DNA from: Haliotis cracherodii
Taxonomy: Eukaryota
Direction: 5' to 3'
NCBI RefSeq assembly: GCF_022045235.1
Contig: NW_027266286.1
Location: 19,654,001-19,718,000, forward strand
Length of the DNA: 64,000 nucleotides
The translations under genes and the position numbers were made by a program. The notes beneath the pieces were generated by a model. The model saw only the letters and a list, made by a program, of their open reading frames with translations, was not told the DNA's origin and did not search any database. Below, one piece after another: positions 1 through 64,000 of the stretch. The first letter of the stretch is position 1; every line of letters begins with the position of its first letter.

Positions 1-713
1 ACCAACATTCAAGTCACACATCCCACAGTTATGTATAACCCACTTTTCACACCAACATTCAAGTCACACATCCCACAGTTACGTATAACCCACTTCTCAC
101 ACCAACATTCAAGTCACACATCCCACAGTTATGTATAACCCACTTCACACACCAACATTCAAGTCACACATCCCACAGTTACGTATAACCCACTTCTCAC
201 ACCAACATTCAAGTCACACATCCCACAGTTATGTATAACCCACTTTTCACACCAACATTCAAGTCACACATCTCATAGTTACGTCTAACACACTTTTCAC
301 ACCAACACGTACAGTCACACATCCCACATTGAATAACTCACTTCTCACACCAACATTCAAGTCACACATCCCACAGTTATGTATAACCCACTTCTCACAC
401 CAACATTCAAGTCACACATCTCATAGTTACGTATAACCCACTTTTCACACCAACACGTACAGTCACACATCCCACAGTTATGTGTAACCCACTTTTCACA
501 CCAACACGTACAGTCACACATCCCACAGTGAATAACCCACTTTTCACACCAACACGTACAGTCACACATCCCACAGTGAATAACCCACTTCTCACACCAA
601 CATTCAAGTCACACATCCCACAGTGAATAACCCACTTCTCACACCAACACGTAGAGTGACACATCCCACAGTGAATAACCCACTTCTCACACCAACGCTT
701 GTCACACATCCCA
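1..713. repeat. Minisatellite, ~50-bp unit (47-bp variants), in the 3' UTR/flank of the DUF21 gene
   Basis: Unit accaacattcaagtcacacatcccacagttatgtataacccacttttcac repeats from the window start to ~713. ORFs over it are repeat artefacts. Confidence 0.95.
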
Positions 714-730
714 GACCTATGCATCATTCA

Positions 731-3700
731 TCATGCCAACACCTCCCCACTCCCTAGAAGTGGAGCATCATCTGATCGTTGTGATGTTGCTATGGCAACA
801 TCCACATTCAAATGTTCACTTGAGTGTCCAACAAGGCTTTGTCCAGCCTGGACTTGACCTCTTGACTGCTCTGGTTGCGACAGACTTCGCTTCAACACTG
901 ACTGGAAAACAGATCAGAACGCATTTGTAAGTCCAGGACTCAAAATTAGAAAAAGATCATGTGTGTCCAAGGGACCTGTTTAGCAGGTGTGCCATTTTCA
1001 ATTTGGAGGTGCCTTGTCTATATTACCCCAAAATTATGACAAAAGGCAGCTAATCAGTTAGTTAAAAAAAATTAAATGACATAAATATTGAAAAGTACAG
1101 AGATTCACCTGGTTTTGTCAAAAATGCATATTGCACACCTGATACATTTAAATGTTCACTGGAATGTAATGTGTTTCAAGTCTGCTGGTTCTGAAACCCC
1201 TTGAACCATTGAAGAAAATCATATTTTTCCACCTTTTCCACCTGGTTGACCATACACTTTGCAAATTGGACAAAATATCACATTTATATCCCTGTCACAT
1301 TTAACCATGATTAGCACTTTGGAAGAGGCCTGTTACTTGTTTAGATATTTTTCGGCTTTTGCTTCATGTATACTGAACCACAAAAGAAACATCACCATGG
1401 ATAGATATAAGAGACACCTTATTTGTCCAAATACTGTAAACATACTTTCAGACATATTTAAAAGTTGAAACTTGACAAAACTGATCATCAAGGTTGACAT
1501 TAAAGTGTCAAATGTTCTTAAAGTGAAACACATCACTAGTCTCCGAGAAAATGGCATCACCAGTCAGTATCTCGTGTGTCTGCAATGTGCATTGATGACT
1601 GCCATGCAATGTCGATACATAGAATGGATGAGGCGGTTGATGAAGGCCATGGGCACTTGAGCCCACACTCTGAGTAATGCCTGACACAGTCCAGTTGCAG
1701 TTGTCGGCCTTGGTTGGATGTCATTCAGCCGTCTTTGAATCTCGTCCCACAGGTGCTAAATTGGATTTAAATTGGGACTGAGGGCAGACCACCGTATGGT
1801 TCTGATGCCATTCTGCTGGAAGAAGTCTGTTGTTGCTCTCGCAGTGTGGGCCGGTGCGTTATCATGCTGAAACTCGTGGTTGGGGCGACGAGCCAAATGA
1901 GTTCTGGCGTGTGGTCTCAAGACTTGATCAATGTACCAAGCTGCTGTGACACCATTGCCTCTCCATGGACCGATGTTCTGGAAGACCTCTGTGCAAGACC
2001 AATTCCATCTCACACCATGATGCTTGGACCACCCCAAGAGTCTCTCTCAACATCAAAAGCATCTGAAATAATGTTCCCCATGGCGTCGCCTGACTGTCTC
2101 TCTGCCATCTGCTGTTGAGATACAGTAATGGCTCTCGTCTGAGAAGAGGACTCTTCTCCACTGCTGGTGGCACCAATGCTGGTGCTGTGTTGCCCACTGA
2201 AGACGGTCCCGGCGATGATGGCGATGATGGTGTCAGAATGGGTACTTGGTGTGGCCTGTGACAGCCGAGGTGTCTGCTCGTCAATCATCGACGCACTGTG
2301 TCTTCACTAATGTGTCGATGGTGTGTCCCCATGGTCTGTCGAGCAATTTCCGCAGCAGTAACAAAGCGATCTTGAAGATGCTGTCGAACAATCTGACAAT
2401 CCTGATGTTGTTTGGTGGCCATTGGTCTTCCACCACGTGGTCGGTCATCTGTAGTGTTGGTGGTGTGGTACCGTTGCTGGAGTCTGTATATGATCCTTAC
2501 TTGGACTTGAAATGTATTGGCTACTTGCCGGGCGGTTTGTCCAGCTTGCAATCATCCAAGGGTTTGGTGTCATTGATTTTTTGTCAATCTTGGCATGTGG
2601 TAGCAATTCAAAAATGAATGAATGGTATCCGATCTGGGTGGATTTTTATAGGGCAAAAAATGGGGGAACGCATGTGCATTTCAATATGCGTGGAATTCAC
2701 GTGCATCGAGGTTGCCATGGCCGTTACTGTGATGCGTTTGGGTGATCGGTTTTTTGTCATCTGCTTTGTTTTTTTATCACCAAATTTCATTTTTCCGGAC
2801 AAGGTAATGTTAAATTTTAGAAACTTTGACAAAAATTATCCAGATATTTAAATGACAACTTTTAATGAAATGTTACTTGGGGCGACGTTGCGGTTCAGTA
2901 TATAATATCAGATGTTGGCCGTGTCTGTTTTAAAATCTTTTGGATTTTTTTCAATTTTAATGTCAGCACTAGCACTTGGCAATATTGGCTCTTTTCCCTG
3001 CTCATCGTCTGCAGCAACACTAGTATGTAAGTGGAAAGCTGCAAATGTCAACCAAGTTTGGTGCTGACAAACCAAGGATTATAGTTAGTGATAAAAAGTG
3101 ATTCAAACCAAGGAACTGATACACAAATAATTCAAGCATGGTTCATACAAAACTACAAGGCAATGATTGAGGCTAAAGGTAAGATGCAATTGTGCTTTCA
3201 AACATATTTATTTGGACAATCTTTCTTCATTTGAGAATGAACATCCAATATTGTTTGCTTGTTTGTTCGTTTGTTTGTTGTTTAACGCCGCACTCAGCAA
3301 CACTCCAGGAATATGACGGCAGTCTGTAAATAATCCAGCCTGGACCAGACAATCCAGTGATTGATATCATGAGCATTGATCCACGCAATACGATACGATG
3401 ACATGCATCAACCAAGTCATCGAGTCTGACCACTCGATCCTGTTAGTTGCCTCTTACGACATGCGTTGTCACTTTTTAAGGCATGCATGGGTTGCTGAAG
3501 ACTTATTCTAGCTCGGATTTTCACCAGTCTTGACACAAGTATATGCATCCACATACCAATGTTTAGATATGATTCAATGTTATCAACTTACAGTTATACA
3601 TACAACATGTCACTACTACTAAAGAGGGAGAATATTTGTAACATACTTATTCAACCTTTCTCCAGCAGATTCAAACCTAGGGCCTTTTCAAGATCAGGAA

Positions 3701-6700
3701 CCCGTTCCACAAAGCAATCTCAGTGCTAAGTTGGTCGTAACTCCCATACTTTATCATATGGTTACGATCAATGTGGCACTAAGATCGCTCTGTGGAACGC
3801 GGCACAGGCTGGTAAATTCAAGGCCTTTCTCAGCCTTTGGGACCTTTGTTAAAGACTGATGCATGCTTGATTCAGACACTGTGTGCTGTATAGGCACGAA
3901 TGCACAACAGATGAAATGTCAACAGTGCAATCTGTGCTTTCTTGGTTCATAAGTACCAAGTTTGTTATAATTTTGCAATTTTATTTTACCATTTTGCGTG
4001 TAGCCATTGCTTTAGCCAGCTGTATCCTCTGACAGATCTGTCTTTCGTCGTTCTCATCAATTATCTCTTCCTGCAGGAGCTCCTCGATGACGTCCTCCAG
4101 CGTAATGATCCCCATGACCTGCAACATGGGGGAGGACATCTGGGTACCATTGTACAAAGCAGTCTTAGCGCCAACTTAGAGTTAACTCCCATACCTTAAC
4201 ATAGACTTACGACAGTCATAGGGCTAAAGTTGTTTGGTACCACGTCACCCAGGTCACCAGCAAAACTTCATCTAATCAGGTGGGTTACATGAACCGGACA
4301 TTATTCTATGCTCTTGGGGTTCAATGACATGCCATCTTGTTGATTCTGGGTAACAATCTACAGTCAAGTCCTGTTTATCCAACATGGGGGCGCACGGATG
4401 GCCCAGTCTTCTAAGGCGATGCAATTCGCTATGCAGAGTTACGTCTCTTTGACACGCCAGAAACCAATGACTGTGGTTTTGTCCCGATAATGTTTCTAGT
4501 TTTGTCAGCACCATACCCGTGCTCGTGGGTTTCACCGAAGTGGTAAACGTCTAAGACCTGCATCACTTCGGGCTTTCCTCCCACATTAAGCTGACACACT
4601 GTGACATAACTGGAATACTGTTAAAAGTGGCGTTAAACTCAACTCACTCACTCACTCACTAAGCTGACATGGTTGGTTGCATATGATTATCCAACATCCT
4701 TGTTAATTCAACTTTAATGAAACTAAGTAGTATCAACGTTTGAGATTAAAAAAATCGTATGACTACACGATAGATAACAGTACAAACACGTTGCAATAAA
4801 AAAATTAACTATGTTCATTGTTGGCGCAATGTGTTTTCTAATCATGCAACCTCTGAAGCTTAACACAAAACAATTGTTATGGACTGTATGAGTGATTCAA
4901 AATACTTCAAAAATCACAATCTGGAATGGAAGTCGCCATTTTGAAATTGGTGCTGCAAAGCTCAAGAAAACTGCTTTGTCTAATGTCGACTTTCTGTTGG
5001 TCGATCATAGTTCACAAAAGGTTGTTCTGACGTGACCTGTATGTTGGATGTCCTCAGCGGTAGCGAGAACTTGTATCTGATTTTAATGGTAACCTAATCA
5101 TGCGATTAATCCTGTTTTTTTATTTAAAGCATTAATTGTTTACTGTTAAGCAAATTTTTTATCTGCAGCCGTTGTAATATGCAGCTACCAGGTGACTTGT
5201 CTCACATCATCGCGGGCAGATGACCATGCACTATGCTGATCACTGTGTCGGATTAATGAATAATTTCAGCAATTTGTTGCAAATTAGGTGTGTCAGAGTC
5301 GGAGTCGGAGTGCGAGACTGTCGGATTAATATGTTTAAATAGCACTGATTTAATCGGTCGGATTAACAAGTGTCGGATAAATGAGACTTGACTGTAGGTC
5401 CCCAGCAAGCTATTCTTGTTGCAACAGGTGACTAAGAACATTTGGTGGTCAGGTCCATTGCATGTAATTACATCTCAAATGTTAGGATTGATGCTTATGA
5501 TGTCAATAGCCCTTTTAGGAGGACATGGGGCATGCAGGAGGACATAGGGCATGAAGGACATAGGGCATGTTGGAGGACATACGGCTTGTCTGAGGACATA
5601 GGGCATGTAGGAGGACAGAGGGCATGTAGGAGGACATAGGGCATGTTGGAGGACATAGGGCATGTAGGAGGACATAGGGTATGTTGGAGGACAGAGGGCA
5701 TGTAGGAGGACATAGGGTAGGCAGGATGACACAAGCAGGACACAGCGGACACACTAACCTCACCAATCTGCTGTGGGCTGTCATGCTGCAGGTCATCTTG
5801 AGACTCTCCCAGTAATGGCGTTATATCATCAGTGTTGTCCTGTAGGCCACGCAGTTGTCTCCCCTGATATGATTTCCGCACTACAGCCAAGTGACCTGAC
5901 AAATGGAAATAGACAATGTTCGAACAGGTCAAATTTGTCTCCTGTATCTTATAACAAAAAATTCACTGAAATATATATTGATAATCATTTTGGAATCTAT
6001 GATAACAGCCTTTCAATACCAATGATCTTAAATTTAAATAAGTGTCCAGTGCTACATATGTGTCTGCTCTATCTAAGGCATTCACAATCAAGCTGATTCC
6101 AAATCCAGTCTGGTAGTTCATACATCATTTTGTTTCTAATCCCACACCATGTCACCTTTGCCAGTCTGGAAGAGATTGATAAGGTCATGCAGTGGTTTGA
6201 CGTCGTCAATAAAAATGACAGGGCGGAAGTATTGCGGATCGAGCAAGAGGCTGCTGACAGGAATAGCATCCTCTGGGTCCAGCTTGATCAAAGTCTTCAT
6301 CAGCAACACAGCTTTGATCTGCGACCGAGACTCCTCGTACACCGGGATGCGGGAGTGTCCATGAAACAAGATCTACAGGAGAAGAGTGAAACAAAAGAGT
6401 GTTCATGAATACAAACATGGAAGTGAAAACATGAGGACGGTCACTGGTCCATGGATGCCCACACAGATGTGAAACAGGACAGTCACTGGTCCATGGATGC
6501 ACACACAGATGTGAAACAGGACAGTCACTGGTCCATGGATGCACACACAGATGTGAAACAGGACAGTCACTGGTCCATGGATGCACACACAGATGTGAAA
6601 CAGGACAGTCACTGGTCCATGGATGCACATACAGATGTGAAACAGGACAGTCACTGGTCCATGGATGCCCACATGGAAGTGAAAACATCAGGACAGTCAC

Positions 6701-9700
6701 TGGTCCATGGATGCACACTCAGATGTGAAACAGGACAGTCACTGGTCCATGGATGCACACACAGATGTGAAACAGGACGGTCACTGGTCCATGGATGCAC
6801 ACACAGATGTGAAAACATGAGGACAGTCACTGGTCCATGGATGCACACAAAGATGTGAAACCGGACGGTCACTGGTCCATGGATGCATACATGGAAGTGA
6901 AAACATGAGGACGGTCACTGGTCCATGGATGCACACACAGATGTGAAACAGGACAGTCACTGGTCCATGGATGCCCACATGGAAGTGAAAACATGAGGAC
7001 AGTCACTGGTCCATGGATGCACACTCAGATGTGAAACAGGACAGTCACTGGTCCATGGATGCACACACAGATGTGAAACAGGACGGTCACTGGTCCATGG
7101 ATGCACACACAGATGTGAAACAGGACAGTCACTGGTCCATGGACGCACATACAGATGTGAAACAGGACAGTCACTGGTCCATGGATGCACACACAGATGT
7201 GAAACAGGACAGTCACTGGTCCATGGATGCACACACAGATGTGAAACAGGACAGTCACTGGTCCATGGATGCCCACGTGGAAGTGAAAACATGAGGACAG
7301 TCACTGGTCCATGGATGCACACAAAGATGTGAAACCGGACGGTCACTGGTCCATGGATGCATACATGGAAGTGAAAACATGAGGACGGTCACTGGTCCAT
7401 GGATGCACACACAGATGTGAAACAGGACAGTCACTGGTCCATGAATGCCCACACAGATGTGAAACAGGACAGTCACTGGTCCATGGATGCACACACAGAT
7501 GTGAAACATGAAGACAGTCACTGGTCCATGGATGCACATACAGATGTGAAAACAGGACAGTCACTGGTCCATGGATGCACACACAGATGTGAAACAGGAC
7601 AGTCACTGGTCCATGGATGCACACACAGATGTGAAACAGGACAGTCACTGGTCCATTGATGCACACAAAGATGTGAAACAGGACAGTCACTGATCCATGG
7701 ATGCACACACAGATGTGAAACAGGACAGTCACTGGTCCATGGATGCATACATGGAAGTGAAACAGGACAGTCACTGGTCCATGGATGCACGTACAGATGT
7801 GAAACTGGACAGTCACTGGTCCATGGATGCCCACATGGAAGTGAAAACATCAGGACAGTCACTGGTCCATGGATGCACACACAGATGTGTAACAGGACAG
7901 TCACTGGTCCATGGATGCACACACAGATGTGAAACAGGACAGTCACTGGTCCATGGATGCACATACAGATGTGAAACCGGACAGTCACTGGTCCATGGAT
8001 GCACACACAGATGTGAAACAGGACAGTCACTGGTCCATGGATGCACATACAGATGTGAAACTGGACAGTCACTGGTCCATGGATGCACATACAGATGTGA
8101 ATCCGGACAGTCACTGGTCCATGGATGCACATACAGATGTGAAACCGGACAGTCACTGGTCCATGGATGCATACATGGAAGTGAAAACATGAGGATGGTC
8201 ACTGGTCCATGGATGCCCACATGGAAGTGGAAACATGAAGACAGTCACTGGTCCATGGATGCACATACAAATGTGAAACAGGACAGTCACTGGTCCATGG
8301 ATGCCCACATGGAAGTGGAAACATGAAGACAGTCACTGGTCCATGGATGCACACACAGATGTGAAACAGGACAGTCACTGGTCCATGGATGCACATACAG
8401 ATGTGAAACAGGACAGTCACTGGTCAATGGATGCACACACAGATGTGAAACAGGAGAATCACTGGTCCATGGATGCACACTTGGAAGTGAAAACATCAGG
8501 ACAGTCACTGGTCCATGGATGCACACACAGATGTGAAACAGGACAGTCACTGGTCCATGGATGCACATACAGATGTGAAACAGGACAGTCACTGGTCCAT
8601 GGATGCACATACATATGTGAAACAGGACAGTCACTGGTCCATGGATGCACACATGGAAGTGAAAACATCAGGACAGTCACTGGTCCATGGATGCACACAC
8701 AGATGTGAAACAGGACAGTCACTGGTCCATGGATGCACACACAGATGTGAAACAGGACAGTCACTGGTCCATGGATGCACACACAGATGTGAAACAGGAC
8801 AGTCACTGGTCCATGGATGCATACATGGAAGTGAAAACATGAGGACGGTCACTGGTCCATGGATGCCCACACAGATGTGAAACAGGACAGTCACTGGTCC
8901 ATGGATGCACACACAGATGTGAAACAGGACAGTCACTGGTCCATGGATGCACATACAGATGTGAAACAGGACAGTCACTGGTCCATGGATGCATACATGG
9001 AAGTGAAAACATGAGGACGGTCACTGGTCCATGGATGCATACATGGAAGTGGAAACATGAGGACAGTCACTGGTCCATGGATGCCCACACAGATGTGAAA
9101 CAGGACAGTCACTGGTCCATGGATGCACACACAGATGTGAAACAGGACAGTCACTGGTCCATGGATGCACACACAGATGTGAAACAGGATAGTCACTGGT
9201 CCATGGATGCACACACAGATGTGAAAACAGGACAGTCACTGGTCCATGGATGCAAACACAGATGTGAAACAGGACAGTCACTGGTCCATGGATGCATACA
9301 TGGAAGTGAAAACATGAGGACAGTCACTTGTCCATGGATGCACACACAGATGTGAAACAGGACAGTCACTGGTCCATGGATGCATACATGGAAGTGAAAA
9401 CATGAGGACAGTCACTGGTCCATGGATGCCCACATGGAAGTGGAAACATGAGGACAGTCACTGATCCATGGATGCACATACAGATGTGAAAACAGGACAG
9501 TCACTGGTACATGGATGTACTCATGGAAGTGAAAACATCAGGTGAGTCACTGGTCCACAGATGCACACACATTAGTGAAAAACCCAGGACAGTCAAGGGT
9601 CCACATACTCTATAAAAGGAACCTGACCTGTGTCATAGTGTTGTGGTCCATGCAGGCATCAGAGCTGATCATGAAGACATTGTCGATGTTTACCATGGCA

Positions 9701-12700
9701 TCCTTTGCACGTTTATCCTTCAGGTCTAGCGCTCCCTGTTGTTGAGAAAGTAGATATGTTGAATATGACATTATGTTGGACATGTGACAAGAATGTTTTC
9801 ATATCAATAAAACGTGTCAAAGATTGTTATGCTAAGATCACAGACCCCACTCTCTAACATACCTTTGCAATGTCCTCCAACCTACCTTGATCATGAGGAC
9901 TTCATCCGTTGTGAGATGTTCTTCATTTCCGGATCCATCCCCTGGTCCATGCAGGTCCACCAGGACCTTCAGCTCCGCGCGCCTAAAGAACGTGCCGTGA
10001 TTGCTGCCCAGGACACAGTCCAGGAGCTTGGACAGCGGCCAGCTCACGATGAAGAACAGCCCCATCAGGATGTACACTACCCTGGGTGTGACAACATCTA
10101 CACTGTGATTACTCCAGGAGATACAGTGACAGACAGAATATACTGGATAACGCCAGGTTAATATTGTCCTATGCTCAAGGAGATAACAAGATGTAATACA
10201 TGCAGTCTCTACTGGATAACACCAGCTTGATATTGTCCTATTCTCAAGGAGACAACTAGAAGTAATACATGCAGTATCTACTGGATAACACCAAGTTAAT
10301 ACAGTCTTATTCTCAAGGAGATAACTAGATGTAATACATGCAATATGTTCTGGATACCATCAGCTCAATACTGTCCTATGCTCAAGGAGATAACTAGATG
10401 TAATACATGCAATATGTACTGGATAACACCAGCTTGATATTATCCTATGCTCAAGGAGACAACTAGAGGTAATACATGCAGTATCTACTGGATAACACCA
10501 AGTTAATACTGTCCTATTCTCAAGAAGATACAGTAGATGTAGTACATGCAGTATTTACTGGATAACACCAGGTTGATATCATCCTATGCTCAAGGAGATA
10601 ACTAGATGTAATACATGCAATATGTACTGGATAACATCAGCTTAATATTGTCCTATGTTCAAGGAATTACAATAGATGTAATGAATGCAGTATTTACTGG
10701 ATAACACCAGGTTAATACTGTCCTATGCTCAAGGGGATACAATGGATGTAAAACATGCAGTATATACTGGATAACACCAGGTTAATATTGTCCTATGCTC
10801 AAGGAATTACAATAGAAGTAATGCATGCAGTATATACTGGATAACACCAGGTTAATACTGTCCTATGCTCAAGGTGATATAGTGGACATCCCATACTCAC
10901 GGGGCAAGAGTTGAGCCAATCGCCAACCCGAACCTCGTACACAGGGCCTGGGGCACAACTCTGAAACACATGTACAGACTTGTGGCAGACTTAAAAAAAC
11001 TCTAAACAAAAATATCACAGTGATATAAAAAGTCCTAGAAATGGGACATATATATACACACTTGATTTTACACCTACCCATATATGATGATCTGATAATG
11101 GAGGGTGACAAAGGACCTGGATTTTATTTTATAAATCTGTTCGAAATTCTTTTTAATAGTTTTGAAGCACTGATTGAAAAGATACTTTGTCTCTAAAACA
11201 AAAGCCTCAGCTCCCGAATCCCCACCAGAAAGAATATGCAATTGTTGGTCCTGAGCAGTAAGGTAAAGACACCAGAAGCAGCAATTTTAGTGATGCAAAA
11301 CTTGTCTTGGAGATTACACAGTTCCAGTCAGCTGTCAATGTAATGAAGAAGCTTTTTTGATATTGACACAGTGAGTGAGTGAGTGAGTTGGGTTTTAATG
11401 CCGCTTTTAACAGTATTCCAGTTATATCGCGGCATATCAGCTTAATTTGGGAGGAAAGCCCGAAGTGATGCAGGTCTCAGACGTTTACCACTTCGGTGAA
11501 ACCCACGAGCACGGGTATGGTGCTGACAAACCTAGAAACATAATCGGGGAGAACCGGGATTCGAACCCACAATCATAGGTTTCTGGCGTGCCCAAGGGAC
11601 GCAACTCTGCACAGTGAATCGTGGCGCCTTAGACAACTGGGCCACCCGTGCCCCCGATATTGACACAGGCTGACAGCTTTGGGTCATATATGTTGGGCTA
11701 AAAAAATACTAGTCTTGGTTCTCAGGCACCGCCGGTATCATCATAAAGTCTGCTGCATGTTTTGTTTTTATTTCCATTTTAATTTTTTTCATAAAAATCC
11801 TTATATTCAAAAATAATGCCATCTATCATAGCACGCAGTTACTTCCTTTTACATGTGCACTGCTTTACTGCGCATCTGCTGTATGGTAATGTGGCTATAG
11901 GATTTGCATGCTTGTTGATGTAGGGAGGCCCTTGCCCATGTGGATGGTACACAACTGTTTATTTGGGGACATACTAGTTTCAACAAGCAAAAAAAGGAAA
12001 ACCAACGCCCACCCACCCACATACACTATATTTTCAAAAGCCATTGCCTCAGAACCAATTCTAATATTTTTGTAAGCCTTACTGACACATAATTTATGAC
12101 CTTCCCACAATCTAAACATGGGTCCATCTAAATACTTCATGTTCTAAACATGACCATCCTGCCAGGTGGCTCCAACACAGATACTCTACACACTATCAGA
12201 ACTCACTCGCCAAAGATGAGGACAGCTGAGACCGAGACAGAAATTGCGATGATCGGGTCTGAGATCCGGTCTAAAAAGATGGGCATGGCTTCAACGGCAG
12301 CAGCATTAGCCAGGAGCAGCGTCACCAGTAGTAGATGATGTCGTTTGACAAGGGGCAGTATCCTTCGAGCATATTTCTGTTCCCTAGTCGTGCCCCCGTC
12401 CTTCAGGATGTTGAGGGTCATAAGGTCAAGTGACAGCAGGCCCATTGTCAATCCGGACATCAGGCCTGAATACAGAGGTCATTATACAAACTGAAAGTTG
12501 GTTGGTTGGTTGGTTTGTTGATTAACGCTGCACTCAGCAATATTCCAGCTATATGACGGCCGTCTGTAAATAATCGAGACTGGACCAGACAATCCAGTGA
12601 TTAATATCATGAGCATCCATCCACGTGTTGGCACTGATAGAATATAATTCAGGGGATAATTGAGCCTGGACGAGACAATCCAGTAAAAGATATCATGAGC

Positions 12701-15042
12701 ATTGATCCATGTTATTTAAAATCGGTGACTGCATCAACTGTCACCAAGTCTGACCACCTGATCCATTTAGTTGCCACTTACAAGAAGCAATAGGTTGCTG
12801 GGAACATATAATATATATCCTGGAATCTGCTTGGGTTCTGTGGAACTATTAACACCTCAGAATGAATTGATAATAATAATCTGAGGCTGAGAATGTTATG
12901 GCGTATGCCGCAAAAAGACGAAAACCTATAGAACATGTTCCTAGTTAAAAAAGAGTGTGATTTTAAGTTGAATTACGGAAAAAAATACAGAAAATATAAA
13001 ATATATAAAGGAATGCGTTCCGTAAACCAATATGTTTTGAGAATGTTGAATCTGAGTGTAAAATATGATTTTTTTCGCATCCTGCATATGACACTGCTGA
13101 TCAAATTCCCTCTAAATATATCTCCCAATCCCACGTACGATAGCCTCACTGTCTCTCTCTGATTATTGTGGTAAACTTTCTGGAAAATGTGCTTATTATG
13201 CATGTACTTTCTATTCAGCTACCCATAAGGCCATATTTCAATTACCCATAAGCCCACAGATGTTTTAGAAAGCTATTACAAATAGAAAAAGTAGTTATTC
13301 GTTTGAATGCAATGTCCGTTCACTAGTTTCACATTTTTTAAAGTTTCATTATTGTTTTTGCCTAAAATGCGTTTACCTCCCCTACTATGATCATTTACAC
13401 CGTTGGTACCTTTAGGAATAAGCTTGGTAGACGAATCAGAGTCTCCCTTTCATTATTGTGACAAATTTTCCAACACATTTTATGAACTTAGCAGTTGCGT
13501 TAAAAAGTAGTGTTTTACGTCAATTTTAGCAATATTCCAGCAATATCAAGGCAGGGGGGACACCAGAAATGGGATTCACACATTGTACCCATGTTGGGAA
13601 TCGAACCCAGGTCTTGGGCGTGAAGAGCGAACGCTTTAATCACTAGGCTACCCCACTGCCGTTTTAATAAAACTGAACAACTAACAACATAATGGTAATA
13701 TGTAAAACACATACATTATACCAACACTGAATATTCCAGCTGTATGATGGCTGTCTGTAAATAATCGAGTCTGGACCAGATAATCCAGTGATTGACATCA
13801 TGAACATGACATCGATCAACCAAGTAAGCAAGTCTGACCACCCGATCCCGTTGGTCGCCTCTAACGACAAGCATAGTCGCTTTCTACGGCAAGCATGGAT
13901 TGCTGAAGACCTATTCTACTCCGGATCTTCATAGGTTGATTGTAGACAAAATTTGAAATGCATGAATTACCTATATACAATTACCAATAAACCCCATTGT
14001 GCCTACAGACTTTTTACAGAATTATTTCATGGCCGCTGTAAAAGTAAGAATGAATGCGCGAATATTCAGAAAGAAAAGTGAACCTTAGCAACTATCTAAA
14101 ATTGCAGTGTAAGATTGAAGTAGTTTAGCTGTTACTGTCACTAAACAATATATGACGTGTCTAAAGTCTCTGAGTTACCCATTACAGCACTAATGGACAG
14201 CTAAAATGTTGTAGCCAAGTACGTGTCGCCATTGGGGTTACATGTCTAGTTTTTACTATTAGATGTCACGACAGTGCCCAGTAGGCCTACTGATTAGATT
14301 TGTTTGTTTGTTGGTTGGTTATTCCAGCTATATGACGGCAGTCTGTAAATAATCAAGTCTGGAACGACAATCAAGTGATTGACCTCATGAGCATTGATCC
14401 ACGCAATTGGGATACGATGACATGCATCAACCAAGTCAGTGAGCCTGACCACCCGATCCCGTTAGTAGCCTCTTAGCCATTTATGTTGTCCCCTTTTTGC
14501 TGGAATATTGCTAACGTCACGTAAAACAATACTCACTCATAAAACCATGTCAGATAAATTGCTTTATCCTTCACACTGATCTGAGCGGTCAGCGAGCCTG
14601 ACCACCTTACGACAAGCATAGTTGCTGAAGACCTTTTCTACCCCGGATGTTTACTGGTCCTACTGATTAGAAATAACAGGGACAGGCGTAGCCGAGAGCC
14701 GCGATGGGGTGCTACAGTTAAGACATGACCCTACATATAAAATAACTAAATTACTTCTACATCATCTACTGCTGGCTAATTGCTAAATAAATAGACTTCC
14801 CATTTGCCCTTATAACAACTCTCAAGAGTACAGGAGTCGTTGTTCAAGTCGCGGCCTGTCAGCCGCCGGGAGGGCGTAGCCGCTGTCACCGTACCTGCAG
14901 TGAGCACCAGCCCAACGTAGATGGCCAGATACACCCAGAACATTTTGTCATGTATGGTGAGACGTGCCTCGGGCACCGTGTACAGCGTCCCATTACACAA
15001 CACACCATCCAGTACCTCTGTGCAGTTTATAAACATCGCCAT
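731..15042 (-). CDS. CNNM/DUF21 + CBS-pair membrane protein (metal transporter CNNM / Mam3-like), 9 coding exons, 474 aa
   Basis: Exons (minus): 15042-14895, 12465-12207, 10960-10901, 10081-9886, 9735-9628, 6372-6156, 5895-5759, 4118-3990, 901-731. All introns are GT-AG with matching phases; total 1425 nt ending in TGA. Motifs: AGLMSGLTMGLLSLD, HHLLLVTLLLANA, FGEVVPQALC, SWPLSKLLD, GALDL, GHSRIPVY, GHLAVV, GIITLEDVIEELLQEEIIDEND. Confidence 0.92.
1371..2900 (-). mobile_element. Degenerate Tc1-family DNA transposon in intron 8 of the DUF21 gene
   Basis: Both ends read TACTGAACC and are flanked by TA. Disrupted transposase ~2596-1564 has the HTH region, DRPRGGRP, FQHDNAPAH, SPNLNPI and a HTRY* end, with several stops and frameshifts. 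Confidence 0.88.
3250..3530 (-). mobile_element. SINE-like family C (head GACCCGTGAAG...GTCGTAAGAGGCGACTAA, CAAA-repeat tail)
   Basis: Near-identical interspersed copies at about 12497-12840, 13725-13935, 14299-14660, 16917-17186, 57995-58237 (minus) and 21635-21772, 28040-28170, 46030-46302, 53732-53962, 57372-57568 (plus). Confidence 0.8.
3700..3803. mobile_element. Small palindromic MITE-like element (related copy ~4140-4250)
   Basis: Inverted ends ccgttccacaaagc / gctctgtggaacgcgg. The core taactcccatac is shared with the ~4140-4250 copy. Confidence 0.5.
4386..4660 (+). mobile_element. tRNA-derived SINE family B
   Basis: A-box-like GGCCCAGTC.TCTAAGG head and (CACT)n tail; the GGTTCGAATCC B box is present in the fuller copies. 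Other copies at about 11370-11656 (-), 22710-23200 (-, interrupted), 51412-51640 (+), 52425-52705 (+). Confidence 0.85.
5515..5720. repeat. Minisatellite, 19-bp unit (ggaggacatagggcatgta), in DUF21 intron 7
   Basis: About 10 tandem copies visible directly. Confidence 0.9.
6405..9600. repeat. Minisatellite, 42-bp unit with a ~46-bp variant, ~3.2 kb, filling DUF21 intron 5
   Basis: Unit gtcactggtccatggatgcacacacagatgtgaaacaggaca; the variant carries atggaagtgaaaacatga. Confidence 0.97.
10140..10875. repeat. Minisatellite, 69-bp unit, ~10.5 copies, filling DUF21 intron 3
   Basis: tactggataacaccag...tcctatgctcaagg recurs at 10141, 10210 and onward. Confidence 0.93.
11370..11656 (-). mobile_element. 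tRNA-derived SINE family B
   Basis: Reverse copy of the 52425-52705 element, flanked by the target-site duplication gatattgacacag. Confidence 0.88.
13505..13660 (-). mobile_element. tRNA-derived SINE family A
   Basis: GGTAGCCTAGTG..TAAAGCG A box and GGTTCGATTCC B box; matches the other family A copies. Confidence 0.8.
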
Positions 15043-15351
15043 GCTGGAGTGACGCGGTCAGAGTTATCCGCCCTTGTTCCGGTGTTGTTTGTGACATTGT
15101 AGTGGCGCTTCCATTACTTTTATCACTGCACTCTGCCAACAGCGAGCGCAGCCTGGACTAACATCTAGTCTCTGAAAAGAATATATTTTACAGATACAAA
15201 CTGTTGTTAGATTATAGCTATAAAAATATAATCAAAATGAGCCTAGAGACTCTCTTCAATTTTAGATACTGCAGTAATCTAAACTTGCCAAATATTGTAA
15301 ACTTGCGTGGGCTATATTTGATATATTTGTTTCAGGGCGCAAGCACAGCAG

Positions 15352-15746
15352 TCGGGCTGGGACGAGTCCAAATTTATTACCCGGGTACCCAACTCCCAGG
15401 GTTCCACTTTAGGTCCCAAGAGATACAAAATGTCCAATTGGGATTTTTTTACCATGGCCTTGGCAAAACATAATTAGTTAGGTACAAGTATTAAAATTTA
15501 AACAATCTGGCCATGCATACACTGAAGTTGACCTAAGTTATATCTTTATTCAACCATATGAAAAGTCAGAAGGAATGGGTGCATAGACAGAAAGAAATGC
15601 GAACATTAGTGACTTGTAGTGTGACCATACAGATCTAGATAATTTTTGTCATTAAACAATATATCACGTGACTAACCACGGATCCGGGTAGTCCTGTGGG
15701 TACCCGGGTCCTTCTCAGGGTACCCGAGTTTCCCGTCCCAGCCCTA
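15352..15746. mobile_element. Non-autonomous hAT-like MITE
   Basis: TIR t(c/a)gggctgggacg, subterminal GGGTACCC repeats, and a degenerate 8-bp TSD cacagcag/caaagctg. Confidence 0.7.
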
Positions 15747-16385
15747 CAAAGCTGTGTCTTTTTATCCAGACATGACGGAAAGAGTCAAACGTGGGATTGT
15801 CGTCACTTTTCTAACAACAAGCAACCCACATGCACGTGCTTGTCCTGTTGTGACGAAATGTGAACATTGTACCTGTACACAAATACTCTTCAAGGATTAC
15901 TCAGAAGTGGATTGTATGTTGGTTGTAACCTACAACCAGCAATATTCCTCCCAACCTGAGGGGCAAAAGTAAGTGTACCGAGTTTCTATGTTTATGTAAT
16001 TAAAACATATGATGTTAAATTTGATTAGGTCCATTTAACCATCACTTAAATTTCTGCAACATTTTCTAAAAAGTAATCTGTGGCAGGGTAATTTGGTGTA
16101 AAAACAAAACGGTTCAATGAAGACTAGGAAGGAAATGAATTTGCAATCACGTGACCCTTACGATGTTCGAAAAGGTGTAAATGAATTGATTTTTAAGATA
16201 AGATTCCTTAAGATACTCATCAACAGGGGTGTATTATGCGAATTTATTTTTGATAATTTCTAAAAGGTTTAAATATATTTTAAAAAATAAAACCCTGTGG
16301 AATTAATCTATGAGTGCTGACTAAGTGCCAGTAAAGTTATTTTTTATATAATATTGCTAAGTTTAAATATTTTCAATTGAAAATA

Positions 16386-16559
16386 CAGTAAACTACGGTT
16401 ATAACGAACACGCTTATAACGAACTGACGGATATAACGAATTTATTTTTTGGTCCCGGCCATTGCTGTATATATGCTGTATATATGCTTATAACGAACTA
16501 CGGTTATAACGAACCGAAATTAGCAGTCCCTTTGAGTTCGTTTTAACCGTAGTTTACTG
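16386..16559. mobile_element. Tc1/mariner (pogo/Tigger-like) MITE
   Basis: TIR cagtaaactacggtta, TA flanks and internal ttataacgaa repeats. Second copy at 23904-24077. Confidence 0.85.
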
Positions 16560-17219
16560 TATATTGAACATATATGATAAAATCAACTGGGAGGTGTAGT
16601 TTCTTTTGCTCCTCTGTTTAAACACCTGGAACACAAGTAAGGACATGTTACTGTATATTTCCATATCAAAGAGACATTTAAAAAAATAGAATCTTGTATT
16701 TCTTATGAAATGAAACATATTTGTTTTTGTTTTACCACGTGACAAACTCATATCGAAATGGAGAAACCGAAATCGATTATAACATATTTTGTAACTTTTC
16801 CATCGCAACAGTATTGAACTTCCCTTTCAACACTACCTGTGCATCTTCACGTAACATCATGTGACCCAGTCCTTGTGACTTGATGGAGGGACACTGAGTT
16901 CTTATACCAACTTATTTTTGTTTGTGTGTTGTTTAACGCCGCACTCAGAAATATTCCAGCTATATGACGGCTGTCTGTAAATAATGGAGTCTGGACCAGA
17001 CAATCCAGTGATTGACATCATGAGCATCCATCTATTCAATTGGGATATGATGACATGCATCAACCAAGTAATTTAAGCGAGCCTGACAACCCGATCCCGT
17101 TAGTCGCCTCTTACGACAAGCATGGTTGCTGTTTACAGTAAGCATGGGTTGCTGAAGACCCATTCTACCCTGGATCTTCACGGGTTAGTGATATTACTGA
17201 AACACCGTACCCTTATCAG

Positions 17220-18246
17220 TAGGGCTTCAAAGAGTACTCGAGTACTCGGGCACGGGCCGAGCTTAGTGGGACGAGTACTCGACCAAGGCAGATATAACCC
17301 TAATTTGGTCCACTTTCAATAAGTAAATAGAAACGTGTCTTTATGTAACTTTCTTTTTCATGGGTCATCAATTAAATCATATAAAAGTGACAATAGCTTT
17401 TCTTTTAGTTAATTTTCGAAACAATACACTTATTTACACCATTTCATAAGGATATTTCCTGGTTTAAAACGTACTTTATTTCTTGTTTAAAAGGGATGTT
17501 TTACGAAACTATTAAACTGTCGCAAGCAGTAGACCTTTTCATTCTAAATTAGCGTCGTAACGTTGATCATTATTAATTCAATAGTTTCATAAGATATATG
17601 TAACTGGACATCACTTTATTGAATATTAACTTTGTGTTACTGTATCTCATTCTAATTATCTCTTCAAATGTCGGGAGAACGTCTTATAAAAGTCAACTAT
17701 AAATTTACAAGCCTAGTAATCTTTCAATGTTTTGTTTTCAATTAAGAAAAAGGTAAATACTATCTTCTGAATTTGTGATAACATTGAAAATGTTACTTTT
17801 AACTTATTATCTATATTTTGTCATTTATTGACAATTTCCTTCGGCGCTGGTATCAATTGATCTTATACCTCAGAAGCCAGCCCGCCAAAATCCAGCCAAT
17901 CACCAATCGCAACTTACATCACGTGACGATCACGCGTGCAATATTTTTCACCCTGAACATGACGTGTGTTACATTGAGATGTAAACGATTTCTTTTCTCA
18001 AGTTAACACTTCCTATTTTAAAGAAGCTTCAGCGAATCAGAACACAAATTTCAAAGGTATCTTATTTGATACGCGATCACATTGGTTTTCTTAGTGATCT
18101 ACGAGGTCATTGTGACTCTTTCATTTTGTATACGCTAGGATAATTGCCAATTTTACTGAACAGATAGATAATTGCGGGTACTCGAGCACGAGCCGAGTCT
18201 TACCCCGGGTACCCGAGTCCATATTTTTGGACCCGTTGAAGCCCTG
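17220..18246. mobile_element. Non-autonomous hAT-like element
   Basis: TIR tagggcttcaa / ttgaagccctg, subterminal GTACTCG/GTACCCG repeats, and a degenerate 8-bp TSD cttatcag/catattag. Confidence 0.7.
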
Positions 18247-18523
18247 CATATTAGTGTACAGTTTCAGTGATAGTAAATACAGAATAATATCGACGCAAAC
18301 CTGCATATCAGACTCACATATTACATCACGTCCATCCATCTTGTCAATTTCAAAATGTTCTATCACGTGACCAGAGGAGATACTCACTTGGAACAGACTT
18401 GAACTGAGAGCTGGAGTTAACACAATGCTGTTAAGTGATAATTCCCATTTTCCTCACAATAATGACGTGAAACTTCATCAGGACATAGAACAAAGTCATC
18501 ACCTGGGTGATCCTAGAACCTTA

Positions 18524-18668
18524 GGGGTGGTCGGGTAGCCTAGTGGCCGAAGACCCGGGTTTGATTACCGACATGGGTACAATGTGTGAAGCCCATTTCT
18601 GGTGTCCCCCGCCGTGATATTGCTGGAATATGCTAAAAGCGGCGTAAAACCATACTCACTCACTCACT
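18524..18668 (+). mobile_element. tRNA-derived SINE family A
   Basis: Flanked by TSD tcctagaacctta, with (CACT)n tail. Other copies at about 25400-25545, 25553-25720, 30696-30845, 32884-33043, 37811-37976, 54095-54226, 56143-56320 (minus) and 46801-46930 (plus). Confidence 0.88.
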
Positions 18669-19514
18669 CCTAGAACCTTAAGTCAATTTTGCCCAAAAGT
18701 GGAGATAGAACAAGCTCGTATTTTATATGCACCCCTAATTATGGGCAATTAAATTCTGGAAAAATATATCTGTCATATATAAACTTTTCATGTATAAATA
18801 AAGAGACTAATATGGGTCATGCGTTTCATTAATATAACAACCCTGCTTCAGGGGAGTGTGTGCTGTACCTAAATGAACTAATTTGTATGAATGTTAAATC
18901 TGATTCTGAAAGGGACCCCTAGCCCCATTGATCCACGTATGTGGTAGGTCACACAATTGATATGATTGTCCCATAGAAGTATTTCTCTCAAATAAATCTA
19001 TGTAACTGGTGAACTTGGAAAGAAAACATCGTAACAATTCAATGGTGGGTTATTCATTCAGCTAACTGACTCGCGTACAGCCCCGTATATCTCTTTTTTT
19101 CACATCACAAACCCACCAGGAAGTATTTCTCTCCATGCTGTGACGATTTGCGCAGCGACACACTGAGGTAACGGCGGTACGCTACGAGAAACTACCCACC
19201 CCGACACCCTCGCCAACCCAGGTCAGTAAAGCGGTTAGTAGAGACTTTATATATGTCCTATAAGCGCTTCATGAAACACACTCCTCATCATATGTGTAAC
19301 AAGACGATACTGTGATGTCGTGTGCGTTTCAAATAAACGTTTTGAAGTGATAATATACGATGTCGCCACAATAGAGACACAGTGCACCTGCCCTGCCAAA
19401 ACTCACAATGGTGTTAGCCCTACAGACATACGTGCTAGTGACGTCTATACCTTAACATAAAGTTACGGGTTTGACACCAATGGCTGTGTTGTTAATTTGG
19501 CTGTTGTAATCATG

Positions 19515-20390
19515 GACACTGTTGTAGTATTGACTGTTGTGGTCCAAGAGACTGTGTCGTGGTATTGACTGTTGCGGTCCAAGAGACTGTGTTGTGGTGT
19601 TGACTGTTGTGGTCCAAGAGACTGTGTTGTGGTATTGACTTTTGTGGTCCAAGACACTGTGTAGTTGTATTGACTGTTGTGGTCCAAGAGACTGTGTTGT
19701 GGTATTGACTGTTGTGGTCCAAGAGATTGTGTTGTGGTATTGACTTTTGTGGTCCAAGAGACTGTGTTGTGGTATTGACTTTTGTGGTCCAAGAGACTGT
19801 GTTGTGGTATTGACTTTTGTGATCCAAGAGACTGTGTATTGGTATTGACTGTTGTGGTCCAAGAGACTGTGTTGTGGTTTTGACTTTTGTGGTCCAAGAG
19901 ACTGTGTAGTGGTTTTGACTTTTGTGGTCCAAGAGACTGTGTTGTGGTATTGACTGTTGTGGTCCAAGAGATTGTGTTGTGGTATTGACTTTTGTGGTCC
20001 AAGAGACTGTGTAATGGTATTGACTGTTGTGGTCCAAGAGACTGTGTAGTGGTATTGACTTTTGTGGTCCAAGAGACTGTGTTGTGGTATTGACTTTTGT
20101 GGTCCAAGAGACTGTGTAGTGGTATTGACTTTTGTAACGTGATCATAGAGATTGTGTTGATATATTGGCTGTTTTAGTCCTAGAGATTGTGTTGATATAA
20201 TGACTGTTTTAGTCCTAGAGATTGTGTTGATATATTGACTTGTGGTCCTAGCGATTGTGTTGTTATATTGACTGTTGTGGTTTGTTATATTGACTGTTGT
20301 GGTCTAAGAGGCTGTGTTGTGGTATTGCCTGTGTTGTGGTATTGTTGCTGCGATCCTAGAGATTGTCTTATTATATTGACTGTTGTTTGT
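19515..20390. repeat. Minisatellite, 35-bp unit, degenerating into the acceptor of the DD1 start exon
   Basis: Unit gtattgactgttgtggtccaagagactgtgttgtg. The long minus-strand ORFs here are repeat artefacts. Confidence 0.95.
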
Positions 20391-20411
20391 TTCAGCAGTA
20401 CAGAAGAAGAT

Positions 20412-22277
20412 ATGTCGGTAAGTCTGCTGCGCTCTTCTACAAGTTGTAAGTACGACTCACAACACATATTTATGCTGCGGTATTAATGGATTAACTACCA
20501 CACGAAAACGTTATGAAGAGCAACACACAAGACGAACCTGGAATTCGAAAACACGAGCATTGGTTTCTGGCGAGCCGAAGGGAGGCAACTCTGACCGCGA
20601 ATTCCAGCACCTTAGGCGACTTGGGCACCAGAGTTCAAATTGGAATGCGTGAAACTTGATAGAATGGTTAGATAGTAGGTTAAACAGGATGGTGATCAAC
20701 GTCTCGGATGTGTGTTAAAAAACAGTAGATTGATGGCGTAGAGTAAGAAACGTGACAGTGTTCAGGTAGGGTGTTGAGTCGTTCCACTTCGCATGGTAGA
20801 AAGGAGCTCGGTTTGGTTCCTCTCATACTCACGGTGACTTGACACTGCCCAAAAAAGTGGTAACCTGCTCCTTCAGCTGTTGTGGTACCATACTATTTAC
20901 CATCACTTCAGAAAAAAATGTCTTCAGTCCCTTTAGTATTTATGTAACTGCTACATGGACAATCGGGTGATGCTGAAATTATACTTAGCTGTGTACATTG
21001 AACAAGACCATACATACTGCACACTTGTGCCATCTCCTTCAGAGTGACGGAGCTGGGGCCTCTGAAGATACTGGCAGTCACAGTCAGGAACAGGAGGAGG
21101 CATGTTTTCCGGGTAGGTATAGATATAGACACTGTACAAAAACGAGGAGATATCACTTGCGGGTAGGTGCTGATATAGACATTGGAACGACTTTCAAATG
21201 GAGGCTTCAAACCAGGCAGGTGGAGATGTAGACATGGTTCCGAAACGAGGAGACATTACTTGCGGGTAGGCGCAGATATAGACACTGGAACGACATTCAA
21301 ATGGAGGCTTCAAACCAGGTAGGTGTAGATAAACAGGATTCCGAAACGAGGAGACATTACTTGCGGGTAGGTGCAGATACAGACAGGGTACGAAAACAAG
21401 GAGGCATTTTATCCGGATGGGTGTATATATAGACAGGATACCAAAATGAGGAGACATTACATGCGGGTAGGTGCAGATATAGAGATTGGAACGACATCCG
21501 AAAGGAGGCTTCACACCAGTAGGTGTAGATATAGACAGGATATCAAAACGAGGAGACATCACTTACGGGTAGGTGCAGATATAGACAAACCAGTGAAACA
21601 ACGGTATTAATGTATCCAGATCGTGATGATACATGATGCACATCGTATCCCAATTGCAGGAATCGATGCTCATGATGTCAATCACTGGATTGTCTTGTCC
21701 AGGCTCGATTATTTACAGACCGCCGTCATATAGCTGGAATACTGCTGACTCCGGCGTTAAACAACAAACAAAAGAACATGGTGCACATGATGTAGACATC
21801 CGTGTAATATACATATATATGTTTAATTTAACTAGGTTATAAAAATGGATGTAATGAGAGGGTAACAGCAAATCTAATCTTATCTCAATGCTACTACCCA
21901 GAACAAATCCATGAATTATTTTGTGATATTTTATTGCATATGAAGCTTGGTTCCGGAGGTCTGTTCCGGAAAACCGACAACGACAAAAGTTGACCCAGAA
22001 GTCACTGATGATGCTCGTCCCTTTTATTGGCGGAAACTGGGAGTTTGTGGCAATGGAACTCGACATAACTGCTGCCCAGGTAGAGAAGTTCAAGAAGGCA
22101 AATCCGGGATCCCCTGACTCGCAAATGATGAATGTATTCCTGAAATGGCTGCAGGCGAGAGGGTCCGAAGCTACTCTAGAGGCGTTTGTCCGAGTTCTGT
22201 GGAAGTGCAATAACCTCTGTACAGTGGACTGGGATGGTATAGAGAAGATCCTCATCAACGGAAACAATATGGACTAG
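20412..22277 (+). CDS. Death-domain-only protein DD1, 135 aa
   Basis: Exons 20412-20417 (ATG TCG|gtaagt), 21043-21112 (ccttcag|...CCG G|gtaggt) and 21946-22277 (gcatatgaag|CT TGG); total 408 nt. DD signature IGGNWEFVAMELDI...P...QMMNVFLKWLQ...ATLEAFVRVLWKC. The DD exon is firm; the 5' exons are predicted. Confidence 0.72.
21110..21590. repeat. Tandem repeat (~50-bp subunits, ~103-bp dimer) containing copies of the DD1 exon-2 donor
   Basis: ggtaggtg(c/t)agat recurs at about 21112, 21162, 21265, 21317, 21366, 21466 and 21568. Confidence 0.8.
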
Positions 22278-22525
22278 ACACACTTTAGGAACCGTGAACA
22301 AATGAAACAGTCAATGTTTTGTTGTTCACAGGCGTAACTTGTATGCGAAAGAGGTATAATAAGATATGAAAACAGTTCTGTTTCAAGTGGTGTTTGATAA
22401 TAAATTGTCGTCATTTTTATACGCCTGCTTCTTATGGTTGTTTTCTTTTAAGTTTCATAGTACAATACATGCGTTCCTGGAAGGGATTCCCAAACAAAAT
22501 GAGAGAGGTGGTAGGTTATGTAGGG

Positions 22526-22709
22526 NNNNNNNNNNNNNNNNNNNNNNNNNNNNNNNNNNNNNNNNNNNNNNNNNNNNNNNNNNNNNNNNNNNNNNNNNNN
22601 NNNNNNNNNNNNNNNNNNNNNNNNNNNNNNNNNNNNNNNNNNNNNNNNNNNNNNNNNNNNNNNNNNNNNNNNNNNNNNNNNNNNNNNNNNNNNNNNNNNN
22701 NNNNNNNNN
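22526..22709. other. Assembly gap (184 N)
   Basis: Run of N. Confidence 1.
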
Positions 22710-22937
22710 TTTAACGCCGCATTTAACAGTATTCCAGTTATATTTATGTCAGCTTTTATGAAAGCCCGAAGTGATGCAGGTCTCAGACGTTTACAACTTC
22801 GGTGAAACCCACGAGCACGGGTATGGTGCTGACAAACCTAGACACATAATCGGGGCGAACTGGGATTCGAACCCACAATCATAGGTATTTGGCGTACCCC
22901 AGGGACGCAACACTACACAGCGAATCGCGGCGCCCAA

Positions 22938-23172
22938 AGCCCCGTTTACACGACCACGTTTACTTATATAAGTAAATATACTTACGTAAGTATATATACT
23001 CACCTAAGTAAAAGTGGACGTGTAAACGCATTTGTTTACGTAAGCAAATATACTCCAGGAGTAATTTACTTCACCTCAAGAGGTCGTGCAAAAGTATATT
23101 TACTTATAAGCAAATATACTCTTGGAGTAAATATTCTCATGTGAGTAACATTTGGCTCTATAAACAGGGCTT
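22938..23172. mobile_element. MITE nested inside a family B SINE
   Basis: Inverted ends aagccccgtttacacgacca / tggctctataaacagggctt. The SINE sequence resumes at tagacgactgg. Confidence 0.65.
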
Positions 23173-23377
23173 TAGACGACTGGGCAGGCCACCCGTGTCA
23201 CCTCATTTGGATGGGTTCATATTCACAACGTTTTAACTCAATACCAAAAAATGAACACGACACACTTTCATGACGATAAAAGAAGACAATAGAGCAACCT
23301 GAATTTTTCTGGAATGTATGCAACAATTGGTTTCCATACCGCAAAACAGGGTAACAACAAGTACAGTTTACAGTGAC

Positions 23378-23650
23378 CCGGACCGCCTCCGTGGTCTAAT
23401 GATAAAGCGTCCGCCCTGAGAGCAGACGGTCGTGGGTTCGATTCCCGGCCGCGTCATACCAAAAGACGTTTAAAAATGGTTCTTGTTGTTAAAACATGGA
23501 CTGGTCGGCTCGGAGTCAGTATCCACACACTAACACACTAACACACACTAACACACTAACACAGAGAGAGAGAGACACACACACACACGTGCATGCAGGT
23601 CGCTATATGAGTACAATGATCTAGGACGCGACGTTAAAAACCCATTTCAC
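23378..23650 (+). mobile_element. tRNA-headed SINE with Meta/MESC-like core
   Basis: A/B boxes (GGTCTAATG; GGTTCGATTCC) followed by gtcataccaaaagacgtttaaaaatgg. Related copy at ~62643-62930. Confidence 0.7.
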
Positions 23651-23903
23651 CTCATCCTTTTAGGGATCCATTCATATAATTTGCATCACTATTTTGCCTT
23701 TTACGCCCATTGGTTTCAGCAGATATTCTTGACTGATTTTCTGGCGTTACGGTTTTGAAATTGTGACAAAGACTCCTAAAAATACTCCCTATTCAGTATA
23801 AGATAAAACAAGGTATCTATGTTCGATCTTTATGTTCAGTACACATATACTGTATTCGACAGCAATAAGTCAATCGATCATCATCAACTAAAATGTATAA
23901 ATA

Positions 23904-24077
23904 CAGTAAACTACGTTTATAACGAACACGCTTATAACGAACTGTTGCATATAAGGAACTGTTTCTTGGTGCCGTCCATTTTCTGTATGGATGTAGTACA
24001 TATGCTTAGAGCGAACTACAGTTATAACGAATTAAAATTAGTGGTCCCTTTGAGCTCGTTATAACCGTAGTTTACTG
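23904..24077. mobile_element. Tc1/mariner MITE (same family as 16386-16559)
   Basis: TIR cagtaaactacg(g/t)ttataacga with TA flanks. Confidence 0.85.
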
Positions 24078-25975
24078 TATAAAGATTAGTTAACACATTT
24101 ATTGAAAGTTAAAGTGCCTAATGCTTAACGTTTTAATCATGACGATATATAAATTCAAACTCGATAATGAAATATTATCTATCATACATGTATGCATTAC
24201 ACGCATTTACAGAATGAATGAAATGGAAACCAAGGTTTATTTCTGTCGGCAATACAATTGATATAAGTAATAAAAATTAACCGAAGCAATTAGTTTATTA
24301 CTATATACAATTTTACTAGAAAATAACTTAATTTAGAACATCAAATTTGCACCAAAACTATTGTTTTGAGAAATGATCAATCGAAAGACACTTCTGACCC
24401 TGAATGACATGGTCTTTCATCCGCTTATAGCAAGCCCTATTATAATAAACAAGCAATTCTCCACTGAAAATATGTTGATCCTGAGGCAAATTCGATGCAT
24501 TAATTATATATATTTTTAAAAAGAAAGAATGCTTTCTTTTTTTCACCTCGTAAATTTACGTCAGTATTGTAAATATCAGAACTCTGCCTCCAAAAGCAAT
24601 AAAATCATAAAAATAAGAACGTGTTTTCCCAAATATAACAGTTGTTACATTAAAATTATATTTAAAAAACACAACTATATGCTTCCTTTTTCACCTTTAC
24701 GGCAGTGTTGTAGACATGTTAATGTCAGAACTTTGCCTCCAGGCTTTCAGAGCTAGCTTCCTCGAAAGGAGCCAGCTATTACGACTGCGCATGTGCAACC
24801 AAGGAATCTCCTTGCTATGAATAACGCAAAAGAGACATTGGCTGTGACGTAAAACGCGTCATAATCACTGCTCATTTGCATATTTCCTGCATGGACAAAA
24901 ATGCGTAGTGGTATCACACACAGGTAGTTATATATATATATATGTATGTACTAGTTTCACTCAGTTCTGTCTCTGATGCTTCTCCCTAACCTTACTTGAT
25001 GAACATTCAAATGTCAATATTTACTCATATGACCTTATTTCAGTACAACCCGTGTGAACTCTCCTACGTATCACGTTGCGGTAAATGGCGACCACTGGCC
25101 CGCAGTGGCGGTAAATACATGCAACCGCATACGTCGGCACGCAGTTAACTGGTGACGAGGTGTGATACAGATTGCTGTTGCCGATGTTGGGGATACATAG
25201 GTGTGTTTAGGATATACACGTTGGGTTGCTATCACTGATCGTATCATATGTAGAATGCTTGATGTGACGCGTGCCACATATAGACAGTGACTTCCGGGTT
25301 TGTTGTTTGGTATCTCCCCGGAAAGTCCGCAAGGTGGCTGGATAATGTCAACTGTAGAAAACGGGGATATTTGCACACCTTGGCACCACGTTGATAGTGA
25401 CTGAGTGAGTATGGTTTTACGCCGCTTTTAGCAATATTCCAGCAATATCACGGCTTCAAACATTGTACCCATGTCGGGATTCGAACCCTGGTACTCGGCG
25501 TGACAAGCGAACACTTATACCACTAGGCTACCCGGTCGCCCACCCCGTTTAGAATGAGTGAGTGAGTGAGAATGGTTTTACGCCGCTTATAGCCATATTA
25601 CAGCAATATCACGGCGGGGGACACCAGAAATGGGCTTCACACATTGTACCCATGTCGGGAATCGAACCCGGGTCTTCTGACGAGCGAATGCTTTAACCAC
25701 TAGGCTACCCGACCGCCCCTACCACGTCTAGAACTCAGACAATAGACTGTAAGTTTATCGTTGTTTATTGAGTTTTTGATAGAAACGATTGTGCTGATAA
25801 ATATAACCACACACAAAGTCATGAGACACAGGTGATGTTTTGTGGAGAATGAAGCCAAAAGAAATAAACCAATAACATAGCAATCAGGTAGCACAGGCCT
25901 GTTGTGTAGAGAAACTCAGCCACTCTTAGCTAAAATGTTTCATTGTTCTCTGGGTTTCATTTCTAGTGCCTGGAC

Positions 25976-26825
25976 ATGGATCAGCAGGACCCTCCAATTC
26001 CTGGTATGTTGACTGGGCTTTCATGGTTCACAGCACAATCTCAGTATCTTGCAAACTACATATCATTTTAACCATAGACAATGTAGATCAAGATGTCACA
26101 ATATCTATCAATATCTGACAATTTAGGCCAACACTTGTTGTACTAGTTATAGAATATAATATCTCAGTCTAGTTTCATATGTGGATGAAACATGAGAGAA
26201 GCTTAATGGAGAAACTTCATATAAGAGTATATGAACTCACATAGCAAACTGTAATGTACTTTTGTTTCAAGTACACTTTGTCCTAAGGGCTGGGGACATA
26301 AGTTTCCCACTCTTGCTATTCCAATGAGAGAAGAAATCACATTACTCATTTTCACATGTATAAAAGGATGAAATCTGTCCTTAGACGGGAAAGTTTTTTC
26401 TGAGCCATTCATTTCCCATCCATCTATAGTTCAAGATTAAGAAAAATATATGGGAGAATGATTTACACATAGTTATTTTTACTGTGTTCTTTTTTGCATA
26501 TGAAGAATGGTTCCGGGCAATGGCTCATGACCAAAAACAACGGATCGTGACTGACAAGTTCATTGGGAGGATTGCAAAACATATCGGGGCAGATTGGGAG
26601 CTGATAGCAGCAGAAATGGACATCTCTAGGCCCAAGCGAGAAGCTATTGTAGCCAAACACCCAAGATCCATCCAGCTACAAGTTGCTGGAGCATTCACCA
26701 CATGGAAACAGAAGAACTCACGTCAAGCTACAATTGCATCATTGATTCAAATCTTGTGGCAGTGCAATGACCGGTGCACCATCGACTGGGACGATATCGA
26801 GGAGGTGGTGATGGGGGATTGGTGA
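25976..26825 (+). CDS. Death-domain-only protein DD2, 115 aa
   Basis: Exons 25976-26003 (ATG GAT CAG CAG GAC CCT CCA ATT CCT G|gtatgt; upstream acceptor catttctag ending at 25966) and 26506-26825; total 348 nt. Protein MDQQDPPIPEWFR...IGADWELIAAEMDI...HPRSIQLQVAGAFTTWKQK...ATIASLIQILWQC...GDW*. Confidence 0.8.
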
Positions 26826-28269
26826 TGGGAATTGGTGATGGGGAATTGGTGACTGTCTCTATAAACATGAAGCCTGTCAGGACATAAAACATTTGTGGAT
26901 AACAATTTCTTCTTTCTATAGATACCACAGGGCTACTTCTTGTCCCTTTACATTCAACTGATGTAGGTGCAAAATATAGTCGTTATAAAGAAGTTGTCAT
27001 AAAAGTTAAAAAGATGTTGTCATAAAAGTGTTTTTTTACTTCTTGTTACCAAACAATGGACTATGAAGCCAATGTTATAATCATTTGTGCACTATATGTG
27101 CAATTGATCTGTAATGACGAGCATATATATCGAGCTATCCGTTGTTGGAGTATGAATGGTACCTTCATATTAAACAGTTTTATATCTGTGCTTAGGATTT
27201 CTTTTCTTGCATTTGTCTACTTTTGCTCACCAATATTACATATTCCGACCGCTTTGGTTTTCTATCTATGTCGCGTTAATTGTTGTCAGTAATTATAGTC
27301 TGTCTACAGATAATTTGAAGCAAGAGTCAATCCGTGTAGAATTTAAATATCCTATTTTCGAATACTGAACTTGAAGCTATTCAAAGTTGTGATTTTGATG
27401 TACTCACAAGACCAGCCATGTATATATGTACACGACATGTCAGTTTAATGTGTGATTAAACTATAACACAACTGGAGAAGTCTAATGGGAAAACTAAACA
27501 TTTGGTTCCGTTTAACAGGCAAGACAAACGAGACGAACACTTTGTAGGGTTGTCTCCCTTTACTTGTGACACTCTGCTGGATCGCCATGTAGCAAGGCAT
27601 GTATATATGCCACCCTCTCTCTAACCCTTTTATAATCATATCGCTGTGTGCAGCTGCACACGCACTGAACGGGAACCCTCGTTTCATGTCACGTGACTGC
27701 CCTGTTATTATTCAGGGAATAATTCAAGCGGAATTACAAGTTACGAGCTCTTTACTAGGGCGGACCAAGCTCCAGCATTAATCTGACACTCTTATAAACT
27801 TATATGCTGTTCAAAGCCACGTTAAATCTAACACGCTCTCTCACTCAGCCTATGAAAGGTATGGGGTAATTTCTTTGCGACTATGTGATAACGTTGGTAT
27901 ATAAACACTTTGGTAGACTCATACTGGCACACACGTGTGCTCGCTGGAATGTACGCACTCACATAAACGCACACATACACAGATACACACGTGGGCACGC
28001 GTACTGCCCTTTCTCTATTCTGTCTGCTTGCCACCGAGTTATTTCGTCAGTTGCGTTGATCGATGCACATGATATCAACCACTGGATTGTTCGGTCCAAA
28101 CACGATTATTTACAGACCGCCGTCATATAGTTGGAAATTTGCTGATTGTGGCGTTAAACAACAAACAATACAATGGTATCAGACTCTGTTGTGAGCAAGC
28201 GCATATTGTCTTCTTTGAACCAAACGTTCAAAGACACATTTAATCATTAAGGAAGTAACAGCATTGATC

Positions 28270-28690
28270 ATGTGACGTTTGCAACGTGCTGAACGTTTAC
28301 GTGTCATAGGCATGGTACAGGTGGACACTCGTCAGACGTTCGTTGCCGGAATGTTGCAATTTTTCAATCTGTCGTCAGCAGATTGTGGACCCAAAACCAA
28401 CAAACACATAACGTCGATGAACGACGCCGCTTTGGACGCCTAAGGGCAACCACTCCAGCCAAGGCCAGATTGGTCTGAACAATGACATTAAGAAACCGTT
28501 TGCAAACTGTCACCCAGTACAGGAACCGGTTGCAACCGGCAACTGGTGTAAGGGTTCATGCCCAGACTGTGAGAAATCCCACAACTTAGTGCACGTCGGT
28601 TGAATCTGATGCGTCATTGGTTTAGGGAACGTCAGCACTGGGATAATCTACGTCGGGCTAATGTGATGTTTTCTGACGAATCGAGGTTCA
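28270..28690 (+). mobile_element. Tc1 transposase 5' fragment
   Basis: Degenerate HTH region, ERRRFGRLRATT, and VMFSDESRF (first catalytic Asp). Absent from the paralogous segment near 47800. Confidence 0.75.
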
Positions 28691-29813
28691 CTCGGGCTGC
28701 TCAAGTAGGTTAAACTGAACTTCATTACTAACAGGCAATACTATTGCATGATACACAAATATGTCCCTTTCAGGATAGTGATATCGAAAATCACCGAGAA
28801 TCCTACTACTAAATTACGGAATTTGCCCATACTTCTTATTGAGTAATAGTTATTCAAATGGAAGCCCTGGGCTTAAACGTAAAACATGCAATGATCTTAA
28901 AAATACACATGGCACCGAATTTGACATCAACAGTTTAATACAACAGTCGGAAAAAAACGCTGCACAGCTAGATCTGTTGGATGGGAATGACCTACCATGC
29001 CGTTATTATTCACATTCTCAACACAGTGTCTCTCGTCTTAAATTACCACACCGCGTTTTCTTTGCATACCCGAGTGTGGCTTGTAAATTTGAAAGCCTTC
29101 AACAACACTCATTGGGAGTTTGTGGCTGGCTAAGATGAGCCAGGCATTTATATGGTTTTACAAGGTTTCATGCATACACTGTATCTGTCGTGTTTTTGAG
29201 CATTTGAGACCCATTATATAAAGCATCAAAGGCTTAAATGAATGATTTCACGTTATGGGATTTAACAAGTTGTTAACACTTACTGAGTCTGAAGTCGTTT
29301 TCCAGGGTTAAGATCTAGAGAAGTGTGCTGATATCAAGTCAGCACACATAGGAACTGGCAGGGGCAAATCAAGATCGGGATCATAGGATCTTTTCACGAT
29401 ATGGGGACAAGTAACTTAATTATCAGAAGTAATGAAGAAGCAAGGTGTATAGTCATAAGAGATAAACAAGCTGCAAACATGTAAACGTTTAATTTAAGCA
29501 AATTGACAACTCCCGACTTATATCTACAGCAAGTACAAAACAGATGCATGTAAACGTTACATATCGAGGATCTACTGTAACACAATAATTCAATCAACTC
29601 AAACAGGACACTCTAAAGACATTTATTTTATTTGGAATGAAATGTCAATAACACTTTTGATGTAACTTCCGCTTTGTACAAGGCAAGTAGTTGATAATAT
29701 AAATGTTATAACTAAATACATTAGTTAAGATACACGCAAATGTTCTGACAGACACAATGACTCTTGTGTTGGTCAGTTTTAACTTTAAGATCTCTTCATG
29801 ATTCATAACAATC

Positions 29814-31150
29814 TCATTCATTGCACACTCTTACAGTTACACACCTGAGCGCCCGGCACATGTGACACTTGCGCAGTGCAGATGCGCAGCCTATGCACGA
29901 GACAGGATGGGCACAGGGTAGAAATAGAACACATCACAAGACTAACATTACATGAAGCTAAAAAGCAACTCGTGATTGTTGTTGAGGGTATGTTTTGAAT
30001 TTCTAAATTACTTCATAAATTTGTTGTAAAGTCAAACTACACTTAAGTACTTGGGACTGTATTTTCAATTGTATTTATTGCTGATATACGACTCTTGATG
30101 CCAAATATGTGAATATTGATAAACACTTATGTATGACCTCTATGTGTTGCAAGCTTTTGTTATGAGAAAGTTATCCCGAATATGACTCAAAATAAATAAT
30201 CAATATTCACCAGGGCTCGATTTAGCAACATAAAACATACACCAGTGGGACCTATCATTGAAAAGTGCAAACTAATATTTATTTCTACAAGGACTAAATG
30301 CATGTAAAAAATAATATGTGTGTCTTGACTAGCCTTTAATTGTCCACACAACATCGACCTTTGAACACACTTATTACATCTCAGCTTGATTTACCATACT
30401 ACATCACTAACCCCTATGTTATGTGTAATTTGTCATTCCTCTTGGGATTGACGTCATCACACTGTTAGTATTTCAAGATTATATAACCTGTACTGTAGCT
30501 TCACCTGTCACTGAAATGACCTCGGTATCACGTTATGATATTAAGGTTATCCAACTAATGATAATCATTTTGCATTATATGGTGGACATTGATGACATTG
30601 CCACATAAGTATTGTAACAGTAAGTACTAACTGTAATAAAGATCAATGACACAGTCATCAGAGGTCTGAGATTGTATTTATTTATATATATTTAAGTGAG
30701 TGAGTGAGTATGGTTTTACGCCGCTTTTAGCAATATTCCGGACACCGTAAAATGGGCTTCTCACATTGTACCCATGTGTGGAATCGAACCCACGTTTTCG
30801 GCTATACGATCCAACGCTTTAACCACTAGGATACCCTATCGCCCAGATATATTTAAGGGAACAGGATGCAACCTGGTTTTGTCTGGGGCGTCCCGAAAAG
30901 GTGCATCTTCTAAAATAAGTAATGCTGTTTTATAATAAATATGATCTGTCATCTCTGTCATTCGATAAACAAACAATCAATTCGTTTTGACCTAAAAGGA
31001 GTGCGTATAAAACTGTTATCCTGACCATCAGAGTGTTGTATCAATCATTTATCATTCAATCTGCTTCTGTGATATCATAAAAAAAACCGTTATGAACATC
31101 AACCACAGGGCTTTGCAAGAGCACTTACTCAATACTGCTTGTTCTAGCAT
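29814..31150 (-). pseudogene. Pseudogene copy of the RING-only mini-IAP
   Basis: The ATG exon is retained (31150-31129, MLEQAVL|gtaagt). The RING exon keeps only 29933-29814 (CVLFLPCAHPVSCIGCASALRKCHMCRALRCVTVRVCNE*); its acceptor and first CxxC are deleted. Confidence 0.8.
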
Positions 31151-32477
31151 GGTGGCCTTCCGTCCACTGATCGTGGGACTCTCAACACACTTGCCACTAG
31201 CAGACTGTGAATGAATATTACACCAAGTACTATCGTGTCTATATTCACTGTTTCATCATGGTATTAAATTAGAGATAGTTGTAATGAAAATGGTTTTTAA
31301 GCTTTGAAGAGTTATGAATAAAATCAGAGTTATAAAATAAACGTAACAATTTTGGACTTTCTTGGAAGATAGAAGCTTGGAAAATTGTCATGACAAACAG
31401 ATCACTACATCTAAGTCGTTAAAGCGTCAACAATGTTTTTTTCCGGTTTTTTTCTCATACGAAAAGGGATCTGGGATCTTTTATGACAAAAAAGCACGAG
31501 TGACATATGTATTAAAGTATCAGAATACGTGAATGGTTTATTTCATCCTACTATTAATTGGAAAGATGTTTCATACGAGAGAAAATGTACAAAGGACGGT
31601 AAGCTGTTCGAATTTCAAGATAAATTCATTTTCAGAACAATCTAAAGAAAGAATTACTTAGTCGGTGATATTTCTGCAATCTGGAAATGCTGTAGAGAAG
31701 AGTTATCACGTATCTATTGTTGATGTGAACACGTCAGGGAGTTTGGTTACAGGTTGAAACATTTATCAATAGTAATCTAAATATCAAACTAGAATTCACA
31801 AAATACACTGTCATGTTTGGATTTTGTACATACAACCATGCAGTTAACCATATTCAGATATTTGTCAAATACACTGCAAACAAAAACAATATAATCCATT
31901 GTTATCGCAAGAAATGGAAGCAACCAACTACAACCCTCTGTTCATTATCATGATAATATCCACGTTTAAGTCTAATTCAGGCAACTTCAAGCGTTGTATA
32001 CAGGCCCTACATGACTACTCTTATTATGTATTCTACCTTGGTTGTAAATGTAATTATTTGAAATGCAATACAATTTATTCCCAAAATTGAATATGTCCAA
32101 CATTACTTGCTCAGTTCTGTTTGCATCCGAATCGAGATTAATCAACATTTCGTATGCCGCACGGGGAAATAAGTTGTCTGGTACATGAAGCTGTTAGTTT
32201 GTATTTAATGCATTTCACCGAACTGTATATAACCAATAGGTATCGTCCACATTGTGAATAGTCATATCAGTACCAAGTTACAAGAAGAGGTAAGAAACCT
32301 CTTTTATGACAACTTCTTTATAACTTTTATGACAACTTCTTTATAACGACTATTTTTTGCACCTACATGAGTTGAATGTAAAGAGACAAGAAGTAGCCCT
32401 GTGGTATCATTAGAAAGAAGAACATGTTATCCATAAAATGTTTTATATCCTCTCAGTCTTCATAGTCACAGAGACAG

Positions 32478-33502
32478 TCACCAATCCCCCATCACCACCC
32501 TCTCGACACCTTCCCAGTCGATGGTGCACCGCTCATTGCACTGCCACAAGATTTGAATCAATGATTGTAGCTTGACGTGATTTCTTCTGTTTCCATGTGG
32601 TGAATGCTGCAACAACTTGTCGCGGAATGGATCTTGGGTCTTTGGGTACAACTGCTTCTCGCTTGGGCCTAGAGATGTCCATTTCTGCTGCACCAGTTCC
32701 CAATCTACCCCGATATGTTTTGCAATCCTCCCAATGAGCTTGTCAGTTACGACCTGTCGTTATTGGTCATATGCAAAAGAACACAGTAAAAATAACTATG
32801 TGTGCTTTCTCCCATATTTTTTTCTTAATCTCGAATTATAGTTGGATGGGAAATGGATGGGTCAGAAACGCTTTCCCGTCTAAGTGAGTGAGTATGGCTT
32901 TACGCCGCTTTTAGAAATATTCCAGCAATATTACGGCGGGGGACACCAGAAATGGGCTTCACACATTGTACCCATGTCGGGAATCGAAGCCGGGTCCTCG
33001 GCGTGACGCGGGAACGCTTTAACCACTAGGCTACCCGACCGCTCCTTTTCCCGTCTAAGGACAGATTTTATCCTTTTATAAATGTGAAAATGACTCATGT
33101 GTTCTCTCATACTGTTTTTAATAACATCTGCATAGACGAAGATCAGGTGAGTACAATGAAATAGCCAGAGTGGGACACGTATGTCCCCAGCCCTTAGGAA
33201 AAAGTGTACTTGAAACAAAAGTACATTACATTTTGCTATGTGAGTTCATATACTCTTATATGAAGTGTCTCCATTAAGCTTCACTCATGTTTCATCCACA
33301 TATCAAACTAGACTGTGATATTATATTATATATCTAGCTTGTGCTTGACCAGTGTTGGACTAGATTGTCCGATGTTGATAGATATTGTGACATCTTGATC
33401 TACATTGTCTATGGTTAAAATTATATGTAGTTTGCAAGATACCGAGATTGTGCTGGACTGTGAGCCATGTCTCCATGGAATTGGAGGGTCCTGCTGATCC
33501 AT
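32478..33502 (-). pseudogene. Inverted death-domain pseudogene DD3 (copy of DD2)
   Basis: Homologous to 25976-26825, ending LIQILWQCNERCTIDWEGVERVVMGDW*. Upstream acceptor is tag>taa and the donor is lost. A 27-bp ATGA-bounded deletion removes the exon-2 acceptor, and there are internal frameshifts. A family A SINE sits in its intron with TSD tttcccgtctaag. Confidence 0.85.
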
Positions 33503-33539
33503 TTCCAGGCATTAGAAATGAAAACCAGATAGGAATAAA

Positions 33540-36500
33540 GTATTCTAGCTAAGCGTCGCTGTGTTTCTATACACAACAAGTATTTGCTACCTGATCATGA
33601 TTGTTATGTTATTGGTTTATTTCGTTTGGCTTCATTCTCCACCAAACAATATATGTGTCCCGTGACTTTGTGTGCGGTTATATTTATCAGCACAATCGTA
33701 TCTATCTAAGACTCAGTAACAATGATACGAGGGCTTAATGTTTTAAGCCTGACTAACTTTCAAGTGTGGACCAAACCAAAGAGAACTGGTCAATGTAGTA
33801 CATTGTTTGAGTAGTTAATTGCAAGTGTATTTGGTCTTCTCACACTTCCCTACCTGCAAAGGCTGCTGAGCGATAATGTAGGTTCGAAGCGCTTTCTTAC
33901 CCTCCATACTCGCCAGACCTGTGATTTCCACCTGTTTCCTAAACTGAAAGAACACCTTCGTGGAAATCGCTATGACGACAACGATCTCAAAGCTACCGTA
34001 AAACTTATTCATGGCTGGAAATGAAAAGCTTGACTATCGATATGAAAAATGTATTGAAAGGCAGGGAGATTATGTTGAAACATAAAATTAAAAACACTTT
34101 GACAATTGTTGGTTTGTTTGTTAGATTTAGACCTTTTTGACCAGCCCTCGTATATGCACGTTCCCTGTTGTCGACATTATCCTGCTACCTTGCAGACTTT
34201 CCGGGGAGAAAGGAGACAACAAACCCGGAAGTCACCCGTCAATATGTGGCAGGCGTCGCATCATCCGTTAGTGATAATAATCGAACGTGTTCGCCTAAAC
34301 ACACCCATGTTAGACAGAGTAGACACAATTTATGGATAACACCTATAAAGGCGACGTTTCAGTATATATTCCTTACACAGTTGTTAAGCAAGACTAAATG
34401 AGGAACATTGAACACAATATATGAATACATATGAATACATGAAGCCAATAGACATAATAAGTTCTCCACCTTATATATGTATTCTGTACAACGCCATCTA
34501 TCAACAGAGATCAAGGCTATTTCATCCCATTCTCCTACTATGAACTCCTTAAGCAATAATAACCACACATAGATGAATTATGCAAATGAGCAGCTATCAT
34601 GACGCGTTTTACGTCACAGTCAATTTCGAGGTGGTTCCTCATGCACATTATTCATAGCAAGGAGATTCCTTGAGTTGCACACACGCAGTCGTAATAGGTG
34701 ACCCCTTTCGAGGAAGCTAGCCCTGAAAGCTGTATAAATTCTTTTGGAGGCAAAGTTCTGACATTTACATGTCTACAACACTGCCGTAAAATTACAACGT
34801 GGAAAAGGAAGCATAGTTTTGGTTTTTGTAAATATAGATTTAATGTAACAAATGTTATATTTGGGATAGCACTTTCTTATTTTAATGATTTTATTTCTTT
34901 TTGGAGTACACAAACCATAAGTTAAGAAAATATTGTTCACATGCTATCTTTAATGAATTAAAGTTTCAAAGTATATCTATGGATAATAACAGATTCTGGT
35001 ACTTTTTTCGTTTGAGTCCCGTCCGGGATTTGAATCCACTCTGCCAGAGTGAGGCACCTAATCGCCAGCACACAAAGTCAGCGATCAACCTAAAAAGGTA
35101 CAAGAATCTGTACTTTACGAAGAAAGTGTTATCCCAAATACAACATTTTTGTTACATTTTCTTAATGACATTGTGTGTTTATATACACTTAATGCATCGA
35201 ATTTGCCTCAGGATCAACATATTTTATTCCGTCGAGAATTGCTTGTTCTTCAGCTAAAACGGGGTCAGACCATCTTTTTCAGCGTCAGAAGGGTCTATTT
35301 CCATGGATCATCTCTCAAAACAATATTTCTGGTGAAAATTGCTATGTTTAGTACAAGATATTTGTCAGTTAACTTTTATATAAACAATGATGGCAAGTAA
35401 TTCTGTATATGTATTTCAGATCACGCAAACATAATTTTATATGATGCTATTGATTGTTTCAGTTAATAATAATTAACTGAAACAATCAATAGCATCATAT
35501 AAATCATTGCATTGCTACTAAATCAACATAATATTCCATTGCCATTCTTTCTGTAAATTCTGAGTTTGATGCATACATGAATGATGCAAAATATTGTCGA
35601 TTACTTATCAATAGTTTTCAATCATATGCCGTTATATCTGATTCCAGACGTTTATGGTAGACATTCACAGGCGTGTACTAAACATCAGTTGCCAACATGC
35701 GCGATGTTATCCCATGTTTTGACCTTAACACGGCATGTTCGCACCTCCTTACTTACCGCCACTTACTCTTTTAACAACATATGTGTGAGTAGTTTATTTC
35801 TACCAATAGAAGAGGACATGTTTTCCTCTTTTCCCAAACAAAATTAGGGATGAAGCTATGCAGATATAGTGAGGCATAATCAATCTATTGGTCGGGATGG
35901 ATGGACGTCTGCTTATTCAAAGTTCAAGATCGTTAGGTATCTTCAAATTTCGTAAATGAAGTTGCGTGTAATTAGTATCAGAGATATATTCAATATCAAA
36001 AGGTGCTCTACTTAAGGAGGGGTGCTTTCGATTTTCCCCTCCAAGCAAATTTATCCACATTTATCAGTTTATTTGGTTCTAAAAGCAAGTCTTTCTCCAA
36101 ACTTAATGTAACGATATGTTTTGCTTGCAAATATTTCTCCAATCATTATACCTATATACATCGTTTTATGGTAGGCATTCAGAGGAGTGTGCTAAATATC
36201 TCATATCAGTTGTCAACATGTTATCCCATGTTTAGATCTTAACACAGAATGTTCGCACCTCCTTGCTTAGTGGCACTTACTCTTTTAATGAAAATTGTAT
36301 CAGTAGTGTTTCGAACACCTGGTGTCATTGCTGGTTTTCAGTGATCCATTCATATAATTTGCATCACTATTTTTCCTTTTACGTCGTATGGAATTTGTTT
36401 CATCTAATATTCGAGGCTGCTATTTTCTGACGTTGGCGTTTTGAAGTAGTGACAATGACTCCAAAAGAGATATTTTATCTATTCAGTCTACGATAAGACA

Positions 36501-39500
36501 AATACATATCCTGTACATGGAGTACATTCTTGTGGAGGATCATCATATCTGCAAAAAGTCAACCGTCCATCAACTACTAAAATATATAAAGTAATGATTG
36601 TTAAGATATTTGCGCCAAGATTGAGTGCATTATGCTTAAGGGCAATGTTTTAATCATTATAATGTATGATTTCAAAATCAACAAGGAAATATCATCAAGC
36701 ATACGTGTGTGCATTAAACGCATTTACAGAATAGATGGAAATGGACAATTGTGATCTATTTTTGTAGGCTATTTCACGCAAATATCCGGATCTAGAGTAA
36801 AACAGTGGCCGTCAGAACGACTATCACATTGCGGTACGCAACAGCGCGAAGGCGTTTTGTATGTAAACAATAGCATACGGAACTAGCAACAAGGACGGAA
36901 ATTCCGCAGCGCTCCCTGGACCGCTGTTTCGTACCGGTGTTTGCCATTAAAATTACCTGAAATATATATTATGTCAAATACACAAACAATTAATATCATC
37001 ACATCAAATAATTTTGCTTGATCTGAAATACATGTACAAAATTACTCGTCTTCATTATCTACATAAAACGTAACTGAACAAACTCGAAATTGACTGTGAC
37101 GTATAAAACGTGTCATAATCGCTGCTTATTGATGAGGTTGTTCGGAGTATCTTACACAGGTAGGCATGTATATTAATATACTAGTTTCACGCAAACTTCA
37201 CAATTCTGATGCGTCTCTCTAACATTACTTTATCAACATTCGAATGTCGATATTAACACACACGACATCGTTTCAGTATAACCCATGTGAACTCTCAGGT
37301 GTATCGACTAGTGGTAAATGGCGACCACTGGCCCACAATGGCGGCAAATACAATGCAACCGCATAGGTCGGCACAGAGTTAACTGGTGACGTGGTGTGAT
37401 ACAGATTGTTGTTACTGGTGTTGGGGATACATAGGTCTGTATTGGTCAAAATGGATTATTATCACTGAAATATCATATGTAGAACGCTTGATGTGACGGG
37501 TGCCACATCTAGGTAGATCACTTCCGGGTTTGTTTGACGCCCATCTCCCCGGATAGTCAGCAAGGTGGCCGGACAGTGTCGACTACAGAGCGGGGATATT
37601 ATATACGCACTGACAATACGTGCGAAACACGCGCGTGCGCGTGTATGTGTGTCTGTGTCCCAAGACACATATCACATATGATAATGATGAATGAAACTAC
37701 AAGAAATAGCCCAATAACATCATAAATCGGGTTCATATAGCACAGGCTTGACTTTGTGTATATGATAGGAACTCCCTATGACAGAAACTTGAAATGTGAG
37801 AAGCTGAAATGTGAGTGAGTGAGTATGGTTTTTCATCTCCTTTAGCCAAATTCACGCAATATCACGGCGGGGGACATCAGAAATGGGCTTCACACATTGT
37901 ACCCATGTCGGGAATCGAACCGGGTCTCCGGCGTTTCGAGGGAACGTTTTAACCATTAGGTTACCCCTCCGCCCCTAGCTGGAATGTACCCCATGTCATT
38001 ATATTATTGTTATCATGGGTTATACTGAAACGATGTCGTCTGTGTTAATATCGACATTCGAAAAGTTGATAAAGTAATGTTTGGGAGAAGCATCTGAATG
38101 GTGCAGTCAATTGTTTTATACGTCACAGTCAATTTCGAGGTGGTTCCTCCTGCACGTTATTGACAGCAAGAGCATTCCTAGAAACTGCACATGAGTAGTA
38201 ATGGTAACTTACTTCTTTTCAGGAAGCTAGCACTGAAAGTCACATATTTACAACTTTTACAACTTTACAACACTGCCGTGGATTTACACAGCAAAACAGG
38301 AAAACATATGTTTTAAAAATGTGAAATTAGAACATGGCATTAAATAACCTCCGGATAATTCAGTCGAGGATTGCCTGTTCTCCTATAATGGGGCTGACGA
38401 TGAGTGGAGTCCTTTTCAATGGAACTTCTCTCAAAAAATACTTCTGGTGCAAATTTGGTGTTCTATGTTCAGCAATATATTATTTTACAGTTACGTTTTA
38501 TATAGATAATGACAGTGAGTAATTTTGTACATGTTTTTCAGATCAAGCAAAATTATTTGATGTGATGATATTGATTGTTTGTGTATTTGACATATATATT
38601 TTAGGTAATTGTGATTATTTACATTCATTTCATTGCCATTGCCTATTTCCATCTATTCTGTAAGGGCGTTTAATGCACACATGTATGCTTGAAGATATTT
38701 CCTTGTTGATTTTGAATTTATACATTATTAAGATTAAACATTACCTTCAAGCATAATGCACTAAATCTTGCCGCAAATGTCTGCACGATCGATATTTTAT
38801 ATATTTTAGTAGTTGATGGACGGTTGATTTTTTGCACATATGATGAGCCTTCACAAGAATGTACTCCATGTACAGGATATGTATTTGTCTTATCGTTGAC
38901 TCGAATTTCTGATGAAACAAATTCCATACGACGTAAAAGGAAAAATAGTGAGGCAAATTATATGAATGGATCACTGAAAACAAGGAATAACACCAGGTGT
39001 ACGAGAAAGGAGAAAACACTACTGAAACAATTTTCATTAAAGGAGTAAATGCCACTAAGCAAGGAGGTGCGAACATTCCGCGTTAGGGTCAAAACATGGG
39101 ATAACATGTTGACAGCTGATGTGAGATACTTAGCACACTCCTCTGAATGTCTACCTGAAACATCTGGAATGATGTATATAGGTATAATGATTGAAAATAT
39201 ATTTGTAAGCAAAACGTATCGTTACATAAAGTTTGGATAAAATGTACTTGCTCTAAAGTACCCAATAAATTGATAAATGTGGACGCCATTTGTTGAAGGG
39301 GGGAATCGAAATCACCCCTCCTGTAGTACAGCACCTTTTGATATTGTATATATCTCTGATACTAATTCCATGCAACGTCATATACAAAAATGGAGAGAAC
39401 TTACGCACTTGAACTTTGAATAAGCAGCCGTCTATCAATCCGGACCAATAGGTTGATGATGCCAAATACATTTCGTGCCTCACTATCTGCATAGCTTCAT

Positions 39501-40970
39501 CCCTAATTTTGGTTTGGAATAGAGTAAAACATGTGCTCTTCTATTGGTAGAAACAAACTACTCACACATATTTTGTTAAAAGAGTAAGTGGCGGTAAGTA
39601 AGGAGGTGCGAACATTCCGTGTTAATTAGGTCAAAACATGGGATAACATCGCGCATGTTGGCAACTGATGTGAGATATTTCGCACACTCCTCTGAATATC
39701 TACCATAAACGTCTGGAATCAGATATAACGGCATATGATTGAAAAATATTTGTAAGTAATCAACAATATTTTGCATCATTCATGCATGCATCAAAGGCAG
39801 AATTTACAGAATGAAAGAAAATGGAAAATTATGTCAATTTTAGTAGCAATGCAATGAAAAGTAGTAATAAAAAATTAACTGAAACAATCAATAACATCAT
39901 ATAAAATCATTTTTGCTCGATCTGAAATACATGTACAGAATTACTTGGCATCATTATTTTATAAAATTTACCTGACAAATACATGTATCTTGTACTAAAC
40001 ATAGAACTTTTCACCCGAAATATTGTTTTGAGCGTTGATCCATGGAAAAAGACCCTTCTGACCCTGAAAAACATGGTCTGACCCCGTTCAGCTTAAGCCC
40101 CATTATAAAGAACAAGCAGTTGATCCTGTTGATCCATCATAGATATACGTTGAAACGTGTATGTATTAAAGATTGAATGTGAACTATATTCTCTCAACGT
40201 ATTGTTTGTGTCCTCCAAAAAGAAATAAAATCATAAAAATAAGAAAGTGTTATCCCAAATATAACAGTTGTTACATTAAAATTATATTTAAAACACACAC
40301 CTATGCTTCCTTTTTCACCTTGTAATTTTACGGCAGTGTTTGCCCTCAAAAGAATTTGTAGGCTTTCAAGGCTGGCTTCCTCGAAAGGAGTCACCTATTA
40401 CGACTGCGCATGTGCAACTCAAGGAATCACCTTGCTATGAATAACGCGCAAGAGGAACCCCCTCGAAATTGACTGTGACGTAAAACGCGTCATAATAGCT
40501 GCTCATTTGCATATTTCATGTATGTATGGTGATTATTGCTTAATGAGTTCATAGTAGGCTGATGGAATGAAATGGCCTTGATCTCTGTTGATTGATGGCA
40601 TTGTACAGAATATATTGTCGCACAGCAGCCTTTAAAAGTCGGGTAGTGTGAGAAGTCCAAATACACTTGCAATGAACTACTCAAACAATGTATAGATTGA
40701 GTAGTTCACTTTGGTTTGTCCCACAGCTGAAAATTAGTCAGGCTAAATATGTTTTGATCAGCCCTCGTTCGTATCGTTGTTACTGAGTGTTTGATACGAT
40801 TGTGCTGATAAATATCACCGCACACAAAGTCACGAGACACATTTTATGTTTGGTGGAGAATGGAGCCAAATGAAAAAAAAAACAATAACAATTTTAACAA
40901 ATAAAATAACATAACAATCACGTAGCACAGGCCTGTTGTGTATAGAAACTCAGCGACAACTAGCTAGAAT
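33540..40970. repeat. Large diverged inverted repeat (arms ~33540-37290 and ~38010-40970)
   Basis: Reverse-complement matches at 35580/39780, 36000/39340, 36500/38890, 37200/38100, 34700/40390 and 33650/40840. Confidence 0.8.
33895..34152 (+). mobile_element. Mariner transposon 3' fragment
   Basis: Encodes PPYSPDL / DFHLFPKLKEHLRGNRY and ends in the TIR-like cagccctcgTA. Confidence 0.75.
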
Positions 40971-41722
40971 GCATCATATCCCACTCTCTGTAGTCGGCAT
41001 TGTCCAGCTCTCCGTGGCGTCAAACGAACCTGGTAGTGATCTACTGAGATATGGCTTCCATCACATAGGCCGTCCTACATATAATACCTCAGTGATAAAG
41101 ACTTGTTGACACATTTGTAGAATGAGTAAGTGCGTTATGATTAATAATGATGTTTTAATCATGTAAAATATAAATTCAAAATCAATAATGAAATACCTTC
41201 ACGCATCCATGTAAGCATTAAACGCATTTTACAGAAGGCTCTACCTGGAATGGACAAATTATGTTTTATTTTGGTAGGTAATGCAATAAACATAAGGAAT
41301 TAAAATTTAAATGAAATAAATGTATCAAATACGCAAACAATCAATATCATCATATCAAGTACCTTAGCTTTATCTAAAATACATGTACAGAATTACTTGT
41401 CGTCACTCTTTTTGCAAAATTATATCTGAAAAAATAACTATTACCAAACATAGAACAAATTTGCATCGAAAGTATTTTTTGAAAGATTTTCCATTGTAAG
41501 ACCCTTTTAACTCTTAAAAACATGTTTTGACTCCGTTCATCGTAGGCCCCACTATAAATAACACGCAATTCTCGATTGAAAAAAGAGAGTTGATCCTGAA
41601 GCAAATTCGATGTATTAATTTCCTATTTTTAAAACAGATGTTTTCATCTTTCACATTGAAAATCCACGGCAGTGTTTATGTGGCTTCCTCGAAAGAAGTC
41701 AGTTACTACTACAGTGCATGTA

Positions 41723-43200
41723 TACTGAGTCAAATTAAAAACTTCACATTTTTAAAAGTAATCCCATATATGATATACAACGGACAAATGTATCAGAGAA
41801 GGTAATTTTTAATCATTAATGTCCAAAGAAGGATTTTAATTTACGGTGGAAACCTTAATTTGTTCCAAGCACCTACGGTATTCGGTAATAACATCAACAG
41901 TTTAAATCATAACCCAAGCACGAGAATCTGATGGCACACAAGTTCAGTAGCGTGTATGGCCGCCATGTGCGTTGACAACTGCCACACAAACTCTCCGCAT
42001 GGACCTTGTGATGCTAGTGAACACATAATTGGGAAGACGACGCCATTGTTGCTGCAAAATGGTGCCAAGACCTTGCAAATTCTGTGGTTGGTTCTGGGGA
42101 GTGCGCTGACTTCTGCCAAGAGCATCCCAGACGTGTTCGATGGGATTGAAGTCGGGAGACCTTGACGACTGTGTGGGGTCTGGCATTGTCGTGTTGGAAG
42201 ATTCAAACCGGGTCCATGTGCTGCCATAAAAGGCAGAAGTTCTGGTGCCAGTACCTGGTCGCGGTAAGCAGCAGCGTTGAGGTTGCCACGGATGACAAGA
42301 AGCCTGGAACGTGCATTGCCACAGAAAGCACCCCACACCATGACACTTCCGCCTCGAAATCTGTCAACTTCCTGTACACAACACTGGGCGTAACGTTCTT
42401 GACGGCGCGTCCACACCCTCGCCCTACCATCAGCAAATCGAAGATTAAATCGGGATTCATTAGTGAAGACGACTTGATTCCAATTCCTCTGAGTCCATCG
42501 TAAGTGTCACTGTGCCCACAATTGACGTTGACGTCTGTAATTGAGTCAGAATCGGCCCGCAGTATGGCCGTCGTGCTTGAAGGTGAGCAGTTCTCAGACG
42601 GTTTCGAACAGTTTACACACTCCGTCTACCCCTAAACAGTTCATTTCTGGTTGATGTAGCCGTCAAAAATCGGTTACAGAGGTGACGTAAGACAATCTGA
42701 CGATCCTCTGCATGTGACGTCACACGTGGTCGACCTTGCCGAGGGCGATCAGCGGTGGTACCTGTTTGCTGTAGACGCGTCTGTAAATCATAAACAGTCC
42801 GTCGACTACAACCCATCGTCTTTGCGACTTCAGCTACGGACGTTCCCGTCTGCAACATGCCGATGGCACGTTCACGTTGCACATCTGAAAGGCGTGGCAT
42901 GACAAATGGCCGTAAAGGCTTTTGTTTTCTTGTGTTTTTCTATTTTTGTTAATGACTGCTAACAAGTATGGCTGAAAACACGTGCGGTATTATGGCCACG
43001 TGACCAGTTGCACGTGAAAATTCACTTTTGCCACTATAGTGCTGTGCACATGATATTGATCGATTCACCTGCACAAAAACGGGTGTTATCTGAAGACAAT
43101 ACGTGGCCATTACTGTTTGAATACACAATAAGGGCCCATAATGATAACTGGTCAAAATGTTAAAATTTTAGGATTGTGAAGTTTTTAATTTGGTTCAGTA
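41723..43200 (-). mobile_element. Near-full-length degenerate Tc1 transposon inserted in the upstream module of the HEPN-DD gene
   Basis: 26-bp TIR TACTGA(GT/AC)CAAATTAAAAACTTCACA with TA duplication. Transposase 42900-41944 has MPRLSDVQRERAIGML, FTNESRF, GGSVMVWG, QHDNARPH, SPDFNPIEHVW and GGHTRY*, with frameshifts and an internal deletion. Confidence 0.92.
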
Positions 43201-44312
43201 TACATGTGCAGCTCAAGGAAATATATAAATCACGAGCATAAGGAACCCCCTCGAAACTGACTGTGACGTAAACGCGTCATAATCGCTGCTCAATTGCATA
43301 ATACGTGCATGTGCTAAGGGTGAAAAGAAAGATGTTGGTAGTACCTCGTCCAGGTTAGCATATATATTAATATACTAGTTTCAAGCAAACCTCACAACTC
43401 TAATGCTCTCTAACCATACTTTATCAACTTTCGAATATCGGTATTTACACACTTGACATCGTTTCTGTATAATTCACGTGAACTCTCAAGTGTATCACCA
43501 AGCGGTGAATGGCGACCACTGGCCGACAATGGTGGCAAATACGGTGCAACCACATCGGACGGCACAGAGTTAACTGGTGACGAGGTGTGATACAGATTGT
43601 TGTTACTGGTGTTGGGGATACATAGTTGTGTTTAGGACAAACACGTTGGATTATTATCATATCATATGTAGGACGGCTTATGTGATGGAAGCCATATCTA
43701 ATTTGATCACCTCCGGGTTCGTTTGACGCCTATCTCCACGAAGAGCTGGAAAATGTCGACTACAGACAGTGGGGATATACATACGACTTAACATCACGCG
43801 CTAAACACTTTCAGTATTCTTTAATGGTTAAGTTTATCCTTTTTAACGAGTGTTTTATAATGAAGGATGTGTGTAAATTTAACCACACACATTATCGCGA
43901 GACATATCTATGGTGGAGAATGCAACCACAAGACATAAAACTTTCTGAAACTCGAATGTACCCCATGTCTATGTTGTTTCATGTTTCACTGCTACATCTG
44001 ATTATCATTGCAGGTTTCATTCAAGTCAGCATTTGTGGTAAACATGGCAGTAAGTTATACCCTGACCATCTTACATTTCTAGAACCTGGAAGTGGATCTT
44101 CTTAGAGGTATCATTGACATATTCTGAAAACGATAATAGTTTTAAGTCGATTTCGATATACCTGTAATAGAATGTAATTTCCTTCAAACAAATCATTATC
44201 GGAATTCATAAACATGAGGAGTAGGTTATTTTAATCATTCCTCAAGTTTCAATTTGGTTTTTCTCACTAACCGAAAGTGGATTTATTGTTGTTGAGAGTA
44301 TTAGATTGAACA

Positions 44313-45929
44313 ATGGATACACACTATTCACAGGGACCAAAGAGTATATCGAAGGAAGAGCTCCTGTACTTCAAGGGGACTAAGATTCTAAACAAGGCCG
44401 TGGCCTCTGAACTACGTCAGCTGTTTCAGCGCCTGTGGAACCGGAAGTACCCAAAAAAACCATGGCAGGGTAACCAAACCTCAGGGAATTTTTTTTATAA
44501 TACTTACAAACCCAAAGGATTAAACGGACGATATGATGATACTATAAAAAATGGTAAGTTAGATGGATGGGACATGACAGTTCTATGCCGAGCATTTATT
44601 GACTACTCCCTTATTGACAGGAAGTACAGTGACAAAGTCAAGATCTTGAGAGACTTGCGGAACACATATGCTCATATCCCAAATTCATCCAGAAAACAAG
44701 GCGACTATGAGAATGATATAGCTCAAATTAGGGAGGTTTTCACGGAACTTAGTCTGAGCGAAGACACCTTGAATGAAGCAGAGAGCATCACCCCAGACGA
44801 TATAGAGCGTCGAGAGCTGCTGTGTGTGATAGAGACTCTGAGACAGGAACAGGCAGAGTTTAACGAGGAAGTCCTGAAAAGATTTCCCGAACATGGTGAA
44901 GACCAACCAGATCAACAGGACCTTTCAATTCCTGGTATGTTGACTGGGCTTTCAATATCCACAGGCTATGACAATCATTGATAAACAAGATCAGTATATG
45001 ACAAACTACGTATATATCAACCATGGACAATGTAGATCAACATCTGTCAATACCTACCAATATCTGACAGTCTACTCCAATACTGGTGAAACTATTACAA
45101 TATATCGGTCCTTTTGCACAAGTGCTTAATGAAAACACTTGCAAATTAAGCAAATTAATTCACAAAGCAAAATGTAATGTAATTTTGTTCAAATTATCTT
45201 TGTCCTACGAGTTGGATACATTAGTTGCCCACTAATGATTATACAAACCTCTTATTTTGTTATTTACAAACAGTATTAGAGAAGTAAACCTACAACTAGT
45301 TTTCACAGTTAAAAAGAAAACGCTGAAGTCGTCTGATAGACCATGAAGGGAATGTCGTTGACGTTATTATTAACAAATTTGTTTTGCATGTGAAGAACGG
45401 TTTCCGATGGGGCTATTTGATTGTCAAAAATAGTATAGAGAGAAGAAAACTTGTTTTCACTTTTATAGAAGGCTGAAGTCAGTCGATAGGCGGGAATGTG
45501 TTTCTGAGGGAAAGCCATCTACTTCACGTCCAATTATAGTTCAAGAAGAAATGGACGGGAGAATGGTTTACATATTTTACTGTTGTTTTCTTTTTTGCAT
45601 ATGAAGAATGGTTCCGGTTGATGCCTCCTGACCAAAAACAACGGATTGTCACTGAGAAACTCTTCGGAGGGGTTGCAGAACACATCGGAGGTGACTGGGA
45701 GATGATAGCAGTAGAAATGGACATCCCCAAACCAAAGCGAGAAAAATCTGTAGCTGAAAACCCAAGATCTATCAACGGTCAAATGATGGAAGCATTCACC
45801 ATATGGAAACAGAAGCACTTAAGTCCACCTACAATTGAGGAATTCATCCAAATCTTGTGGAAGTGCAATGGACGATGCTGCATCGACTGGGAAGGTGTCG
45901 AGGAGGTTGTGAGGGGGGATTGGTTGTAG
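44313..45929 (+). CDS. HEPN (DZIP3-type) - coiled coil - death domain fusion protein, 314 aa
   Basis: Exons 44313-44934 (CCT G|gtatgt) and 45607-45929 (gcatatgaag|AA TGG); total 945 nt, uninterrupted. HEPN motifs WDMTVLC and LRDLRNTYAH (R-x4-H at 44658-44675). The C-terminal DD is paralogous to DD2. Probable 5' UTR exon at 44083-44107. Confidence 0.85.
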
Positions 45930-46029
45930 TGTGGTGTGAATGCTGCCTTAATATTTCACAATTCTATTTCTGTGTCTGACCTACGTTTTAGCATTTGTTC
46001 ATTTCTTCTCAACAACATTTCTACTACGA

Positions 46030-46302
46030 CGGAACCCGTGAAGATCCTGAGTAGAATAGGTCTTCGGCAACCCATACTTGCCGTAAAATGCGGCTATGCT
46101 TGTCGTAAGAGGCGACTAACGGGATCGGGTGGTCAGGCTCGCTGACTTGGTTGATGCATATCATCGTATCCCAATTGCGTGGATCGATGCTCATGATGTC
46201 AATCACTGGATTGTCTGGTCCAGGCTCGATTATTTACAGACCGTCGTCATATACAATGTAGCTAGAATATTGCTGAGTCCGGCGTTAAACAAACAAAACA
46301 AA
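46030..46302 (+). mobile_element. SINE-like family C, full length
   Basis: Complete head to CAAA tail, flanked by TSD ctactacga. Confidence 0.85.
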
Positions 46303-48822
46303 CTACTACGATGGTTATCTTTTTTAGAATCTGTTTGAGCTTATTGTCACCAGTAATACTGAGTTTGTTTACAGATAATTACAGGCAAGTCTCAATATGT
46401 ATTTAACTGTGGTTAAATATCTCATGCTGGGATACTGAATTTCAAGCTAGTCTTATTTTGTGATTTTAATGAAGTCACATATTTTAAAAAATAACACACC
46501 TCAAGAAATCAATGGTTAAATATAACATTTGGTTGTGTTTAACCAGCAAGCAGGATTAGCGAGACGAACAATATGTAGGGTTATCTCCCTTTAGTTGTTG
46601 TGTTGGCCCTGTGCTTGATCGTGTGCAGCATGAACACATTTGCCGTCCTCTCTCTCTGTCTCTCTCTCGCTGTGTGGCTAAATATTAACAACACACACAC
46701 TGAGTGGAATCTCGCGTCTCATGTCACGTGACCGCCGTGTTGTTATTATTCAGAGGACAATCTGCAAGCGGAGCTACTTACACGAGCCCTCACTTTACTA
46801 GGGCAGAGGGATAGCCTAGTGGTTTTAAGGGTTTGATTTCCCACATGGGTACAACGTGTGAAGCCTTTTTATGGGGACCCGTGCCGTGATATTGCTAAAA
46901 GCAGTGTAAAACCCACACATTCACTTACCTCTCTAACATGGGAGGCACAAATGGTTCAGTGGTGTAAAGCGTCGATATACGCTGTTCGTCTCTGTAATGG
47001 GTTTGAATCCAGGATTCGTGACGATTATGACCCTTGGTCCGTCAGCACCATATCCATAAGGAACAATTCTTAATAATTTTATCAACAGTTATCCAGAAAC
47101 AATTGCCAATATCTGTTATCATATATACAATTGAAATATATTCCTTGTATGTAAAACATAACCATTGTTTTGCTCAATTACCATATTATTTCCATATCAT
47201 TATATTACATTTGTTTGAAATGAAATTGTCATAATGTGTCTTTGTATATGTACCTGTGTGTTTTGTACTAACTGTGCGTATATTTGTAGTTTGTAGAATA
47301 TTGCAACTGTTTCCCGATGGAATGATACTCAATAAATATCTTATCTTTTCTTGTACCTGTTCGTTGGCTTCACAAAAGGGGTTAACGTATATGACGTGTG
47401 TCGCTTGTCTCAGCTCTTGCATTAACCTGACAAAAGGTGATACAACATTACTGTTCAAAACTCACTCACTCACTCAACTTGTGAAAGGTATGGAGTAAGT
47501 GATAGCTTGGTGCATATCAATGATAGAAATGTTGGTAGACTAATATGCGCACACACGCACGCACACACATACACACGTGTGTGCAAGCATAAATCTATTC
47601 TTGGTTGCTGTTCACTGCAGATTTATGTCCTGATATGCCAACACCACACGTATGTATGGTGGAAAACCCCTTCTTTATATAGTAATTAATGGAAATACCC
47701 AGCGTATATATATATATCCAAGCGAGGAAGCGTTCCAAAGTAGGTCAACACCGAGAGAGGTATAAACGCGGAAGCCACACGCTCGCTCGCTGGAGTCCCA
47801 AGGTTGGGTAGGTTATCTCTATACGTCTTTAGTTAAACTGAAGTTCATCACTAACATGCAATATTATTATATGATATACAAACACATGATTTAAATCACG
47901 TCTGTCCCTTTCTGAATAGTGATGTCAACAGTCACCGAGAATCTGAGACTGCTGCTACTTAAATACGTGATTTATATCCATTCTGCTTATTGAGTATTCA
48001 AATGTAAGATCCTTATTATTCACATTCGATACAGCATGTCTGACGTGGTAACTTATCACAACGCGTTTTCTGCGCCTGCCCGAGGTGACGGGTGTGGCTT
48101 GTAAACTTGGAAGCCTCCAGCAGCAGTGTTGACTTTGCTGAATTGGCCACACGTTTATATGTCTTTAAGTTTTTATACATTTTCTGTATATGACCACCTA
48201 AAGTTAAAAATAAAATTAAAGCCAATCAGCTTTGTATTTCGTGTTTATTGCCCACAGTTTAAAACATCGAATTCGAATTTAGGGTGTGGGGTTGAACAAG
48301 TTAACACGTTTTGGTTCTGTGGTCGTTTTTATAGATGTGTTGAATGTAAGTATAATTATGCACACTTAGGAACTGGCAGTGGCAAATCCAGATGCGGAAA
48401 AAAGGATTTGTTCAAAATGTAGGGACAAAAATACTCAATTATCAGAAGTAATGAATAAGCAAGATGAATTGCAACAGGAGACACAATAGCTGTAAATATG
48501 TAATCGAGGTATTAATTTAAGCAAATTGATAATTACCGACTTATATCTATAGTAAGTGCCATAAATAAAGGCATGCACACGTTAAATATTAAAGATCTAC
48601 TGTTACACGATAATTCAATCAAATGCAAACAGGACACTCTGAAGACGTATATTTTATTTTGAATTAAAAAACAAATACGCTTTGTACACGAATTGTAGTT
48701 AATAATATTAATGTTGTAACTAAATACTTTAGTTAAAAGATACACGCAAATGTTCTTAAAGGCACAATGTCTTTGTAGCTCAATTTTAATTATGAGACCT
48801 CTTCATGATTCACAACACAATC

Positions 48823-49381
48823 TCATTCATTGTACACTCTCACAGTACCACGGATGAGCGCCCGGCACACGTGACACTTGCGCAGTGCAGGTGCGCAGTC
48901 CATGCACGTGACAAGATGGGCACACGGTAGAAACAGAACACAACTGGTCTTGTCCAGACAGACCTTGCATAGACCTTCATCCCTTAACGCGCGGTTCTCC
49001 TCTACGAGCTGGCGTTGTGGGGAGGGTGGTGGTGTACTGAGGGATTCCTGGGCTGGAGGAAAGAGGAGAAATACTCACTTGTCATGTCAGATAATATGGC
49101 AATGTGTCTTGCTTTATTTGATTCGAGGTGGAATACTAAGCACTACGTCGTAAAACGTTACAAAATTACTATAACGAAAAATCAACCACTTTACCTCTTG
49201 TTTTTGTTGAGATGTGATATGAATAAACTCTCCATATTTACTGTATATTTATCAGACAAAACTACACGTTGGCCATCTTGACTGTAAATAACATTTATTT
49301 TGTATATGTGTATATTGCCGATATTATAGTGTTGTTGGATATTACATGAATCATTTTAAAACAAGGATGCATGACCTCTCT

Positions 49382-49452
<71 letters not shown>

Positions 49453-49898
49453 GGTCTTTTTTAGCCAGCGCGTTCGATTTGATAAAGTCATCCTAAAATC
49501 ATATACTGCGAGAATATAAAATATTAATAAAATATTCTTTGAGACGAGGCTACTCATATCAGCACAATCACCTTGAACAGACACATTTTCAGGTTTTGTA
49601 ATACTTCTTTTGTCTGAAATTCAGGGGGATATCAATTATAGTGCAACTCATCTGGAAGGTAAATCAAATGTCACACAACCACATATTTAACAAAATCGTT
49701 TAAAATAAGTTAAGCCGTTTTGTAACGAATATGATCAGTCCTCTCCATTATTCGATAAACAAATAGTCAATTCGTTCAGATATAACAGGAGTGTATAAAA
49801 CTCTTATTATATCTGCTTATATGTAATGATGATAAACGTCATGTATCAATCACAGGGGTATTGTGATAGCACCTACCGATTACTGCTTGTTCTGGCAT
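48823..49898 (-). CDS. RING-only IAP-derived E3 ligase, 83 aa (alternatively a second terminal exon of the IAP gene)
   Basis: Exons 49898-49877 (accATG CCA GAA CAA GCA GTA ATC G|gtaggt; exon acceptor at 49978-49977) and 49052-48823 (cctctttcctccag|). Protein [83 protein letters not shown]. All C3HC4 ligands are intact. Confidence 0.72.
49383..49449. repeat. (GT)n microsatellite
   Basis: Seen directly. Confidence 0.98.
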
Positions 49899-50539
49899 GG
49901 TCACTTTCCTTCCACTGGTCGTGTATGGCACCAAGGCGACACGACACTGTCTCACAACACACTTGCCGCTTCCAGACTGAGGGTGGCTAATACCCAGTAC
50001 TAATGCGTGTGTATTCAGTTATTTGAGTGTGTGGAAAACCCAACTATAAATAGACGTGTCGACATGAGTTGAACAGGGGTTGAATATGAATGTCCTTATC
50101 TGCCCATCATGATCTGGCAAATAGCCGGTGCATGTCGTTGCTAGTGACATGCTGCCTCTATGCGGTGCCTGCAGATGATTGGTTGGTTGGTTGGTTGGTA
50201 GGTTGGTTGGTCATGGGCTTGGTATTTTCTATGTCTGTCAGTGTCTTGTGTCCCTGTACGGAAGGACTAGTTGTAATTTCTTCCCATCAAAGATGAAGTT
50301 AGCGTGTCTCATCCCGTGTTATTCCTTCATCACAATTAAACACCGCACAGTCCAATCATTCATGTTTACGTCAAGTCTGTTATATCAGTAACAAGGATAC
50401 ACGCATATTGCATTTTTCCGTCATAGAATGTCTGAGACACCTTGCTCTAAGATGGTTCAGCTGCAAACTTAAGGCCTCGATGTTTACTCGTTTTGCTTTT
50501 TATACACAAGTGTCAGGGTTGAACATAAACTTTGACACA

Positions 50540-51360
50540 ACTAAGGCGATATGGATTGGATTGGAAATATTGTAATATTCAATTATATCAAGAATATGTA
50601 TTACACTGCCATCTTGGAACTTATGAGGTTCCAGGAACTCTCCTAAATGACCAACTGGAGAATGTGTGGGTTATCGACGCAAGGAAAAGAATTCAGACAA
50701 TTTTCAATATTTCGGAAAACTGGAGAAAAAGAAAGTTTGCATTAACAGGTAAAATAACGGTTGTGAAAACATCATCACTATCAACTAAAATACATATTTC
50801 CTTAGCCTTTCCTTCACTTCCTAAAACATTTCTTGATGATCATATAAACTTGATATGGAATGTAATTAGACATTTAGTAAGGTAAATATAAAGGCTAAGA
50901 AATTCACTAAAAATTTAGCTAGAATTAAGTATGGTAGATATATATATGATTATGCATTTACTAAATGTAACTATTAAATGATATTTTTGTAAACATAATA
51001 TTACTAATCCAAGTAATCTACCAATCAAAGAAACTAATGCCCCTTTTTCGAAGGATGCTTTTGCTACTTGGAAAAGAAATAAATCTCATTATACAGCTGA
51101 TCAATCAGATTTAGAAATAATATTACTTGAACCACTATGGTATAAACATTTTATAGACTCACACTTTATTATTCCAAACTGGTTCAGTAGAGGCATTCAC
51201 ACAAAAATCTTTGCAATTCGGAAGGCATTTTGTCCTACGAATTAAGGTTAAAGATAATTTTAAGGAAACTTTTCAGGAAGATGATAAAGTTAAGAATATT
51301 CCTAAAACACGGAGGGATACTGTCAACTGTGTCATTTCTATAAATCAGATTATAGAATAC
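50540..51360 (+). mobile_element. Degenerate non-LTR retrotransposon (L1/Tx1-like) ORF2 fragment
   Basis: WRKRKFALTGKITVVKTSSLS resembles the post-RT W..R.LSL.GKI..IK motif; ILLEPLWY follows downstream. Many stops. Confidence 0.6.
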
Positions 51361-51913
51361 ACAAGGTGTTAATGAATATGAGTAAGCCTTCAAAGGATGT
51401 TATATGTTTTAGGCCCAGTCGTCTAAGGCCGCGATTCGCTGTGCAGAAACCTATGATTGTGGGTTCGAATCCCGGTTCGCCCTAATTATGTTTCTGGGTT
51501 TGTCAGCACCATACCCGTGGGTTTCACTGAAGCAGTAAACGTCTGAGACCTGCATTACTTCGGGCTTTCCTCCCACATTAAGCTAACACGTCGCGATATG
51601 ACTGGAATACTGTTAAAAGCCGTGTTAAACCCAACTCACTTTAAATCCTTTTGTTTGCAGTTAATAGGACAATATGTCTAATGGTGTAGTTCCGTGGAAT
51701 TCTACATTAACTGATTACAGAATATGTACACTACAGGCTAGGTTACTGGTTTTTCAGTGTGGATTATGACAAGAAAGAGCAACCATAAGGATGCTGAAAT
51801 GTATTAAAAAACTTAAAACAACAACAAGACACTGAACCTGTGTGACTGTGATATAACCGTCGTCCCTATGTTGAGTGCGTTGCTGTTATGTGAAACAAGA
51901 TACGACGTCCAAC

Positions 51914-64000: not shown

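What the first reader, a model, noticed from the sequence alone, without database searches (positions are those of the whole stretch)
48823..49976. Hidden 83-aa RING-only mini-IAP missed by the ORF track
Seen: a duplicate of the IAP terminal exon with the same 230-nt length and phase, intact zinc ligands, the pre-RING dimerisation helix ([11 protein letters not shown]) and the aromatic residue at -3. A 100-nt upstream exon supplies an in-frame accATG, and this exon is also conserved in the 31129-31205 copy. Established: IAP RINGs act as dimers and can drive RING-RING-dependent degradation of other IAPs. Inference: a BIR-less RING could heterodimerise with the adjacent IAP and degrade or inhibit it. 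The CPxC>CHxC change lies near the E2-binding surface and may alter activity.
Basis: partly seen in the sequence, partly recalled or inferred. Interest (0 to 1): 0.75.

Follow-up and report, generated by a model that had tools for sequence, protein, structure and literature searches.

The report
Expressed RING-only IAP paralogue in abalone
Next to a normal apoptosis-inhibitor (IAP) gene, black abalone has a small, spliced, conserved gene for only the ubiquitin-ligase RING tail of an IAP; public annotation already lists it, but its function is untested.

Summary
Exon 49052-48823 (-) is an intact IAP-type RING exon (PF13920, E 5e-13). It has the same 230-nt length and phase as the neighbouring IAP's last exon.

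So public annotation did not miss it. H. rufescens has an 83-aa orthologue and H. rubra an 82-aa one.

The predicted junction 49877/49052 occurs in assembled contigs of 2 of the 4 runs laid (X1, X2). Coverage there is limited to exons. The proposed upstream exon ending at 51838 has no coverage in any of the 4 runs.

Selection looks purifying:
- dN/dS against the IAP RING is about 0.1.
- 5 of 5 listed coding differences between runs are synonymous.
- The sister copy at about 31200-29817 has decayed.

Every residue named as catalytic in cIAP1 is kept or conservatively replaced. CPxC>CHxC is specific to this clade.

Heterodimerising with, or degrading, the neighbouring IAP is plausible but untested. 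Short RING-only "IAP" models are also annotated in oyster, mussel and scallop. This is a real gene of moderate interest, not a new discovery.

The parts
48823..49052 (-). Terminal coding exon. It holds 2 bases, 75 codons and a TGA. It encodes the linker, the pre-RING helix, the IAP-type RING and the C-terminal tail (residues 8-83 of the 83-aa protein).
   Evidence: open frame, AG acceptor. (PF13920, E 5e-13). (contigs in 4 of 4 runs laid cover it). (identical to XP_071115058.1).
49053..49876 (-). Intron of 824 nt, GT..AG on the minus strand. It contains a (CA)n microsatellite at about 49385-49453.
   Evidence: table 5: joint 49052/49877 'skips 824, CT..AC' in X1 (depth 126, side 92) and X2 (depth 433.6, side 99). 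Intron contigs have a lower depth figure than the exon contigs in X2 and X3.
49877..49976 (-). Upstream exon. It holds at least 78 nt of 5'UTR, then an ATG at 49898-49896 and the first 7 codons plus 1 base. Its true 5' boundary is unsettled: one contig reads through to 49993.
   Evidence: X2 is covered to about 49975, X1 to 49968, and X3 record 19 spans 49877-49993; conserved in the decayed copy.
48243..48822 (-). 3'UTR. AATAAA lies at 48249-48244 (distal) and at 48658-48653 (possible proximal site).
   Evidence: sequence. table 8: X1 record 1 spans 48251-49052, and X6 records 25 and 26 span 48243-48603 and 48662-48850. Contigs cannot fix RNA ends.
29817..31205 (-). Decayed sister copy of the mini-gene unit. 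The RING exon is reduced to its 3' half (29933-29817): the first zinc pair and the acceptor are lost and the tail Tyr is now Cys. The upstream-exon homologue lies at about 31205-31129 and has a 24-nt deletion.
   Evidence: 8 non-synonymous and 1 synonymous change assigned to this lineage, against 1 and 1 for the intact copy.
54832..55061 (-). Terminal RING exon of the neighbouring full IAP. It is the closest paralogue (73% amino-acid, 72% nucleotide identity) and the likely parent of the mini-gene's RING exon.
   Evidence: The full IAP's exons were mapped with P0011 at 59465-58608, 57752-57567, 56475-56248, 55623-55321 and 55065-54835. BIR zinc motifs lie at 59006-58923 and 57728-57645.

Best explanation
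This is an independent, transcribed and spliced protein-coding gene. It is conserved in Haliotis and encodes an 83-aa protein that is only the C-terminal module of an IAP: a short Pro-rich linker, the pre-RING helix, an IAP-type C3HC4 RING and the C-terminal tail. It has no BIR domain.

Origin (inferred from the sequence). The last exon of an IAP of this cluster was duplicated. The closest extant IAP is the neighbour at 59.5-54.8 kb. The copy was joined to a new upstream exon that supplies the start codon. That unit was later duplicated again, and the second copy decayed.

Mechanism (inferred, not shown). The protein keeps every element that dimeric IAP RINGs use to dimerise and to activate E2~ubiquitin, so it most likely acts as a RING dimer. 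It has no substrate-binding domain of its own. Its most likely partners are therefore other IAP RINGs, with which it would form heterodimers that change their ubiquitin-ligase output or stability. This would be a BIR-independent modulator of the expanded IAP repertoire.

Shown here: the gene model, the splice, conservation, purifying selection and the fold. Inferred: dimerisation, the partner and the effect on IAPs.

The confidence given is for the whole statement. For the part 'a real, expressed, conserved coding gene' alone I would say about 0.85. For the part 'acts through heterodimers with IAP RINGs' alone I would say about 0.35.
For: Gene model. The product is identical to XP_071115058.1. 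H. rufescens has an 83-aa orthologue with 1 difference. H. rubra has an 82-aa orthologue listed under three accessions (XP_046545620-22, named isoforms X1 and X3).

Expression.
- The joint 49052/49877 has GT..AG ends on the minus strand in X1 and X2.
- All 4 runs cover the RING exon and exon 2.
- The same runs have zero depth in bins 47900-48099, 51100-51299 and 51700-52299. This exon-only pattern serves as an internal control for the runs being RNA.
- The depth figures of the exon-2 contigs are close to those of the RING-exon contigs: X3 92.2 against 110.8, X6 481.3 against 552.5. The tool warns that these depths are rough.

Constraint.
- NG86 dN/dS against the IAP RING exon is 0.092 over all 75 codons and 0.093 over the RING.
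- 5 of 5 substitutions listed inside the CDS are synonymous, and X2 has an in-frame 3-nt deletion in the linker.
- Between the H. cracherodii and H. rubra proteins the RING and tail differ at 4 of 48 positions, while the linker is heavily changed.
- The sister copy accumulated 8 non-synonymous changes against 1.

Fold and catalytic residues.
- Best solved matches by sequence are the cIAP1 and cIAP2 RINGs, E 8e-21.
- The AF2 model has a helix at 19-33 and a RING with pLDDT above 90. It superposes on 6HPR and 3EB5 at 1.0-1.3 A.
- The cIAP1 residues named as functional in PMC6349121 section 8 are V573, M575, H588, I604, C605, R606, R614 and F616. They align with V38, L40, H53, V69, C70, R71, R79 and Y81. 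That paper states that a tail Phe or Tyr works in trans across the dimer.

Dimerisation. A review states that the RING enables homo- and heterodimerisation of cIAP1, cIAP2 and XIAP and so regulates their stability (PMC3901146, passages).
Against: - No protein-level evidence exists, and no dimerisation or E3 assay.
- The runs are only guessed to be RNA, and Logan contigs cannot give levels or ends.
- The junction is seen in 2 of the 4 runs. In X3 and X6 the RING-exon contig stops at 49053, which is compatible with more than one upstream context.
- The 5' end is unresolved.
- The pre-RING helix is poorly conserved in the H. rubra orthologue (VQETTGLQDE against [11 protein letters not shown]). 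This weakens the idea that the helix is an essential interface.
- His68 replaces the Pro found in 116 of 163 related RING motifs and could weaken E2 binding.
- Co-expression with the neighbouring IAP was not examined.
Confidence: 0.5

Rival explanations
1. The protein is an autonomous small E3. The RING-only protein forms homodimers and works on its own, through auto-ubiquitination, free-chain synthesis, or substrates recruited through the linker or an adaptor. It has no functional link to full-length IAPs.
For: All catalytic and tail residues are retained. Isolated cIAP1 RING constructs are active in discharge assays in vitro (PMC6349121, section 8 and methods passages). The linker and helix diverge between species, as expected if no fixed IAP partner constrains them.
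Against: There is no recognisable substrate-binding element in 83 aa; Pfam finds only PF13920. The gene lies in an IAP cluster, and its tail (9 of 11) and helix (10 of 12) are almost identical to the neighbour's in this species.
Confidence: 0.2
2. The protein is a catalytically weakened decoy. His68 (CPxC>CHxC) and Ala52 (CGH>CAH) impair E2 recruitment. The protein would then poison IAP RING dimers as a dominant negative rather than ubiquitinate them.
For: His at this position occurs in 3 of 163 motifs, and all three are the Haliotis mini-proteins. It is fixed in both species groups and also in the decayed copy. That the CPxC Pro lies on the E2-binding face of RINGs is recalled general knowledge, not tested here.
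Against: The position is not invariant: Ala 28, Cys 5, Leu 4 and Val 3 of 163. The residues explicitly named as E2 and ubiquitin contacts in cIAP1 are conserved. A heterodimer would still receive a functional tail Tyr and linchpin Arg.
Confidence: 0.12
3. The RING exon is an alternative last exon of the full IAP. Exon 49052-48823 would be joined to the IAP's penultimate exon (donor near 55326-55321), giving a full-length IAP with a variant RING. The two-exon form would be a minor by-product.
For: The phase and length are the same as the IAP's own last exon, so the frame would be kept. Contigs in X3 and X6 stop exactly at 49053, which suggests a branch in the assembly graph.
Against: - The junction to exon 2 is directly seen in 2 runs, and the exon-2 depth figure is about 83-87% of the RING-exon figure in the other two.
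- RefSeq models in three species give the short protein.
- Exon 2, with its ATG and both splice sites, is conserved even in the old duplicate.
- There is almost no coverage between 50100 and 52300.
- The junction was not directly testable, because the 55326 donor lay outside the 6,000 letters laid.
Confidence: 0.08
4. The locus is a transcribed relic. It would be a partial gene duplicate that is transcribed and spliced but not translated or not functional.
For: It arose by partial duplication. Its sister copy is a pseudogene. One H. rubra paralogue (P0003) has a broken RING. Many short RING-only database proteins are gene-calling artefacts on short contigs: 8 of the 10 looked up lie on contigs under 2 kb.
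Against: dN/dS is about 0.1. Only synonymous differences are listed. The indel is in frame. The ORF is intact in three species, with the RING far better conserved than the linker.
Confidence: 0.08

Closest known systems
RING domains of human cIAP1/cIAP2 (BIRC2/BIRC3; PDB 6HPR, 3EB5/3EB6), XIAP and BIRC7
   Same: - Best sequence matches among solved structures, E 8e-21, aligned over residues 23-81.
- Best structural matches, rmsd 1.0-1.3 A.
- Same eight zinc ligands, pre-RING helix, linchpin Arg, E2-contact Val and trans-acting tail aromatic residue.
   Different: In those proteins the RING is the C-terminal domain of a multi-domain protein with 1-3 BIRs, with or without UBA and CARD. Here it is the whole protein. 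His replaces Pro in CPxC, and Ala replaces Gly in CGH.
The neighbouring Haliotis 2-BIR + RING IAP (window 59465-54832, minus strand)
   Same: - Closest paralogue: 73% amino-acid identity over 73 residues.
- Same exon length and phase.
- EENRALRDE and LIRGTVR are identical.
   Different: - It has two BIR domains and a middle region; the mini-gene has none.
- Synonymous divergence is saturated (dS about 1.5-2.4), so the split is old.
- The mini-gene has its own 5' exon with no similarity to the IAP gene.
Annotated short RING-only 'IAP-like' models in other molluscs (P0194 Crassostrea gigas 87 aa; P0199 Mytilus galloprovincialis 152 aa; P0218 Pecten maximus isoform X3 194 aa)
   Same: PF13920 is the only Pfam family precomputed for each. 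They carry IAP-derived names or similarity, and the RING sits at the C-terminus.
   Different: - They are independent sequences (54-62% identity) with CPxC.
- Two of them keep a longer upstream region, whose start is 'MGY…' in one.
- None was checked here for expression or conservation, and some may be partial models.
Non-catalytic or partner RINGs that work by heterodimerisation (MDMX with MDM2)
   Same: The concept is the same: a RING whose tail acts in trans in a dimer. PMC6349121 names MDM2-MDMX among the tail-dependent dimers.
   Different: There is no sequence relationship beyond the RING fold. MDMX is a large protein with a p53-binding domain. The analogy is functional only and untested.

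Membership tests
IAP family (BIR-containing proteins) | At least one BIR domain (PF00653; C-x2-C-x16-H-x6-C) | tested here: not met
   Pfam finds only PF13920 in the RING exon and nothing in exon 2. The 83-aa protein has no BIR motif. The nearest BIR exons belong to the neighbour, which has its own RING and stop. Published surveys prune BIR-less proteins (PMC8917759, passage).
IAP-type RING, Pfam PF13920 (zf-C3HC4_3) | Score above the curated cut-off, with all eight zinc ligands | tested here: met
   49.1 bits against a cut-off of 27. C36, C39, C51, H53, C57, C60, C67 and C70 are present.
Dimeric, tail-activated RING E3 (cIAP1/cIAP2/BIRC7/XIAP type) | Helix preceding the RING, and a C-terminal tail with Phe or Tyr at -3 | tested here: met
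   The model has helix 19-33. Y81 aligns with cIAP1 F616.
Dimeric, tail-activated RING E3 (cIAP1/cIAP2/BIRC7/XIAP type) | Linchpin Arg after the last Cys, and a hydrophobic E2-contact residue in C-x-[V/I]-C | tested here: met
   R71 and V38. Arg holds the linchpin position in 151 of 163 related motifs, and V or I the contact position in 157 of 163.
Dimeric, tail-activated RING E3 (cIAP1/cIAP2/BIRC7/XIAP type) | Pro in the last C-P-x-C pair | tested here: not met
   His68. Pro occurs in 116 of 163 motifs and His in 3 of 163, all of them Haliotis mini-proteins.
Dimeric, tail-activated RING E3 (cIAP1/cIAP2/BIRC7/XIAP type) | Actual dimerisation and E2~Ub discharge activity | not testable with these tools
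   This needs biochemistry. Only a monomer model was made.
Expressed protein-coding gene | Spliced transcript with the predicted junction | tested here: met
   The joint 49052/49877 occurs in X1 and X2, that is 2 of the 4 runs laid. The runs are only guessed to be RNA, but coverage is limited to exons.
Expressed protein-coding gene | Orthologues with an intact ORF, and purifying selection | tested here: met
   Depth is zero in bins 51700-52099 in 4 of 4 runs. The tool notes that a hole proves nothing, and X2's contig carries about 30 unplaced letters upstream of exon 2.

The most novel reading that the evidence does not exclude
Abalone, and perhaps other molluscs with expanded IAP families, may keep a dedicated BIR-less RING-only IAP paralogue as an endogenous regulator. 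It would act on full-length IAPs purely through RING-RING heterodimerisation. By doing so it would tune or trigger their ubiquitination and turnover. This would be a route of IAP control that does not use the IBM-BIR interaction of Smac- or Reaper-type antagonists. The clade-specific His68 would tune its E2 use.
Probability: 0.25. Interest if true: 0.65.

Novelty: new member of a known kind. Interest (0 to 1): 0.35.

Why it matters
IAP surveys define the family by the BIR domain and discard BIR-less relatives. This is stated in PMC8917759 (passage), and a BIR is likewise the inclusion criterion in PMC7768685. RING-only derivatives of IAPs therefore fall outside the published catalogues, although annotation pipelines do predict them.

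This locus is a well-supported example. It is spliced, conserved across three abalone species, under purifying selection, and retains all catalytic residues. If such proteins pair with full-length IAPs, they add a regulatory layer to cell-death control in animals with very large IAP repertoires. They would also be a simple natural tool for probing RING-dimer specificity.

If they do not, this is an ordinary small RING E3 born from a partial duplication.

Tried and rejected
- Genome-wide test of whether RING exons lack an upstream BIR. The BIR search of the genome was saturated: 150 of 549 candidates were scored, and about 100 were near-identical dispersed single-BIR frames. It could not be paired with the 51 RING hits, so I dropped it.

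- Short RING-only proteins elsewhere. Among the best 150 hits, I looked up 10 short ones. Of these, 8 lie on contigs under 2 kb and have odd hydrophobic N-termini. They are probably last exons called as whole genes, so I did not count them as RING-only genes. The profile search (355 hits at E<=1e-8 among 4421 candidates, 120 listed) gave a few named models on chromosome-scale contigs. I report these only as annotated models.

- Gene conversion between the mini-gene and the IAP as an explanation for the identical EENRALRDE. Third-position identity per 9-codon window is 0.22-0.67, with only short identical patches. No clear tract was found, so I did not pursue it.

- Pseudogene reading: rejected.

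- My first RING regular expression had the wrong spacing and found almost nothing. It was corrected.

- dN/dS on the linker alone failed because synonymous sites are saturated. YN00 failed on several pairs.

- Papers.
  - Cheung 2008 (PMC2441678) and Silke 2005 (PMC1283416) are not held. I saw them only as reference-list entries, and what I say of them is recalled.
  - For PMC8917759, PMC13159474, PMC7768685 and PMC3901146 I saw passages only.
  - For PMC6349121 I saw passages and the whole of section 8.
  - For PMC7831173 and PMC7893105 I saw only the search listing.
  - A search for 'RING-only' + 'inhibitor of apoptosis' + 'BIR' found 0 papers. This covers the held library only.
  - No supplementary files were opened. 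The supplementary tables of the IAP surveys could list Haliotis or BIR-less sequences that I did not see.

- The joined (spliced) protein was never built by me. Exons were searched separately. The joined form was used only as P0001, the database protein returned.
Full report
WHAT IS THERE

The window is G000:C23:19654001-19718000 of a 1.18-Gb, 80-contig assembly. The proteins it encodes are named in public records as Haliotis cracherodii, the black abalone.

On the minus strand, an AG at 49054-49053 is followed by an exon that is open from 49050 to a TGA at 48825-48823. Its translation matches Pfam PF13920, the IAP-type C3HC4 RING, at 49.1 bits against a cut-off of 27, E 5e-13.

A tblastn of this exon against the window finds three copies:
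- itself;
- the last exon of a full IAP at 55056-54838, at 73% identity over 73 residues;
- a half-length relic at 29933-29817.

The full IAP was mapped with a 588-aa homologue, P0011. Its exons lie at 59465-58608, 57752-57567, 56475-56248, 55623-55321 and 55065-54835. BIR zinc motifs lie at 59006-58923 and 57728-57645. Its last exon, 55061-54832, has the same 230-nt length and phase as 49052-48823.

The upstream exon 49976-49877 has an AG in front and a GT behind. It carries gaccATGc, with the ATG at 49898-49896.

The exon-wise search returned P0001, 83 aa. P0001 begins with the seven residues encoded after that ATG and continues with the RING exon. It is the RefSeq protein XP_071115058.1, "putative inhibitor of apoptosis [Haliotis cracherodii]".

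IS IT A GENE OR A FRAGMENT?

Orthologues.
- H. rufescens has XP_046370909.1, 83 aa, with one difference in the linker.
- H. rubra has an 82-aa protein listed under three accessions (XP_046545620-22, named isoforms X1 and X3).
- H. rubra also has a second locus whose RING is broken (P0003), and a frameshifted isoform (P0004).

Between the H. cracherodii and H. rubra proteins, the RING plus tail differs at 4 of 48 positions. The 35 residues before it are heavily changed.

Expression. The look-up of sequencing runs listed 24 runs, none on record as RNA. Eighteen were guessed to be RNA. I laid 4 of them (X1, X2, X3, X6, four coded organisms) on 47900-53899.
- All four cover the RING exon and exon 2.
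- All four have zero depth in bins 47900-48099, 51100-51299 and 51700-52299.
- Intron contigs have a far lower depth figure than the exon contigs in X2 (30.7 and 55.2 against 433.6) and X3 (5.09 against 110.8), and there are none in X1 and X6.
- A joint from 49052 to 49877, skipping 824 bases with CT..AC ends (GT..AG on the minus strand), is present in one contig each of X1 (depth 126, 92 letters beyond the joint) and X2 (depth 433.6, 99 letters).

Exon-only coverage together with a clean canonical intron removal is what RNA gives. The silent bins act as the internal control the tool asks for.

In X3 and X6 the RING-exon contig stops at 49053, so the junction is not shown there. The depth figures of their exon-2 contigs (92.2 and 481.3) are close to those of the RING-exon contigs (110.8 and 552.5). 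These are rough figures, as the tool warns.

The 3'UTR is covered down to 48243-48251. AATAAA lies at 48249-48244, and a possible proximal signal lies at 48658-48653.

Selection.
- Against the IAP's RING exon, NG86 gives dN 0.221, dS 2.40 and omega 0.092 over 75 codons. Over the RING alone omega is 0.093. dS is saturated, so the duplication is old.
- The five substitutions listed inside the CDS among the four runs are all synonymous. They change Ile, Lys and Leu codons and two positions of one Arg codon. X2 carries an in-frame 3-nt deletion in the Pro-rich linker.
- That table shows only the best-supported rows, and 112 more are hidden. X6's contig has 14 differences, of which I could classify 3.

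The sister copy. 47832-50017 is co-linear with 28709-31247 at 67-79% nucleotide identity. These are the only two copies of the unit in the genome. The sister copy:
- keeps exon 2's acceptor, ATG and donor, with a 24-nt deletion;
- has lost the first half of the RING exon;
- has Cys in place of the tail Tyr.

Polarised with the IAP exon, 8 non-synonymous and 1 synonymous change fall on its lineage, against 1 and 1 on the intact copy. The sister copy also has CHMC, so the Pro-to-His change predates that duplication.

WHAT DOES NOT HOLD

- X2's contig carries about 30 further letters upstream of exon 2 that were not placed in the stretch.
- X3's contig runs through the 49976 acceptor to 49993 and then has 27 letters that do not fit.

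The 5' end is therefore unresolved. There may be more than one, which the several H. rubra accessions for one protein may also reflect.

The alternative-last-exon junction 55326/49052 could not be tested. The two sites are 6,275 bases apart and the stretch is limited to 6,000.

WHAT IT PROBABLY DOES

By sequence, the best solved relatives are the RING domains of human cIAP1 (6HPR, E 8e-21) and cIAP2 (3EB5/3EB6). XIAP and BIRC7 follow, and then MYLIP and MUL1.

An AlphaFold2 model built from an 18-row alignment gives a disordered N-terminus, a helix at 19-33 and a RING with pLDDT above 90. Its mean pLDDT is 77.9, while the other four models scored 51-58. It superposes on 6HPR and 3EB5 at 1.0-1.3 A over 61 columns.

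Section 8 of PMC6349121 names the functional residues of the cIAP1 RING:
- V573 and M575 contact the E2.
- H588, I604 and C605 contact the donor ubiquitin.
- R606 is the linchpin.
- R614 and F616 lie in the tail and act in trans from the other protomer. F616H is inactive, and other dimeric RINGs use Phe or Tyr there.

In the alignment these residues correspond to V38, L40, H53, V69, C70, R71, R79 and Y81. The numbering offset is my inference from the construct description. It places all eight named residues on the right letters of the 6HPR chain.

The module therefore looks catalytically competent and built to dimerise. It has no other domain. A review states that the RING mediates homo- and heterodimerisation of cIAP1, cIAP2 and XIAP and regulates their stability (PMC3901146, passage). 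The primary papers were not available to me.

I infer that the protein acts as a RING dimer. With no substrate-binding part of its own, its most likely partners are full-length IAPs. The genome has at least 51 IAP-type RING exons, many of them in this cluster.

Whether it promotes their degradation, activates them or blocks them is open. Two observations cut against a simple story:
- The pre-RING helix is poorly conserved in H. rubra.
- His68 replaces a Pro found in 116 of 163 related motifs. His occurs only in the three Haliotis mini-proteins, while Ala, Cys, Leu and Val also occur.

HOW NEW IS IT?

It is not a member of the IAP family as defined, because it has no BIR domain. It is an IAP-derived RING E3.

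The gene model is public. A profile search for short relatives found further annotated RING-only models on large contigs:
- Crassostrea gigas, 87 aa;
- Mytilus galloprovincialis, 152 aa;
- Pecten maximus isoform X3, 194 aa.

Most of the unnamed short hits I looked up are likely artefacts of gene calling on tiny contigs.

The IAP surveys I could read select on the BIR domain. A search for "RING-only" together with "inhibitor of apoptosis" and "BIR" found no paper in the held library. The class therefore seems unstudied rather than unknown.

VERDICT

- Observation: confirmed.
- Interpretation: partly supported. The gene and the splice hold, the first exon does not, and the function is untested.
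- Interest: moderate to low.

Noticed in passing
whole genome G000: A BIR (PF00653) search gave 549 first-look candidates. Among the 150 scored, about 100 are dispersed over most contigs, with near-identical scores (82.1-82.4 bits) and open frames of about 140 or 170-173 aa. This looks like a multi-copy mobile-element-borne single-BIR gene. Earlier notes of this scan call such genes Polinton-borne (s1-823394, s1-826549). I did not test that.
   Followed up: no
window 51922-51963 and 51938-51944, minus strand: GGGAATTCCC (51963-51954), TATATAA (51944-51938) and GGGGATTCCCC (51932-51922) lie upstream of a GT donor at 51837-51836. This looks like a well-formed promoter, but no contig from any of the 4 runs lies on 51700-52099.
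   Followed up: partly
window 51444-51640, 52426-52698, 53774-53899: High-copy repeats, with further copies at 11382-11585, 4458-4648 and 22710-22886. Summed contig depths reach 10^5 in all four runs, and there are many chimeric joints. They are probably an abundant transcribed short interspersed element.
   Followed up: no
window 49385-49453: A (CA)n microsatellite inside the mini-gene's intron. Contigs break there.
   Followed up: no
P0004 (H. rubra, XP_046545623.1): An annotated isoform X4 of the H. rubra mini-gene. It is identical up to the middle of the RING and then continues in another frame, so it would lack the last zinc site and the tail.
   Followed up: no
P0006 (1095 aa), P0007 (525 aa): The two best representatives each carry two IAP-type RINGs in one predicted protein. 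P0006 looks like two IAP units in tandem. They are either fused gene models or multi-RING IAPs of the kind reported for aphids (PMC7768685, passage).
   Followed up: no
window 22526-22709: A run of 184 N (assembly gap or masked). It was located only and left alone.
   Followed up: no
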